This document shows, piece by piece, positions 1 to 64,000 of a stretch of DNA of 64,000 bases. Position numbers and translations under genes: made by a program. The stretch is from an uncultured Acidobacteriota bacterium (GTDB lineage: Bacteria > Acidobacteriota > Terriglobia > UBA7540). How positions within the stretch are numbered: position 1 is the stretch's first letter; each line of letters begins with the position of its first letter. The stretch spans positions 480,001 to 544,000 of the forward strand of contig CAWDSK010000006.1 of the NCBI GenBank assembly GCA_963804995.1, read 5' to 3'. Below the pieces are notes generated by a model. That model saw nothing but the letters and a program-made list of their open reading frames with translations. It was not told the DNA's origin and made no database searches.

Positions 1-22
1 ACAGGTCCGCGCTACCTTGGCG

Positions 23-143
23 AAGTGACCCCTCACCCGGCGGCGCATGGCCGCCACCCTCTCCCCTCGGAGAGGGCGGTTTAAACTCCTGCCTTCTCCC
101 AGGGGAGAAGGTGCTGAGGTACGAAGCGGATGAGGGGTTTCTT
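23..143. repeat. ~120 bp palindromic intergenic repeat (CCCTCACCC...CCCTCTCCC family)
   Basis: Near-identical copy at 20929-21048. Related segments at 6190-6296, 13155-13186 and 30798-30940. Confidence 0.85.
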
Positions 144-153
144 GGATTGCGGC

Positions 154-325
154 TCATCATCTGGCCCCGTGTCCGGAGCGGATTTCGCCAGGCCATCAAA
201 CGCCGGTGCTTTGATCGATGGCGTCGCCGAAGCGACATGCCGCCCCTGATAGGCCTTGCACCCGTGTCCCCAAGCGGTCATTGCCCATTGTAGTGCCGCG
301 AAAGAGGGCCAAGCACGCCCAGCTC
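154..325 (+). repeat. Direct repeat copy A upstream of MNT-HEPN
   Basis: Aligns by eye with 1111-1380 (TCATCTGGCCCCGTGT...GGCGTCGC and CCTTGCACCCG...GCGGTCATT...GAGGGCCAAG). Confidence 0.8.
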
Positions 326-408
326 GCGCTAATTGTTGATACCCTTCGTGCACGTTTTCTTTTCGTCACGTTAGTGTTACCCTCGGATTTTGGAGATAGT
401 GTCTCGGT

Positions 409-714
409 ATGGCCAAGATGAAAATTCCGATTCCCGCGGAGCGTGTCAGCGAGTTCTGTCGAAAGTGGAGAATCGCTGACCTCTCGATCTTCGGTTCGGC
501 GCTTCGGGATGACTTCCGCCCCGACAGCGACGTCGACTTGTTGGTAACCTTCGCTCCGGATGCGCAATGGAGCCTTTACGATTGGGTAGACATGATTGCC
601 GAGCTTCGAGAGATATTTGGCCGCGAGGTCGACCTTCTCTCCAGCCAATCCCTGCGAAATCCCTTCCGCAGGCACGAAATCCTAAAGACCTGCGAGAGTT
701 TGTATGCAGCCTGA
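409..714 (+). CDS. mntA: Minimal nucleotidyltransferase (MNT) antitoxin
   Basis: FGSALRDDFRPDSDVDL (GSx10DxD motif), about 100 aa, overlaps the HEPN gene. Confidence 0.9.
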   Translation: MAKMKIPIPAERVSEFCRKWRIADLSIFGSALRDDFRPDSDVDLLVTFAPDAQWSLYDWVDMIAELREIFGREVDLLSSQSLRNPFRRHEILKTCESLYAA

Positions 715-1051
715 CGCGAAGGATGCCGCGTATTTGTGGGACATGCTGGATGCGGCGCGGGCGATCCAGCAATTTGTTCTGTCGCGCTCATTTGAGGATT
801 ACAAATCAAACAGGATGCTTCGTGGGGCCGTGGAAAGGCATATCGAGATCATCGGTGAGGCCGCTAATAAGTTGTCGCGAGGATTTCGCGCCGCTCACCC
901 GGAAATCCCCTGGCAGCGAATCATCTCGCAACGCAATGTTCTGGCGCATGAATACGGCGAAGTTGACGACTCGCTGGTGTGGAGAGTGGCCACCTCACGC
1001 ATTTCCGAGCTCATCAGCCAGATCGAACCTATTGTCCCGCCCCTGCCCTGA
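704..1051 (+). CDS. hepT: HEPN/DUF86 RNase toxin
   Basis: RNVLAHEY (Rx4HxY), EIIGEA and IPW motifs. Confidence 0.9.
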   Translation: MQPDAKDAAYLWDMLDAARAIQQFVLSRSFEDYKSNRMLRGAVERHIEIIGEAANKLSRGFRAAHPEIPWQRIISQRNVLAHEYGEVDDSLVWRVATSRISELISQIEPIVPPLP

Positions 1052-1110
1052 GGGTCACTTCTGTTCCAGCAGGTAGGGCGGGGTGGACCTACTTTGGCCC
1101 CCTCAGCAGT

Positions 1111-1380
1111 TCGTCATCTGGCCCCGTGTACGGGCCGGCTTTCCCATGGCCATCCAACGCGGGTGCTCTGACCCGTGGCGTCGCTTTCGGAGTGCGGGAG
1201 CTCGCTCCCGCTTTTTGCAGCCGGTGACTCGTCACCGGTGCGGAGGTTCGCCGCGACGAGTCGCGGCGAGCAAGAGCGGCGACGAGTCGCCGCACTCCGA
1301 AAGACAAGCCTTGCACCCGCGTCCGCAAGCGGTCATTCCCCGATCTAGTGCCTCGGAGGAGGGCCAAGTACGCCCACCTC
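1111..1380 (+). repeat. Direct repeat copy B, interrupted by a REP-doublet at 1184-1303
   Basis: Homologous to 154-325. The insert CTTTCGGAGTGCG...CGCACTCCGAAAG is related to 33400-33537 and 40297-40466. Confidence 0.8.
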
Positions 1381-1499
1381 TACTTGCTCTTAGGAAATGC
1401 TGTTAGAATTGCAGAGAAGCACCGTCCGCCTTAGGCCCAGGCCAGACGAGTCGTTTTCGAGGAGAGAGTGAAGAAAATTTGGACGTAGGGGAAATTCAT

Positions 1500-1784
1500 A
1501 TGGCAAACGACAGAATTGCTGCGTTGGCGGTCGCCAGATTAAGCCACCCACTTACCCTGAAGGAAGTGGAGGATGCGTGGCGTTACGAGCAGGAGCTTAT
1601 TCCTGGCGCTCATCCTTATCTGGACTTCGATGTTCAAGAAAACGAGGTTCGCTTTACGGTCTCTCCGCGACACACGCTTGTCATCTCAACCGATGAAATA
1701 AAACGGCCATTTCAAATCGCCATTCACAGGAAATATCCGAATATGAAGATTGAATGGCTTGATGGACCCATGCCGCCGTTATAG
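1500..1784 (+). CDS. Hypothetical protein (~94 aa)
   Basis: ORF with ATG at 1500 after GGGGA and a protein-like composition. No family recognised. Confidence 0.55.
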   Translation: MANDRIAALAVARLSHPLTLKEVEDAWRYEQELIPGAHPYLDFDVQENEVRFTVSPRHTLVISTDEIKRPFQIAIHRKYPNMKIEWLDGPMPPL

Positions 1785-1910
1785 CGGGTTGCGCAGACGG
1801 AGGCGTAGTTTGCCTTCGTCTGCGGCTTTTCGGTCTTTCACATTGATAGACATGTGAACGCGCTTCTTATTATGAGCCGCGGAGTGGTGCAGAAAGTGCA
1901 CAACTCCGCG

Positions 1911-2402
1911 CTAGCCGGGGTACATTGCGTCGAACGCAGCGAGCTTTGCATCCTCGGGGTTGTTGTCCCATCCTGGCACCTGAATCCAATCCGAATCGAG
2001 GGCGTCCTGAGACTTGTAGCTGACAGCCCAGCCTCCACGCGGTCCACGCTTCAGGACAATCACCGTTCCGCTCTTCTTGAGGTACAAGTTCCCTTTCTCT
2101 GAAAGCCGCCAGTTCAGAGTGGGCCAACGCATGCGGCGACTTGCTCGGCCTTTCAACTCGCGCTCGCGCAATCTAGGAGTTGCGAAATCTTGGGTTAAGT
2201 GCTCAGCGCAGACGCACCCTACTTTCACCTGCTGACTGGTCCTTTGGTTTTTCAACTGATGCACAAAGCGCACGTGTGGGTACCCGCAATTTTCGCAAGT
2301 GAACTCGGCTGCTCCGTTGTCGGTGGTACCAACCAACGCCCACCCGCGGCAGGGCCACCCACTCCGATACTGAAATCTCTCTTTCACCGGAAGCTGCCCC
2401 AT
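1911..2402 (-). CDS. Uncharacterised protein with CxxC...CxxC putative Zn site and a basic C-terminal half
   Basis: CENC and GCVCA motifs. Starts 15 bp after the KTSC gene. Confidence 0.7.
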   Translation of the reverse strand: MGQLPVKERFQYRSGWPCRGWALVGTTDNGAAEFTCENCGYPHVRFVHQLKNQRTSQQVKVGCVCAEHLTQDFATPRLRERELKGRASRRMRWPTLNWRLSEKGNLYLKKSGTVIVLKRGPRGGWAVSYKSQDALDSDWIQVPGWDNNPEDAKLAAFDAMYPG

Positions 2403-2417
2403 GGACTAATTCAAGGA

Positions 2418-2639
2418 CTATCCTGCGCAGCGACCATTTGGCTTGAAGTTCAGAACGTTGTGAATGTACTTACCCCGTGATTGACCAGGTGCACTGAATT
2501 CCTGCCATACGTCAGGTGGACATGCGGCGTAGAACCACTCAACTCCATCGCGGAATCGGACGTATATTGTTTCAGTTTCCGGGTCGTAAGCTTCGGCGAC
2601 AATACGTGTTGAGCCGCTGACCTCAATCCATTCAATCAT
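2418..2639 (-). CDS. KTSC-domain protein
   Basis: VSGSTRIVAEAYD..TIYVRFRDG..WFY..P..VWQEF..SRGKYIH pattern, 73 aa. Confidence 0.8.
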   Translation of the reverse strand: MIEWIEVSGSTRIVAEAYDPETETIYVRFRDGVEWFYAACPPDVWQEFSAPGQSRGKYIHNVLNFKPNGRCAG

Positions 2640-2643
2640 TACT

Positions 2644-4410
2644 CTATACCTCGTACGTTGCGCGCCAGGCTTCTATTGGGGGTCTGACGTCGGGCACTTG
2701 TGGCTGTCCCCTCCATGGGCTGAGAGATGGGTCATCTGCCATTGGCTTTGGATTTGGCATGTCGAGCACCATACGGGCAGGTAAGACGACGGCCTCCCCG
2801 CTAACGACAGCTTCGCCTGTACGCAGGGAGGGAAGGACGGCGGCCAACCCAGCGACGGTATCCGGGAGCGCTGCGCGAATTGTGCCTTGGTCCTCTGCGT
2901 TAGATAGCCGAAGAGCTATGATTGTGCCGCACTGAGCCAAGGCGGTTTTGGGTAGTTCAGTCGGCCTCTGAGTAACTAGCAAAAGTCCAATTCCATACTT
3001 GCGTCCTTCCCGGGCTATTCTATTCGCGGAATCCCGGGTGAGAGCTCCAGCTTCATCGCCCAGGTACCTATGGGCCTCCTCGAGGACAACTAATACCGGG
3101 CTTGGACGGCCAACACCGGGTCCCCCTGGCGCGCTCCTGAGACACACCTCAAAGAGAAGGCTCAGGATCACACCGATAGCTAGGTCGGTAGCGATTGACG
3201 GTACGCCACTGAAATCAAGGACAGAGATAGGTCGCGCCTCACCTAGCCATTCCTGCATTGCTTCCACGAGAGGATCTGGACCTTCATTAGTGCCGGGACA
3301 CTCTTGGAAAAAGCGAAGTTGCGGATCTAGCAGCCCAAGTCGGAGCAGGTCAGGCGTTGTACCATACACGCCGTACAAAGGACCCTTATGGGGTGCCTGA
3401 CCGGCAGGGTTGTAAGGTCGAAATTGCGCGGACGTCAGTGTGGCCGCGTCACCCGGCTGCAACAGGCATGCAGTGGCGGGATCACCCTTATTCATCCGCG
3501 TTTCGCGATTTTCTGAATCAATTCTGTGCCAAACCGGGCGGATGTCAAAGGGTACCGGAGTGTCGGCCGTCACGGCGGTAGGCTTAAGATTAAGCCAGTC
3601 TGCGCTCGCCACAAACGTTCTTCGAGCGTCCGCCACCAGCTCGGCAAAACGATTGTTGAAAGTAGCGCCGCCTAGCGCACCTGCAAAAACCCGCACGATA
3701 TCCGCAGCCGGTAGCGCCCAGTACGGGACTCGCAGTCGACTCTCGCCATCTCCGAGGACGCTGCGGACGGATGCGCTGTCTCCGAGCGCGCGCGCATACT
3801 CGCCGTGTGGGTCGATAACCACAACATTCGCTGCCTGCCATCCGCCCTTGATGAGGTTCTGCAAGAGAGACGCCACAGCGCTCGTTTTGCCGGCTCCGGT
3901 CGACCCCACGATTGCGGCATGACGTACCACCAGGCGCGAGGCTTCCAAACAAACAGGTACCTCTTCAGAAGCCGCCAAGCAGCCCAACCGCAGATGCTCC
4001 GCGCCCTGTTCAGGAAAAATCTCGCGAAGTTGCTCCGGCGTTGCGAAGTGCACCGGGTCGTCAAGTCCAGGGTAAGACCCCACACCACGTCGGAACTTGC
4101 GGGTGCCCCTGTCAATTTCGCCAAGCAACTGGACTTGCAACCAGCGCTCACCGGATTGAATATTTTCGGCTGGAGCAAGCGGGCCCGCCAGTTCTGCAAT
4201 GCCCAAAAGCGAGACTGTCGCGATTAGGTCGACAAGGCCCTGCGGTATACGGACAAGGGAGCCAATCTGGCCAACTGGTTGAAGTTTGCCCCGGTAGATT
4301 GGCGCTACGCCGGCAAGATCGGGGTCGAGAGCCACGGTTACTGTGGCGCCCAGCACATGTCGAACCCTGCCGATACAGGTTGGGTCGCGCTCAGGCATCT
4401 GTTCTTCCAC
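2644..4410 (-). CDS. herA: HerA/DUF87 ATPase with N-terminal barrel (start may be ATG 4398)
   Basis: Walker A GSTGAGKT, IDPHGEY, Walker B VVLEEAHRY, IAREGRKYG, TQRP. Confidence 0.92.
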   Translation of the reverse strand: MEEQMPERDPTCIGRVRHVLGATVTVALDPDLAGVAPIYRGKLQPVGQIGSLVRIPQGLVDLIATVSLLGIAELAGPLAPAENIQSGERWLQVQLLGEIDRGTRKFRRGVGSYPGLDDPVHFATPEQLREIFPEQGAEHLRLGCLAASEEVPVCLEASRLVVRHAAIVGSTGAGKTSAVASLLQNLIKGGWQAANVVVIDPHGEYARALGDSASVRSVLGDGESRLRVPYWALPAADIVRVFAGALGGATFNNRFAELVADARRTFVASADWLNLKPTAVTADTPVPFDIRPVWHRIDSENRETRMNKGDPATACLLQPGDAATLTSAQFRPYNPAGQAPHKGPLYGVYGTTPDLLRLGLLDPQLRFFQECPGTNEGPDPLVEAMQEWLGEARPISVLDFSGVPSIATDLAIGVILSLLFEVCLRSAPGGPGVGRPSPVLVVLEEAHRYLGDEAGALTRDSANRIAREGRKYGIGLLLVTQRPTELPKTALAQCGTIIALRLSNAEDQGTIRAALPDTVAGLAAVLPSLRTGEAVVSGEAVVLPARMVLDMPNPKPMADDPSLSPWRGQPQVPDVRPPIEAWRATYEV

Positions 4411-4422
4411 CTGCTGGGTGTA

Positions 4423-5559
4423 TTATGGTGCCGCCGCACTTACTGTTCCTGGTGCCGTTGACGGAGTCTGGGATTGACTTGCGGTGTTACGAGCTAAGTA
4501 CGCAGCTAAATTTCGAAAGTCGCGAAGTGCGAATTGGTTGCTCTCCCAGAGTTCATGCGGAGGACTAGCAGGAACCTTCCAGTTGCCGCGGACTCCACCC
4601 AAAATCGCCTCTGTGCCACTAGCCACTTGCAGATTTGGCGTATTACTGGCCCACTTGGAAAGGACGTCAGGTATACTTGAATAACAGAACGCAACAAACT
4701 CCGACCGCTCTCGTCGAGCCGCGGCTTCAAAAATCATTTCATTGAGGTGATCGTCACCAAATGAGTATCCTGCAATAATTACAAGGCTTTCCGGTTCCTG
4801 TAACGCCCTTCGAAAACGGTCCTGTAAAACTACGAATGGAACGCGCCGTGACTCATCGTATTTGGCATCGGAAGGATAAATCGCGGCAGCCAAGCCTTGT
4901 GAAACAGGAACTCCGAGGCGAACGATGTTCTTGTCCTCCCAGAGCCAATTGACGGAACCGTGTAATTTCCACAACCGAACGAAGAAAGCGGGAACACATT
5001 CTTCAATCTTTCCGGCTGTGGCCTCAACCAATTCGGTGTGAAATCGAGCTCTTAACGCACCTACAAAGCCATCGAAGTAAGGAATTCTGCGGCTTTCAAG
5101 CGCGGTTTCTAACAACAGGTCATAGTTTACGGTGAACAACTCGACCGGAAGATGATATATGGCGCTTCCAGCCCAAGCGGCGAGGAAATCAACGGCAGTG
5201 AGGTCCGTGCCAGGCTTGATCTCAAGCTCTTTAACAATTATCTGGCAGACTGCACTGTCCAGCAACGTGGCCTGCGCGGAAGTTAAGCCGTCGACCTCTT
5301 GAATGTCGGTGATCAGTGCTGCGATTCTACGAAGACGACTGAGAGCTTGCTCCAAATTTCTGCTTTTCAGCTGGGTCTCAAATTTTCCTGCGTCCTCTGG
5401 CTTCAAACCACTGAGAACGCGTTGCTGAAGGCTGGCAACGTCAGGCAGTCCGCACGCGCTCCCAACACCGGCTCCAAGGAAGGCGCAGATATGGCGCGAC
5501 CGAGCAGCAAGTTTTGCGCTCAGGTCAGCGGCGAACCTAATAGGGTCGTGGTCCGGCAT
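4423..5559 (-). CDS. SIR2-like (SIR2_2) NADase
   Basis: FLGAGVG, FTVNYDLLLE, KLHGSVNW and GYSFGDDHLN motifs. Confidence 0.92.
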   Translation of the reverse strand: MPDHDPIRFAADLSAKLAARSRHICAFLGAGVGSACGLPDVASLQQRVLSGLKPEDAGKFETQLKSRNLEQALSRLRRIAALITDIQEVDGLTSAQATLLDSAVCQIIVKELEIKPGTDLTAVDFLAAWAGSAIYHLPVELFTVNYDLLLETALESRRIPYFDGFVGALRARFHTELVEATAGKIEECVPAFFVRLWKLHGSVNWLWEDKNIVRLGVPVSQGLAAAIYPSDAKYDESRRVPFVVLQDRFRRALQEPESLVIIAGYSFGDDHLNEMIFEAAARRERSEFVAFCYSSIPDVLSKWASNTPNLQVASGTEAILGGVRGNWKVPASPPHELWESNQFALRDFRNLAAYLARNTASQSQTPSTAPGTVSAAAP

Positions 5560-6036
5560 GTGACCAAGTTCTCCCGGAAGTAGAATTCCGACCTTCAGTT
5601 ACCAGGGAGTATACACCTGTTTGCCTTTTGCGTGGCCATGGAATGCGCGGGTGGGGCAGACATTGCCTATGATGTCTGCGTCCCAAGCCTCGCGTTGCGA
5701 TCTCTCGCGCCCAAGTGTTCACGGCAGCCGGGAAGAGCAGGGGCTAGGGGTTAGGGATTGGGGGTTAGGGGCTCGGGGAGTCGGAAATCGAAGATTGCAG
5801 ATTCGAGATTCAAGAACACGGCAAGGCCGCGCGGCACTGGAACTTGTCGTCAGACCTGCGACCCGAGCACTTGCAATATGTCGACTAGCCCGGATAATTC
5901 ATGAATTTCTCGGAGCCATTGAGGGAGGGAAAGAATTTCGAGGGTCACGGAGATGCGGCACAGAGACCCCAGCGCGGCGGGGCCGCGACCCAAGCCGTGC
6001 CATGGCCGTCCCGGCCATGCCCGAGCACGGGCGGGA

Positions 6037-6164
6037 GAAGCTGTGAAAAAATCCCATCAAACCTTTCACCGCGGAGACGCGGAGGCGCAGAGGTTTGAAA
6101 ACAAAGGGTCATTTCTCTGCGTCTCAGCGACTCAGCGGTGAAAATGGTATTTTTTCACACCTTC
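6037..6164. mobile_element. MITE with GAAG(C/G)TGTGAAAAAAT terminal inverted repeats, inserted in a REP
   Basis: TIRs visible and GGA duplicated at 6034-6036/6165-6167. Second, inverted copy at 40645-40779. Confidence 0.75.
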
Positions 6165-6419
6165 GGACGCCCTTGGCACATTAAAATGCGTCACCTTAAC
6201 TCCCCCCCTTGCCCCCTGGGGAGAGACGGCGGTAAATTCAAATCAACTCCCCGCCGGTCGTCGCGGCGACAGAGAGACCGGGGGTGAGGGGGTCTTAGCA
6301 TCGAAACAATCCCTCTAAAAGCGGCTGAGTGAACAGCATTAGGTTAGAATAGTGCACGCGGGGACGAGACCCTCCGCGTCGGATTTAAATGTCGCGATGC
6401 TGAACGACGGAAAGATAGC

Positions 6420-7790
6420 GTGAATCCTAATTCCATTCTGATTGTCGACGACGAACCCGGAATCCGCGAATCCCTCACGGACGTTCTGCATGACGAGGGA
6501 TACGCGGTCGAATCCGTGGCCAGCGGTGAGGCCTGCCTGGAATCCCTGGCTATCAACAAATATGACGTCATCTTGCTGGATATCTGGTTGCCCGGCGAGG
6601 ACGGCATCCAGACCCTGGAGAAGATCCGGGCGCTCGAAGCCCCACCCACGGTCATCATGATCTCCGGCCACGGGACCATTGAAACCGCGGTCCGTTCCAC
6701 CAAGCTGGGGGCTTTTGACTTCATTGAAAAGCCCCTCTCGATTGAGAAAATCCTGCTGACCTTGCGGCACGCGCTGGAGCAATCGCGCCTGGCTGCCCAG
6801 AACCGCGAATTGCGCGAGGAACTGCACGGGCGTGACCGCATCATCGGCGACAGCGTCCCCCTGAAGGCTCTACGCCAGCAGTTGGGGCTTGCCGCTCCCA
6901 CTAACGGCCGGGTACTTATCTTCGGGGAGAGTGGTACGGGAAAGGAACTGGTGGCCCACGCGCTGCACAATCTGAGCCAGCGCGCTGAGCAGGCCTTCGT
7001 GGAAGTCAATTGCGCGGCCATTCCCGAGGAGCTGATTGAAAGCGAGTTGTTCGGACACGTCAAAGGTTCTTTCACCGGGGCCCTGGAAGACAAGGTCGGA
7101 AAATTCGAGCAAGCCCACAGCGGCTCCCTGTTCCTGGATGAAGTGGGGGACATGAGCTTGCGCACCCAATCCAAAGTGCTGCGCGTGATCGAAGAACAAC
7201 GCTTCACGGCGGTCGGCTCCGGCAACAACCTTACCGTCGACGTGCGCGTGATCGCCGCCACTAACAAGCGGCTCGAAGACGAAATCCAAAAAGGGAATTT
7301 CCGAGAAGATCTCTTCTACCGTCTCAACGTCATTCCCTTTTATGTTCCTCCGCTGCGCGAACATGCCGAAGACGTGCCGGCTCTGGCCAATTACTTCCTG
7401 GCGGAATTTGCGCGCGCCTATGGACGCCGGCCCAAACACTTCGCGGAGGCGGCCATGGAAGTCCTGAGCGGCTACCGCTGGCCCGGGAACGTTCGCGAGC
7501 TTAAGAACCTGGTGGAGCGTCTCGTCATCATGGTTCAGGGCGAACGCATCGAGCGCCGCCATCTGCCCCCTTCCCTGCACCACGACCGCATGCGCCCGAC
7601 CTCAAGCAAAAACGCGACGGGAGGATTTTCAACCCTCCAGGAAGCGCGCGCTGCCTACGAGCGTGACTACATCCTGCGCAAACTCGAAGAGAATCAGGGC
7701 AACGTTACCCGCGCCGCCGAAGTCCTGGGCCTGGAACGGAGCCACCTCTACCGCAAGATGAAGTCCCTGGGGATACCCTTCGGAAGCTGA
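6420..7790 (+). CDS. Sigma-54-dependent response regulator (NtrC/NtrX-like)
   Basis: Receiver domain, GESGTGKE, GSFTGA, C-terminal Fis-type HTH. Confidence 0.92.
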   Translation: MNPNSILIVDDEPGIRESLTDVLHDEGYAVESVASGEACLESLAINKYDVILLDIWLPGEDGIQTLEKIRALEAPPTVIMISGHGTIETAVRSTKLGAFDFIEKPLSIEKILLTLRHALEQSRLAAQNRELREELHGRDRIIGDSVPLKALRQQLGLAAPTNGRVLIFGESGTGKELVAHALHNLSQRAEQAFVEVNCAAIPEELIESELFGHVKGSFTGALEDKVGKFEQAHSGSLFLDEVGDMSLRTQSKVLRVIEEQRFTAVGSGNNLTVDVRVIAATNKRLEDEIQKGNFREDLFYRLNVIPFYVPPLREHAEDVPALANYFLAEFARAYGRRPKHFAEAAMEVLSGYRWPGNVRELKNLVERLVIMVQGERIERRHLPPSLHHDRMRPTSSKNATGGFSTLQEARAAYERDYILRKLEENQGNVTRAAEVLGLERSHLYRKMKSLGIPFGS

Positions 7791-8051
7791 ACCAGGCTTG
7801 ACAATCTAGCGCAGGCCTGTGGTTGAGGTCAGCAGCCTATTGTGTTCCACCGGAGGCCAACCGTAGACCTCCCTGACAGGTCCGCATCGCGTGCTCACCA
7901 GCTCATTTTTTGCGGGGGCGCAATTTTTTGTTAAAAGGTGGGACTGTCCCACTTGTTGCTCTCCGCGGGCCATAGCGAGCGAGGTCCCACCAAAACTCCC
8001 ACCTTCTGGCCTTTTTCGCCCCCTGACTTTTTCATTTACGAATCCGCAACG

Positions 8052-9359
8052 CTACGCCGGCGAAACCAAATTAAGAGACTCGTGAATGACGTCGTAAATG
8101 AAGTGCATCTCCTCAGTGGTAACGCAATAAGGCGGGAGAATGTACACCACATTCCCAAGCGGGCGAAGAAGCACGCCCTTGCTCAAATAGAAATCGTAGA
8201 GCCGCGCGCGCAACGATGAAAGATACCCCGGGTCATCGGCCCGCAACTCCAGCGCGGCCACGGTGCCGATAGTCCGCACATCTTGAACCGCCGGGTGATC
8301 CTTGAATTTTGGAAGCCTCTCCTCATGAACCTGCTGGATCGAACGGATGCGATCAAACACCGGCTCCGTCTCGAAGATCTTCAAGTTGGCATTGGCCGCA
8401 GCACAGGCAATTGGATTGGCCGTATAAGAGTGCCCATGGTAGAAAGTCCGTCGTCGCTCAGGAACTGCGAAGGCTTCCCAAACACGGCCCGTGCAGAGCG
8501 TGGCGGCGAGCGGCAAGAAGCCGCCGGTCAATCCTTTTGAAATACACATCAAGTCAGGAGCCACACCTACGACTTCACAAGCGAACATCTTTCCGCAGCG
8601 CCCGAAGCCGGTCAGCACTTCATCGGCAATCAGCAAGATATTGTGCTCGTCGCACAATTGCCGGATTCCTTCCAGAAACTCCCGGGGATGAACGATCATC
8701 CCTCCCGCCCCTTGCAGCAGAGGTTCGACGATCACCGCGGCAATAGCGCCCGCGCGCGCAGTGAGCAAATCCCGCAGCTTGTCGAGGCAATCGATCTTGC
8801 ATTGCTCGCGAGTAAGACCCACGGGACAATGGAAGCAGTAAGCGGAATGGACCCTGTGGAACGGGAGGCGCAGACTTTCGAACGGCGTGGAGAAGGCGGA
8901 ATCCGCGCCGGCAGACATGGCGCCGATCGTATCGCCATGATAGGCGTACTCAAGCGCGATGATTTCCCTTTTTTCCGGCTGCCCCAAGTTCCACCAGTAT
9001 TGCACCGCCACCTTCAGAGCCACTTCCACGGCCGTCGAGCCATCGTCTGAAAAGAAGATGTGTTCAAGTCCGGAAGGCAGTATCTTGCCCAACCTCTGCG
9101 CCAGTTCCTCCGCCGGTTCGTGGCTGAAGCCCGCGAAGATGACCTGCTCGAGCTTGCGCGCTTGCTCCGCAATAGCGTTGGCAATGGCCGGGTGGGCATG
9201 CCCATGCAGAGTTACCCACCAGGAGGAGATTGCGTCAAGCAGGCGCCGCCCGTCACGAGTGAAAAGGTAAGCACCCTCGGCGCGCTCTACGAAAACAGGT
9301 TCCCCGTCAAGCGCTGGATGCGTGAACGGATGCCAAATTTTGAGACCGCTGGGAGTCAT
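8052..9359 (-). CDS. bioA: DAPA aminotransferase
   Basis: IWHPFT, SSWWVTLHGH, DEVLTGFGR, SKGLTGG. Confidence 0.95.
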   Translation of the reverse strand: MTPSGLKIWHPFTHPALDGEPVFVERAEGAYLFTRDGRRLLDAISSWWVTLHGHAHPAIANAIAEQARKLEQVIFAGFSHEPAEELAQRLGKILPSGLEHIFFSDDGSTAVEVALKVAVQYWWNLGQPEKREIIALEYAYHGDTIGAMSAGADSAFSTPFESLRLPFHRVHSAYCFHCPVGLTREQCKIDCLDKLRDLLTARAGAIAAVIVEPLLQGAGGMIVHPREFLEGIRQLCDEHNILLIADEVLTGFGRCGKMFACEVVGVAPDLMCISKGLTGGFLPLAATLCTGRVWEAFAVPERRRTFYHGHSYTANPIACAAANANLKIFETEPVFDRIRSIQQVHEERLPKFKDHPAVQDVRTIGTVAALELRADDPGYLSSLRARLYDFYLSKGVLLRPLGNVVYILPPYCVTTEEMHFIYDVIHESLNLVSPA

Positions 9360-9988
9360 AACGGAAAGTAGGACTTGTCAAAATGTATTTCGAAAACGCG
9401 CCGCAATTCTTGCCGCGAAATTCCTGCGAGGGGTGGAACCCAACCCAGAATTGGAATACGGCCATAGCGTTCCACGGCCGCCCGATTATTGCGATCTTCT
9501 TCACCGTTCAGCACCACGCCGGCCACCTGAATCCCTCTCTCGCGAAGCGCTGCAAGACTGAGGAGAGTATGGTTGATAGTCCCCAGAGCGGTGCGCGCCA
9601 CCAGGACAACTGGAAAGCCCAGGAACTTCATGAGATCCACCATGAACTCAGAGTCATTGAGAGGAACGAGCACGCCGCCCGCACCTTCCGCAATAAGCCA
9701 TCTGGTTTCGGGAGTTGAAGGTTTCTGGAGGACGGCGAGCTGAATTCGAATCCCATTCCATTCTGCCGCCAGGTGCGGTGATACAGGCTCAGGGAAACAA
9801 TACGCCTCTGGAATCTCATCTTCAGCAGAAAGCCCTGCGAGCCTCCGCACAGTTTCACGGTCCGTCCCCTCGCGGGAGCCCGTCTGAATTGGCTTCCAGT
9901 ACACACCGTCGAGCGCGGCACACAAGAGTGCGGAAACAATGGTTTTTCCCACACCTGTGTCGGTTCCTGTTACAAACAATCTTTTCAT
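9356..9988 (-). CDS. bioD: Dethiobiotin synthase
   Basis: FVTGTDTGVGKT, KPIQTG, EGAGG, LGTINHT. Confidence 0.95.
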   Translation of the reverse strand: MKRLFVTGTDTGVGKTIVSALLCAALDGVYWKPIQTGSREGTDRETVRRLAGLSAEDEIPEAYCFPEPVSPHLAAEWNGIRIQLAVLQKPSTPETRWLIAEGAGGVLVPLNDSEFMVDLMKFLGFPVVLVARTALGTINHTLLSLAALRERGIQVAGVVLNGEEDRNNRAAVERYGRIPILGWVPPLAGISRQELRRVFEIHFDKSYFPL

Positions 9989-11160
9989 TCGTGTCCCGAA
10001 GCTGAGGCCAGCACGGTAAGCTGTTCGCGAATCTGGCAGAGGCTGGTGGCAAAGGTTCCGAGGTCTGCCTGTTTCAATCGTGCGGTGACGGACAGTCGCA
10101 GGCGGGCAGTGCCCGGCGAAACCGAAGGTGGACGGATGGCCCGCACCGTGAAGCCCGCCTTCGAAAGACCCTCTGCGTATCCCACCGCCAGAAGATTCGA
10201 GCCCAGAATCACGGGAACGATGTGCGAATCACTCGAGCCTGCGTCGAAGCCCGCTTTTTGAAGGTGTGCACGCAGGAAACGACTCAACTCCTGGACTCGG
10301 TCCCGCAATAAATCTCCCTCGGTGGCCGCTCGTAATGCGGCCCGAATTTGGCACGCGAAGTAAGGAGGCAAAGCCGTGTTGAAAATGAACGTGCGTGCCC
10401 GATTGATGAGGAATTGTTTCAGCGTCTGAGACCCGCACACAAAAGCTCCGGCGCTGGCCAGGGCCTTGCCGCAAGGATAAACGGAGGCCAAAACTCGCCG
10501 CGATGCCCCGGCTTCCGCCACCAGGCCTCTCCCTTGAGGACCTAATACGCCCAACGCATGCGCCTCATCCACGATCAGTTCTGCGCCATAACGGTCTGCC
10601 ACATTCACGAGGTCCCCGATAGGACTCCTGTCGCCGTCCATACTGAACAGGCTTTCCACCACAATGAATTTCTCCTGTGGGGAACCGGCGGCTTTTCGCA
10701 ACTGATCTTCTAAAAAGTTCCAATCACGATGCGGAAAAATCACCTTTCTGGCTCCGGAAGACCGAACCCCATCGATGATGCTGGCGTGATTGGCACTGTC
10801 TGAAAAAACCAGGTCTTCCTTGCGGATCACGGAACTGAGCAGGCCGATATTCGCGGCGTATCCGGAGCTAAAAAAGAGAGCCGCCTCCGTGCCCACAAAG
10901 CCGGCAAACTCCTGCTCCAACTCCTCCCAGGCGCGGGCATTTCCCGAGAGCAACCGCGATCCCCCAGAACCCATCCGCGCGCCGGCCGCAAGCCCCTCCC
11001 TCACAGCTTCGCGCAGTCGTGGATCCTCGCTGAGGCCCAGGTAATCATTGGAATTGAAATCGATACCCTGTGGAAGGGTCAAGGTGCGGAACTGCAAATG
11101 CTCACGCAGTTCGCGGAGTTCCGAATCCAGGCGTTCGAGGGTGGAAGAGTTTTTAGGCAC
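9985..11160 (-). CDS. bioF: 8-amino-7-oxononanoate synthase (GTG start overlapping the bioB stop inferred)
   Basis: SNDYLGL, GSRLLSG, NHASIIDG, ESLFSMDGD, DEAHA. Confidence 0.92.
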   Translation of the reverse strand: MPKNSSTLERLDSELRELREHLQFRTLTLPQGIDFNSNDYLGLSEDPRLREAVREGLAAGARMGSGGSRLLSGNARAWEELEQEFAGFVGTEAALFFSSGYAANIGLLSSVIRKEDLVFSDSANHASIIDGVRSSGARKVIFPHRDWNFLEDQLRKAAGSPQEKFIVVESLFSMDGDRSPIGDLVNVADRYGAELIVDEAHALGVLGPQGRGLVAEAGASRRVLASVYPCGKALASAGAFVCGSQTLKQFLINRARTFIFNTALPPYFACQIRAALRAATEGDLLRDRVQELSRFLRAHLQKAGFDAGSSDSHIVPVILGSNLLAVGYAEGLSKAGFTVRAIRPPSVSPGTARLRLSVTARLKQADLGTFATSLCQIREQLTVLASASGHE

Positions 11161-12163
11161 GACGCATCGGCTGCATCCCAAGATCGCGGAGTAGTTGTTG
11201 ATCCTCATCGCGGTCGGGATTGGGGGTTGTAAGGAGCTTCTCGCCCACAAAAATAGAATTCGCGCCCGCCAGGAAACAGAGGGCGGCACACTCGCGGCTC
11301 ACGGACCTCCGCCCCGCGCTCAATCTAACCTTGGAGGCCGGCATCAAAACTCGTGCGGTGGCGATGGTCCGGACCATGATGAAAGGGTCCAACGGCTCGG
11401 CTTTGGCCAGTGGAGTCCCCTCCACTCGCACCAGCAGATTGATCGGCACGCTCTCCGGGTGAGGGCTCAGGCTTGCAAGTTGCTGCAACAATCCCACTCG
11501 ATCTTCGTCCCCTTCCCCCATGCCGATGATTCCACCGCAACAGACCGTCACGCCTGCTTTGCGGACGGCTGCGAGGGTCTGCAGTCTATCCTCGTAAGTC
11601 CGAGTGGTGATAATCCGGCTGTAGTACTCAGGAGAAGAATCCAAGTTATGATTGTAGGCGGTCAGCCCAGCCTCGGCCAGGCGGTTAGCCTGTTCCTGCG
11701 TAAGCATTCCCAGGGTACAGCAAACTTCCAATCCCAGGTGGGCGACGGCGCGGACGATTTCCAAGACACGATCAAATTCCTCACCCTCCGGCGCCTGCCG
11801 CCACGCCGCCCCCATGCAGAATCGCGTCGCTCCCTCAGCCTGAGCTCGGCGCGCCGTCTCGACAACTTCCGCCAGGGGTAATAAGGGTTGACGCTCAACT
11901 CCTACCTCATAGTGGGCGCTCTGCGGACAATAGGCGCAATCCTCCGGACAGCCACCCGTCTTGATGGAAAGCAATTGGCAGAATTGCACCTCACTCTGCG
12001 GATGGTGCCGGCGATGAATCTGCTGAGCCAGGAAGACCAACTCAAGGAGTGGCCGATGATAGACCTCGCGGACCTCTTCGCGCGTCCAATCGCTCCGAAT
12101 CGAGTAATCTGAGCACGTTTGCGGCGCTTCTAGAGACAAAACCAGTCCCCCAGTGATTCCCAA
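11153..12163 (-). CDS. bioB: Biotin synthase (radical SAM); start uncertain
   Basis: CPEDCAYCPQS, YNHNLD, PESVPIN. Confidence 0.95.
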   Translation of the reverse strand: MGITGGLVLSLEAPQTCSDYSIRSDWTREEVREVYHRPLLELVFLAQQIHRRHHPQSEVQFCQLLSIKTGGCPEDCAYCPQSAHYEVGVERQPLLPLAEVVETARRAQAEGATRFCMGAAWRQAPEGEEFDRVLEIVRAVAHLGLEVCCTLGMLTQEQANRLAEAGLTAYNHNLDSSPEYYSRIITTRTYEDRLQTLAAVRKAGVTVCCGGIIGMGEGDEDRVGLLQQLASLSPHPESVPINLLVRVEGTPLAKAEPLDPFIMVRTIATARVLMPASKVRLSAGRRSVSRECAALCFLAGANSIFVGEKLLTTPNPDRDEDQQLLRDLGMQPMRRA

Positions 12164-12380
12164 AATGGTGGTTGCCTGTTGCTTCTCCCTGTCCTGTAGC
12201 GAAGCATTCTAACCCAGGACGCAGGGCTCGCGGCTAAAATACCGCTGCCAACTTGACTCGTGTCAATAACAGCCGAAGTCATTTCAGCATTCTTAAACCT
12301 GGCCCTCAGACAACCACGCCGTCACCTATGGAATCGAAGGGAATACGACAATAAGGATTGTGGCGACGGAGGGGTTGCTC

Positions 12381-13130
12381 ATGAAAAGGCTTTTGAGATT
12401 TTCGATTCGCATGGCGATGCCGATTGTGGCTTGCTACCTTGCTATCGCGCTCGTCAGCGTGGCGCGCGCTGGAGATAAAGTTCAACTGAAAGGCACCTGG
12501 AACTTCAACCCGGACCAGAGTGACGATGCCCAAGAAAAGGTGCAACAGGCGCAGCAGAATACCGCCAACGCGCGCCGGGGCGGAGGTGGAGGCGGCGGTT
12601 ACCCAGGCGATCCAAACGGCGGACCTTATCCGGGCGGCGGCAGCACCTACCCCGGCGGTGGCTACCCAGGAGGCGGTGGCATGGGCGGCATGGGGCGTGG
12701 TGGAATGGGCGGTCCCATGGGTGGCGGCGGTATGGGCCGTCGCGGCGGCATGGGAAATCCCGGCGGAGGGGTAAGCAGTCAGGAGTGGGAGGAATTGGCC
12801 GCGAATCCGAGGCACCTCAGCATTAACCAGCATGACGATCAGATTGTGATTAATGACGATTCCAATCACACCCGCACCCTTTATCCCGACGGCAAGAAGC
12901 ACGAAGATAAGGACGCGGATGGAAAGAAGATCTCAACCAAGACCGAGTGGCAGGGTGATGCCCTCATCGCCGAGACGAAAATGGGGCACTCGGGGAAACT
13001 CACGGAAACCTACCGGGTCAGCCCTGACGGCAAGCAACTCTTCGTGGTTTCGCGCTTTGATGATTCGTCACTCTCGGGACCACTAAGCATCCGGCGGGTG
13101 TACGACGTTGGGAATGCCTCCGCGCACTAG
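12381..13130 (+). CDS. Secreted protein with a Gly/Met-rich low-complexity insert
   Basis: Signal-like N-terminus, GTWNFN...RRVYD beta-rich frame, GGYPGG/GGMG repeats. Confidence 0.75.
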   Translation: MKRLLRFSIRMAMPIVACYLAIALVSVARAGDKVQLKGTWNFNPDQSDDAQEKVQQAQQNTANARRGGGGGGGYPGDPNGGPYPGGGSTYPGGGYPGGGGMGGMGRGGMGGPMGGGGMGRRGGMGNPGGGVSSQEWEELAANPRHLSINQHDDQIVINDDSNHTRTLYPDGKKHEDKDADGKKISTKTEWQGDALIAETKMGHSGKLTETYRVSPDGKQLFVVSRFDDSSLSGPLSIRRVYDVGNASAH

Positions 13131-13274
13131 AACCCCAGTCTTGACGAGCCCGGCGCCCTCAACCCTCTCCCTCTTGGGGGAGAGGGTCCGAGCCTTGCGG
13201 TCGCGCGGATATTCAGGTCCGTCGATTTCACCCTGGCGAGGCCAAGCGGTACTTCCTCACCTATCTCAAACAAC

Positions 13275-14318
13275 TCACTCCCCGCTCTCGTTGCGGTAAT
13301 CCAGTTCGGCGATCACCGCACGATTCTCGCGCCAGTGCGGTTCAACCTTTACATAGAGCTCGAGAAACACTTTGGGAGGGAATAGCTTTTCCAACTCCTT
13401 CCGCGCTTCGGTGCCGATCTCTTTCAGGCGCGCGCCGCCCGCGCCGATCACGATAGGTTTTTGCGAGTCCCTCTCCACCACAATCGTGGCATGGAGGCGC
13501 GTGATCGTTTCGCCTTCCTCGAACTGGTCAAGCAGCACGGCCGTCACGTAAGGCAGTTCCTGCTTGGTGTGGCGAATGACCTTCTCACGAATGATTTCGC
13601 TCGCCAGGAAACGCTCCGGCTGGTCCGTGTATTCATCGGAGGGGAAATACTGCGGCCCCTCGGGAAGCCGCTGGATGACCGCCGCGAGGAATCCTTCGAG
13701 TCCATCCCCCTCCAACGCTGAGATTGGGAAGATTTCTTCAAAGTCATACAATTTGGAATAACGGTCTATCAAGGGCAGCAGTTCGGGCTTGTTCACTCGA
13801 TCGATCTTGTTAAGCGCCAGAATCGCCCTTGGTGCATACTCCTTCAGGAGGTGGATGACGAAATCATCGCCCCTGCCGAATCTTTCGCTCGCATCCACGA
13901 TCAGTATGGCGAGGTCCCGGTCCGCCAGTGCCTGGCGCACAAAACTCATCATCTGCTGGTTCAGTCGCGAAAGCGGCTTGTGCACGCCGGGCGTATCCAT
14001 GAAAATCACCTGCGCCTCGGGGCGGCTCAGGATCCCGAGAATGCGATTGCGCGTGGTCTGCGGGACGGGCGTCACAATCGAAACCTTGGAGCCCACCAGA
14101 GCGTTAACAAGCGTGCTCTTCCCTGCGTTCGGCCGGCCCACCACAGCAACAAATCCTGATTTGAACGGAACGGTCTCCGACACGGGCTGAATTTGTGCAG
14201 AGCTGCCTGGGGCACTATTCCCTGTCCCCTGTTCCCTGTTCTCTGTTCCCTGTTCTCTGTTCCCTGTCCCCGGTTCTCTGTTACCTGTTCCCTGTTCCCT
14301 GTTCCCTTCTTTAAGCAT
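13275..14318 (-). CDS. era: GTPase Era with a repeat-derived N-terminal extension
   Basis: GRPNAGKST, DTPG, NKID, KH domain. Confidence 0.95.
   Translation of the reverse strand: MLKEGNREQGTGNREPGTGNREQGTENREQGTGNSAPGSSAQIQPVSETVPFKSGFVAVVGRPNAGKSTLVNALVGSKVSIVTPVPQTTRNRILGILSRPEAQVIFMDTPGVHKPLSRLNQQMMSFVRQALADRDLAILIVDASERFGRGDDFVIHLLKEYAPRAILALNKIDRVNKPELLPLIDRYSKLYDFEEIFPISALEGDGLEGFLAAVIQRLPEGPQYFPSDEYTDQPERFLASEIIREKVIRHTKQELPYVTAVLLDQFEEGETITRLHATIVVERDSQKPIVIGAGGARLKEIGTEARKELEKLFPPKVFLELYVKVEPHWRENRAVIAELDYRNESGE
14218..14308. repeat. Tandem heptamer (GTTCCCT)n inside the 5' end of era
   Basis: Direct reading; translates as GNREQGT repeats. Confidence 0.9.
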
Positions 14319-15609
14319 GGGTAGGACTCACAGCAGGCTGGGCGGGGGTGACTTTCATCCGCACCTTGAGCACTGTCCGCTGGTTCGCTTCCAGCACTTC
14401 AAAGGTCAATCCGTTCTTCTCCACCTTCTCACCGGCCACGGGTACATGCCCAAGGTGTGCCATCACCAGGCCCGCGACGGTTGAGTAATCGCGCCCCTCG
14501 AGAGAGATATGCAACTCATCGGCTATCTGCGCCAGTTCGGCGTGCCCGGAAACAATGTAAATCCCCGTGGATTCCTTCACAATATCGCGCGTGTGGGTTT
14601 CCACTTCATCGCGGATTTCTCCCACGATCTGCTCCAGCAGATCTTCGATGGTGATTAATCCCGCCACGCTCCCGTATTCATCAATGACTACGGCCATTTG
14701 CGTGGTGGATTGCTGTAATTCCTTCAGCAGATCTTTGATGGGCTTGGTCTCGGGCACAAAAGGTACGGGCCGCACCAGACTGCGGAGGGGCACGCGCTGT
14801 TGCTCCTCCGGCGGCAGCTCCGTCAGGTCCCGCACGCTCACGATGCCCTCGATGTGGTCGATTTGGCCGGCATAGACGGGGTAGCGGGTCAGGCGCTTGG
14901 TGCGGAACAGCTTCCGCAGTTCTTCGATTGAGGAATTGATTTCGATGGCGGCGATTTCCGGCCGGGGCGTCATCACCTCGCGCACTGTCTTACCCCGGAA
15001 TTCAACCATGGATTGCAGCAATTCCCCCTCGCCTTTTTCAATCAGACCTTCCTGCTCCCCTGCCGCGATCAGCTCCTGAAGATTTTCTTCGGGCGAGGGT
15101 GGCTCGGGTTCAGGCTCAGTGGGCTCCAGCAGCCGGGCGATTGTGGTGGAGATAAGAATGGGAAAGGTGAGAGGCAGCGCCCCAATGACGGCGCGCCGAA
15201 GCACCGGCACCCAGCGCTCCAGGATGACATCCGGCTCGTCATGACGCGCCACCAACAGAAAGGGAATCAATTGGTCCGCAATGGCCACAGCGCAAAGCAC
15301 GATCAGGAGTGAGGTGCCGAGGTCGCCCCAGATGTGGTCCGGCCGGCGCACAATCAAGAGGCCGGTCAGTCCCACCGCAAACAGGTGCATAGCCGCGCCG
15401 TGCAAGGCGGAAATCGACACGCCCACCCGCTCGCGGTTCGGCCGGACGAGCCCTGCCTCGCTGGGTCCAAAAACCTTCCGGGCCCCCACGGGCGTCAGTC
15501 GCCGCATCAACAACCGCAGGTAAGATGCGACAGAACCCACCGTCAAGAGCACGGCCAGGGCAAAAACCCAGACAATCGTAAGGAGGAACCACTGATCCAT
15601 AATCTGCAT
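14311..15609 (-). CDS. Hemolysin-family CNNM/CBS/CorC protein
   Basis: TM N-terminus, VREVMTPR, VVIDEYG, TVAGLV. Confidence 0.9.
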   Translation of the reverse strand: MQIMDQWFLLTIVWVFALAVLLTVGSVASYLRLLMRRLTPVGARKVFGPSEAGLVRPNRERVGVSISALHGAAMHLFAVGLTGLLIVRRPDHIWGDLGTSLLIVLCAVAIADQLIPFLLVARHDEPDVILERWVPVLRRAVIGALPLTFPILISTTIARLLEPTEPEPEPPSPEENLQELIAAGEQEGLIEKGEGELLQSMVEFRGKTVREVMTPRPEIAAIEINSSIEELRKLFRTKRLTRYPVYAGQIDHIEGIVSVRDLTELPPEEQQRVPLRSLVRPVPFVPETKPIKDLLKELQQSTTQMAVVIDEYGSVAGLITIEDLLEQIVGEIRDEVETHTRDIVKESTGIYIVSGHAELAQIADELHISLEGRDYSTVAGLVMAHLGHVPVAGEKVEKNGLTFEVLEANQRTVLKVRMKVTPAQPAVSPTHA

Positions 15610-16155
15610 CTATCTCTTCCGGCTTCGCCGTCCCCGGGCCTGAGCCAGTCGCTCACGCAACGCCAGTTCGAGCGTCGTCATTTCTCCATTATCCTGCTCG
15701 TGGTCATAACCCAGCAAGTGAAGTACTCCGTGCAGGATTAGCCAGCGAATTTCGTTGAGCGTTGAGTGGCCTTCCTCACGTGCGTTCCGCCGGGCCGTCT
15801 CAACCGAGATCACCACGTCGCCGAGGAACCCCTCGAACTCCGCGCGCGCACCCCTCGAGTTCGTGTGCCGCAGCGGTCGGGAGGCGGGGTCCTTCCCCCT
15901 TCCCACGGTGCCCCGCGACCGGTCAGGCTCGCCCCAGGGAAAAGAAAGAACGTCGGTCGCGCGATCTTTCCCGCGGAAGGCCGCATTGGCCCGCCGCATG
16001 GTGGGGTCATCCACAAAGCAGATATTGAATTCCCGGGTTCCCAATCGCAACCGTTGCTTCAATTCCCGCACGTAAGCGTCAAGAACGGGAAGGCGCAAGG
16101 CGTAAGCTTTTTGCTGGTTCAGAAGCATGGGAGCCCGCCGGACGGCAGCCGGCAA
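15610..16155 (-). CDS. ybeY: rRNA maturation RNase YbeY
   Basis: TDVLSFP, HGVLHLLGYDH. Confidence 0.92.
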   Translation of the reverse strand: MPAAVRRAPMLLNQQKAYALRLPVLDAYVRELKQRLRLGTREFNICFVDDPTMRRANAAFRGKDRATDVLSFPWGEPDRSRGTVGRGKDPASRPLRHTNSRGARAEFEGFLGDVVISVETARRNAREEGHSTLNEIRWLILHGVLHLLGYDHEQDNGEMTTLELALRERLAQARGRRSRKR

Positions 16156-16158
16156 ATT

Positions 16159-17154
16159 TCATTTCTGCTCGCCATTGGTTTTGGCAGCTCGTGTCTGATC
16201 GAACTCCTCGTAGGCGCGGATGATGCGCTGCACCAGGGTGTGCCGGACCACATCGCGTTCATTGAAATAGACGAAGCTGATGCCGGGGACCCTGACCACA
16301 ACTTCCACCGCTTCCACCAGGCCGGAGCGCCGCCCGTTTGGAAGGTCGATTTGCGTGACATCGCCCGTGATCACCGCCTTGGAATTAAACCCCAGGCGCG
16401 TCAGAAACATCTTCATCTGTTCGCTCGTGGTGTTCTGCGCTTCGTCCAGGATTACAAACGCGTCGTTCAGAGTTCGGCCGCGCATGAAGGCGATGGGCGC
16501 GATTTCGATGATGCTTTTCTCGATAAACCGGTCCACACGGTCGGGATCCAACACGTCGTACAGCGCATCGTAAAGCGGGCGCAAATAGGGATTCACTTTT
16601 TCCTGCAAGGTGCCCGGCAGGAATCCCAGGCGCTCGCCGGCCTCCACGGCCGGGCGCGCCAGGATGATGCGGCTGACCTCCTTGGTGAGCAACGCATCCA
16701 CCGCCATCGCCACGGCCAGATAGGTCTTGCCGGTCCCCGACGGGCCGATGCCAAACACCATGTCGTGCCGTTCGATCGAATCCACGTAGCTGCGCTGGTT
16801 CAAGCTCTTCGGGGTGATCGACTTCTTGCCGAAGGTCCGGGGACGCCCTGCTTCCGCCAGGCCTTTCAAGGTGGCCTCGGAGTCCTGAGTCATGATGCGC
16901 AGGAAGCCTTCGATTTCGGCACTCTCGAAACGCACTCCCTTTTCGAGCAGCTCCGAGTATTCCTCCACCAGACGCTGCGCCCGGCGCACGTTCGTCTCTT
17001 CACCTTCAAACTCCAGCGACTCTTCGGCCAAGTGGGCGGAAACCTGGAAGCATCGCTCCAGCAGTTTCAAGTTTACGTCGTAGGTGCCGACGAGCGTCTG
17101 GACTCCCTTTCGGATTCGGACACTGGTCATCATAGGGTTTGAAGTGTTAGGCAC
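16159..17154 (-). CDS. phoH: PhoH-family ATPase
   Basis: GPSGTGKT, RPAVEAGERLGFLPG, MRGRTL, DEAQN. Confidence 0.95.
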   Translation of the reverse strand: MPNTSNPMMTSVRIRKGVQTLVGTYDVNLKLLERCFQVSAHLAEESLEFEGEETNVRRAQRLVEEYSELLEKGVRFESAEIEGFLRIMTQDSEATLKGLAEAGRPRTFGKKSITPKSLNQRSYVDSIERHDMVFGIGPSGTGKTYLAVAMAVDALLTKEVSRIILARPAVEAGERLGFLPGTLQEKVNPYLRPLYDALYDVLDPDRVDRFIEKSIIEIAPIAFMRGRTLNDAFVILDEAQNTTSEQMKMFLTRLGFNSKAVITGDVTQIDLPNGRRSGLVEAVEVVVRVPGISFVYFNERDVVRHTLVQRIIRAYEEFDQTRAAKTNGEQK

Positions 17155-17356
17155 GCCTCCATTTCAAAGGGTGCAAATGGCATGGGGTTCGGCAGACTGC
17201 CGCCGGTCGGCGTTAGTGGCAGGAAGATGCCTGTTCATTAATTCCTCAGTACGATAATCAATGCCGGGATGAAAGTCAATGTGGGAGCAATTTGGGTAGT
17301 GACGCATTTTGAAGTGCCACGGGCGTAGCGCCCCGATGCATCGGGGCCCGCGCTTG

Positions 17357-17686
17357 CTAATCCAAGTAAAACCAGCGGCCGATGGTACCGGCGATTAGCA
17401 GAAACAGCCCGATCATGACAAAGGCCAGTGCCAGCTTGTGAGGGTCACCGGGAGTCTTGGTGTCCGGACCCAGGGTAGCAAGCAACAGCACGCCAAGCAG
17501 GAGAACCATACCGCCCCCAACTTGCGCCTTTCGTCCGGTGCGGCTCTTGACCTCACTCATGCTTCGCGACCGCGGCAACTCTGGACCGGCGAACTCTTCG
17601 TATTGCCCCGTGTCCAGAGTCGTTCCACAGTGGGTGCACGAGCTGCTTCGTTCATCCACACCCTTCCCGCACTTGGGACAGAGCAT
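17357..17686 (-). CDS. Zinc-ribbon membrane protein
   Basis: CPKCG..CTHCG followed by two TM segments; GGAG RBS. Confidence 0.7.
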   Translation of the reverse strand: MLCPKCGKGVDERSSSCTHCGTTLDTGQYEEFAGPELPRSRSMSEVKSRTGRKAQVGGGMVLLLGVLLLATLGPDTKTPGDPHKLALAFVMIGLFLLIAGTIGRWFYLD

Positions 17687-17771
17687 CTCCTCTCCTCCAC
17701 GGTGATCTTCTTCGCACTCCCGCCCCAAAACTTCGAATCCAGCGCACTGCTTACAATCAGCAGGAGTAGCG

Positions 17772-19684
17772 GTTGCGGTAGGGATACCGGTTACCCGGTA
17801 CCCCCCGCACGGATCCGTACGTGCGCTGGTTAGCGCATACGGCTCTTATCTCGGATGTGTGGCGGCGAACCGTTGGGATGGCCAAGGATGCACAACGTGC
17901 GGAGCAGGCAACCAGCAGGCCGCAAGCTTCCCCAGTCGGTCCCAGTTGAGGCGGTGGCGTTGACTGCGTTGACGCAGTTGTGTTCGCCACAGTCGGGTCA
18001 ACCGTTCCCGAAAGATTCGCAGGCGGTCGAGGTTTCCCGGTACCGCGTGATAGTTGAAGTAGCCTTGCACGACCGACCGGAGCCATTTACCCGTATCCGC
18101 GATGGGATCGTGCCGACGCTGCCGGAGTTGTTGCTTGAGTTCCTGCAACTTCCCCCGCAGGCGCTTGCTGATCGTCTTCCGCTTCACGGTAAATTGCCCC
18201 CTCCGGTTCTTCCCGCTGATATGCGTGAAGCCCAGAAAGTCGAACGTCTCCGGCTTACCTTCTCCTCTCCGTTTCCGGTAAAGTTCGGCAAACGGCCCGA
18301 ACTCGATCCGGCGCGTTTTGTCAGGATGCAGTTCCAATCCAAACTTCCCCACCCGCTCCCGGAAATCCTCCAGAAAGCGGTCGGCTTCCGTCTGCGATTG
18401 GAATCCAAGGACCGTATCGTCGGCATACCGCACCACGACCACGTCTCCCCGGGCGTGCTTCTTGCGCCACGCCTGCACCCACAGGTCAAAGACGTAGTGC
18501 AGATAGATATTCGCCAGCAGGGGCGAGACCACCGCCCCTTGTGGCGTACCCATCTCCGTCTCCGACCATTCGCCTTCCTCCCTCACCCCGGCTTTCAGCC
18601 ATTTCTGGATGAGCCGGAGAATCCGGGGGTCGGCGACGCGATGCTGCACGAACTTGAGCATCCATTCGTGGGATATCGAATCGAAAAATCCACGAATGTC
18701 CGCGTCAAGAACGTAGTTCACGTGCTTCACCGTGAGCGCGTACGAGAGCGCGTCCAGCGCTTGATGCTGGCTGCGTCCCGGTCGAAAGCCATACGAGAAG
18801 CCCAGAAAGTCTTCCTCGTAAATCGCATTGAGGATGGTGACCACGGCCTGTTGGACGATCTTGTCCTCCAGTGCCGCAACCCCCAACGGACGTTGCCGCC
18901 CGTCGCCTTTCGGGATATACGCCCTTCGCGAGGGCTTCGCTCGGAATGCTCCGCGGTGGACCCGGCTGTGCAGATCGACGAGTCGACCTTCCAGCCCGCT
19001 TTCATACTCCTGCCACGTCATGCCGTCTACTCCCGGTGCAGCTTTTCGCTTCAAGGCGTAAAAGCTTTCCCGCAGCAGATCGACCGTTAAGTGGTGGAGC
19101 AAGGCCGTGAACTTCATCTCCCTGTGTTCCTTCGCGGCTTTCCGCACACCCGCGAGTCCCTGGGACACGCGTGCCCCGCTCTGTGTCGGGTGCGTGTTAG
19201 GCCAACGGGTGTTCTCCTTGATCAGCGGCCTTCCCTCCTCATTCTCCGCCAACGGCTTCCCGTCTTTGTTCAAATGATTCATCGGTACTGTTCCGCTGTC
19301 CGACTCCTCGAAAGCGTGCAGGCGGGCTGTACGGCCATCGCCTTTTCCCGCCGTCCGGCCACGATCTACGGCGGCCGGCGCCTCCGAGGTCTCCCGGTTC
19401 TCGTGCAGAAAGTGTCTAGGCGTGTCTGGGGTCTACGACTACGCAGGACTGTGCCGGAACTCGCGTTGGCGTCCCGGCCTCATGTTGCCTTCCGTTTAGT
19501 CTGAAAACGTCGGCGTCCTGATTGGACATTTTCGAAGCTCAATACCCAGCCCACCTATTCCCCTGTTTACGCTTCACCGTGCGCCTCACGACGCCCAGCG
19601 CAAAACTCGGGGCCGAGTGGATCGCTGCTCCTTCCTCGTGAGAAATTTTCATTCTCTGCTTTCTGCCGGTTTATCCCGGCGCAC
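17772..19684 (-). mobile_element. Group II intron (IIB-like, endonuclease-minus)
   Basis: 5' GTGCG at 19684. Domain V GAGCCGTATGCG...CGCACGTACGGATC and domain VI ending CCCTACCGCAAC at 17772. Confidence 0.92.
17846..19282 (-). CDS. ltrA: Group II intron reverse transcriptase/maturase
   Basis: APGVDG, RPLG, GTPQG, RYADD, FDFLGF. No C-terminal HNH domain. Confidence 0.95.
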   Translation of the reverse strand: MNHLNKDGKPLAENEEGRPLIKENTRWPNTHPTQSGARVSQGLAGVRKAAKEHREMKFTALLHHLTVDLLRESFYALKRKAAPGVDGMTWQEYESGLEGRLVDLHSRVHRGAFRAKPSRRAYIPKGDGRQRPLGVAALEDKIVQQAVVTILNAIYEEDFLGFSYGFRPGRSQHQALDALSYALTVKHVNYVLDADIRGFFDSISHEWMLKFVQHRVADPRILRLIQKWLKAGVREEGEWSETEMGTPQGAVVSPLLANIYLHYVFDLWVQAWRKKHARGDVVVVRYADDTVLGFQSQTEADRFLEDFRERVGKFGLELHPDKTRRIEFGPFAELYRKRRGEGKPETFDFLGFTHISGKNRRGQFTVKRKTISKRLRGKLQELKQQLRQRRHDPIADTGKWLRSVVQGYFNYHAVPGNLDRLRIFRERLTRLWRTQLRQRSQRHRLNWDRLGKLAACWLPAPHVVHPWPSQRFAATHPR

Positions 19685-19727
19685 CAGACCCCCGCCCTAT
19701 GGGGTCTGCGCCAGCCCGAGTGACCCC

Positions 19728-20814
19728 TCACAGAATCAACATGCAATCCCCATAGCTGTAAAAGCGATAGCGGGCGTCAACCGCGTGCTGGTAAGCACGC
19801 AGCACGAAGTCTTTGCCGGCCAACGCGGAAACCAGCATGAGCAAGGTCGACTGGGGAAGATGGAAATTGGTGAGCAGTCCGCGCACCACTTGGAATTTGT
19901 ACCCCGGGGTGATGAAGAGATTCGTTTCACCGCCGCCGGCCTGGATCCGACCGCCGTGCTCGCGCGCCACGTGTTCGAGGGTACGGACGCTGGTGGTTCC
20001 AACCGCGATCACACGACGGTGTCCATCCAGGGCCTTGTTAATAGCTGCCGCAGCCGTGCCTGAAACCTCGTAGCGCTCCGCCTCCATCCGATGGTCTTCC
20101 ACGCGCTCAGTGCGCACCGGCTGGAAAGTCCCCAGTCCCACATGCAACGTAATCTCGCAGGCCTCAATTCCACACACGGCGAGGGCGCCTAGCACCTGCG
20201 GGGTGAAATGAAGGCCCGCCGTCGGCGCCGCCACCGCACCGCGTACCTTGGCGTAAATGGTCTGGTACGTGGTACGGTCGCCCGGTTCGTCGCTGCGGTG
20301 AATGTAGGGCGGTAGCGGTACATGGCCCAGACGGTCGAGGGTTTCTTCGATGGTCCCCTGCCGCGCCCGCAGCCTGACCCGGCGCACCCCATAGTCGCCG
20401 CGATCCAGGACTTCCGCTTCCAACTCGTCATCGCCAAATACCAGCACCTCTCCCGTGCGCACCTTTCGCCCGGGATGAACCAGCCCCTGCCAAATGTCCT
20501 CACTTTCCTGCCGAGTCAACATCAGCTCGGTTTCGCCGGTCAGGAACTCACGAACCGTGGGATTATTCTTTCCAACCTTCTGTGCGGTCAGCCCCCGCCG
20601 GCGCCCCAGCAGCCGGGCCGGAAACACCTTCGTGTTGTTGAACACCAGTAAATCACCAGGTGCGAGGATTTGAGAGATCTCGCGGAATGACCGGTCTTCA
20701 AAGCTTTGCGCCGTACGGTCAAGCATCAACATGCGGGAGGCGTTCGCGCCCGGCGAGCGGCCTTTGCGCGATGAGTTCGGTGGGCAATGCGTAGTCGAAT
20801 TCTTTGAGAAGCAT
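19728..20814 (-). CDS. queA: SAM:tRNA ribosyltransferase-isomerase; frameshift near 20743
   Basis: MLLKEFDYALPTELIAQ start in another frame; AAPTAGLHF, TNFHLP, YSYGD. Confidence 0.9.
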
Positions 20815-21200
20815 CCTGGAGGAATTATGGATTATGAAGGGTGAATTATGAATACGTTTCTGGGGCCCAGAAGCATTTCACCACAAAAACCACAGCACGA
20901 CCGAGCCTCAACCAAATGTCGGCTGGCAAAGTGCCCCCTCACCCGGCGGCACATGGCCGCCACCCTCTCCCCTCGGAGAGGGCGGTTCACTTTCAACCTT
21001 CTCCATGGGGAGAAGGTGCTGAGGTACGAAGCGGATGAGGGGTTTCTTGTATCGAAGTCGCAGGTAGCGCGGAGGTAGGCGCAGTTTGCCTTCCTTCCCG
21101 GCCCTTCCGAATGATGAAGAGAGACACCGAAGAACCGCGGAGGAACGCAAAAGACGCGCACCTCCACGCTACCTACCTGCTTATGTGATAGAGTGACGAA

Positions 21201-22367
21201 ATGAGTTTCCCCTCGGTGACCATCACAACGCGAGGCATCGAGCGCCTCACCTCCGGCCATCTATGGATTTATCGCACCGATGTAGACGACGCCACTGGGG
21301 CCGAGCCCGGCGCGATCGTGCGCCTGCTGGATCGCAAAAAACACTTCTGGGGGCAGGCCCTTTACAGCAGCACTTCCCAAATCGCCTTGCGACTTCTGAC
21401 CCGGGAGAAGCGGCCCTTTGACGAGGCGTTTCTCGCGGAGCGCATCCTCGCCGCCGCGTCTTTTCGCCGGCAGGTCACCGCAGGAGCGCAAGCCTATCGG
21501 TTGGTGGGCTCCGAAGGCGATCTGCTGCCCTCGCTCATCATCGACCGCTACGCCGCCTGTTATGTTATTCAGACGCTCAGCCAGGGCATGGAGCGTTTGA
21601 AACCCGCCATCGTCGAAATCCTCAAGCGGGAGCTTACCGCCCTCTCCGTCATCGAACGCAATGACGCGGCGGTGCGGGCCTTGGAGGGCCTGCCGGAACA
21701 GGTTGGCGTGCTGGCGGGCGACGAAATCCGCGAAGTGGTGGTGGAAGAAAACGGCGTGAAGTTTTGCTTTGACCTGCTGCACGGGCAGAAGACCGGCGGC
21801 TTTCTCGACCAGCGTGAGAATCGCGCCGCAGCCGCCCATTACGCGCATGGGCGAGCCCTTGATTGCTTCACGTACACGGGAGGCTTTGCCCTTACGCTGG
21901 CATCGAAATGTGGATCAGTCCTGGGGGTGGATAGTTCAGCCGAGGCGCTCGCTAGCGCCCGGCGCAACCAGGACCTGAACAGGTTCGCAAATGTGGAGTG
22001 GAAGGAAGCCAATTGTTTCGACTATCTCAAAGCCGCCGATCAGGAAAAGCAGCGCTTCGATACCGTGGTGCTCGATCCTCCCGCCTTCGCACGGCAGAAA
22101 TCCAACCTGGAATCGGCGCTGCGCGGCTACAAGGAATTGAACCTGCGCGCGCTGAAGATTTTGAACCCCGGGGGTTATCTCATCACGTGTTCGTGCTCCT
22201 ACCATGTGAGTGAGGCTGACTTGCTGGAAGTGCTCGCCAGCGCCGCGCTCGACGCCCACCGCACCCTCTCGATCGTTGAGCGTCGCACCCAGTCACGCGA
22301 CCATCCCATCCTGCTCACGGTTCCGGAGACGCATTACTTGAAGTGTGTAATCCTGAGGGTGCTGTGA
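21201..22367 (+). CDS. rlmI: RlmI-like SAM-dependent rRNA methyltransferase
   Basis: PUA-like N-terminus, GQKTGGFLDQR, LDPPAF, TCSCS. Confidence 0.85.
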   Translation: MSFPSVTITTRGIERLTSGHLWIYRTDVDDATGAEPGAIVRLLDRKKHFWGQALYSSTSQIALRLLTREKRPFDEAFLAERILAAASFRRQVTAGAQAYRLVGSEGDLLPSLIIDRYAACYVIQTLSQGMERLKPAIVEILKRELTALSVIERNDAAVRALEGLPEQVGVLAGDEIREVVVEENGVKFCFDLLHGQKTGGFLDQRENRAAAAHYAHGRALDCFTYTGGFALTLASKCGSVLGVDSSAEALASARRNQDLNRFANVEWKEANCFDYLKAADQEKQRFDTVVLDPPAFARQKSNLESALRGYKELNLRALKILNPGGYLITCSCSYHVSEADLLEVLASAALDAHRTLSIVERRTQSRDHPILLTVPETHYLKCVILRVL

Positions 22368-22422
22368 GGAGAGGGAAATGCCATACCTAATGCTGGTCTC
22401 AAGTATGGTATGATGAGACATC

Positions 22423-22626
22423 ATGGAAACCGCACGCAAGATTACCGTGGAGGTACCGGTCGAGCTTCTCGAGAAGGCGCAGCGAGCGAGTGGCGCCGGT
22501 ATCACCCAGACTGTCCGTACCGGTCTTCGCCTGCTGGCGGCGTCGCGGACCTACGATCGCCTGCGCCAACTCCGAGGCGCCGTTCGGTTCACACGCACTG
22601 TGGCGGAACTGAAGGCCGACCGATGA
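22423..22626 (+). CDS. Putative antitoxin (VapB-like)
   Basis: 67 aa, RHH-like KITVEVP..LLEKA; ATGA overlap with the PIN gene. Confidence 0.75.
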   Translation: METARKITVEVPVELLEKAQRASGAGITQTVRTGLRLLAASRTYDRLRQLRGAVRFTRTVAELKADR

Positions 22627-23016
22627 TCGCGGCAGACACGAGTACATGGGTTGCCTTTCTGGAAGGCGGCACAGGCAAAGATGTAGAACTGCTCGACAGG
22701 GCGCTGGAAGAGCGGCAGGTGCTGATGGCGCCGGTTGTGCTCACCGAGTTGTTGAGCGATCCGAAGCTTCCTTCCGACGTGGCCAAAACTCTCTCCGACG
22801 TGCCCTCGGATCGAAATCGGAGAGGGCTATTGGCAACGGGCCGGACTATTGCGCGCGAAGGTATTGGCCAAGCGCCGTAAGGCGCGCCTCGGAGACGCCC
22901 TGATTGCCCAGAGCTGTATTGATCAAGCTGTTTCCCTCCTCACGCGAGACCGGGACTTCGGGACCTTCGCCGAGGCCGCAGGCCTCGATCTTGTATTTGG
23001 CTTCGGAACTCACTGA
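22623..23016 (+). CDS. PIN-domain toxin (VapC-like); frameshift near 22808
   Basis: IAADTSTW..VLTELL, then LGDALIAQ..LLTRDRDF in the next frame. Confidence 0.8.
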
Positions 23017-23202
23017 CCCCATCAACCTCGACGGAAACCTCAACGCTATACACGTATAGCGCGTACGAGTTATGATGACCAAGTGTAGCGCGGACCTGTT
23101 GTGTAGGTCCGGGGCTTTTCGAATATGGGACAAACCGCTACCCCTGCTTTTTTCAAGGCCTTTTCAGGGTTAGACTGTTGAGGTCTGAGGAGGACTACAT
23201 TT

Positions 23203-23436
23203 GTGAAGAGCTATGTATTCAAAGTCGTTGTCGAACCGGACGATGACAAGTGGCACGCGTGTGTTCCGGAACTTGAGAGCCGCGGGGCGGCAACCTGGGG
23301 GAAAACTCGCGAAGAGGCCCTTCAAAACATCCAAGAGGTGGCCCAAATGGTTATCGAGGAAATACTGGAGGATGGCGAGCCCATCCCCGTCGGGGTGACG
23401 GTATATGAAGAGCCGCGCGTTGCCGTAACCATATGA
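23203..23436 (+). CDS. hicB: HicB-family antitoxin (short)
   Basis: HACVPEL..ATWGKTREEALQNIQE. Confidence 0.85.
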   Translation: MKSYVFKVVVEPDDDKWHACVPELESRGAATWGKTREEALQNIQEVAQMVIEEILEDGEPIPVGVTVYEEPRVAVTI

Positions 23437-23684
23437 CGGCGGTCGATTACAGCCGCCTGCGGTCGCTCACCGCTCGGCGTCTGGTTGCTGCCCTCCTGCG
23501 AGATGGGTTTGTTATGGCTCGCCAAACGGGAAGCCACCGACACTACAAACAGCCGGACGGCAGACGAGTGACAGTTAGTTTTCATCATCCCTCAGATACG
23601 TTCCCATTGAAGACACTCCGAAGCATGGTTGAGATACAGGCCCGATGGCAAACAGAGGATTTGGAACGTCTCGATTTGTTGTGA
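23433..23684 (+). CDS. hicA: HicA-family toxin
   Basis: DGF..RQTGSHRHY..GRRVTV. Confidence 0.85.
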   Translation: MTAVDYSRLRSLTARRLVAALLRDGFVMARQTGSHRHYKQPDGRRVTVSFHHPSDTFPLKTLRSMVEIQARWQTEDLERLDLL

Positions 23685-24842
23685 TGGCGGGCTTGGCGGG
23701 AGTAACGTGGCTCTTGCTGGCGGCGCCGGCTGCAAACCAGACCAACACCCCCGATCTGAAATTGCTGGTCTCCACCGACCAGCAAATGCTTGTCGAACCC
23801 TACCCGGCGCGGATCACCCTACACCTTCACAATGCTTCGTCGCGTACGCTCTGGCTCTATCGGCGGGCCAAGGGCAAGCACCCACCGGTCGAGCGGCCCT
23901 TCGAAGAGAATCGTCCGGTGGAGACTACTGGCGGTTCCACCGTAGAGGTCGCCCTGCAACCCGCGGATCCGAAGGCTGTGCAAGCTGCGGTTTCAGCGCC
24001 GGTGGTGAAGGTGCTCGAATACGTTGGGTTACCGAAGCCGAAGCTTATCAAGCTGGCAGCCGGGGAGGATTACGAAGAGCGGGCCATCGTGCACTGGGAG
24101 CCCGCGCTGGCCGAGGGCCGGCAGCCCCTCTGGGGAGCGTACCGGCTGGCTGTGACCTACGGCGCTAGCTTTTCCACGGCCAACGAATTTCAGAACAATT
24201 TGGGCGCCACTCTCTGGCAGGGTGAGGTTTCGAGCAACTCGCTCGATGTTGAGCTGCGCCCGGCTTTGCCCGATAGCGTGGGAGCAGTAGCGGGAACGGC
24301 GGTGGGGCAGGACCTGCGGCCGCGCGAGGGAATCAGGGTCTCACTCAGTAACGACAAGGAGCAGTTGATCCATCAGGAAATCACCGGGGTGGATGGGACC
24401 TATGCTTTCGATCACCTACCGCTCGGCCTCTATTGGGTCACGGGAAGGCGCGATGACTCGACAGAGGACACCGCGACTTTTCACCACGTGGAGCTGACGT
24501 CCGCATCACCCAGTGTGAGCGACCAAATTGTGCTGTACCCCCCGGAAATTTACCAAGCGGTGAAACTCCAGCACAAACCTGTACTCTTCAAGGTTGTTGA
24601 CCCGCAGGGCAAGCCGGTCGACAAGATCACACTCGATGCCACCTGGTCGAATGGGCCGGTGCTCGATGATGTCAAGGCCACGACCGACACAGAGGGCTTC
24701 GCGCTGATGGAACTGCTCCCCGCCCGCAATTTTGTGACCCTCAAGCGCCATGGCTGCGCCGATCAGCAGGAACGCGCGGAACGTCGTGCCGGGTGAAGGT
24801 GCAGACAGTTTCAAGCTACAATTTGAATGCGCGAAGAAATGA
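23645..24842 (+). CDS. Secreted protein with a carboxypeptidase-regulatory-like/Cna-B domain (ORF as given ends 24796; probable frameshift at 24780)
   Basis: Signal peptide; TGVDGTYAFDHLPLGLY motif. Confidence 0.7.
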
Positions 24843-24925
24843 AAGAGGATCGAGACGGGCAGAGTGCCGCGCAAGGCTACCTCACCGGCTGGCTTAATCC
24901 AAAATCCAAAATCTAAAATCCAAAA

Positions 24926-25975
24926 TCACATCAGCCCCTGCATTACCTGATCCAGAACTTCCTTGGGCGGGCGCACTTTCGATTCCGGCAGAGTAGCCAG
25001 CGGCTCTTCCGTCACATTCAACAAGTCGATGAAGTTCGGCCGTTGGGTGTCGACATAGAAGAGCCCCGTAACAATCTCCCCCTTGTCGTGGGAATCGGAG
25101 AGTGACCGCAGCGCCTCACCTTTGTTCGTGGGGTCGTAGTCGGTTGCGAGCTTACGCAGCAGCACGTGCGAGCCGTCGTGCAAGGTGATATCGGTGGTCG
25201 TGCCCGGGTCATACTCCACGTTTATTTCTTCGAAGAACGGAACAAAGGTCACGTCCGTGATGGGCTCGTCGTGATCCTTTACGTAGCTGTAGGATTTGGT
25301 GGACCCCTCGTGGTCGTTAAAGGTGACACAGGGCGAAATCACGTCGAGCATGGAAGTGCCGTGATGGGAGAGCGCCCCCTTGAGAAGGGCGGATAGTTGC
25401 TTCTTGTCACCTGAGAACGATCGCGCGACGTAAGTGGCGCCGAGCTCGATCGCGAGCGCGCAGGTGTCGATAGGCGGCAGGTCGTTCACAACTCCCGTCT
25501 TCAGTTTGGAGCCGAGGTCGGCAGTGGCGGAGAACTGGCCCTTGGTCAGACCGTAGCATCCGTTGTCCTCAATGATGTAAATAATCGGCAGGTTGCGCCG
25601 CATCAGGTGCACGAACTGCCCGATGCCGATGGAGGCGGTGTCGCCGTCGCCGCTCACCCCCATGGCAATCAGATTATGATTGGCGAGCAGGGCGCCGGTG
25701 GCTACAGACGGCATGCGCCCGTGGACCGCGTTCACGCCGTAAGCGGTGTTCAGGAAGTAGGCGGGGCTTTTCGACGAGCAGCCGATTCCGGAGAGCTTGG
25801 CCACGCGGTGCGGTTCGATGCCCAGATCAAAGCAGGCTTCGATGATGCGCTCCGATATGGCATTGTGCCCGCAGCCCGCGCACAAGGTGCTCTTGTTGCC
25901 TTTGTATTGGGCAACCTCCAGACCTATGCGGTTGGTTTTTGCGGACGGGGCAGATGGAACGGTGGTCGTGGCCAT
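24926..25975 (-). CDS. korB: 2-oxoacid:ferredoxin oxidoreductase beta subunit
   Basis: CAGCG, GIGCS, GDGD, YGLTKGQ. Confidence 0.92.
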   Translation of the reverse strand: MATTTVPSAPSAKTNRIGLEVAQYKGNKSTLCAGCGHNAISERIIEACFDLGIEPHRVAKLSGIGCSSKSPAYFLNTAYGVNAVHGRMPSVATGALLANHNLIAMGVSGDGDTASIGIGQFVHLMRRNLPIIYIIEDNGCYGLTKGQFSATADLGSKLKTGVVNDLPPIDTCALAIELGATYVARSFSGDKKQLSALLKGALSHHGTSMLDVISPCVTFNDHEGSTKSYSYVKDHDEPITDVTFVPFFEEINVEYDPGTTTDITLHDGSHVLLRKLATDYDPTNKGEALRSLSDSHDKGEIVTGLFYVDTQRPNFIDLLNVTEEPLATLPESKVRPPKEVLDQVMQGLM

Positions 25976-25976
25976 T

Positions 25977-27821
25977 TTAGTTTACAGCCTCCTGGGAAAC
26001 GATGTTATCGGTCAGCGAGCGCGCGTCGGGGGGTAAGCCATCGTAATGGCGGACGCTGCGGAGCTTTGCGATTTCCTCCGCGCTACATTCCAGCCGCAAC
26101 AGAGCCAGCATTTGGGCGTCGCGGTTCTGGTCGATAACGTACACGCGCTGGTGACGCTCGATGAAATCGTGGACTTCACGGTTAAAGGGATAAGCACGCA
26201 GGCGGCAATAGCTCGCGTCAATGTTATGCTCGCACCGCAACTGGTCGAGACTCTCTTCGACGGCCCAGTGACTGGTTCCGTAGGCGATAATACCAACCTC
26301 GTGCTTTTCAGATTCCGTAATGACCGGCCCGGGAACTTTCTGGCGCGCGGTATCGAACTTGCGGGCCAGCCGGTCGACGTTGTTCACGTAAACATCGGGC
26401 CGCTCGCTGTAGATGGCCTTTTCGTTGTGGCCGCTGCCGCGTGCGAACCACCCGGCCAGACGCTCCGGAGTTCCCGGCAGGGTGCGGTAACCGACGCCGT
26501 CGCCATCGACGTCTTTGTAGCGCTCGAACCCCCCCATTTGCCGCACTTGCTCGGCGCTCAGCACCTTGCCGCGGGCCATGGGTTTTTCCGGGTACGGGAA
26601 GGGGTCTGACATCCAGGTATTCATTCCCAAATCCAGGTCGCACATCACAAAGACCGGAGTCTGCAGCTCTTCCGCGATGTCAAAGGCATCGATCGCCATG
26701 GTGAAGCATTCAATCATGGAGCAAGGGAGCAGCATGGGATGCTGGGTATCGCCGTGCGAAAGGAGGGCGGTGGAGAGGATGTCGCCTTGGGCGGTGCGGG
26801 TGGGCAGACCCGTTGAGGGCCCCACGCGTTGAATATCGAAGATGACCGTCGGGATTTCCACGTAGTAGCCGAATCCCACGAACTCCGCCATCAGGGAAAC
26901 CCCGGGCCCGGAGGTCGAAGTCATGGAGCGCGCTCCGGCCCAGCCCGCGCCCAGCGCCATGCCCACGGCCGCCAGTTCATCCTCCGCCTGCACGATGGCG
27001 AACGTGGCCTTCCCCGTCTCCTTGTCGATGCGATAGCGCTTCATGTATTCGATCAGCGTTTCGCAGAGCGAGGAGGAAGGGGTGATAGGGTACCAAGTCA
27101 CCACCGTGACGCCTGCGAACATCGAACCCAGGGCCGCTGCGGCATTGCCTTCAATCAGAATCTTGCCTTCGGTGGCGTTCATGCGCTCCACGACGTAGGG
27201 ATCCAACTTTACTAGATTCTTCTCGGCAAACTCATAGCCTGCCTTTGCGGCGTTCCAGTTAAGTTCCGCCGCCTTGGCCTTTTTCTTGAACTGCTTCTGG
27301 AGGGCCCGGTGGATTTCCTCCATCTCGATTCCCAACAGCTTGGCCAGGACGCCGTCGTAAATCATATTGCGGACCAGTTTGCGCAGCCGTGCGTCCGGGC
27401 AAACCGGCTGGACGAGCTGGTCAAAGGGCACCGGATAGAAATTCACATCATTGCGCAGACGCTTGAGGTTCAGGCGCTCGTCGTAAACGCAGGAGGCTCC
27501 CGGCTTCAGGCCCAGCACATCTTCTTCAGCGGTCTCGGGATTCATCGCCACCATGTATTCGCTGTCCCGGCGGCGGGCGATGTAGCCATGCTTGGAAGCG
27601 CGGATGGTAAACCAGGTGGGAAGTCCGGCAATGTTGGAGGGGAAAAGGTTCTTCCCTGACACCGGAATTCCCATTTGAAAAAGCGCTCGCAGCAGAACCA
27701 GGTTGGCGGTTTGGCTTCCGGACCCGTTGACGGTGGCTACCTGAATACTGAGGTCGTTCACGCTGCGCGCTTGGCCCACCGGCGGCGCAGCTTCTTGCGG
27801 CTCAACGTGCGTAGTTGCCAT
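25977..27821 (-). CDS. korA: 2-oxoacid:acceptor oxidoreductase alpha subunit
   Basis: YPITPSS, QAEDELAA, TSGPG, GPSTGLPT. Confidence 0.92.
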   Translation of the reverse strand: MATTHVEPQEAAPPVGQARSVNDLSIQVATVNGSGSQTANLVLLRALFQMGIPVSGKNLFPSNIAGLPTWFTIRASKHGYIARRRDSEYMVAMNPETAEEDVLGLKPGASCVYDERLNLKRLRNDVNFYPVPFDQLVQPVCPDARLRKLVRNMIYDGVLAKLLGIEMEEIHRALQKQFKKKAKAAELNWNAAKAGYEFAEKNLVKLDPYVVERMNATEGKILIEGNAAAALGSMFAGVTVVTWYPITPSSSLCETLIEYMKRYRIDKETGKATFAIVQAEDELAAVGMALGAGWAGARSMTSTSGPGVSLMAEFVGFGYYVEIPTVIFDIQRVGPSTGLPTRTAQGDILSTALLSHGDTQHPMLLPCSMIECFTMAIDAFDIAEELQTPVFVMCDLDLGMNTWMSDPFPYPEKPMARGKVLSAEQVRQMGGFERYKDVDGDGVGYRTLPGTPERLAGWFARGSGHNEKAIYSERPDVYVNNVDRLARKFDTARQKVPGPVITESEKHEVGIIAYGTSHWAVEESLDQLRCEHNIDASYCRLRAYPFNREVHDFIERHQRVYVIDQNRDAQMLALLRLECSAEEIAKLRSVRHYDGLPPDARSLTDNIVSQEAVN

Positions 27822-28134
27822 CGGACTCCTCTTTGTTTCCCTTATGAGATTGTATCAAGTCAGAAATCGCTTCCCTTGGCACGCGCCCCAGGCATGCGCC
27901 AGAATCAGCGTGGTGCGGTACCCCCATAGCAACGCAGATGCCAAAAAGTGAAGCTGTCTGATGCGAACGCCCCCGGTCCTGAGATAGAACTACCCGAGCA
28001 TTGCAAACTGGAGCCGGGCTGCCCACGCGCTCGAACTTTTTATTATAGCAAACAAGCTGCAAGACTTGGCCCATAAGATGCAAGTTCACATGGAATGCAC
28101 GGTCCCTGAACCTGAGCCAGCGCAGACCTGTTTT

Positions 28135-28470
28135 GTAGCGCGGTCCCCCGATTTTGGGGTCCGCGGTTCTTCATTTGGCAAACCCACGAAGCTCCGACAT
28201 GGACGGTCGCGCCGCAACTATTCCTTCGCCACGATACATTTGCTCAATTGGCACAGGAAGAACCGCGGACCTCAACGGCGGAGGTCCGCGCGACAAGAGC
28301 ACTAACTCGCCCCGACGCGTCGGGGCGATTTACGTCGCGTTCACAGCCAGGAGTGGCTGTGCTACAGCTCGGGTTTGGCGGCAGGCGGGCGCGGTAGCAC
28401 AGGCACTCTTGCCTGTAATTGCGGCTTGAGGTTTGAGATGAGCGACACAGCCAGGAGTGGCTGTGCTACA
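28135..28470. repeat. Cluster of GTAG-REP hairpins of two families (GTAGCGCGG(A/T)CC.. and GTAGCACAGCCACTCCTGGCTGTG)
   Basis: Hairpins at about 28135, 28262, 28342, 28394 and 28446. Confidence 0.75.
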
Positions 28471-28507
28471 GCTTTGGCCCGCTGGGGCAGAGGGCCATGC
28501 AGACTAA

Positions 28508-29416
28508 GAGCTTATCCGTAAATAATAGTTGAAGCCTGCTACAATTTGATGCATGATTATGACCCAAGATGCCGCAGATAAAATCTTGGGAAGTATCCGA
28601 CGAGTTTTGGGTGAAAGTCGAACCGCTGATTCCCGTTCGACAGCGGTCGAAAGGTCGAAAGTATAGACGGAAGCCGGGGGGTGGGAGGAAGCCAATGCCG
28701 GCGCGCCGGATCTTCTCGGCCATTGTGTATGTGCTGCGCACGGGATGTCAGTGGAAGGCCTTGCCCAAGGAATTCGGCAGCGCGAGCGCGATCCACAAGC
28801 ATTTTCAACAGTGGCAGCGGGCGGGTTTCTTTCTGGCGCTGTGGCGGTCGGGGCTGGCTGAGTACGATGATCTGGAGGGCATTGCCTGGGACTGGCAAAG
28901 CATCGACGGGGCCTTGGTGAAAGCCCCTCTGGCCTTGGCGTGTGTGGGACCGAATCCCACGGATCGGGGAAAAAAATGGGCGCAAGCGAAGTTTGTTAGT
29001 CGACGGGCGTGGCGTCCCACTGTCGCTCGCCGTCAGCGGAGCCAACGTCCATGATGTGAAGCTGCTGGCCACCACCCTCGACCAGGTGGTGAGAGCGCGA
29101 CCGGCGCCGAGACCGAGAAAGCCCCAGCACCTCTGCGCCGATGCGGGTTACAAGGGATCCCCCGCTCGGCAAGCGGCCACGAACCGCCACTACCGGCCGC
29201 ATATCAAGCAACGGCGAGAAGAGATGAAAGCAAAGCTCCTCGTCCCCGGTTACAAGGCGCGCCGCTGGGTGGTCGAGCGGACCCATTCCTGGCTCAACCG
29301 ATACCGTAAGGTGTTGGTGAGCTTTGAAAAGACCGAGGAAAGCTATATCGCCTTACTGACCTTAGCCGCGGCCATGATCTGCTGGCGACAGACGATTATT
29401 ATTTACGGATAAGCTC
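28508..29416 (+). mobile_element. IS5-family insertion sequence
   Basis: TIR GAGCTTATCCGTAAATAAT at both ends; TAA duplicated at 28505-28507 and 29417-29419. Confidence 0.92.
28569..29412 (+). CDS. IS5-family transposase in two ORFs joined at a GGGGAAAAAAA slippery site (~28966-28976)
   Basis: LRTGCQWKALP, SIDG, ADAGY, RWVVERTHSWL. Confidence 0.88.
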
Positions 29417-29434
29417 TAAGATGCGGGGCCTCGG

Positions 29435-29941
29435 TTAGACCTGATTAAAAGGCAAGACTTTCCACCGTCCGCTGGTCTCGCAGACGAGGCAACTGCGAGG
29501 TATTCCACCTTCCTCCTCTCCCATGGCCAAAAGCTTCTCATCGATCCGCAGGGACACACGTTCGGAGCAAGTGGGGCACTCCAGCACTACTCGCACCGTG
29601 AATTGATCGCTCGGTTCGAGAGCGGGAAGTTCCACACCCCACATATTCTTCTCCGGGTCCAGGCTCGCGACCCCCCAATAGGTATACTGGGGCTTCAAGC
29701 CCTCGACTTTCCCCACCACCCGAAAAGGAGCATCCTGGCACGTGGAAAGACTGTAAAGATGAATCTCTTGATCCGGTAGAAGTTGGTGGGTCAGGCGAAT
29801 CTTGGCCCCATGCTGATTGACCACGTCAGTCACCGAATCCTCGGTGAAAAACTTTCCTTGATAGTCAGACCCGAAGATTCGTATGGGGACAGAGAGCACA
29901 ACCCGACAACTGCGCCGGAACTGATAACCTGGCATAAGCAA
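29435..29941 (-). CDS. PilZ-like domain plus CxxC zinc ribbon
   Basis: RRSCR..VNQHGA; CPTC and CLVC. Confidence 0.7.
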   Translation of the reverse strand: MLMPGYQFRRSCRVVLSVPIRIFGSDYQGKFFTEDSVTDVVNQHGAKIRLTHQLLPDQEIHLYSLSTCQDAPFRVVGKVEGLKPQYTYWGVASLDPEKNMWGVELPALEPSDQFTVRVVLECPTCSERVSLRIDEKLLAMGEEEGGIPRSCLVCETSGRWKVLPFNQV

Positions 29942-30745
29942 GCCTCCGGGTTTTATCTAGGTCCAATTGCATCGGAGTATACATGAGAGAGCTTAGGTTT
30001 TCGAGTAAGAAATTACTAACATATTATCTGCCGAGGGGATCAGTTCGCCGGCAGCCGCGGCTCTGGCTGTTGCGCCTCCAGCAGGCTCAAAGCATCCGAG
30101 ATCTCGTCCAACAAATCGCGCGCCCCCGGCTGCCCCGCACTCGCCGCCGCCACAATTCCGTATGCACAATTGAGGCAGAGGCAATAAGAGCGGCTCTCCA
30201 CAATCTCACTGGGGCGGCAAACTGCGCACGGCCAGTCGTCACACGAATGAACCAGCAACCCCCCAGGCGTCATGGCAAAATCCACGGTAAACCCCCGGCC
30301 GATTGCACTTGCTTAGAGCAAGTAGGCCACCACTGTTGATTATCGGATTTCGGGGGCTAAGCTTAAGGGCGGGAGCGCACTAGTTTGCTCAGGGGTGATT
30401 GATGGGGCCTCTTTGGGCAACAAGGGCTGACAGGGTGTCGCTGAGGCGCGGGCTGCCTGCCCCGATGCCTTGGGGTCCCGGCCGTCGGCCCGGCGTTCCT
30501 CCAACAAATCCGAACTCAACCTAAGATTTCTGGTGATGGGACGACTCTGAGGAAAAGAACTCGCTAAGCAAAAACGGTAGGACGCACGCAGATCCCGGCA
30601 GGTTTTGCCCGCCAGGCACAACCCACTTCGTTGATCGCTGAACTGCCATGTTTACCGCAGAGGCGCAGAGACGCTGGGGAAAACATTCCTTTCAAATCAC
30701 TGTGTCGCTGTGGGGGGAAAGAAAAGTCTTTGCGGACGGCGGCCA

Positions 30746-30976
30746 CTAGTGTCCTGAGTCAGAAGTTCGCTGACAAAGTCCCATTGGGTTCAAAGGCGAC
30801 CCCCTCACCCCCCGGCCCCTCTGTCGCCGCGGCGACCGAGGGGAGAGTTAATCTGAATTTGTCGCCCTCGCCCCTTTGGGGGAGAGGGTGGACCGCCACC
30901 GGCGTTTTCATCAGCCGGGGCGGGACGGGTGAGGGTGTTCTCTAATAATCAGCGAACTTCTGACTCATGACACTAG
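30746..30976. mobile_element. MITE with 28-bp TIRs (IS630-like CTAG ends) carrying a palindromic repeat
   Basis: CTAGTGTCCTGAGTCAGAAGTTCGCTGA ... TCAGCGAACTTCTGACTCATGACACTAG. Confidence 0.8.
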
Positions 30977-31025
30977 CTGGACCCGACAACATCTTCACCC
31001 CCGGAAGAGAGGGCCGGGGGCTAGA

Positions 31026-32006
31026 TTACTTCGACGGCACCGCATGCTCTTTGACGTACTTCTCGATGCGGGGATCCACATCGGCGCCGGAAGCTCCCGG
31101 GGGGATGTAATGGAACGCTTCGGCGTACTCAACGCCGTATTGTCTGCCCAACTCGCGGTCGGGTCCCAGGAAAAATTCCTTGATGTAATTGCGATCGGCG
31201 GTGGCATCGTCGTCGCCGAGCAGAGGCAGGACCTCATGGCGCTTCGCCAATTCCGCCCGCAACTTTGCTCCGTTGTGGCCGCCCGGGCCTTTCCAAACGT
31301 TAGCCCGGATGGATTCGATCTTCTTATCGATTTGCTTGCTGATATCGACTACGCGGGTAATCTCCGGCCGCCGGGCGAAGTAATACTTCTCCTGCACTTC
31401 ATGGGGCGTGAGGCCAGCCGCGAATTGCTCCTCGTAGTCATGCTCGCGGCCGGCCATCCAGCACGCCGCTTCCGTGGCCTTGGCGATGGTGTAATGATCG
31501 GGATTTTCTTCGTCGTGCGCCCAGGGATCCCAGCAAACAACGGTATCCGCCTTCACCAACCGGATGATCAAAATGAGGCGGCTGATCACCTCGTTCACCG
31601 AAACGTCGGCCATGCGGTGGTTACTGTAGTTCAGGTTGAAGACCTTCACGCAACCCATGGCCCGCGCCACTTCCGCGTTATCGCGCTCGTTGCCGAGAGC
31701 GCCTTCAGAAATCGTTCCGCGCGTGCCCAGCCCCGGTGAGTCCCCCATATCATCGTTGGTGGCGCGCACCAGGTAGCCCGTGTAGCCTTCTTCGATCAGT
31801 TTGGCCACCGTGCCCGAAGACGAAAAGGGTATATCGTCGGAATGGGCCTGGATGGCGAGAAGAGCCTTCCCCTTGTGCGGTTGGCCGGCGAGTTGCCCCT
31901 CAAAAAAGACCCCGCTTGCCGCCTGTGGCCGCGGGGGCTGAGATTGAGCGAACTGTGCCAGGGCACTTCCGGCAATCAAACTGTAAAAGAAATCGCGTCG
32001 TAGCAT
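31026..32006 (-). CDS. PIG-L/LmbE-family deacetylase, Tat-exported
   Basis: RRDF signal, AHSDD, NPDH. Confidence 0.85.
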   Translation of the reverse strand: MLRRDFFYSLIAGSALAQFAQSQPPRPQAASGVFFEGQLAGQPHKGKALLAIQAHSDDIPFSSSGTVAKLIEEGYTGYLVRATNDDMGDSPGLGTRGTISEGALGNERDNAEVARAMGCVKVFNLNYSNHRMADVSVNEVISRLILIIRLVKADTVVCWDPWAHDEENPDHYTIAKATEAACWMAGREHDYEEQFAAGLTPHEVQEKYYFARRPEITRVVDISKQIDKKIESIRANVWKGPGGHNGAKLRAELAKRHEVLPLLGDDDATADRNYIKEFFLGPDRELGRQYGVEYAEAFHYIPPGASGADVDPRIEKYVKEHAVPSK

Positions 32007-32053
32007 GGCGTGGATTATACCCTACCCTGGGTAGACGATTGCAAGCGAGTCAG

Positions 32054-33097
32054 CTATTTCAGACTGGCGGTATCAATAACGAAGCGGTAGCGGACATCAC
32101 CCTTGATAGTGCGCTCGTAGGCCTCGTTGATTTGCTGAATGGGAATCACCTCCACGTCAGACACCAGCCCGTGCCGGGCGCAAAAATCGAGCATTTCCTG
32201 GGTCTCGCGAATCCCCCCGATCATGGAGCCGGCCAGCCGGCGGCGCCCCCCAATCAGCGGAAAGGCGTCGAGCGGAGTGGGATCCGGCAAGCCCACCAGC
32301 ACCATCGTCCCGTTGCGACGCAGGAGTTTGAGATAAGCGTTGTAGTCGTGGGTGGCGGATACGGTGTCCAGGATGAAGTTGAATCGCCCGGCGTTTTGCG
32401 GGAACACCGCGGGGTCGTGAGTGGCGACGAAATCATCTGCGCCCAGGCTTAACGCCCCCTGGCGCTTGCCCGGAGAGTGGCTGAGCACGGTGACCTGAGC
32501 GCCTAGAGCCTTCGCAATTTTCACTCCCATGTGGCCAAGGCCGCCCAGGCCCACCACCGCGACCGCGTCGCCCGCCTTCACGCCAAAGCGCACGAGCGGC
32601 GCATAAGTGGTGATGCCGGCGCACAGCAAGGGTGCCGCTCCGTCCAGCGGAAGGCCCGCCGGAATGCTTAGAACGTAGGCCTCATCCACCGTAATGCGCG
32701 TCGAATAGCCGCCAAAGGTGAGGGTTTTGCCGTCCCGTTCATGGGAGTTGTAAGTGAAGGTTGTGCCCCGCTCGCAGAATTGCTCGTCGCCATCCTCACA
32801 TGCCGCGCATTCACGGCAGGAATCAACGAAACAGCCAATGCCCACAGTGTCGCCCACCTTCCACTTTTTGACCTGGTTTCCGATTTCCACCACCTTGCCG
32901 ACGATTTCGTGACCCGGCACCATGGGAAATATCTCGCCACCCCATTCGCCCCGGACCTGATGAATGTCAGAGTGGCAAACGCCACAATAAAGGATGTCGA
33001 TGAGGACGTCGTGCGGACCGGGTTCGCGGCGGGCAATCGAATAGGGGCCCAGCGGAGCTTTCGCAACCGTCGCGGCATAAGCTGGAGTTGATAGCAT
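32054..33097 (-). CDS. Zn-dependent NAD(P) alcohol dehydrogenase (CAD/YahK-like)
   Basis: CGVCHSD, GHE, GLGGLG, DVRYRFVID. Confidence 0.92.
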   Translation of the reverse strand: MLSTPAYAATVAKAPLGPYSIARREPGPHDVLIDILYCGVCHSDIHQVRGEWGGEIFPMVPGHEIVGKVVEIGNQVKKWKVGDTVGIGCFVDSCRECAACEDGDEQFCERGTTFTYNSHERDGKTLTFGGYSTRITVDEAYVLSIPAGLPLDGAAPLLCAGITTYAPLVRFGVKAGDAVAVVGLGGLGHMGVKIAKALGAQVTVLSHSPGKRQGALSLGADDFVATHDPAVFPQNAGRFNFILDTVSATHDYNAYLKLLRRNGTMVLVGLPDPTPLDAFPLIGGRRRLAGSMIGGIRETQEMLDFCARHGLVSDVEVIPIQQINEAYERTIKGDVRYRFVIDTASLK

Positions 33098-33399
33098 AAG
33101 AAATCTCCTTCCGGGATGAATTACGCCTCGGAGCACCACACCCAGGGCGTCCTCGGGCAGGAGATTTTAGTCTCGAATGGGGTTTCTGGCACGCACTTTC
33201 TGGCGGCACTCACCCAAACCATGCGCTGCCGAACACGCGCATACGAACTTCAAAAGAAAGGCAAAACGCAAAGATGAGTGTGTCGTAGGGGCGAGCGACG
33301 CTCGCCCCTGGGCCGAATCCATTCGGCCCCACAAAGTTTGGGCGGCTCGCGACCTGTCCCGATCTTATCGGGAACCGCCCTACTTGCGGGCAAAGCCCG

Positions 33400-33537
33400 C
33401 TTTGGAGTGCGGCAGCTTGCTGCCGCTTTCCTCCCCGCGAGCTTGCTGCGGGAATCTTTACCGTGGGGCCTGTCGAGCCACGGCACGGCCGGCAAGCTGG
33501 CCTTATCGATAGCGGCAGCAAGCTGCCGCACTCCAAA
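33400..33537. repeat. REP doublet TTTGGAGTGCGGCAGCTTGCTGCCGC...GCGGCAGCAAGCTGCCGCACTCCAAA
   Basis: Inverted repeat visible directly; relatives at 1184-1303, 40297-40466 and 41875-41902. Confidence 0.85.
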
Positions 33538-33672
33538 ACTCCGCCTGCCCACCTCTCGCTTACCGCCTTCCGGTCACGCCCCACCGCTTACCGCCCTAAA
33601 TCGCGTTCGTGACGCCCTGCCCTGGAGTGTGCAAGAATGGGTCGCCAAATCTAACGGAAAGGTCAAACTTCC

Positions 33673-34890
33673 ATGACCTCACAGCACCAGACTTCCACCC
33701 GTTACCTGATGGCGACGGCGTGCGCAGGCCTGTTTACATTCGGTGTGATAACTTCACTTCTAGGCGCAATTCTGCCGGAGTTGAGTGCGCGCTCCAATTT
33801 TGATTTGACCCGCAGTGGAACGCTTTTCAGTTTTCTCTATTTCCCGCAAGTTCCCATGGTCTTCCTGGCGGGGCCCTTGATCGACCGCTTTGGCAAAAAG
33901 CTTGTACTGGCCGTGGGTTTTATGTGCAGCGCCGCGGCGCTGGTGGGGATGGCTTACGCGCCCAGCTACGCGGTGCTGGGAGCGCTGCTCGTCATGCTCG
34001 GCCTGGGCGGCAGTTCCGCCATGGCCGCCGCGAACACGCTCATCCCCGACCTTTACCCGCAGAATCCCTCTTCCGCGCTCAATCTGGCAGGCATCTTCTT
34101 CGGCGTGGGAGCAGTCTTCTTCCCCTGGCTGGTGGCGCTTATGACGCGCTGGTTGGTAAGGCTGATGGCGCCCCCGATGGTGCTGGTCACAATCCTGTGG
34201 TTCATTGCGTTGCTGGTCGGACTGGTGGCCGTGGTGGCGTTGATGCAGAAGTTTCCCCCCGCGAGCATGGCGGGAGGATTCGACTGGGAGCGCGCCCTGT
34301 CGCTGGCGACTAATCCCGCTGTCATTATCCTTGCCTGCGTCCTATTCTTCTATTCCGCTTTGGAAATTTCCACCGCTGGCTGGATTCGCACTTTCCTGGA
34401 GAAAGATCTGGCCGTTTCCGCCCGGAATTCCACCCTCCTGCTGACGACTTTCTGGATCATGATGATGTTGGGCCGGCTGATTGCCAGTCAAGTCGTCAAG
34501 CGAGTTCGCGGGCCGCAATTGTTGCTGGGATGTTCCCTGGGGGCCCTCGCGGGACTCCTGCTCATGGCGCTGGCGCCCAACCTGTGGATAGCCACCGCCG
34601 GCATTATTCTCTGTGGGCTCTCCTACGCGCCGGTATTTCCCACCACCGCGGGGACCGCCAGCACCTACTTTGCGCGCATCTTTGGGACCGTGTTCGGCAT
34701 GCTCATGACTCTCGCCCTGCTGAGTGGGGCGGTGATTCCTCCCGCCATCGGATACGTCGCCCAACACCAATCGGTACGAGCCGGCATCTGGATTCTGGCG
34801 GGCATCGCGGTCCTGCTCCTGATTACGCAGGGGATCTTCAACAGTTACGAGCGGCGGAAACTGCTCCCCGCGGCGCCGGGACCGGCATGA
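33673..34890 (+). CDS. MFS transporter
   Basis: Multi-TM protein; GPLIDRFGKK motif A. Confidence 0.9.
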   Translation: MTSQHQTSTRYLMATACAGLFTFGVITSLLGAILPELSARSNFDLTRSGTLFSFLYFPQVPMVFLAGPLIDRFGKKLVLAVGFMCSAAALVGMAYAPSYAVLGALLVMLGLGGSSAMAAANTLIPDLYPQNPSSALNLAGIFFGVGAVFFPWLVALMTRWLVRLMAPPMVLVTILWFIALLVGLVAVVALMQKFPPASMAGGFDWERALSLATNPAVIILACVLFFYSALEISTAGWIRTFLEKDLAVSARNSTLLLTTFWIMMMLGRLIASQVVKRVRGPQLLLGCSLGALAGLLLMALAPNLWIATAGIILCGLSYAPVFPTTAGTASTYFARIFGTVFGMLMTLALLSGAVIPPAIGYVAQHQSVRAGIWILAGIAVLLLITQGIFNSYERRKLLPAAPGPA

Positions 34891-35322
34891 GTGGATAATA
34901 TTGAGAGTTAACGGCTCACAGCTTGTGGTTATGCTGTCAAGCTATCGTCGCGCGGACCTCCTATGCTTGCCCGGGCAGGTCAGGACCGACAGATTGAGGC
35001 GCACGGCTATCGAAGGTGTGAAGTGGAGGGACACGCGCGAAATATGGTTCAATTATCACCTGCCATGTATCGCTGGATGACTTCACGTTTTGCGGGCGTC
35101 AAGCCGAGGAATGCCAATCCTACTTTTTTGCCCGAGTGGATTATATAAAGGACCTTGGCCCGCACCTTCTGTGCCCCAATCAGGGGCATCTCGCGCTCGG
35201 CGAAATGCGCTTTTCTGGGCTCTCGGGGCACAGGATGCGCAGGTCGCGAGATTTGGGGCATCAGGAATTCCAGTTCCAGAACCTGACCCACCTCGACTCC
35301 ACCCGTAGGGCGGGCACTGCGA

Positions 35323-36180
35323 TTACGCAGATGGCTCGTTCTCGGCAAGGTACATGATGCCCTGCCGGTAGAGTTCCGGGGAGGGTCCCTTGGAACTGTG
35401 AACGACACGGGCATCGACAAAAACGTTCACCGCCGTCGGTGAATAGGGAACCGCAACTTGGATGTAGGATCCGGTGCGGTAGGGCCGGCGGCTGGTGAAA
35501 CGCAGCCCGCCGTGGGAGATGTCCTCAGTGGTCGCCACATCGTCGTCCGACCCAGCCTGGCGAATGCAGACGGGTATCTCCGCGGCCACCCGGCGACCCC
35601 TCCGTTGGGGCTTGGCGAGGGGGGGAGGCGCGGCGGCCACCAGCCTCGCGGGATTCGCCGGCCCTAACTCTGGCCGCTTCGTCGCCTCTTGCTGTAACTC
35701 CAGCCACAGTGTAGGCCTCCCACACTTGTCGCAACTGAGGGAAAGCTGCCGATTGGCGTTGTAGACTGCCAGTTCCACCGAGTCAAGATGCACAATCTTG
35801 CGCGTCCCGCAGACCTTGCACGAAAGCAGAGCTCGCCCGGCAATGTCGTTGTCAGGCGGCAACTCCGGGAAAAAAACATCCCAGAAACCCACCATAGGTT
35901 TCCGGAACACCACGCTGAGAATCTGCAGACCTGCCTGCTTCCCGATTTGCCCCGCCACGTGGAATTCCGCCTCTCGGGGAACAGGGGTCCGGCGACGGCG
36001 GATGCTAATCAACTGACCGGGAGCGAGCGCGGCCTTCAGAGCAACCGCCGCCCCGTGCCGAGCCACCGTCACGGTGGTGGTATCTTCTGAAAATGGATTT
36101 CCTGAAGCGTCGGTTCCGGACACTGAAACCGGCAGGGCGATTGAGACACGATCACTACGACGTTTGCTGGTCTCTGCCAT
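35323..36180 (-). CDS. PilZ - zinc ribbon - PilZ protein
   Basis: RRSDR..ARHGA; CKVC..CDKC; RRGRR..DISHGG. Confidence 0.8.
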   Translation of the reverse strand: MAETSKRRSDRVSIALPVSVSGTDASGNPFSEDTTTVTVARHGAAVALKAALAPGQLISIRRRRTPVPREAEFHVAGQIGKQAGLQILSVVFRKPMVGFWDVFFPELPPDNDIAGRALLSCKVCGTRKIVHLDSVELAVYNANRQLSLSCDKCGRPTLWLELQQEATKRPELGPANPARLVAAAPPPLAKPQRRGRRVAAEIPVCIRQAGSDDDVATTEDISHGGLRFTSRRPYRTGSYIQVAVPYSPTAVNVFVDARVVHSSKGPSPELYRQGIMYLAENEPSA

Positions 36181-36658
36181 TGATCCGTCTCCTCTGACAT
36201 CGCAAGGCTCTCGAAGCCCGACATAACTTTTTGGCTTTCAACGGTGAAAAGTGTACGCCCAATTGCGTAGAAAGGAGCGCATTTTTTCTTCAACCGGCAG
36301 CACCGGCTACAGCTCGTTAACAAAACGATTCGCTGTCGGCGGAGCTATGGGGAACCGAGTGAATAGGAGGCCACTTGCCAAAATTGGCATCACCCACATC
36401 GTAAATCCAGTGACGGCATTCGATGATACCCAGACAACGGGAATTTCCAATATCCACTTCCCGATGGCCGCAAGCGCACCTCCAACCGCCACCGAACGCA
36501 AACTTTGCAGTGCACCGCCTCGTGCACTGCCTCGATTGCACCATCCGGGTTCATGTAATAGAATGTGGCAACCGCTCAAAATGATGCAGAAGGTCGCAGG
36601 GCAATTGACGCTCGCCGCTGCCCTGCTGATGCGGATTCCCCTCAAGGAGGATGGCAGG

Positions 36659-37463
36659 ATGTCTACGAAGAAGAGCTATTACTACCAGCATTACACGTGG
36701 CTGGAGATGAAGGATGTCATCAAGCGGCAGCCCGTGGTGGTTCTGCCCGTGGGGTCGGTGGAAGATCATGGCAAGCATCTGCCGCTGGACGTCGACAACT
36801 TCATTATCACCTCGATTTGCGAAGAGGCGGCACGGCGCGCGGATGGCGAAATCCTGTTGCTGCCCCCCGTCTCCTACGGATTCGAAGAACATCACATGGA
36901 CATGCCGGGCACCATCGACATCGCCATGGAGCACATGCTGCATTTTGTGTTGGATATTACTCGCAGCGTGGCGCACCACGGCTTCAAACGCATTCTGCTG
37001 GCCGACGGGCATGGATCGAATATGCCGATTCTGGATCTGGTGGCGCGGCGCACCATCCTCGAAACCGAGGCGCTTTGCGGGGCGTTCATCTGGCCAAGTC
37101 TGGCGGCTGAGGCGATTGCCAGCATCCGCGAAACCGGGCTGGGCGGTATGGCTCATGCCTGCGAACTGGAGACCTCCGTCTACCTGCACCTTGATGGCTC
37201 GCGCGTGCAGATGAATCTGGCGCAGAAGGAAATTGCTCTGCCGCAGACGAAGTTTACCTGGATGGACCTCATGAAGGGATCTCCCGTGCTGCTGATGGAT
37301 CAGTGGACACGCTTCAGCAAAACCGGCGTCTCCGGCGATCCGACCAAGGCTACCAAAGAGAAAGGCGAGAAAGTCTTTGAGGCCGTCGTCACTGCTTTCC
37401 TCGAGCTGCGTAAAGATCTTCAAGAATTACGAGCGCGGCGAACGCGTGGATAATCACCTGTAA
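36659..37463 (+). CDS. Creatininase-family amidohydrolase (frameshift near 37408)
   Basis: PVGSVEDHGKHLP, DGHGSN, HACELETS, GVSGDP. Confidence 0.88.
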
Positions 37464-37800
37464 GAAGCTGGATGCTCAGGCTTCGATATCGACGGGCGCG
37501 GCGGGACCAATGCGGCCGATCCGTTGACGAAACTTCCTAGCCCAAAACGCCTGAAGATGGGGAATTTGGTGGGACAAGGCGCGCTATGCCCCGCGGAGAG
37601 CAACATGTGGGACATGTCCCACATCGACAAAAAGTCGCCGGCCGACAGGAGCAGAGTAGGGGATCACAGAAGGCTTGGGACCCCTTGTTCCACCCACAAC
37701 GCCCACTTCTACCCTTTGTAAAATTTCCGGAAGCTCAGATTCAGCGCAAGAAAGAACTCTGGATTGTGGATGGGAATTCGCTTCACTTCCAGGCAGGAAT

Positions 37801-39104
37801 TTACGTGCTCGCTTTCACAGTTGTGGAGTTATCAAGCGCGGGAACAATCGTTTTAGTCGCGTCAATTTTCAACCACAAGAGTCCGGCGAAAAAATAGACA
37901 ACGCCGGCGCTCATCAGCATCATGTCGAAGGAATGAAACTTGGTGTAAATCCACGCCGCCGCAACGGGCGAGATAAACGCGGTGACGCAGGAACCCGTGT
38001 TCATAAAAGCTGAAACCGTGCCGGCGTAATCTCCGCCTACTTCCAGGCACACGGCCCACGCGATAGGCATGGCAAGATCCAGACCCACCTCCGCCAGCAT
38101 GAGGCAGAGAATCGCCGGTCCCCCACTTACCATAAAGCCTGCGGCCACAAATCCGATGGCGGCGACAAGGAAGCCTCCCAGGCCCACGATGCGCCGGCCC
38201 CACATCAAGCTTCCGATACGCCGCACCAGAAAGTCCGACAGCATTCCTCCCGACAAACTACTGGCCGCGCCCACTGCCAGCGGCATGGCGGCATACATTC
38301 CCGCCCGTTGCGGCGAGACTCCGTGTTGCTGGATCAAGTATGTTGGGAGCCACGTCAGCAGGAACCAGAAGCCATACGACGTGGCGGAATACATCCCGAA
38401 GATCGAACCACATATTCCGGCTCTCGAAGCATCAGCTTCCACGGTGTGGGGCCGCCGTGCGTGGTGCCCGGTGAGTCCTTGTTCAGGCGCACGTATTCAA
38501 GATCCACGGCCGTCGCTTGGGGATGTTGGGCCGGGTCATCGCGATAGGTTTTCCAGAAGAGTAAACACCAGGCGCCTCCCACCAATCCAAAAATGTAGAA
38601 AGGAACGCGCCAGCCGAACCATCCGAGCAGCAGCGTGGCCACGGGTGGAGCCACGGCTCCGCCCAGGCGCGCGCCCATCCACATGACGCCGTTAGCTCGG
38701 CCGCGATCGGTGGGATGAAACCAGTGGCCAATGGCGCGGGCCAGAGAAGGAAACGCGCCGGCCTCCGCGGCTCCGAAAAGGAATCGCACTACCAGGAGCC
38801 CCCGGAACTCCCACACCAATCCCGTCATGGCTGTGAAGAACGACCAGAGCCCGACGATCCAGGTGAGCATTCGGCGCTGCCCCAGGCGATCGGTAAGCCA
38901 GCCCGAGGGAATTTCCGCGATCCCATAGGCCACGGCAAAAACGCCGAAGGCATATCCCATCTGGATTTTGGAAAGGTTCAACGTCCGCATGATGTCGGGC
39001 GTGGCGACGGAGATGCACACCCGGTCGAGATACGTGATACCTGCGGCCAGCGCCACCAGGCCCAGGATGCGACTGCGAAGCGGAATGTTCGATCCTTGTG
39101 GCAT
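37801..39104 (-). CDS. MFS (ACS-like) transporter split by indels at ~38406 and ~38427
   Basis: ITYLDRVCIS, DRLGQRR, AEAGAFP; two overlapping ORFs. Confidence 0.85.
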
Positions 39105-39132
39105 CTGGAAACGATTGAGAAGTTCAAATGTC

Positions 39133-40170
39133 TTACGGCTGATAGCGCGCGAGCTTTGCCTGCATCCCTGGCTGGTCGAGAACTTTCCGGTTGACGATGT
39201 ACGGCGGCGCGGCTCCCTGGGAAACCGCCACGACGCTTCGGCACGCCGAAAGGCTTGTATCGCGAATGCCCTCGTGGGTTCGGGCGATCACGTGCGGCGA
39301 GAAAATTACATTTTCCAATTTCAGCAGGGGATGACCGGGCCGCACGGGTTCAGTTTCGAAGACGTCGATAGCCGCGCCGGCAATTTTGTTCTCCCGCAGC
39401 GCCGCGACCAGGGCGTCCTCATCCACAATCGGTCCGCGGGCGGTGTTAATCAGGTAGGCGGTGGGTTTCATCAGCGCCAGTTGACGGGCGCCGATCATCT
39501 TTCGGGTCTGCTCGTTCAAGGGGCAGTGGATGGAAACGAAGTCGCTTTCGCACATCACGGTGTCGAGGTCGACAAACTCCACACCCGCCGCGGCCTCTCC
39601 GGCACTGGGCGCAATGGGCTCATAGGCGAGCAGGCGGCGGAATCCCATGCCGCGGGCCAAGCGGAACAATTCCTTGCCGATGTTTCCGAGCCCTACCGTC
39701 CCCAGGGATTTGCCCTCGAGGTTTGAGCCGATGGGAGCATGTTCCCGCCACCGGCCCGCACGGCAATTGATATCGTGAGTGCGAAAGTTCTTGGCGAGCG
39801 CAAACATCAGCCCCAGCGCGCCCTCGGCAACCGGCCGCGCCACGGAGTCAGGCGTCACGGCCAGAATTACAGAGGCTTCCGTGCAAGCGGGCACGTCAAT
39901 GCGGTCAAAGCCCACGCCCCAGCGCGCGACGATGGCCAGCCGCTCAACTCCGCGAAAACTCTCCGCCGGAAAGCGATAGTCGAGCACGATGGCCGCGTCG
40001 TAGCGATTCAGAACTTCCGGCGCCGCCACGCCCCCCGTATCCGGCATGTATTCCCACTCAACGCCGGGAGCGGGCTTCAGGACTTCTTCGATTCCCGGGT
40101 CAATCACGCCCGCAACCTGCGTCACGAAATCAGGAGTGATGCCAATCCGAAATGGTTTATTGCCGCTCAC
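39133..40170 (-). CDS. D-isomer-specific 2-hydroxyacid dehydrogenase
   Basis: GVGFDRID, GLGNIG, INTARG, DVFETEP, SPH. Confidence 0.9.
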   Translation of the reverse strand: MSGNKPFRIGITPDFVTQVAGVIDPGIEEVLKPAPGVEWEYMPDTGGVAAPEVLNRYDAAIVLDYRFPAESFRGVERLAIVARWGVGFDRIDVPACTEASVILAVTPDSVARPVAEGALGLMFALAKNFRTHDINCRAGRWREHAPIGSNLEGKSLGTVGLGNIGKELFRLARGMGFRRLLAYEPIAPSAGEAAAGVEFVDLDTVMCESDFVSIHCPLNEQTRKMIGARQLALMKPTAYLINTARGPIVDEDALVAALRENKIAGAAIDVFETEPVRPGHPLLKLENVIFSPHVIARTHEGIRDTSLSACRSVVAVSQGAAPPYIVNRKVLDQPGMQAKLARYQP

Positions 40171-40644
40171 GGTCTAATCTGCCCCCTGTCTGTCCAGTCG
40201 TAGCGGCGAGTTTACCTCGCCATATGGCGGCGTCCCGATATGATCGGGATAAATGCCGCCGCCTCTACGCATGAAAATTGGTGCGCCGAAGGCGCCTTGG
40301 AGTGCGGTAGCAGCAGCTACCGCTTTTTCCTCCGCGCCTCACCTATTTGCCGTCTGGACCGAAGACCAAAAGCGGTAGCTGCTGCTACCGCTTTCTCGTC
40401 CGCGCCTCACCTATTTGCCGTCTGGACCGAAGGCCAAAAGCGGTAGCTGCTGCTACCGCAGTCCAAAGCGCTGCGCGCATTTTCGTGGTGCACCGCGCGA
40501 ACCCAATCAAATAAAATCGGAACCAAGCCCTTCCGATGATTCCTGACTCTGGAATCGCCGGCTTGAGACGGTAAGTCTATAACAAGTGGATAGAAGTGTC
40601 GAAGGAGAAGATGGGTGACTCATTCTGAGGTGCCACGGGCGTCC

Positions 40645-40779
40645 GAAGGTGTGAAAAAATACCATTTTCACCGCTGAGACGCTGAGACGCAGAGAAATGA
40701 CCCTTTGTTTTCAAGCCTCTGCGCCTCTGCGTCTCTGCGCGAGATGCTTTTGCTCGTTCAGGGATTTCTTCACAGCTTC
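40645..40779. mobile_element. MITE copy 2 (inverted homolog of 6037-6164)
   Basis: GAAGGTGTGAAAAAAT...ATTTCTTCACAGCTTC, flanked by GTGCCACGGGCGTCC/GGACGCCCGTGGCAC. Confidence 0.75.
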
Positions 40780-40946
40780 GGACGCCCGTGGCACAACGTA
40801 GGGGCCAGCGGCGCTGGCCCGGCCGAACGGTCGCCCACCATTAAGATTGGCGGACTTTCAGCCGCGGCGACCCCTACATCCCGGGTTGCGGCTCCGCCGC
40901 GCTGCACTCCCTGCTTATTCGTGAAAACGATGAGCAAAGCGTGGAC

Positions 40947-41288
40947 TTAAGAACGTTTCACACAGAGATCACAGAGTGTTTGGTCTTTGGAATTACCGAA
41001 CCACCTGATCACAGAGGGCACAGAGAACATCCCAGAACTTCTCCGCGGGAGCAGGCCAACGTCCTCAGCGAGTCTCTTGATCTGGTTGACCAGGCGGCCG
41101 GCCTTGTAGGGTTTGACCAGTTCGGCAACGCGCGGCTTTTCGAGCGTGGCGAGCAGCTCGTCGAGGTGCGCCGCGCAGGTGAGAAGCGTGAATTTTCCCT
41201 CTACCCAGGCGCTATAGATCGCGGCGGGATTGCCGGCTGGAGCGATCAGGGCGGAGACGAGGATGTTGGTATCGAGCACCACGCGCAT
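40947..41288 (-). pseudogene. PIN-domain toxin, 3'-truncated
   Basis: MRVVLDTNILVSAL; the C-terminal acidic motif is replaced by repeat sequence. Confidence 0.75.
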
Positions 41289-41385
41289 CAGGCTTTACCT
41301 TCGGTTGGGCGCGACGTTCGGCGCGGACCTCACCCACGGCCTCGTCGACGATGCGCTGAATCTCGTCCGGGTCGGCATCGGCTTC
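41280..41385 (-). pseudogene. C-terminal remnant of an RHH-type antitoxin
   Basis: ADADPDEIQRIVDEAVGEVRAERR directly upstream of the PIN gene; no start codon. Confidence 0.55.
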
Positions 41386-41406
41386 GAAGCGTGGTGGGAC
41401 CAGCTT

Positions 41407-41736
41407 ATGGCTAAGAATTTCAAGGAACTGCAAGCGAAAATGTCTGCCGCGGCGCGGGAGCGTTCGCAAAGGAAGGCGGACCAAATGATTCAGGAAATGG
41501 CTCTGGACGAGCTGCGCGGAGCGCTTGACCTGACGCAGGAACACCTGGCGGAACTGCTGCACGTTAATCAGGCCGCCATTTCCAAAGTGGAGCGCCGCTC
41601 CGACATGTATATCAGCACGCTGCGGAGGATCATTGAGGCCATGGGAGGTCATCTCAACATCCGCGCCGTCCTTCCCAACGGGGTGGTTCGCATCAACCAG
41701 TTCGAAGAGGTTCGCAAGGCGAAATCGCAGGGCTGA
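41407..41736 (+). CDS. XRE-family HTH (HigA-like antitoxin)
   Basis: LTQEHLAELLHVNQAAISKVERRSDMYISTL. Confidence 0.85.
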   Translation: MAKNFKELQAKMSAAARERSQRKADQMIQEMALDELRGALDLTQEHLAELLHVNQAAISKVERRSDMYISTLRRIIEAMGGHLNIRAVLPNGVVRINQFEEVRKAKSQG

Positions 41737-42362
41737 GCTCGCCCTGCGCCAGCCCGCCGATTACCGACTCCCATCGCTCCGGGCTTGCTGTGTTCTTGAA
41801 TCTCGAATCTGCAATCTTCGATTTCCGACTCCCCACCGCCCCTTGCACCTTTGCCGTATGAATCGAAGCCGGAAGGCGGTAGCTGCTGCTACCGCAGTCC
41901 AAGGCGCTGCGCGTATTTTCATCGTTGGCGGTGCACCGCAGGCAGGCGCAGGGCGAGCGCAGGTCTGCGGTTTAGCTTTTGTAGCGCGGAGTGTATGCCT
42001 TTCACACTCTGCGGCTTCTAATATGATGAATATGCACGGTATTATTAACACGCGGTTTTGACACCTGACGTCCTAATCCAGTTTCCCGGGAGGACATAAG
42101 GGCTGATCGGAAGTCTCGTCCATCAAACCAAGAGCCGCAGAGTCTCGGAAAGATCGAGACTCTGCGCACTGTCGCCGCGGCGACCGAGGGCTATGAATTC
42201 ATATTGGCGCCGTGCCCGTGGCTTTGACTTTTGAGCTTTGCGTTTTGCGTTTTGACTTTCTGTTGCGGCTTCGTGCGTGGCGTTACCGGCTGAATCCGAA
42301 ATCCCTAGTCCCTAGTCCCTAACCCCCACCCCCGATTCCCAATTCCCAACTCCCAGCCCTCA

Positions 42363-43322
42363 TCACTTCCCCATGGCCTGATCGATGGCGGTCAGAATCG
42401 CATCGGGCGCCTGGGGCTGGCCTTGCTGATTGAGGGCCGCGAAATTGTAATTAGTTCCCTTCGCCAACTTGATGTGAAAGACGCCCATGGCCGCCAAGTA
42501 CACGGCGTTCCGCTTGGCTTCTCTTACGGTGTTCAAGGGTATTTCAAAGTTGTGAATACCGTTGTTACTCTTATAAACTATCATTCCATTGCCAATCGAC
42601 ATGATCCCGACGCAATAATTCTGCCCGCTCTGCCCATGATCGTGCGCCACGGAAAAGGAGACGAATCCCGTGTGGGGCATGTTGGTGAGCGTGGGAGGGG
42701 ACGGGGTGGTGACTTGCGGCTGGGCGGGCGGGGGCGGATTGTAAACGGGGGGAGGCGCCGCTGCCGCCTGCAGATCGGCCGCCACCGTGGTCGTCTGCCC
42801 GACGGTCACCGTCACAGCCTGTTCGCTATCCTGATACCCGGCGAGCGCCAGGCGCACCCGGTGATTCCCCGGCCCGATGCGGGTCAATCTCAGCTTGCCC
42901 TGCAGGCTGGTCGTGCCCACGGGCACATCATCCACGTACACCTGGCATTCACCAGGATGCGACTGAATCATCAGCACCGTGGTGGAACCGGGACTCGGAG
43001 TGGCGTGGGGAGTCCGGGCGGGCAGGGAAGACGCGCGCGGTGCGAGTCCGCGTAAAACCTGAATGAGATCGTCTGACCCGTTGGCAGCACGGATGTCCCT
43101 CTCCGCAGCGGCGTCCATGGGAAAGGCAATGCCCTTTTGCTTGGCAATTTCCGCCACGCGCGTGCTCGCCACACCGCCGGTGAGCAGTTCAATCACATCC
43201 TTCTCGGATAATTTCTTGCCGGCGTTCTGGGATTGCGCCGTAACCGGGCAAAGCGCCATGGCCACCAGAAGGATGATCAGGAATGCCAGGACCCGGTGTT
43301 TACTCTCATTGAAAGGATTCAT
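42363..43322 (-). CDS. Secreted PEGA-domain protein
   Basis: Signal peptide; SHPGECQVYVDDVPVGTT..PGNHRVRL..GYQD. Confidence 0.8.
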   Translation of the reverse strand: MNPFNESKHRVLAFLIILLVAMALCPVTAQSQNAGKKLSEKDVIELLTGGVASTRVAEIAKQKGIAFPMDAAAERDIRAANGSDDLIQVLRGLAPRASSLPARTPHATPSPGSTTVLMIQSHPGECQVYVDDVPVGTTSLQGKLRLTRIGPGNHRVRLALAGYQDSEQAVTVTVGQTTTVAADLQAAAAPPPVYNPPPPAQPQVTTPSPPTLTNMPHTGFVSFSVAHDHGQSGQNYCVGIMSIGNGMIVYKSNNGIHNFEIPLNTVREAKRNAVYLAAMGVFHIKLAKGTNYNFAALNQQGQPQAPDAILTAIDQAMGK

Positions 43323-43400
43323 GTGCGGAGGCGTTACGACAACCTACTGGGACATGTCCCCCAGGCGCGCCGGCGAGAGTCTACGCGAGCGTAGTCCCAC

Positions 43401-45467
43401 CTAATGCAGGACCTTGTCTTCAATTTCCTTGGCCTTGCGCGCTTTCGCGACTTGATCCTTCAGTTTGGCATTGTTTGGATCAATTTTTAACCCATCTTCG
43501 TAAGCCGCGATCGCTGATTCATACTCGCCACGACCGAAGTAGAAATTACCCAAGGTAATCTTATCCTTCACGTCGGGAGGAGGTTTTACCGTCCGCGTGG
43601 CGTTTTTGATCTTGCCGGGCAGCACGCTGTTCGAAGGATCCAGGATCAAAGCTTCCTGGTATGCGGCGACTGCCTTCTCGTTTTCGCCGCGACTCAGGTA
43701 AGCATCCCCCTCAGCATCGTTCTTCTTAACCTGGTTGGCGCGCGCCAGCCGGTCGCTAACCTCGGAGTTCTGAGGATCGAGATTTGCGCCGTCCTGGTAA
43801 GCGGAGATGGCCTGGTCGTACTGGCCGCGATTCAGATAGTTATCACCCCTCTTTATCGCCGCGCGGACCTTCGCCGGGTCAGCTTTGCGGGGTGGGGGTG
43901 GGGGAGGCGGCACAACAACGTTGGGGGCTGTCACAGTGACGAACGCCGTGCGGTGGTCCGTGGCGCCCCCTTGTCCGGTGACGTTCAGGGTGTATGTGGT
44001 CGATGATAGTGGGGTGACCGACGTAGAACCCTGCGCCTGGACCTTGCCCACTCCTGGTTCCAAGTCCAGGTCCGTGGCGCCTTGGGAAGACCAGGTCAAC
44101 GTGACGGATTGGCCTTTCTCGATACTGGACGGAGCTGCACTCAGCGAAGCGGTCAGCGTTTCCCCCGGAGGTTTCGGCGTCGGGGTGAGAATATACAAAA
44201 TCCCGCCCGCCAATCCCACGATCAGGACAATCAATGCCACCCACATCCCCCAACGCGATTCCGGAGGCTTGGGCCTTTGGACCACAGGCTGAGGAATGGG
44301 TGGCGGAGGCTGTGGCCTTGGCTGGGGTAGGGGTTGCGGTTTCACAACCCTGGGCTGTTCAGGCTGCCGCGGCTGAGGAATCGGCGGCCGGGGAATAACC
44401 TGCCCCACCGCGGCAGACGGGTCAAGGCTGTGTGCCGAGTGCCCGCCGCCCGCCGCATTCATCTCATCGACAGTCACCACGTGGGTCGGGACCGAGTCCT
44501 CGGTGGCCATCTCCCTTTCGGCCCTTTCAATCTCCTGGATCAGCGCCCGTCCGGAAGCGGGGCGCAGATCGCGATTCTTCTCGAGCAGCCGCATGGTCAA
44601 CATGGCCACGGGTTCAGGCACTTGCAGTTCCGGATGCGCTACCCAGATGGGGGCCGGAGGCTTCTGCATGTGCGCGAGCAGCATCTCCATGGTGGTGTCG
44701 GCCTTGAAGGGAAGGTCTGCGGTCAGCATCTGGTACATCACGATGCCGAGCGAGTAAAGGTCCGCGCGGCCATCCAATTCATCGCCACGTTTCCCCATGG
44801 CCTGTTCAGGAGACATGTACTGCGGTGTGCCGATGACCACGCCGGTGCCCGTCAGGGTCAGGCCCTGGCCCTCACCAATTCGAGCTTCCTTCACCTTGGC
44901 GATTCCGAAGTCGAGAACTTTCACCATCTCGCCCTCAGGAGCGTCCACCAGGGCGATGTTCTCCGGCTTTATGTCGCGGTGGACCATGCCCAGCCGGTGC
45001 GCTGCATCGAGGGCCGCCGCCGCCTGTTTGATGAGATTACACACACGCTCGGCGGGAAGCGGGCCTTGCTCGCGGATAAGCTTTTTCAGGCTGATGCCCT
45101 CGATGAACTCCATGACAATGAAGGGGCGTCCATCTTCGGCCTCGTCGATATCGTCCACGCGCACGGCGTTAGGGTGCTGAAGCTTCCTGGTGATCACGGC
45201 CTCGTGCTTGAAACGCTTCACGAAAAGTTCGTCGCTCAGCAACTCCGGCGCGATCACCTTCAGCGCCCGCAATTCGTCAAACGCCAAGTGCAAGGCCTTA
45301 TAAACTGCGCCCATACCGCCCTGCCCAACCTTGCTCAAGAGGCGGTATTTCCCACGGATCACACTTCCTTCCGACCAGGTTCCGATGTCGAGGAGCGGAG
45401 TGCCATCCTGAGGGCAGACGGCAAAGTTATTTGGATAACTTCCTTGGCATGTCGGGCAACTCTTCAT
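43401..45467 (-). CDS. Membrane Ser/Thr kinase (Zn ribbon, kinase, Pro-rich, TM, Ig-like, TPR)
   Basis: GQGGMG, HRDIKPEN, DFG, GTPQYMSPE; TPR repeats. Confidence 0.92.
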   Translation of the reverse strand: MKSCPTCQGSYPNNFAVCPQDGTPLLDIGTWSEGSVIRGKYRLLSKVGQGGMGAVYKALHLAFDELRALKVIAPELLSDELFVKRFKHEAVITRKLQHPNAVRVDDIDEAEDGRPFIVMEFIEGISLKKLIREQGPLPAERVCNLIKQAAAALDAAHRLGMVHRDIKPENIALVDAPEGEMVKVLDFGIAKVKEARIGEGQGLTLTGTGVVIGTPQYMSPEQAMGKRGDELDGRADLYSLGIVMYQMLTADLPFKADTTMEMLLAHMQKPPAPIWVAHPELQVPEPVAMLTMRLLEKNRDLRPASGRALIQEIERAEREMATEDSVPTHVVTVDEMNAAGGGHSAHSLDPSAAVGQVIPRPPIPQPRQPEQPRVVKPQPLPQPRPQPPPPIPQPVVQRPKPPESRWGMWVALIVLIVGLAGGILYILTPTPKPPGETLTASLSAAPSSIEKGQSVTLTWSSQGATDLDLEPGVGKVQAQGSTSVTPLSSTTYTLNVTGQGGATDHRTAFVTVTAPNVVVPPPPPPPRKADPAKVRAAIKRGDNYLNRGQYDQAISAYQDGANLDPQNSEVSDRLARANQVKKNDAEGDAYLSRGENEKAVAAYQEALILDPSNSVLPGKIKNATRTVKPPPDVKDKITLGNFYFGRGEYESAIAAYEDGLKIDPNNAKLKDQVAKARKAKEIEDKVLH

Positions 45468-45693
45468 GAGATTCCCTATTCAACCTACCTTCGCCAGAGT
45501 ATATCACGAGCTGACAATAAGAAAATCGGCTCAAAGGCCCCTGGCTTTAGCGGTTTGTGACCTCCCCGCGGTGGTCCTAACCAAGAGCTTAAATCCATGA
45601 CCAGCGGGGACTTTCCTTTGAGGGGCAATGACCACCTCAGGGCGGTCCACAAAGGTCAGAAGTGTACTCCGGAACTGGCTTCAAGGTAAACCT

Positions 45694-46014
45694 TTACGCG
45701 CAAAATCCGGGCCGCGTCGTCGGCCCTTCATTCCCCCTGGGATTCCTAAGCAAGATTTCATCGCCCCCCCTCTTAAAATACAGAACGCTGATCACAGTGT
45801 ATCTTGCGAAGGAAAGCAGGGTCTCATTCCTTTGGAATCTGTCCAAAGGGAATTGGCGCGCGATACTCCCAGTCAGCCGTGACGTTGGTTTTGTACCGAA
45901 ACAGTTTGCAGACTTCGCAAAGCTGCGCAACTGCGTAAGGGCTATCCTGATCGTGCCATTGGTGGTGGCACGTACCCGCCAACGGTTTTTTTTGCTCCGG
46001 CAAAATCGATTCAT
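45694..46014 (-). CDS. Possible short hypothetical protein
   Basis: ORF only; reading frame uncertain. Confidence 0.25.
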   Translation of the reverse strand: MNRFCRSKKNRWRVRATTNGTIRIALTQLRSFAKSANCFGTKPTSRLTGSIARQFPLDRFQRNETLLSFARYTVISVLYFKRGGDEILLRNPRGNEGPTTRPGFCA

Positions 46015-46103
46015 CCATCATCATCCGTCCTGAACGCTCCATGGGTCCGGTTAGTTTGGCTCGAGGCGCAGCACCAGGAAGCCTGGCAATCCTCCGCAGG
46101 TTT

Positions 46104-47264
46104 TCACTTAACCTTCACCAGCACTACACCATGCTTTGGAACCACGGCCTTGAAGGGGTCCGACACCACGCCCAGGTCCTTCTTAGCCCAGAGGTCGCGC
46201 ACGCTTACCGCGTCCCCCACGCCAATATCCCGGAAGTGCGCGGTCACAGGCATGGTGGATTCTCCCCGATTGAACAAGCCCACGGCCTTACTTCCGTCGG
46301 CGAGCGGTTTCACCCATATCTCCAGCGGGCCTTCTTGCGCCACGATGTATGCCTGGATACCGGCCGGATCCTGGTCGACCGCGATCACTTCCGGATTCGT
46401 CAAGATCGCGAGGGTCTCAGGGCTCATCTTGGAGAGGTCGTTTCCAGCGAGCAACGGGGCTGCCAGCAGACACCACAAGCTCATGTGGGTGAGGTATTCG
46501 TCGTGCGTCATCTTGCCATTTCCGACTTCCAGCATGTCGGGGTCATTCCAGTGGCCCGGGCCGGCAAAGCGTTCCAGGCCGCCTTGTCCAAAGCCGATAT
46601 ACGCCATGCTGTCGTAGTTATCCCGGATGTCATCGGTGGTGCGCCACAAGTTGCCCCCCACGGACGGCGCCCAAGACCAGACCCGATCCATCCCGTATTG
46701 GCAAAGGCTGAAGACGATCGGCCGCCCGGCCTTTACCAGCGCCTCGTGCATCTTTCGGTAGGCGGAAATCTGGGCGGGCACATTTCCCTTGAAACTGCAA
46801 TAGTCGTACTTCAGATAATCAAAACCCCACTGTGCGTAGGTCTCCGCGTCCTGCTCTTCGTGGCCGAAGCTGCCCTCGAAACCCGCGCAGGTCTTGGGGC
46901 CCGGCGAAGAGTAGATTCCAATCTTTAAGCCTTTGCCGTGGACGTAGTCGGCCAGCGCCTTCATGTCGGGAAATTTCCCATTGGCCCGAATGAAGCCTTT
47001 CTCGTCACGCGTGCCCTGCCAGCAGTCGTCGATGTTCACATACGTGTAACCGGCCGCTTTCATCCCGTTGGTCGCGATGGCGTCTGCGGCGGAGCGCACG
47101 TCGGCTTCGGTGACCTTGCAGGCAAAATGGTTCCAACTGTTCCAACCCATGGGAGGCGTGCGCGCCAAGCCTGTGCCCTGGGCAAGCAGGCTGGAACCTG
47201 AACCGAGCACGAGAATGAAAAAGAAGAAAGTTTGCGTCCACCCGCGATCAAGACGGCTATTCAT
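46104..47264 (-). CDS. GH27 alpha-galactosidase
   Basis: TPPMGWNSWN, IDDCW, LKYDYC, WNDPDML. Confidence 0.93.
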   Translation of the reverse strand: MNSRLDRGWTQTFFFFILVLGSGSSLLAQGTGLARTPPMGWNSWNHFACKVTEADVRSAADAIATNGMKAAGYTYVNIDDCWQGTRDEKGFIRANGKFPDMKALADYVHGKGLKIGIYSSPGPKTCAGFEGSFGHEEQDAETYAQWGFDYLKYDYCSFKGNVPAQISAYRKMHEALVKAGRPIVFSLCQYGMDRVWSWAPSVGGNLWRTTDDIRDNYDSMAYIGFGQGGLERFAGPGHWNDPDMLEVGNGKMTHDEYLTHMSLWCLLAAPLLAGNDLSKMSPETLAILTNPEVIAVDQDPAGIQAYIVAQEGPLEIWVKPLADGSKAVGLFNRGESTMPVTAHFRDIGVGDAVSVRDLWAKKDLGVVSDPFKAVVPKHGVVLVKVK

Positions 47265-47681
47265 AATCTGGCTCCTAACAAGAGAATCGTGTCAGTACAG
47301 CGTTTGCTCCAGAAAAGCACTGTTGCCGCGCGCAGTGTACTACCTCGTGATGCAATCGTCCAGTTCGACTATCAGGGGTGTTCAACTAGAAAGGGAGACA
47401 CCGCTGAGGGAATCAGCCGGTCTTTCTCTCCAGCCAGAACCAACTTCTACGAGCGGTTGAAAGGGCGGGGCGCCAGCCTTGAAGTCAATCCCCGGCAGAA
47501 TGTAACCTGACTCCACTCTCGAAGCATCTAATCGGAAACCAATCCGTGTATAATCTATGCCGGAAGTAATTTCTGAAGGAAATCCTGGTACAGGGTTTCT
47601 CTCCAATCAGTAAGATCGTCATCAGGGCAACGAGAGCGAGTCATCAATAAGACTGTGCCGTGAGCAGAGTGGCATGGCCGC

Positions 47682-48662
47682 GTGCTGCCTGACTGGCACA
47701 CTGGGCCTGAGAATTCACTCCCCGAGGGATATTCCGTGGCGAAGGAAGCGGGATTGGGTCCAATATCGTTCAGACGTGGATGGGTCTTCATTGCTTTGGT
47801 CGCGATGGGTCTGATCATTGCCTGGAACGCCCGATCTGCCGGGGTTCCAGGTCAGGAAAAACCGAAGGCCACCGTCGCCGCCAAACCGGCAGCCAACCGG
47901 GGTGGCGAGGCTCTTTTCCGCGTGAATTGCGCCGACTGCCATGGGCTTGATGCGCGCGGCGGAAGCCAGGGACCGGACCTCACCGCCAGTCGGGCGATGC
48001 ATGGCGAAAGTGATGCCGCGCTCATCCGCACGATTACCAAGGGCGTTCCCGGAACTGCCATGCCGGCAAATGATCTCACCGAACCAGAGACTCGACTGGT
48101 CATCGCTTATGTCCGAGCCCTGGCGGCGGGCGTTCATGTCGAAATAACTGGCGACCGCGAAAAGGGCAAAACCATTTTCTACGGCAAGGGAAACTGCACG
48201 AGTTGCCACATGGTCAATGGCCAGGGAGGACGTTTGGGGCCGGACCTCTCAGGGGTCGGCGCGTCTCGGTCCATTCAATACCTGATCGATTCGATCCGTG
48301 AGCCCAGCAAGGAATTGACCGAGGGAATGGGCCAGTTGAACAGCCAATTCGAATCGCCGGCCATCTACGAAACCGTCACCGTGGTGACCCAGGACGGCAA
48401 GCGTATCATCGGGGTACCCAGGAACGAAGACAACTTCTCAATTCAGTTGCTGGATACAAGTGAGGAGCTGCATCTGTTCTTGAAGAAAGATCTCAAGGAG
48501 GTCATTCACGAACGGAAATCGCTGATGCCTCCCTACGACGAAAACACAATTAGCAAAGCGGAACTCCAGGACCTTCTGGCGTTTCTCCAAACCTTGCACC
48601 CAACGAAAGCACTGACTGGAGAACCGCCTAAGAAGGCATTGACCAAGGCTCCCAATAAGTAA
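47682..48662 (+). CDS. Di-heme c-type cytochrome (start uncertain)
   Basis: CADCH and CTSCH. Confidence 0.85.
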   Translation: MLPDWHTGPENSLPEGYSVAKEAGLGPISFRRGWVFIALVAMGLIIAWNARSAGVPGQEKPKATVAAKPAANRGGEALFRVNCADCHGLDARGGSQGPDLTASRAMHGESDAALIRTITKGVPGTAMPANDLTEPETRLVIAYVRALAAGVHVEITGDREKGKTIFYGKGNCTSCHMVNGQGGRLGPDLSGVGASRSIQYLIDSIREPSKELTEGMGQLNSQFESPAIYETVTVVTQDGKRIIGVPRNEDNFSIQLLDTSEELHLFLKKDLKEVIHERKSLMPPYDENTISKAELQDLLAFLQTLHPTKALTGEPPKKALTKAPNK

Positions 48663-48676
48663 CCAGGTAAACCGAT

Positions 48677-50296
48677 ATGCGGATGAGAACGAATCAAGTC
48701 TTGCTGAATTTATTGCTGGCGTGCGTCGTCGCTCCTACCTTCGCGCAAGTCACTTCCGATCGATTGCTCAAAACCGCGCGCGAGCCACAGAATTGGCTGA
48801 CGTACTCGGGCAACTACGCGGGCTGGCGGTACAGCACGCTCGACCAGATTAATGTCTCGAACATCAGCAGGCTCCAGGCGCAATGGGTTTTCCAAAGTGG
48901 CGTGCAGGGTCTTTTCGAGACCACTCCGCTGGTAGTGGATGGCGTCCTTTACGGGACCGGGCCTGAGGACGTGGCCTTCGCGGTGGACGCGCGCACGGGC
49001 AAAGCCATCTGGCGGTACAAGCGGGCGCTTCCTGAGAAAATGACGGTCTGTTGCGGCCACGTCAATCGCGGATTCGCAATCCTCGGCTCGAAGGTCTTCA
49101 TGGCGACACTCGATGCCCACGTGATTGCCCTCGATACGAAAACCGGGAACCTGGTGTGGGATACCCCGGCAGCGGATTCGAGCAAAGGTTACAGCTTCAC
49201 CCTGGCGCCGCTCCTGGTTAAGGACAAAGTCGTGGTCGGTGTTTCCGGGGGCGAGTATGGCATTCGTGGATTCATCGATGCCTACGACGCGAACACCGGC
49301 AAGCGAGTTTGGCGCCACTACACCGTTCCTGTCCCTGGCGAACCCGGCGCCGAAACCTGGAGCGGAACTTCCTGGAAGACCGGGGGCGCGCCGGCCTGGA
49401 TCACGGGCTCTTATGATCCCGACCTGAATCTGCTTTATTGGCCCACCGGCAATCCTTCCCCCGACTTGTATGGCCGCGACCGCCAGGGCGACAACCTCTT
49501 CAGCGACTGCCTGCTGGCGCTCGATGCGGATTCGGGCAAGCTCAAATGGTATTTCCAGTTTACCCCGCACGACGTGTACGACTACGATGCCACGGAAGTG
49601 CCCATCCTCCTGGACGCCGATTGGAACGGCCAGCCCCGCAAGCTGCTGCTCCACGCCAATCGCAACGGCTTCTACTATGTGCTGGATCGCACCAATGGCC
49701 AGTTCCTGCTCGCGAAACAATACGCCAAGGTGACCTGGGCGAAAGGTATCGATGCGGCAGGCAGGCCCATTCCGCAATTCCGAGACCTTCCCCTTTCCGG
49801 AAACACGAATCTCTGCCCCAGCGTTTTGGGAGCGACGAATTGGTTTTCGCCCTCCTACAATCCGCAAACCGGCCTGGTTTATGTGTCCGCGTTTGAGCGC
49901 TGTGAGAACTTCACCTCCTGGCCTCAACCCTACGAGGAAGGTCATCGTTTCATCGGAAGCACCGGAAATAAGCTCAAGGATGAAAAAGACTGGGGAGCGG
50001 TTCGCGCCCTTGACCCCCATTCTGGTGAAATGAAATGGGAATTCAAATTCTATTCCGGCCCCTGGGCAGGTACGTTGTCGACGGCCGGCGGTCTGGTTCT
50101 CACCGGCGATATCGATGGCAACCTGATCGCCTTGGATGCGCGGACCGGCGAGCACCTGTGGCATTTCCAAACCGGCGCTGCGGTCAACTCTGCCCCCATG
50201 ACCTTCTCTGTTGACGGCAAGCAGTACATCGCCATTCCCGCCGGTGGCGCCCTCTTCACTTTTGGACTTCCAGATGGGGAGATCCAAGGGCACTGA
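48677..50296 (+). CDS. PQQ-dependent alcohol dehydrogenase-family quinoprotein
   Basis: VCCGHVNRG, GGEYG, TGNP, PHDVYDYD, Trp-docking repeats. Confidence 0.92.
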   Translation: MRMRTNQVLLNLLLACVVAPTFAQVTSDRLLKTAREPQNWLTYSGNYAGWRYSTLDQINVSNISRLQAQWVFQSGVQGLFETTPLVVDGVLYGTGPEDVAFAVDARTGKAIWRYKRALPEKMTVCCGHVNRGFAILGSKVFMATLDAHVIALDTKTGNLVWDTPAADSSKGYSFTLAPLLVKDKVVVGVSGGEYGIRGFIDAYDANTGKRVWRHYTVPVPGEPGAETWSGTSWKTGGAPAWITGSYDPDLNLLYWPTGNPSPDLYGRDRQGDNLFSDCLLALDADSGKLKWYFQFTPHDVYDYDATEVPILLDADWNGQPRKLLLHANRNGFYYVLDRTNGQFLLAKQYAKVTWAKGIDAAGRPIPQFRDLPLSGNTNLCPSVLGATNWFSPSYNPQTGLVYVSAFERCENFTSWPQPYEEGHRFIGSTGNKLKDEKDWGAVRALDPHSGEMKWEFKFYSGPWAGTLSTAGGLVLTGDIDGNLIALDARTGEHLWHFQTGAAVNSAPMTFSVDGKQYIAIPAGGALFTFGLPDGEIQGH

Positions 50297-50536
50297 TCCC
50301 TTTGGACCTGAATTCCAACTGTCTGCCCTCACGGGCCTGAGGCGGGCGCTTCGCGACCTGTCCCGATTTGATCGGGAACCACCCCTACTTTCCACCTTCA
50401 ACTTTCGACTTTCAACTATCGACTAATCGGTGATACCTTGCCGCGCAGTGCAGAGGCCGTCTCCTGGCAGGAGTGCAAGTCGTCTTGCCCACATAGTTTT
50501 AATCTGCGGCGGCCAGCCATCATTCAAGGAGGACTC

Positions 50537-51868
50537 ATGCTCCCAGATAAATTCATGGAAAGGCGAAAGTTTCTTAAAGGCGTAGCAGCGGCAGGGGCTG
50601 GCCTTGCGGCGGGGCTAAGCTCAGGACCCGCGCTGCTGGCCCAGAAGTCTCCCAACGACGTCATCGGGGTGGCCCACATCGGCGTGGGGACGCAAGGGCA
50701 CCGTCTGTTGGGGTTCTCTCAGGCGGTCCCCAATGCCGAAGTTCGCGTCATCTGTGATATTTATCAGGGCAACGTGGAGCGCGCCAAGCGGTTGTGCAAA
50801 AACCCGCAAGTCCGTTTCGTTCACGAATGGGAAAAGGTGCTCGAAGACCCTGACATCGATGCCGTGGTCATCGCCGTGCCGGATTTCTGGCACGCGCCGA
50901 TGGTGATTGCGGCCGCGCAGGCGAAGAAGGACATCTACGTTGAGAAAGGTTGGTGCACGAGGCTCGCCGACGCCAAGAAGATGCGCGCGGCGATAAAGGA
51001 CAACAAAGTCGTCATGCAGTTGGGGCACAATTACAACAGCCTGCCCGCCTATCACAAGGCGCGAGAGATTTTCCGTTCCGGCGACATGGGCAAGGTGCCG
51101 CTGATTCGCACCTACATCGACCGGGCCGAGACGCGGCCCATGTGGAAGTTCTACACCGATTACGACATTCACGAATTGCCCAAGGATGCAGGGCCCAACA
51201 CGATTGACTGGGACCGCTTCATCGCCAATGCCCCCAAGCGCCCCTTCGATGCCGAGCGCTTTTTTACGTGGAGGTGCTACTGGGATTACGGCACCGGTAT
51301 CGCGGGCGACCTACTGAGCCATCTTTGGGACGGTGTCAACATGATCGTGGGCATGGGGATTCCTGACACCGCCGTGACCCAGGGCGGAACGTATTTCTGG
51401 ACCGGCGATCGCGAAGTCCCGGACCAATGGAATGTCCTGTTCGACTATCCCAAGCAGAATATGGGACTGAGCTTCGCCTGCAATTTTCATAACTGCCATG
51501 TGGGTGAGATGACCCAAATTCTGGGCCGGGATTTGACCGTGGAAGTGAACACGGGCCTGTGCCGAACCTACAGTCCGGAGTGGAAGCCCGAGCATCAACT
51601 GAAAGTGAAGAGGGCGCAGGAACTGGCGTGGCAGTTCGGCCTGGAACCAAAAGACGCCGTCGTGCTGCCGGACTACACGATGAAACCCGGAGAGGTTGTG
51701 GTCACCTCCCACATGCAGGATTTTCTCGACTGCACGCGGACGCGCACCGTGCCGCGCTGCGGAGTCGACCGGGCCTTCGAGGAAGCCGCCACCATCCTAA
51801 TGTCGGTGGAGGCCTTCAAGAAGGACCGCAAAGTACGTTGGGACCCGGTCAAGGAGGAAATCGTCTGA
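50537..51868 (+). CDS. Tat-exported Gfo/Idh/MocA oxidoreductase
   Basis: RRKFLK signal, VPDFWH, YVEK. Confidence 0.88.
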   Translation: MLPDKFMERRKFLKGVAAAGAGLAAGLSSGPALLAQKSPNDVIGVAHIGVGTQGHRLLGFSQAVPNAEVRVICDIYQGNVERAKRLCKNPQVRFVHEWEKVLEDPDIDAVVIAVPDFWHAPMVIAAAQAKKDIYVEKGWCTRLADAKKMRAAIKDNKVVMQLGHNYNSLPAYHKAREIFRSGDMGKVPLIRTYIDRAETRPMWKFYTDYDIHELPKDAGPNTIDWDRFIANAPKRPFDAERFFTWRCYWDYGTGIAGDLLSHLWDGVNMIVGMGIPDTAVTQGGTYFWTGDREVPDQWNVLFDYPKQNMGLSFACNFHNCHVGEMTQILGRDLTVEVNTGLCRTYSPEWKPEHQLKVKRAQELAWQFGLEPKDAVVLPDYTMKPGEVVVTSHMQDFLDCTRTRTVPRCGVDRAFEEAATILMSVEAFKKDRKVRWDPVKEEIV

Positions 51869-51982
51869 ATCGATTTGCAGGTTCAATGCTCATGAATCAA
51901 TTGCTCAATCCACCCTGCACGTCACTGGTCTCTCGTCACTTGTCACTCGTCACTCGTCACTGTGCTTGGGAGGCTGCCACGC

Positions 51983-52942
51983 ATGCGCGATGACTTGTGC
52001 CGCTCAGCCATCGAGGCGATTGGAGAAACCCCGCTTGTCGAGCTCGCCCGCATCACTCGTGACCTGGGCGGAAGAATTCTTGCCAAGCTCGAAAATCTGA
52101 ACCCGGGATACTCGAAGAAAGACCGCATCGCGCGGCAGATCATCGAGGATGCGGAAGCGGGGAAAGCCCTCCGGCCGGGCCAGACGGTGGTCGAGTTGAC
52201 GAGCGGGAACACGGGGACCGGTCTCGCCATCGTCTGCGGAATCCGCGGATACCCTTTTGTGGCGGTGATGTCCAAAGGGAATTCCAAGGAACGCGCCCAG
52301 ATGATGGCCGCCCTGGGCGCGGAGGTGGTCCTGGTTGATCAGCTTCCCGGTTCCGTGCCGGGCCAGGTTTCCGGTGGTGACTTGGAGTTGGTCGAGCAGG
52401 AAGCGCAACGCATCGTTGAAACTCGCCAGGCCTTTCGCGCCGATCAATTCAAACTCGAAAGCAACTTTCGCGCCCACTACCTGCACACTGGCCCTGAGAT
52501 TCTGCGGCAGGCAAAGAATCAGGTGGACGCTTTTTGTGATTTTGCGGGAACGGGCGGCTCGTTTGGAGGCTGTGCCGCCGCCTTCAAGGAAGCAAACCCG
52601 CAGATTCGGTGCTATGTTGTCGAACCACGGGGCGCCGCCGTGCTCGCCGGGGAACCCGCTACCCATCCCAATCACCGCATCCAGGGCGGCGGCTATTCGA
52701 TGCCGGACCTCAAGTTCATCAAGCCTGAACTGGTCGATGGCTACCTGCAAGTGAGCGACGAGGAAGCTATCCAAGCCACGCGGCGCCTGGCTAAAGAGGA
52801 AGGCATCTTCGCCGGGTTCTCCTCGGGAGCGAACCTGGCCGCTGCACTACAATTGCTTCAGGGCCCGCACCAAGGCAAAACCATCGCCATCCTCATCTGC
52901 GACTCCGGGTTGAAGTACTTGACGACCGACCTATGGACGTAA
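51983..52942 (+). CDS. Cysteine synthase-family PLP enzyme
   Basis: NPGYSKKDR, TSGNTG, GTGG, CDSGLKY. Confidence 0.88.
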   Translation: MRDDLCRSAIEAIGETPLVELARITRDLGGRILAKLENLNPGYSKKDRIARQIIEDAEAGKALRPGQTVVELTSGNTGTGLAIVCGIRGYPFVAVMSKGNSKERAQMMAALGAEVVLVDQLPGSVPGQVSGGDLELVEQEAQRIVETRQAFRADQFKLESNFRAHYLHTGPEILRQAKNQVDAFCDFAGTGGSFGGCAAAFKEANPQIRCYVVEPRGAAVLAGEPATHPNHRIQGGGYSMPDLKFIKPELVDGYLQVSDEEAIQATRRLAKEEGIFAGFSSGANLAAALQLLQGPHQGKTIAILICDSGLKYLTTDLWT

Positions 52943-52991
52943 GGCGGCGAATCGGGTCATCGGGCCATCGGGCGATCGCGCCTGCCGATGT

Positions 52992-54164
52992 TCAAGCCTT
53001 GATGAAGATCTTATTTCGATACATCCAGAACAGCATTAACCACTCGACAGCCAGAACCACCACAGCTCGGAGCAGGGGTCCGAGGTTTCCCGATGTCCCC
53101 ACCATTCCCTTCGTAAAGATGCTCACCCAATTATGCAAAGGGACAATGCTGCTGAACATGTAAATGAAAACCGCGTTGCTGCCGATTACGACCAAGGGCA
53201 GCGTCCATCCGCGGTGGCCGCGCACGTCGATCGCCCAGTAGAACAACAAGAACATCAGGCAGGCCCATCCCGCCGTCACCAGGCCGTAGCTGGTGGTCCA
53301 GATTTTCATGATGATCGGGACAAAGGGGCTTATCGCGTAGCCGGTGGCGAGACAAAGAAGGCCTGCGCCCGCAATCATCTTCACCTTGCTCTCTTTCGAT
53401 CGGGCGCTCATCAGCCATCCGCCGATCAGCAGGCCAAGAATCGTGGTCGATAGGGTGGGCAGGGTGCACAGTACTGTTCCCCAAGGTTCCGTCACGGGGT
53501 AGGTTCTTCCCAGGACCATGAGGTCAATGGACCTCACAAGGTTAACGCCCGGTTCGTAGCTTCCCGCCGGAACGCCGGACGCTGGCACGAGCGCCAGGAT
53601 TAAGGCATAGGCCACAAGAATCGAGGCGCCCACTGCCGCTTGAAAGCGCTGCGATTTCCGCACCAGCAAGAATGCCACGAGAGAAGCGATAGCGATAGGT
53701 TGCAAAGCGCTGCTGAGTTCGACCCAGTAGGGCGCGCCTTGGTTGATTGAGGTTCGAAGTGAACCCAGCAGGAAAAGGACGGCACAGCGCTGCACGGCAT
53801 GTACAAGCATCTGCGGATAGGTCTGGGTGCGCGAGCGCTTGGCGAATGATAGTGGCACCGAAACGCCCACCATCAGCATAAAGGACGGCCAGATGCAGTC
53901 ATAGAAACGCAAGCCCACCCAGGGTGTGTGGTTGAGCTCATAGACAAGAGCATTTAACAGGCCGTTCGGCTTAAGCGCCTGGAGCCCGACCGCCAGCGCC
54001 TCGCCCCCGATAATCCAAAACATAATGAAGCCGCGGAAGGTATCAAGCGAGACCAGCCGCCCTTGCCCCGGGGATGGGGTGGGAGCCGTTCTCCCCGGCT
54101 GCTCTGCCAGCGCGGGCGTGGCTTGTTCTTTTTCCACAATAACGTTAGGAAGATTGGTCGCCAT
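52992..54164 (-). CDS. HGSNAT/DUF5009-like membrane acyltransferase
   Basis: RLVSLDTFRG, PSFMLMVG, IWTTSY. Confidence 0.85.
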   Translation of the reverse strand: MATNLPNVIVEKEQATPALAEQPGRTAPTPSPGQGRLVSLDTFRGFIMFWIIGGEALAVGLQALKPNGLLNALVYELNHTPWVGLRFYDCIWPSFMLMVGVSVPLSFAKRSRTQTYPQMLVHAVQRCAVLFLLGSLRTSINQGAPYWVELSSALQPIAIASLVAFLLVRKSQRFQAAVGASILVAYALILALVPASGVPAGSYEPGVNLVRSIDLMVLGRTYPVTEPWGTVLCTLPTLSTTILGLLIGGWLMSARSKESKVKMIAGAGLLCLATGYAISPFVPIIMKIWTTSYGLVTAGWACLMFLLFYWAIDVRGHRGWTLPLVVIGSNAVFIYMFSSIVPLHNWVSIFTKGMVGTSGNLGPLLRAVVVLAVEWLMLFWMYRNKIFIKA

Positions 54165-54400
54165 GAGGGTACTCCCTTCTTTGCTTCGGACCCATAGCCG
54201 GGATTGGGCTGCCGGCTGTGAGTCAGACCCCAGGCCGAAGAGCTTTGCTCCACAGGCTTGACGGAGCCTCGGCACATGGTTACCTAATCCTGCGGGAAGT
54301 TCAATCGAATTAACTGGGAGTCCTCAGACTTAATCTGTTGCCTGCCATTACGTTGAGGTGTAACCTACTGCGGAACATTCCAAGTCAATGGGGGATATCG

Positions 54401-55826
54401 ATGCCAGTAGAAAAACCGGATGACGTGAAACACCTTGGTAAAGAAGTTTTAAAGAAGGGTTCGAGTGCCGCCGCTCTCGCGGGAATTACTTTTATTACGC
54501 AGCCCCAAAGGGTTTTCGGCGCCAATGACCGCGTGCGCGTGGGCATCTGCGGCTTGCGCGGGCAGGGATTCTTTCACGCCGAAAACTACGCCATGATACC
54601 GAATGTCGAAATTGCCGCCTTCTGCGACCCTGATGCGAACATCCTAAGCGGGCGCCTGGCTGACCTGGCTCTAATGGCGCTGCCGCAACCCAAGACCTTC
54701 AGCGACGTTCCGCAAGCTGCTTGACGACAAATCCATTGATTGCGTTTCCATCGCCACGCCCAACCACTGGCACTCGCTGATCGGGGTTTGGGCTTGCCAG
54801 GCAGGCAAAGATGTTTACGTTGAGAAGCCCGGTTCACATAACTGGTGGGACGGCCACCAGCTTGTGCGCGCTGCCCACAAGTATGACCGAATGGTGCAAC
54901 ACGGCGTCAACATGCGCGCGAGTGATTGCCTGCGCGAAGCCGTGCAGCAGCTTCGCGACGGGGTGATTGGCGACGTCTACATGGCGCGCGGCCTCTGTTA
55001 CAACTGGCGCGACACGATAGGCCACACTCCTGAAGAACCCGTTCCCGCGGGCGTGGAATACGATCTCTGGATGGGTCCCGCGCCGGTCAAGCCTTTCACC
55101 AGGAATCGCTTCCACTATAACTGGCACTGGCAGTGGGATTACGGCAACGGTGACATCGGCAATCAGGGCATCCATGAGCTCGATGTGGCGCGATGGGGAC
55201 TGGGCGTGGGCTTCCCCAACCGCGTTTCGGCGATGGGCGGCCACTTCATGTTTGACGACGACCAGGAAACTCCGAACACGCTTAACTGTGTGTGGGAGTA
55301 CGACCTGCCTGACGGCAAACGCAAGCTCCTGGAATTTGAAGTCCGCCATTGGATCACCAACCATGAAGCCGCTATCCGTACGGCAGGGTTTGGGCTGGAA
55401 ATACCAGGGTTCCTCGGTCCCCCTACGCCTGGACCCAAGCGGCGTCTGTTTGAAAACGGGATGGTGGGCGACATCTTTTACGGCTCCAAAGGCTACATGG
55501 CCACGACCGACTCCGGACCCTACCAGATCTACCGCACCTGGCTTGGCGAAACGCAGGAAAACGGTCCCACCGCCACGCACGGCGGGGGGAATAGTTGGGT
55601 TAATTTCATCGACTGCGTACGCAGCCGCAAGAAAGAAAACCTGCTATCGCCCATCGATGAAGGGCACATTTCCTGCACGCTCGTGCACCTGGCCAACGCG
55701 TCTTACCGGCTGGGCCGGAGCCTCCGCTTCGACCCCTCGACCGAGCAGGTCATCGGCGACGAGGAAGCCAGTAAGCTGTTGCGAGGCGCTTATCGCGAGC
55801 CTTTTGTGGTTCGCGAAGAAGTTTAG
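54401..55826 (+). CDS. Gfo/Idh/MocA oxidoreductase, frameshift near 54708
   Basis: GANDRVRVG, then ATPNHWH..DVYVEKP in the next frame; GDIGNQGIH. Confidence 0.85.
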
Positions 55827-56147
55827 GTTTAGCTTCCACCTTTCGCCGTCATACTCAGGTCGCCAGGGCGGACCTAAACTTTCTCACCGGTCAGAAATCC
55901 GCGTAAGGGGAGAGCTGCCTCGAAGGAACTCAGGCACATGTTGAATCGATATCAGCAGAAAATAGATGTCGCGACACGCGGCGTCCTGTTCACCTGTGTG
56001 TTGCTCTGCCTCATGACTTGGCCAGATCGCCGGGCCTTCTTCAAGCATCCCGAGACCCTCTAAAGCGAACTGTTAAGCTACAATGGGAGCCTGTCCAACG
56101 TTCCACCTGCGGAACCGTGAACCCGCGGGGGGCAATGGCAAGCGCCC

Positions 56148-57245
56148 ATGCACATTCCCGATGGCTACCTCAGCCCGTCCACCTGCGTCGTTATGTACGG
56201 CGCCTCCACGCCGTTCTGGTACGTCGCCTTGAGACGCATGAAGAAGTTGCTGGCCACGCGTCTGGTTCCCCTTCTTTCAGTGGTCGCAGCGTTTTCCTTC
56301 GTCATAATGATGTTCAATCTACCTTTGCCCGGCGGCACCACCGGCCACGCCGTGGGTGTAGGAATCGCCACGATTATTCTGGGACCGTGGGCATCGATCC
56401 TGGCGCTTTCGACGGCCTTGCTGATCCAGGCAGTTTTTTTTGGAGATGGCGGAATCACCACGCTCGGCGCCAACTGCTTCAACATGGCGATTGTCGGGTC
56501 TCTTGTGGCCTATGCTGTTTACCGAATCACCGCTGGCCGCACAGCCCTGACCTCCCCGCGCCGAGTGGCGGCGGCGGGTTTGGCAGGATACATCGCCATT
56601 AACGCTTCGGCCTTATGCGCCGCGGTGGAGTTCGGCATTCAGCCCCTGTGGTTCAAAGACCCGAGCGGAGCACCCCTCTACGCTCCTTACTCTCTGAGCA
56701 TCGCGATTCCCGCCATGATGCTTGGGCACCTTACTCTGGCCGGAATTGCCGAACTTTTTCTTTCCGCGGGAGTAGTGGCCTACTTTCAAAGGACCAACCC
56801 TTCCCTGCTGAGGCTCACGGCTCCGGGAGCATCGGCCGCTGACGACTCGCTTGGTTTCGCTGCCGGCCAAAGTACGTGGCGCGCTATACGGCCTCTTTGG
56901 ACGGCGCTCGCCCTACTGCTGGTTTTAACCCCGCTGGGGATTTTGGCGGCGGGAACGGCCTGGGGGGAGTGGAGCGCGCGAGACCTTGCCGATCCGCACT
57001 CGCGTCAGATGATCACGGCGGCGTCCGGAAATGCCGCGCTGCCCCTCCAGGCGCCTCAAGGCCTCGAGCGCCTTTACTCTGTGTGGACGGCGCCCTTCCC
57101 CCAGTATGCTCCGGCGTTTGTCCGGCGGCCTGCGGTGGGCTATGCACTTTCCGCCATGTTCGGCTCGGGGCTGATTATTTTGGTTTTTCTGGTCGCGGGC
57201 ACTCTGGCCACGCGCAGCAGAGTGGGATCGAGCGGGGCGGATTAA
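56148..57245 (+). CDS. cbiM: Ni/Co ECF S component with a fused C-terminal domain (NikMN/CbiM-like)
   Basis: MHIPDG, GTTGH, FFGDGG. Confidence 0.88.
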   Translation: MHIPDGYLSPSTCVVMYGASTPFWYVALRRMKKLLATRLVPLLSVVAAFSFVIMMFNLPLPGGTTGHAVGVGIATIILGPWASILALSTALLIQAVFFGDGGITTLGANCFNMAIVGSLVAYAVYRITAGRTALTSPRRVAAAGLAGYIAINASALCAAVEFGIQPLWFKDPSGAPLYAPYSLSIAIPAMMLGHLTLAGIAELFLSAGVVAYFQRTNPSLLRLTAPGASAADDSLGFAAGQSTWRAIRPLWTALALLLVLTPLGILAAGTAWGEWSARDLADPHSRQMITAASGNAALPLQAPQGLERLYSVWTAPFPQYAPAFVRRPAVGYALSAMFGSGLIILVFLVAGTLATRSRVGSSGAD

Positions 57246-57263
57246 GCTGGACACAATAATCCC

Positions 57264-58073
57264 ATGAATTTTCTTGAGCGCACCCTGTCGAGTTTCGTCC
57301 AGGCCCTGGAGCGTGCCCTCTACGCCGAGGAACTCGCGAAAGTGAAAGGCCTGCTTCAGCGGCTCGATCCGCGCGTCAAGGTCATTGGCATCCTGGGATT
57401 GATTGTTGCCGCCGCCATGGCCCGGAAGCTCTGGGTCATCGGTGCGGTATTTGTGATTGCGCTTATCCTGGCCATTTCCTCCCGCGTACCCCTTGCGATC
57501 CTCACCCAGCGGGTTTGGATTCCCGTACTCTTGTTCACAGGAGTCATCGCCCTGCCTGCGCCGTTCGTGATACCTGGCCGCGAGGTCTGGCGCCTTCCCT
57601 GGCTGGGTTGGCCCGTAACGGTCCAGGGATTCACCAGCGCCGCTTATCTCGTGACGCGGGTTGAAACCGCGGCAACACTATCAGTCCTTCTCATCCTCTC
57701 GACACCCTGGAGTCATGTACTCAAGGCGCTGCGCGTACTTCGCGTGCCGGTCGTCGTTGTGGCAATACTGGGCATGGCCTACCGCTATATCTTCTTGCTG
57801 CTCGAAAGCGCTCACGATATGTTGGAATCGCGCCGCAGCCGTATGGTGGGCAATCTGGAAGGACCGGAGCGCCGCCGCGTTGCCGCCGCAAGTGTGGGAG
57901 TCCTGATGTCCAAGACGCTGCAACTAAGCGGTGACGTCTATAGCGCCATGCTGGCCAGGGGATTTCGTGGCGAGGTCTATGTGCTGGATGACTTCAAAAC
58001 CGCCGCACTCGATTGGATCATGCTGGCCGTTTTCGTGACCCTGGCGGCAGGCGCGTTTTATTGGGGGAGATGA
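57264..58073 (+). CDS. cbiQ: ECF T component
   Basis: LDPRVK, YRYIF, RRSR, AMLARGF. Confidence 0.9.
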   Translation: MNFLERTLSSFVQALERALYAEELAKVKGLLQRLDPRVKVIGILGLIVAAAMARKLWVIGAVFVIALILAISSRVPLAILTQRVWIPVLLFTGVIALPAPFVIPGREVWRLPWLGWPVTVQGFTSAAYLVTRVETAATLSVLLILSTPWSHVLKALRVLRVPVVVVAILGMAYRYIFLLLESAHDMLESRRSRMVGNLEGPERRRVAAASVGVLMSKTLQLSGDVYSAMLARGFRGEVYVLDDFKTAALDWIMLAVFVTLAAGAFYWGR

Positions 58074-58212
58074 GGCGATTTTAGATTTTGGATTTTAGAT
58101 TTTGGATTGAAGCAGAGCTGCCAGGGGAGCGCGCTCATCAGAAATTTGAAATTGAAAAACGAAAGATCTAAGATCCAAAGCCGAAATCGAAAATCCAGAT
58201 TCCAGAAATCCT

Positions 58213-59017
58213 ATGCCAGTTCCAGTCTTTGACGTTCGCGAGATCACATTCCGTTATCACCAAGTCACCGCGCTCGAACAACTTGAGCCTGGCGGTCGCT
58301 CCCGGCCAGCGCGTGGCTCTGCTGGGGGCCAACGGCTCCGGTAAATCCACGCTACTGCGCATTCTCGATGGACTGGCCTTTCCGGAAAAGGGTAGAGTCA
58401 CGTTCTGCGGGGGGGCGCTCACTGAAGAACGCCTGCAGAATTCTGACTTCGTCTACGATTTTCGCCGCCGCGTGGGGCTGGTCTTCCAGAATCCGGACGT
58501 TCAGCTCTTTTCGCCTACGGTGTTTGATGAAGTGGCCTTCGGTCCCTTGCAGCTTGCATGGCCCAAGGAAAAGGTCCGAGCTCAGGTTGAGCAGATGCTG
58601 GAGGTGATGAAGATCTCCCATCTCAAAGATCGCTCGCCGCATCACCTTTCAACGGGAGAGAAGAAGCACGTCACGCTTGCCTCCGTGCTGGTGTTGGATC
58701 CGGAAGTGCTGCTGCTTGACGAGCCCACTGCCGCTCTCGACCCCAAGAGTGCGAGCCAGATCATCGATTTCCTGATTGGTCTCAGGGGCGGCCCGAAGAC
58801 TGTGGTCACGACGACGCACGACCTCGATATCGTGGAGGACGTTGCCGATCATTGCTTCGTTTTCCAAAGCGGGCGCGTGGTCGCTGCAGGCGCGCCCGGG
58901 GAAATTTTGCGTGAAACTGCTTTGCTCGAGCAAACCAATCTCGTCCATGCGCACCGGCACATTCATCCTTCGGGAGAAGTTCACACGCATCCGCATTTGC
59001 ACTCCCATAAACATTGA
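58213..59017 (+). CDS. cbiO: ECF ATPase with a His-rich tail; frameshift near 58277
   Basis: GANGSGKST, FQNPD, LSTGEK, DEPT. Confidence 0.88.
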
Positions 59018-59241
59018 CAACCCGCTATAAGCCCTTATAAACCATTACAGACCCTACTACGGGCGCTTGCGGGGAAAATGGTAAATTTGTCTGTTTCTGG
59101 GGTGCAGCAAAAAAATGACAAATCTCCCGCGCAATTCGCTCCAAACGTAAATATAATCTGCAACCGGCGGTTGTGTGCCCGGTGAGGTGGCAAGCAACCG
59201 AGGGAGCGGCCGCCAAGCAATGATAATGGGGAGGAGACTTC

Positions 59242-60558
59242 ATGGATAACGATACTCTGAATATTTTGGACAAGCGGACGAACACGACTTATGAAGTGCC
59301 GTTTCACAAGGGCACCATACGCGCCATGGATTTGCGGAAGATTAAAACCGGGCCCGAGGATTTCGGCCTGATGACTTACGACCCGGCGTTCATGAACACG
59401 GCTTCGTGTCACAGCGCCATTACTTTCATCGACGGCGACAAAGGCATTCTGCGCTACCGCGGGTATCCCATCGAGCAACTCGCGGAGAAGTGTACGTTCC
59501 TTGAGGTCGCATATCTGCTTCTCGCTGGTGAGTTGCCTACGTCCTCCCAATTAAAGGACTGGGTCAACAATGTCACTCACCACACCATGTTGCACGAGAC
59601 GACCAAGAAGTTTCTGGAGGGTTTCCGTTACAACGCCCACCCCATGGGAATGTTCATCAGCACTGTCGCGGCGCTCTCCACGGTTTATCCGGAAGCCCGG
59701 GATGTGCATGACGCCGCCACGCGGCAACTCCAGATTTTTCGCCTGATCGGCAAAGTTCCCACCATCGCCGCTTACACGTACCGCCACGGCCTGGGCTTCC
59801 CCTACGTCTATCCCGACAACGACCTGAGCTATGCCGAAAACTTCATGAACATGTTGTGGAGGATGGCGGAGCCCAAGTACGTGGCCAATCCCGCCCTGGC
59901 GCGCGCGCTCGACATCCTCTTCATCCTGCACGCCGACCACGAGCAGAATTGCAGCGCCAACGTGATGCGTTCGGTGGGCAGTTCCCAGGCCGACCCGTTT
60001 GTGTCGACGGCTGCGGCGGCGGCAGCGCTCTCCGGCCCCTTGCACGGCGGCGCCAATGAAGAAGTGCTGAAAATGCTTGACGAGATCGGATCGAAGGACA
60101 AGGTGCCGGCTTACATTGAAAGCATCAAAGCGGGCAAGGGAAAGTTGATGGGCTTCGGCCACCGCGTCTACAAGAACTACGATCCCCGCGCGCGCATCAT
60201 CAAGCAGGCCGCCGAAGAAGTCTTCGAGGTCACCGGCAAGAATCCCAAGCTCGAAATCGCCCTGGAACTGGAACGCATCGCGCTGCAAGACGATTACTTC
60301 GTCAAGCGCAAGCTCTATCCCAACGTGGATTTCTACTCCGGCATCATCTACCAGGCCATGGGATTCCAGCCGGAAATGTTTACGGTGCTGTTTGCCATTC
60401 CGCGTACGGCCGGATGGCTGGCGCAATGGCAGGAAATGATCCAGGACCCCGAACAGAAAATTGCCCGCCCACGCCAGATTTACACCGGCTACGACGAGCG
60501 GAATGTTGTTCCCATGGAGAAGCGCGGGGAGGCGAAGGAAGCAGGCAGTGGGCGGTAA
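59242..60558 (+). CDS. gltA: Citrate synthase
   Basis: LHADHEQN, GPLHGGAN, GFGHRVY, YPNVDFYSG. Confidence 0.96.
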   Translation: MDNDTLNILDKRTNTTYEVPFHKGTIRAMDLRKIKTGPEDFGLMTYDPAFMNTASCHSAITFIDGDKGILRYRGYPIEQLAEKCTFLEVAYLLLAGELPTSSQLKDWVNNVTHHTMLHETTKKFLEGFRYNAHPMGMFISTVAALSTVYPEARDVHDAATRQLQIFRLIGKVPTIAAYTYRHGLGFPYVYPDNDLSYAENFMNMLWRMAEPKYVANPALARALDILFILHADHEQNCSANVMRSVGSSQADPFVSTAAAAAALSGPLHGGANEEVLKMLDEIGSKDKVPAYIESIKAGKGKLMGFGHRVYKNYDPRARIIKQAAEEVFEVTGKNPKLEIALELERIALQDDYFVKRKLYPNVDFYSGIIYQAMGFQPEMFTVLFAIPRTAGWLAQWQEMIQDPEQKIARPRQIYTGYDERNVVPMEKRGEAKEAGSGR

Positions 60559-60725
60559 GCAGAAAGCAGAAGGCAGAAAGCAGAAGGCGGTAGGCAGCGA
60601 GCGGCGTGTGCGAGTCCCGACGCCATCGGGATGGGCGGCAGGCAGTGATTGTAGCGCGGACCCCCGTCGTTGGGGTCCGCGGCTCTTCCGTTGACGCCTT
60701 CGATCATGCGGCAACAGGAGAGTTG

Positions 60726-61001
60726 GTAGCCACGGTCAGCGTTTTTCTGACCGTGGGTTCTTCCCTTGATGACGAGGGCATAGCACGCAGGGACAGTTCA
60801 ACCCCGAGCGGAAGCGGCGGGTGAGGCGGGGGTAGCCACGGTTAACGATTTTCTGACCGTGGGTTCTTCTGGTGGTGGTCGGGTTACAGCAAACTTACTT
60901 TGGACAGGGCAACGGTAGCCGCGTGTTCCATCCAGATTGACGACCTGCCGCTGGAGCATCGGGCATGAGAAAAGCCCACGGTCAGAAAAACGCTGACCGT
61001 G
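60726..61001. repeat. GTAG-REP (GTAGCCACGGTCAG..CTGACCGTGGG) plus a REPIN-like doublet, interrupted at 61001 by the IS
   Basis: Copies at 60726, 60832, 60972 (inverted), 63806 and 63953. Confidence 0.85.
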
Positions 61002-61078
61002 ATGTTATGAAACGGCGATGCCTCCTCGGGTCCAGGTAGACTGGACCTGGGAAAGAAATTCAACGAGGAGGCAAGACG

Positions 61079-62119
61079 ATGATACCGGTTGCGTCGGACG
61101 TTCACAAGGGACGTTGTTGGATGGCGATGATTCCGCCCGGGGAAGACGTAAAAATGCTGGAGCCGATCGAGTGCACGCGGGAAGCGTGGCGGCAGCGCTT
61201 GGCGGAGCTGCCGCCGGATGCGGAGATCGCTCTGGAAGTTTCCACCAGCGGTTATTTTGTGATGAGTGTGCTGGAAGAGGCGGGGTGGCGGGATCGGGCG
61301 CACTGGGTGCACACGGCGGGGATCGACAGCTTGCGCAAGCAGAAGTCGGACCGGCTGGACACTCGGCGCTTGGTGAAGAAACTGGCGGTGCACGACGTGG
61401 AGCCGCTACCGGAGGCTTGGTTTCCGCCCCCTTCCATCCGGGAATTACGCCTGCTGGCGCGGCAGCGGTGCGGCCTGGCGCGGCTGCGGGCCCAGACGAA
61501 GAACCGCGTCAATAGCCTGCTGGAGATGCACGGGCTGCGACCGCAGCGGTGCGTCTTCACCGCCAAGGGGCGAGCCTGGATCCAGCAGCAAGCGCTCTCG
61601 TCGGCGGCGCAGTTGTGTTTCGAGCGGATGTTTCGCCTGTACGATTTTCTCAGCGCCGAGCGCGAAACCAGCGAGGCGGAACTGCTGGCGGCCGCCGCGG
61701 CTTTCCCCCAGGTGGCGCTCCTGCAGACCATCCCCGGCCTCGGGCACATGCTGGCGGCGGTCATCTGGAGCGAGATCGGAGACCTGGCGCGTTTCGACTC
61801 CGCCGACGCGCTGTTGAACTATACCGGCTTGGTGCCCAGTTCCTACGATAGTGGCGAGGTTTCGATTCATGGTCCGATCACCCGCCAAGGTCCGGTCTGG
61901 TTGCGCTGGGCCTTGATCACCGCCGCCAACGCCCTGACGCGCAGCAAGAGCCCGCTCGGCCAGCGTTACTGGCACCTGCGGCGCTGCCACAAGCACCCCA
62001 ATGTGGCCAAGACGGCGGTGGCGGGTTCGGTCGCCCGCTGCGTTTACGGAGTTTTGAAACACGGAGCACCTTTCCAGGCCGAACGTTGGGGCCGGAGAGC
62101 CGGCAAGCTGGGGCAGTAA
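61079..62119 (+). CDS. IS110-family DEDD recombinase/transposase
   Basis: SDVHK, ALEVST, KSDRLD; TIPGLG; GLVPSSYDSG. Confidence 0.93.
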   Translation: MIPVASDVHKGRCWMAMIPPGEDVKMLEPIECTREAWRQRLAELPPDAEIALEVSTSGYFVMSVLEEAGWRDRAHWVHTAGIDSLRKQKSDRLDTRRLVKKLAVHDVEPLPEAWFPPPSIRELRLLARQRCGLARLRAQTKNRVNSLLEMHGLRPQRCVFTAKGRAWIQQQALSSAAQLCFERMFRLYDFLSAERETSEAELLAAAAAFPQVALLQTIPGLGHMLAAVIWSEIGDLARFDSADALLNYTGLVPSSYDSGEVSIHGPITRQGPVWLRWALITAANALTRSKSPLGQRYWHLRRCHKHPNVAKTAVAGSVARCVYGVLKHGAPFQAERWGRRAGKLGQ

Positions 62120-62275
62120 GCCTGAGGTAGCCATGGGGAAACCAAACCCGAACCGTGATGAGGAACTGCCCCTCGAACAACAGACTGAGGCCTGCGGGAG
62201 ACCCCCGCAGTGATCCTGTAGAGATGACTGGAATCGGCGCATCCGCCGGCGACATCGTGGCAAGCGACAAGCGCC
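62120..62275 (+). ncRNA. Putative bridge/seek RNA of the IS1111 element (ends approximate)
   Basis: Segments matching the target and the donor junction, each pair separated by a hairpin. Confidence 0.7.
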
Positions 62276-62734
62276 CACGTCCTGGGCTCCGAGTTTCAGA
62301 AAGGGCCGAGCGAGAATTCTTCTCCTCGGCCGCGGTCGGGGGTGCGTGGCCTGGGGATTTCTCTTGGGCCACCGCACCACCGGCAGGCCAGGGTGAGAAC
62401 CTGGCCCTACCCCAGGGAGGTGTTTTAACTTAGCCGTGCAAGTTTCGGAGTGGCGAACTCGGCGAGGATCGTAATCGGCCGGGCGTTTTCTCAGGCATGG
62501 GGAAGCTATCGTAACCACCAGGAGGAGGAGCGATCATCCCATCGCCCCCCTGCTCGTCGTTACGATGAGCCTCCCACCGGCTATTCCTCGGCGGGTTGCT
62601 CGCCAGCAGAGCCCGCTTCCGCTTCGCCGGCTGACTGCCATTCTGAAACTAGGTGCAGACTTCTGTCAATCGGCACCTAAAATCCGCTTGACACGGCATC
62701 GCGGTTTCAGAGATGGCTACCCGCTGACGACGCA

Positions 62735-63304
62735 ATGTGGTTTGATGACCGGATCAAGCAATTTCAAAACGTTGCAGCGAAGTACGTGGATACCCCAAAC
62801 GCCCACACAAAGTGGTTAACCAACCAAATATCCGCGTGGCTCTTGCGACCCTGGACCGAAATACTCCGTCAGGGTGGGACTCAGTCATTTTTGACGGAGC
62901 GCCCTGGATTTGTGACTGACTTTATCAGAGGAATAGGATGGAAGAAGCCCTGGCGCTCGGTCGTACCGTTCTGTATTTCCGCTCTCCTGCTTCTCCTGTC
63001 GGTCGCGCTTGTCATTGGCTGCTATCTATTCTTCACGCCAACGGCAGCTTACGGCGCGGCTGGTATCAGCGGGCTTCTTTACGCGCGTCGGTACGTTCAG
63101 GCCCGCGATTTCAGGAAAGAGCGCGCGCGAGTCACCCGTTTGTGGCGCAAGGTTTCCGAGTTGCACAATGAGGTCGAAAACGGCAAGTACAACGCTGGCG
63201 AAGTCATCAGACGTTTCAGAGAAGTTGAAGTTGATGACTTGCGCCTCCCATCAATTTTCGTGAGCGTCATTGCGTTGTCGGAAGTGCACCCGCCAAGCGA
63301 ATAG
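62735..63304 (+). CDS. Hypothetical 2-TM protein, possibly 5'-incomplete
   Basis: 189-aa ORF with a hydrophobic core and no clear RBS. Confidence 0.55.
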   Translation: MWFDDRIKQFQNVAAKYVDTPNAHTKWLTNQISAWLLRPWTEILRQGGTQSFLTERPGFVTDFIRGIGWKKPWRSVVPFCISALLLLLSVALVIGCYLFFTPTAAYGAAGISGLLYARRYVQARDFRKERARVTRLWRKVSELHNEVENGKYNAGEVIRRFREVEVDDLRLPSIFVSVIALSEVHPPSE

Positions 63305-63348
63305 CGGCCCCTCAAAACCGGCGCGTCTCAGGACCATTTGGAGCAATC

Positions 63349-63799
63349 ATGACGCAACACAATAACTTCATCAAGGCCGGGTTAGGCGTCCCGATTGTCA
63401 TTCTTTCCGGATTTTGTTTGGCTTCTAAATATATTTGGTATATCCAGACATTGCTTTACCTTGTTTCCCTCTTTCCGGGTACATATTTAGTTATAGGTCC
63501 AGCACTGGTAGCAGATCGTTTAGAAACAAACCCTAATATAGTGCAACTATCCGAACACGCTGATAAAGATAAATACTTTAATCGTACAGTAATAGGCTAC
63601 TTCATTCTTATGTTTTCTGCATTTTTGTTGGCATACTCATAGGTTTATTATTTATATTGCTATAATTGCGGCTATAGTTTTGGTTATGAGTTCGGGGATG
63701 AAGGCAGATTATTACGAAAACAACTTTGAAAGGCTTGTCGAAGAATGCCTTAAAAAGCGTGCCAAAGAATACGAGATACAAAACAACGTAAGAAAGTAA
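63349..63799 (+). CDS. Low-GC membrane protein, probably frameshifted near 63635-63642
   Basis: GGAG RBS; a hydrophobic ORF to 63642 continues in another frame to TAA 63799. Confidence 0.5.
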
Positions 63800-63801
63800 A
63801 A

Positions 63802-64000
63802 GCGGGTAGCCACGGTCAGCGCTTTTCTGATCGTGGGCTTTTCTCAGGCGCGATACCCCAATGGCAATCGCACGTAATCAATCTGGATGGGGCACGCCGC
63901 CACCGTTGCCTTGTCCAAAGCGAAATTGTTGTAACTCGACCACCGCCAAAAGAACCCACGGTCAGGACTGGTCGCCGCGGCGACACCGTGGCTACCCCGC
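63802..64000. repeat. REPIN-like doublet, inverted homolog of 60830-61001
   Basis: Shared spacer TCAATCTGGATGG..ACCGTTGCC.TGTCCAAAG and shared REP arms. Confidence 0.85.

What the first reader, a model, noticed from the sequence alone, without database searches (positions are those of the whole stretch)
61002..62715. REP-targeting IS1111 element with a readable bridge/seek RNA
Seen: excising 61002-62715 restores the REP arm GACCG-TG-GCTACC, and the circular junction would read CAGAGA-TG-ATGTTA. Just after the recombinase stop lie GGTAGCCA (62126-62133, reverse complement of core plus right target) and ACCGTG (62152-62157, left target plus core), separated by a short stem. Then come AGAGATGA (62220-62227, identical to the donor junction) and GACATCG (62251-62257, pairing with TGATGTT using two G-U pairs), flanking the hairpin CGGCG-CATC-CGCCG. 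Known: IS110/IS1111 recombinases use bispecific guide RNAs. Inference: this is a complete, possibly new RNA-guided recombinase with a TG core whose natural target is a REP.
Basis: partly seen in the sequence, partly recalled or inferred. Interest (0 to 1): 0.85.

Follow-up and report, generated by a model that had tools for sequence, protein, structure and literature searches.

The report
REP-targeting IS1111 element with guide RNA
This is an intact jumping gene of a known RNA-guided type (IS1111/IS110) that always lands in one spot of a small repeated hairpin, and its relatives show in nature how changing a few RNA letters redirects it to new sites.

Summary
Window 61002-62715 is a 1714-bp IS1111-type insertion sequence. 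The genome has 4 copies, each splitting a REP hairpin at ACCG-TG-GCTACC, and 87 unoccupied copies of that 12-mer.

Just after the transposase stop lies a folded RNA module (62110-62172). Its two loop segments, 62126-62133 and 62152-62157, match the two strands of the target. In about 50 relatives from soil and peat Acidobacteriota these segments change together with the flanks, giving at least 5 right-target classes. The stems show compensatory changes.

The third segment (62220-62227) equals the right end plus the core. It is invariant in 41 of 41 close relatives and changes with the right end in distant groups, which supports a donor guide.

A match of that quality arises in 28% of shuffles, and close relatives with the same left end lack it. 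A weakly supported alternative lies at 62176-62182.

This is a new member of a known kind (seekRNA/bridge-RNA elements; REP targeting is known for ISPa11, IS621 and ISPpu9), not a new system.

One thing is unexplained: a strongly conserved 3' module (62479-62660) that also occurs without the transposase.

The parts
60975..61001 (.). Left part of the interrupted REP hairpin. It ends in the left target ACCG plus one copy of the core TG (61000-61001).
61002..62715 (+). The whole IS (1714 bp). The genome holds 4 copies; 3 are identical and 1 has a single base change.
61002..61008 (+). 7-nt left-end extension that precedes the subterminal inverted repeat.
61009..61022 (+). Left subterminal inverted repeat (sTIR).
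   Evidence: arms 61008-61022 and 62695-62709, 15 nt, 93% complementary
61020..61072 (+). 5'-UTR hairpin whose two 9-nt arms pair the ribosome-binding site with an upstream anti-SD stretch. Translational control is inferred.
   Evidence: MFE fold of 61002-61095, -34.6 kcal/mol
61079..62119 (+). Transposase gene, 346 aa. [quoted passage not shown]
62110..62172 (+). Target-binding module of the guide RNA. An 8-bp stem (62110-17 with 62165-72) and a 3-bp stem (62121-23 with 62161-63) close an internal loop, which is capped by a small hairpin (62136-38 with 62147-49). The module starts inside the last codons of the transposase gene.
62126..62133 (+). Right-target guide. It is the reverse complement of the core plus the right flank, so it pairs with the top strand.
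62152..62159 (+). Left-target guide. It is identical to the left flank plus the core, so it pairs with the bottom strand. It is followed by an invariant AT that equals the first two bases of the left end.
62176..62182 (+). Candidate left-end (right-donor) guide 'J1'. 6 of its 7 bases are complementary to the core plus the first five bases of the left end. Support is weak.
62188..62217 (+). Hairpin H1 (62192-98 with 62204-10) enclosed by a 3-bp stem (62188-90 with 62215-17).
   Evidence: helices 4 and 5
62220..62227 (+). Right-end (left-donor) guide. It is identical to the last five bases of the right end plus the core plus the first base of the left end.
62230..62282 (+). A 3-bp stem (62230-32 with 62280-82) enclosing hairpin H2 (62235-39 with 62244-48) and a variable stretch.
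   Evidence: helices 6 and 7
62251..62257 (+). It is present, but at chance level and not conserved.
62479..62660 (.). Conserved accessory 3' module. Its core block (62568-62633) is 86-100% identical in the 58 matches among the held loci, including elements whose transposases are about 58% identical to this one. Function unknown.
62640..62669 (-). Promoter-like site on the minus strand (10 of 12 matches). Both hexamers are conserved in relatives and the spacer is variable.
62688..62693 (+). Outward-facing -35 hexamer, conserved 27-28 nt from the right end. Joining the ends would place a 4-of-6 -10 hexamer 17-18 nt away, forming a junction promoter. This is inferred.
62695..62708 (+). Right subterminal inverted repeat.
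62709..62715 (+). Right-end terminal bases, including the second copy of the core TG (62714-62715).
62716..62721 (.). Right target, the rest of the REP arm.

Best explanation
Window 61002-62715 is an intact, recently active IS1111-group insertion sequence (IS110 family). Its DEDD transposase works with a non-coding RNA made from the region just 3' of the gene.

Shown here:
- The RNA's first module (62110-62172) holds two short single-stranded guides in one internal loop. One is complementary to the top strand of core plus right target. The other is identical to left target plus core.
- Together they specify the site ACCG-TG-GCTACC in one arm of a REP hairpin.
- Relatives that land elsewhere carry correspondingly changed guides on the same scaffold.
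- A second module carries a segment equal to the right end plus core, and this segment tracks the right end across distant relatives.

Inferred from published family knowledge:
- The element excises as a circle, and the TG core is the crossover point.
- Joining the ends creates a promoter (-35 at 62688-93, -10 across the junction) that drives the transposase and the RNA.
- The RNA-protein complex pairs circle and target and recombines them without a target duplication.

How the left end is recognised is open. My best guess is the segment 62176-62182, which would mirror the layout of the target module.
For: Family:
- Pfam PF01548 + PF02371.
- NCBIfam NF033542 'IS110 family RNA-guided transposase', 177.7 bits against a cut-off of 140.
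- The C-domain aligns to the IS621 and ISCro4 transposase structures at E 9e-13 and 9e-12.
- Subterminal IR of 15 nt, 93% complementary.
- Non-coding DNA is 596 nt after the gene and 77 nt before it.

Activity:
- 4 copies, 3 identical and 1 with one SNP, all with the same flanks.

Target:
- 87 empty 12-mer sites, 76 of them with the REP arm.

Guides:
- A sister element in the same genome (4 copies, same ends) sits in a different palindromic repeat. Its two loop segments are changed to match at the aligned positions.
- Across 47 unique insertions from genomes and metagenomes, 29 of the 37 with a known right flank have 8 of 8 complementarity, and 26 of the 37 with a known left flank have 6 of 6 identity. 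There are at least 5 right-target classes: GCTACC, CGCCAGC, CGCTACG, CGCTACC, CGCAATC.
- One element (L034) has the A-type scaffold with B-type guides.

Structure:
- On 41 sequences, 92.2% of cells are paired against 78.3% in shuffles (0 of 500 shuffles reach this).
- 22 of 32 pairs change on both sides.
- Slid controls give 35-55%.

Donor guide:
- 62220-62227 is invariant in 41 of 41 sequences.
- Distant groups with other right ends carry the matching internal copy. With this clade's AGAGATG, that makes 8 variants in all.

Guide order:
- The top-strand match lies 5' of the bottom-strand match, as published for IS1111 seekRNAs (PMC11187229, Results read).

Transcription:
- Contigs from two metatranscriptome runs of two studies (about 90% identical) cover 62051-62707 and 62048-62619 at higher depth than the transposase body. 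This is a weak hint only.
Against: - No RNA ends, circle junction or transposition event was observed. The reads laid were contigs, and no joints were found.
- 8 of 37 right flanks and 11 of 37 left flanks are imperfect. One right-flank miss (L053) is an error of my script, which took an internal site for the right end. L081 and L032(+) fit their guides poorly (2 and 5 of 8).
- The right-target guide is read in two registers that differ by one base between classes. I allowed for this after seeing the data.
- No clean left-end guide exists. The best candidate has a central mismatch in this element, and its covariation in distant groups is weak (the element's own dinucleotide ranks first in 5 of 18).
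- The published finding that a short seekRNA (target module only) suffices for ISEc11 (PMC11187229) means the donor module may be dispensable.
Confidence: 0.9

Rival explanations
1. One reading: four guides, with 62251-62257 (GACATCG) pairing to the core plus the left end through five Watson-Crick and two G-U pairs.
For: - The segment exists, is contiguous and covers the core.
- In a sub-group of close relatives (L032 minus strand, L034, L051, L052, L053, L057) the variants GACATCA and AACATCG keep or improve the pairing.
- In this element it scores as high as any other candidate.
Against: - A match of this quality occurs in 1415 of 5000 shuffles.
- Relatives with an identical left end and intact elements have unrelated letters at this position: L058 (94% aa), L055 (92% aa), L017, L020 and all B-type elements.
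- In 18 diverse elements, the window after the right-end guide reaches a score of 6 or more only once, in this element, and ranks the element's own left end first in 1 of 18.
- Part of the segment may instead be the 5' strand of a small variable hairpin seen in relatives. I read this from the alignment and did not test it.
Confidence: 0.12
2. The left end is read by the stretch 62176-62182, between the target module and hairpin H1. The donor module would then be laid out as left-end guide, hairpin, right-end guide, the same order as in the target module.
For: - 6 of 7 bases are complementary to the core plus the first five bases of the left end.
- The stretch has invariant positions in 41 sequences: C65, A68, A71.
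- In distant groups the corresponding 5-mer changes with positions 4-5 of the left end (my reading): GACAT with ATGTC, GCCAT with ATGGT, GTCAT with ATGAT. By my count, 9 of 11 classes pair at position 4 and 10 of 11 at position 5.
- This window scores 6 or more in 7 of 18 elements and ranks the element's own end first in 5 of 18, against 1 of 18 for the window after the guide.
Against: - Every case has at least one mismatch. In this element the mismatch is opposite the first base of the left end.
- Two registers fit the repeated AAC units.
- L092/L101 and L098 do not covary.
- The classes are few and related, and I chose the 5-mers by eye.
- The published figure with the ISPa11 donor guides (PMC11208160, Extended Data Fig. 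10c) could not be seen.
Confidence: 0.4
3. The left end is not read by RNA at all. The transposase recognises the subterminal inverted repeats, and only the target (and perhaps the right end) is RNA-guided.
For: - IS1111 elements have long subterminal repeats.
- No clean left-end guide was found here.
Against: - The right-end guide is conserved and covaries with the right end, which shows that part of the donor is read by RNA or at least co-evolves with it.
- Durrant et al. report donor-binding nucleotides in IS1111 RNAs (PMC11208160, passages).
Confidence: 0.3
4. The internal copy of the right-end letters (62220-62227) is not a guide but an alternative internal right end. It would allow modular excision, as with the A/B boxes of ISPpu9.
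For: - ISPpu9 forms several circles from repeated end boxes (PMC12288879, passages).
- The 3' part of this element (62479-62660) behaves like a separable module.
Against: - The internal copy lacks the adjoining subterminal repeat and the -35 hexamer.
- No element ending at the internal copy was seen among the loci examined.
- The internal copy sits single-stranded between covarying helices of an RNA fold.
Confidence: 0.05

Closest known systems
ISPa11 (IS1111 group, Pseudomonas aeruginosa)
   Same: - Inserts at one fixed position of a REP, in one orientation, without a direct repeat (PMC1525189, passages).
- Its transposase co-purifies with a seekRNA mapping 3' of the gene, with the top-strand match 5' of the bottom-strand match (PMC11187229).
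   Different: - Different phylum (Acidobacteriota here), a different REP, and different target and end sequences.
- I could not compare the sequences because no ISPa11 sequence was held.
- Here a whole clade with several natural target classes is documented.
ISEc11 / ISXne4 pair (IS1111 group)
   Same: Natural retargeting: related transposases (72% identity), a conserved RNA stem, and changed loop segments that match a different target (PMC11187229). The two sister elements in this genome (58-59% aa identity, same ends) do the same.
   Different: - Here at least 5 right-target classes occur on two scaffolds, and one scaffold carries the other's guides (L034).
- The targets here are palindromic repeats.
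- Nothing was tested experimentally.
IS621 bridge RNA (IS110 group)
   Same: - The protein family is the same: the C-domain aligns at E 9e-13.
- Both use a dinucleotide core.
- Both hold two guides per loop that read opposite strands.
- Both target a REP (PMC1525189).
   Different: - The RNA lies 3' of the gene, not 5'.
- The guide order is reversed.
- Long subterminal repeats are present.
- The core is TG. The IS621 core being CT is recalled, not from a call.
- The donor loop is not a simple internal loop.
ISPpu9 with MITEPpu9/ssr9 (IS110 family, P. putida)
   Same: - Targets a REP.
- Has a structured 5' UTR that hinders translation.
- Carries an extra small-RNA module downstream of the transposase gene that also occurs alone (PMC12288879). 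This is a possible analogue of the conserved 3' module here.
   Different: - No sequence relation was tested.
- The module here has no repeated end boxes that I could find.
- No complementarity to the 5' UTR was found.

Membership tests
IS1111 group of the IS110 family | DEDD (RuvC-like) transposase with Pfam PF01548 and PF02371 | tested here: met
   E 1.8e-08 and 3.1e-22, both above cut-off; NF033542, 177.7 bits against 140
IS1111 group of the IS110 family | Subterminal inverted repeats of 7-17 bp, set in from both ends | tested here: met
   arms 61008-61022 and 62695-62709, 15 nt, 93% complementary; 7 nt remain outside on each side
IS1111 group of the IS110 family | The longer non-coding region lies downstream of the transposase gene | tested here: met
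   77 nt before the gene and 596 nt after it
IS1111 group of the IS110 family | Transposase of 330-350 aa with the C-terminal GL-P----S(t)G motif (PMC11187229) | tested here: met
   346 aa; the translation reads GLVPSSYDSG; S258 is invariant in alignment A1
IS1111 group of the IS110 family | Site-specific, orientation-specific insertion with no duplication beyond the shared core | tested here: met
   4 of 4 copies; 87 empty sites
IS1111 group of the IS110 family | seekRNA with the top-strand match 5' of the bottom-strand match, both in one folded module | tested here: met
IS1111 group of the IS110 family | Circular intermediate with a junction promoter | tested here: inconclusive
   A -35 hexamer is conserved 27-28 nt from the right end in 7 of 10 elements checked. 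Joining the ends would give a 4-of-6 -10 hexamer at a spacing of 17-18. No circle was seen; no joints.
IS1111 group of the IS110 family | RNA binds the transposase and is required for movement | not testable with these tools
   needs purification and a transposition assay
Bispecific bridge RNA (as defined for IS621) | A target loop with two guides that read opposite strands around a shared core | tested here: met
Bispecific bridge RNA (as defined for IS621) | A donor loop with two guides for the two element ends | tested here: inconclusive
   The right-end guide is met. The left-end guide is not identified with confidence.
IS110 group proper (IS621-like) | Guide RNA upstream of the gene, long left end, repeats absent or only 2-3 bp | tested here: not met
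   The RNA is downstream and the subterminal repeat is 15 nt. It is therefore filed under IS1111, not IS110 proper.

The most novel reading that the evidence does not exclude
The clade gives natural evidence that IS1111 guide RNAs are truly two-sided, with a donor module laid out like the target module: left-end guide, hairpin, right-end guide. It also carries a further, strongly conserved 3' module (62479-62660). That module occurs without the transposase and in far more genomes than this transposase clade. It would be an undescribed regulatory or hitch-hiking RNA of these elements.
Probability: 0.3. Interest if true: 0.55.

Novelty: new member of a known kind. Interest (0 to 1): 0.35.

Why it matters
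The element itself is ordinary for its family. The clade around it is of some value.

- It offers a natural retargeting series: the same ends and scaffold, with at least five right-target and six left-target variants. This could inform the design rules for programmable recombinases.
- It gives independent comparative support that the right end is tracked by an internal RNA segment in IS1111 elements. That point is open because a short seekRNA sufficed in published assays.
- The REP of this genome is a landing pad for two RNA-guided mobile elements. Earlier notes of this scan, which I did not re-check, report a group II intron with about 40 copies in it.

Tried and rejected
- **Rfam.** A search of 60500-63200 at E up to 1 gave only a sub-threshold miRNA match: 23 bits against a gathering score of 90.
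- **Earlier notes of this scan.** There were no notes near the place or by sequence.
- **Orphan guide-RNA copies.** None was found in the genome. There were only the 4 + 4 element copies, one of them split by an insertion.
- **Left-end guide.** A 10-nt scan gave no score above 7 at a consistent offset, apart from isolated hits. A rank test was weak.
- **Outer stem closing the donor module.**
  - The single-sequence fold proposes 62185-91 with 62294-300.
  - RNAalifold did not predict it.
  - By eye the B-type relatives would need a different pairing. I left it open.
- **Conserved 3' block pairing with the transposase 5' UTR (an Asr9/Ssr9-like idea).** The duplex energy was no better than shuffles on either strand: 144 of 500 and 197 of 500 shuffles did as well.
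- **Strand of the block.** RNAalifold gave similar covariance terms on both strands. Only two single-sided changes exist, and both keep pairing on the plus strand only.
- **Public sequencing runs.**
  - No run holds more than 0.18 of the sampled words.
  - Laying 4 of 4 chosen RNA-library contig sets showed no joints, so no circle junction was seen.
  - Parts without cover prove nothing.
- **Folding 62173-62300 alone.** The z-score was -0.96, which is not distinctive.
- **Final coordinate check.** I re-read the coordinates with get_sequence instead.
Full report
**What is there**

Window 61002-62715 is a 1714-bp element. It has one ORF (61079-62119, 346 aa) that matches both Pfam domains of IS110-family transposases. 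It also matches the NCBIfam model 'IS110 family RNA-guided transposase' at 177.7 bits, against a cut-off of 140. Its C-terminal domain aligns to the solved IS621 and ISCro4 transposases.

The window lies in contig C6 of a 7.55-Mb, 9-contig genome. Relatives carry Acidobacteriota/Terriglobia titles.

The genome holds four copies. Three are identical and one differs by one base. All four have the left flank ...ACCG+TG and the right flank GCTACC.

The unoccupied 12-mer occurs 87 times, against about 1.5 expected for independent letters. 76 of the 87 carry the upstream hairpin arm, so the target is a true REP family.

**Family features**

The element has a 15-nt, 93% complementary inverted repeat set 7 nt in from each end. 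There are 77 nt of non-coding DNA before the gene and 596 nt after it. The protein carries the GL-P----SG motif.

These are the published marks of the IS1111 group. They are described in PMC11187229, whose Results I read in full, and in PMC11208160, of which I read passages only.

**The target module**

Directly after the stop codon, and starting inside the last codons, the sequence folds into three helices:
- an 8-bp stem (62110-17 with 62165-72);
- a 3-bp stem;
- a capped internal loop.

The loop's 5' side (62126-33) is the reverse complement of core plus right flank. Its 3' side (62152-57) is identical to left flank plus core.

The decisive test came from nature. The same genome holds a sister element:
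- It has four copies and about 66% DNA identity.
- Its transposase is 58-59% identical.
- It has the same two ends.
- It sits in a different palindromic repeat, ...GCTC+TG | CGCCAGC.

At the aligned positions its loop reads the reverse complement of G+CGCCAGC, and GCGCTCTG.

I then collected relatives: 7 loci from species genomes, 27 places in 14 of 137 genomes of the order, and 80 metagenome loci. Among 47 unique insertions:
- 29 of the 37 with a known right flank show 8 of 8 complementarity;
- 26 of the 37 with a known left flank show 6 of 6 identity.

Five right-target classes each meet their own guide: GCTACC, CGCCAGC, CGCTACG, CGCTACC, CGCAATC. Six left-target classes do likewise. L034 carries one scaffold with the other scaffold's guides.

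There are exceptions:
- L081 and L032(+) fit their guides poorly.
- L059, L061, L067, L071 and L074 have one or two mismatches.
- L029 pairs through G-T wobbles.
- The L053 miss is an artefact: my script took an internal site for the right end.
- The right guide is read in two registers one base apart, depending on the class. I allowed for this after seeing the data.

On a 41-sequence alignment my seven helices are paired in 92.2% of cells, against 78.3% in shuffles (0 of 500 shuffles reach this). 22 of 32 pairs change on both sides. Slid controls give 35-55%.

The guide order, top-strand match first, is the one published for IS1111 seekRNAs and is the reverse of the IS110 group (PMC11187229).

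**The donor side**

62220-62227 equals the last five bases of the right end plus TG plus the first base of the left end. It is invariant in 41 of 41 sequences, and chance gives it in 68 of 5000 shuffles.

All close relatives share the same ends, so I looked at distant ones with 30-50% aa identity.
- An unbiased list of repeated 8-mers shows that the word at the right end recurs 50-100 nt after the stop in many loci.
- A patterned search found such a repeat in 29 of the 38 loci that had an ORF.
- I regard L095, L122, L125 and L129 as doubtful.

Together with this clade's AGAGATG, the variants number eight: ATAGATG, ATAGGCG, ATAGAAG, ATAGAGA, ATAGGAG, ATACATG and ACAGCCG. One of these groups has AG as its core instead of TG. 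So the internal segment tracks the right end. This fits a guide for that end, as predicted for IS1111 RNAs in PMC11208160.

**The fourth segment**

62251-62257 pairs with the core plus the left end only if two G-U pairs are allowed. Such a match arises in 1415 of 5000 shuffles. A match of that kind to any of 7 windows of the left end arises in 1227 of 2000.

Relatives with the same left end and intact elements have unrelated letters there, including L058 and L055, whose transposases are 94% and 92% identical. I therefore do not accept it as shown.

A better-placed candidate is 62176-62182, between the target module and hairpin H1.
- 6 of its 7 bases are complementary.
- It has invariant positions.
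- It would give the donor module the same order as the target module.
- In distant groups the corresponding 5-mer changes with positions 4-5 of the left end. This is my reading.
- The window scores 6 or more in 7 of 18 elements and ranks the element's own end first in 5 of 18. The window after the guide does so in 1 of 18 on both counts.

This is weak. The classes are few and related, and each case has a mismatch. The published short seekRNA that sufficed for ISEc11 leaves room for protein recognition of the subterminal repeats.

**Expression**

A -35 hexamer (62688-93) is conserved 27-28 nt from the right end in 7 of 10 elements checked. Joining the ends would place a 4-of-6 -10 hexamer 17-18 nt away. 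This matches the junction promoter described for this family.

The 5' UTR folds so that the ribosome-binding site is paired.

In two metatranscriptome contig sets from different studies, contigs about 90% identical cover 62051-62707 and 62048-62619 at depths of 26 and 42, against 2-5 over the gene body. Contigs cannot show ends or strand, and DNA carry-over is not excluded. No joints were seen.

**An unexplained part**

62479-62660 is shared at 74-75% identity with the sister element. Its core block, 62568-62633, has these properties:
- It is 86-100% identical in 58 matches among the held loci, including elements whose transposases are about 58% identical to this one.
- It is missing from shorter but multi-copy relatives, for example the 1482-bp element with 3 copies in G024. 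It is therefore dispensable.
- It occurs in 51 of 137 genomes of the order. That tally includes the unpublished genomes G036, G117 and G119; without them it is 48 of 134.
- The transposase clade was found in 14 of 137 genomes at E <= 1e-40. The thresholds differ, so the two counts are not strictly comparable.
- In L134 and L138 it lies next to a right end with no transposase match in the locus, including the 1.5 kb upstream.

A promoter-like site on the minus strand (62669-62640, 10 of 12 matches) has both hexamers conserved and a variable spacer. However, the same letters can also pair with 62290-62300 on the plus strand (pair I3). The function is unknown. An accessory small-RNA module like MITEPpu9/ssr9 of ISPpu9 is the nearest precedent.

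**Verdict**

The element is a real, intact, REP-targeting IS1111 element with a readable target guide and a supported right-end guide. The fourth guide is not supported. The kind is known, so this is a new member. The natural retargeting series and the conserved 3' module give it modest added interest.

**Papers seen**

| Paper | What I read |
|---|---|
| PMC11187229 | outline and the whole Results |
| PMC11208160 | passages |
| PMC13626964 | reference-list passages only |
| PMC12288879 | passages |
| PMC1525189 | passages |

I saw no supplements or figures. Extended Data Fig. 10c of PMC11208160 may bear on the position of the left-end guide.

Noticed in passing
window 62479-62660 (core block 62568-62633): A 3' module far more conserved than the rest of the element.
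- It is 86-100% identical in 58 matches among the held loci, including elements with about 58% aa identity in the transposase.
- It is absent from shorter multi-copy relatives.
- It is present in 51 of 137 genomes of the order. That count includes the unpublished G036, G117 and G119.
- In L134 and L138 it sits by a right end with no transposase match in the locus.
Function unknown.
   Followed up: partly
window 62640-62669, minus strand: A promoter-like site (10 of 12 matches) pointing into the conserved block. Both hexamers are conserved in 16 aligned relatives, with a variable spacer. The same letters can alternatively pair with 62290-62300 on the plus strand.
   Followed up: partly
genome C6:1008220-1009956, C3:1379539-1382378, C3:1484245-1485980, C6:235586-237321: A sister IS with the same ends but retargeted to a second palindromic repeat, ...GCTC+TG|CGCCAGC. 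The empty 13-mer occurs 22 times against 0.6 expected. One copy has a frameshift in the transposase gene.
   Followed up: yes
genome C3:1380797-1381898: One sister-IS copy is split inside its guide-RNA region by a 1.1-kb element with terminal inverted repeats and a TA duplication. This looks IS630/Tc1-like, a name I recall rather than one from a search.
   Followed up: partly
genome C3 near 973248, minus strand: A solitary left end of a third relative (about 70-100 bp, no transposase behind it) at the same position of a REP variant.
   Followed up: partly
window 61020-61072: 5'-UTR hairpin that pairs the ribosome-binding site of the transposase gene with an upstream 9-nt stretch. The arms are conserved in relatives.
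   Followed up: partly
L142 (G035:C15), 1-1520: In another genome a group II intron-type reverse transcriptase ORF, followed by what looks like domains V-VI, ends directly before the hairpin that precedes the conserved block. An intron appears to have landed in a copy of the module.
   Followed up: no
window 60727-60759 and 60830-60862: Two further REP copies in the opposite orientation just upstream of the insertion, so the element sits in a small REP cluster.
   Followed up: no
L081; L032/L041 plus-strand element: Two relatives whose flanks fit their guides poorly (2 and 5 of 8). The second is nested against another element. These could be off-target insertions or later rearrangements.
   Followed up: no
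window 62048-62707: Metatranscriptome contigs from two studies begin at 62048/62051 and run through the guide-RNA region at higher depth than the gene body. This hints at a transcript start about 60 nt before the stop codon.
   Followed up: partly
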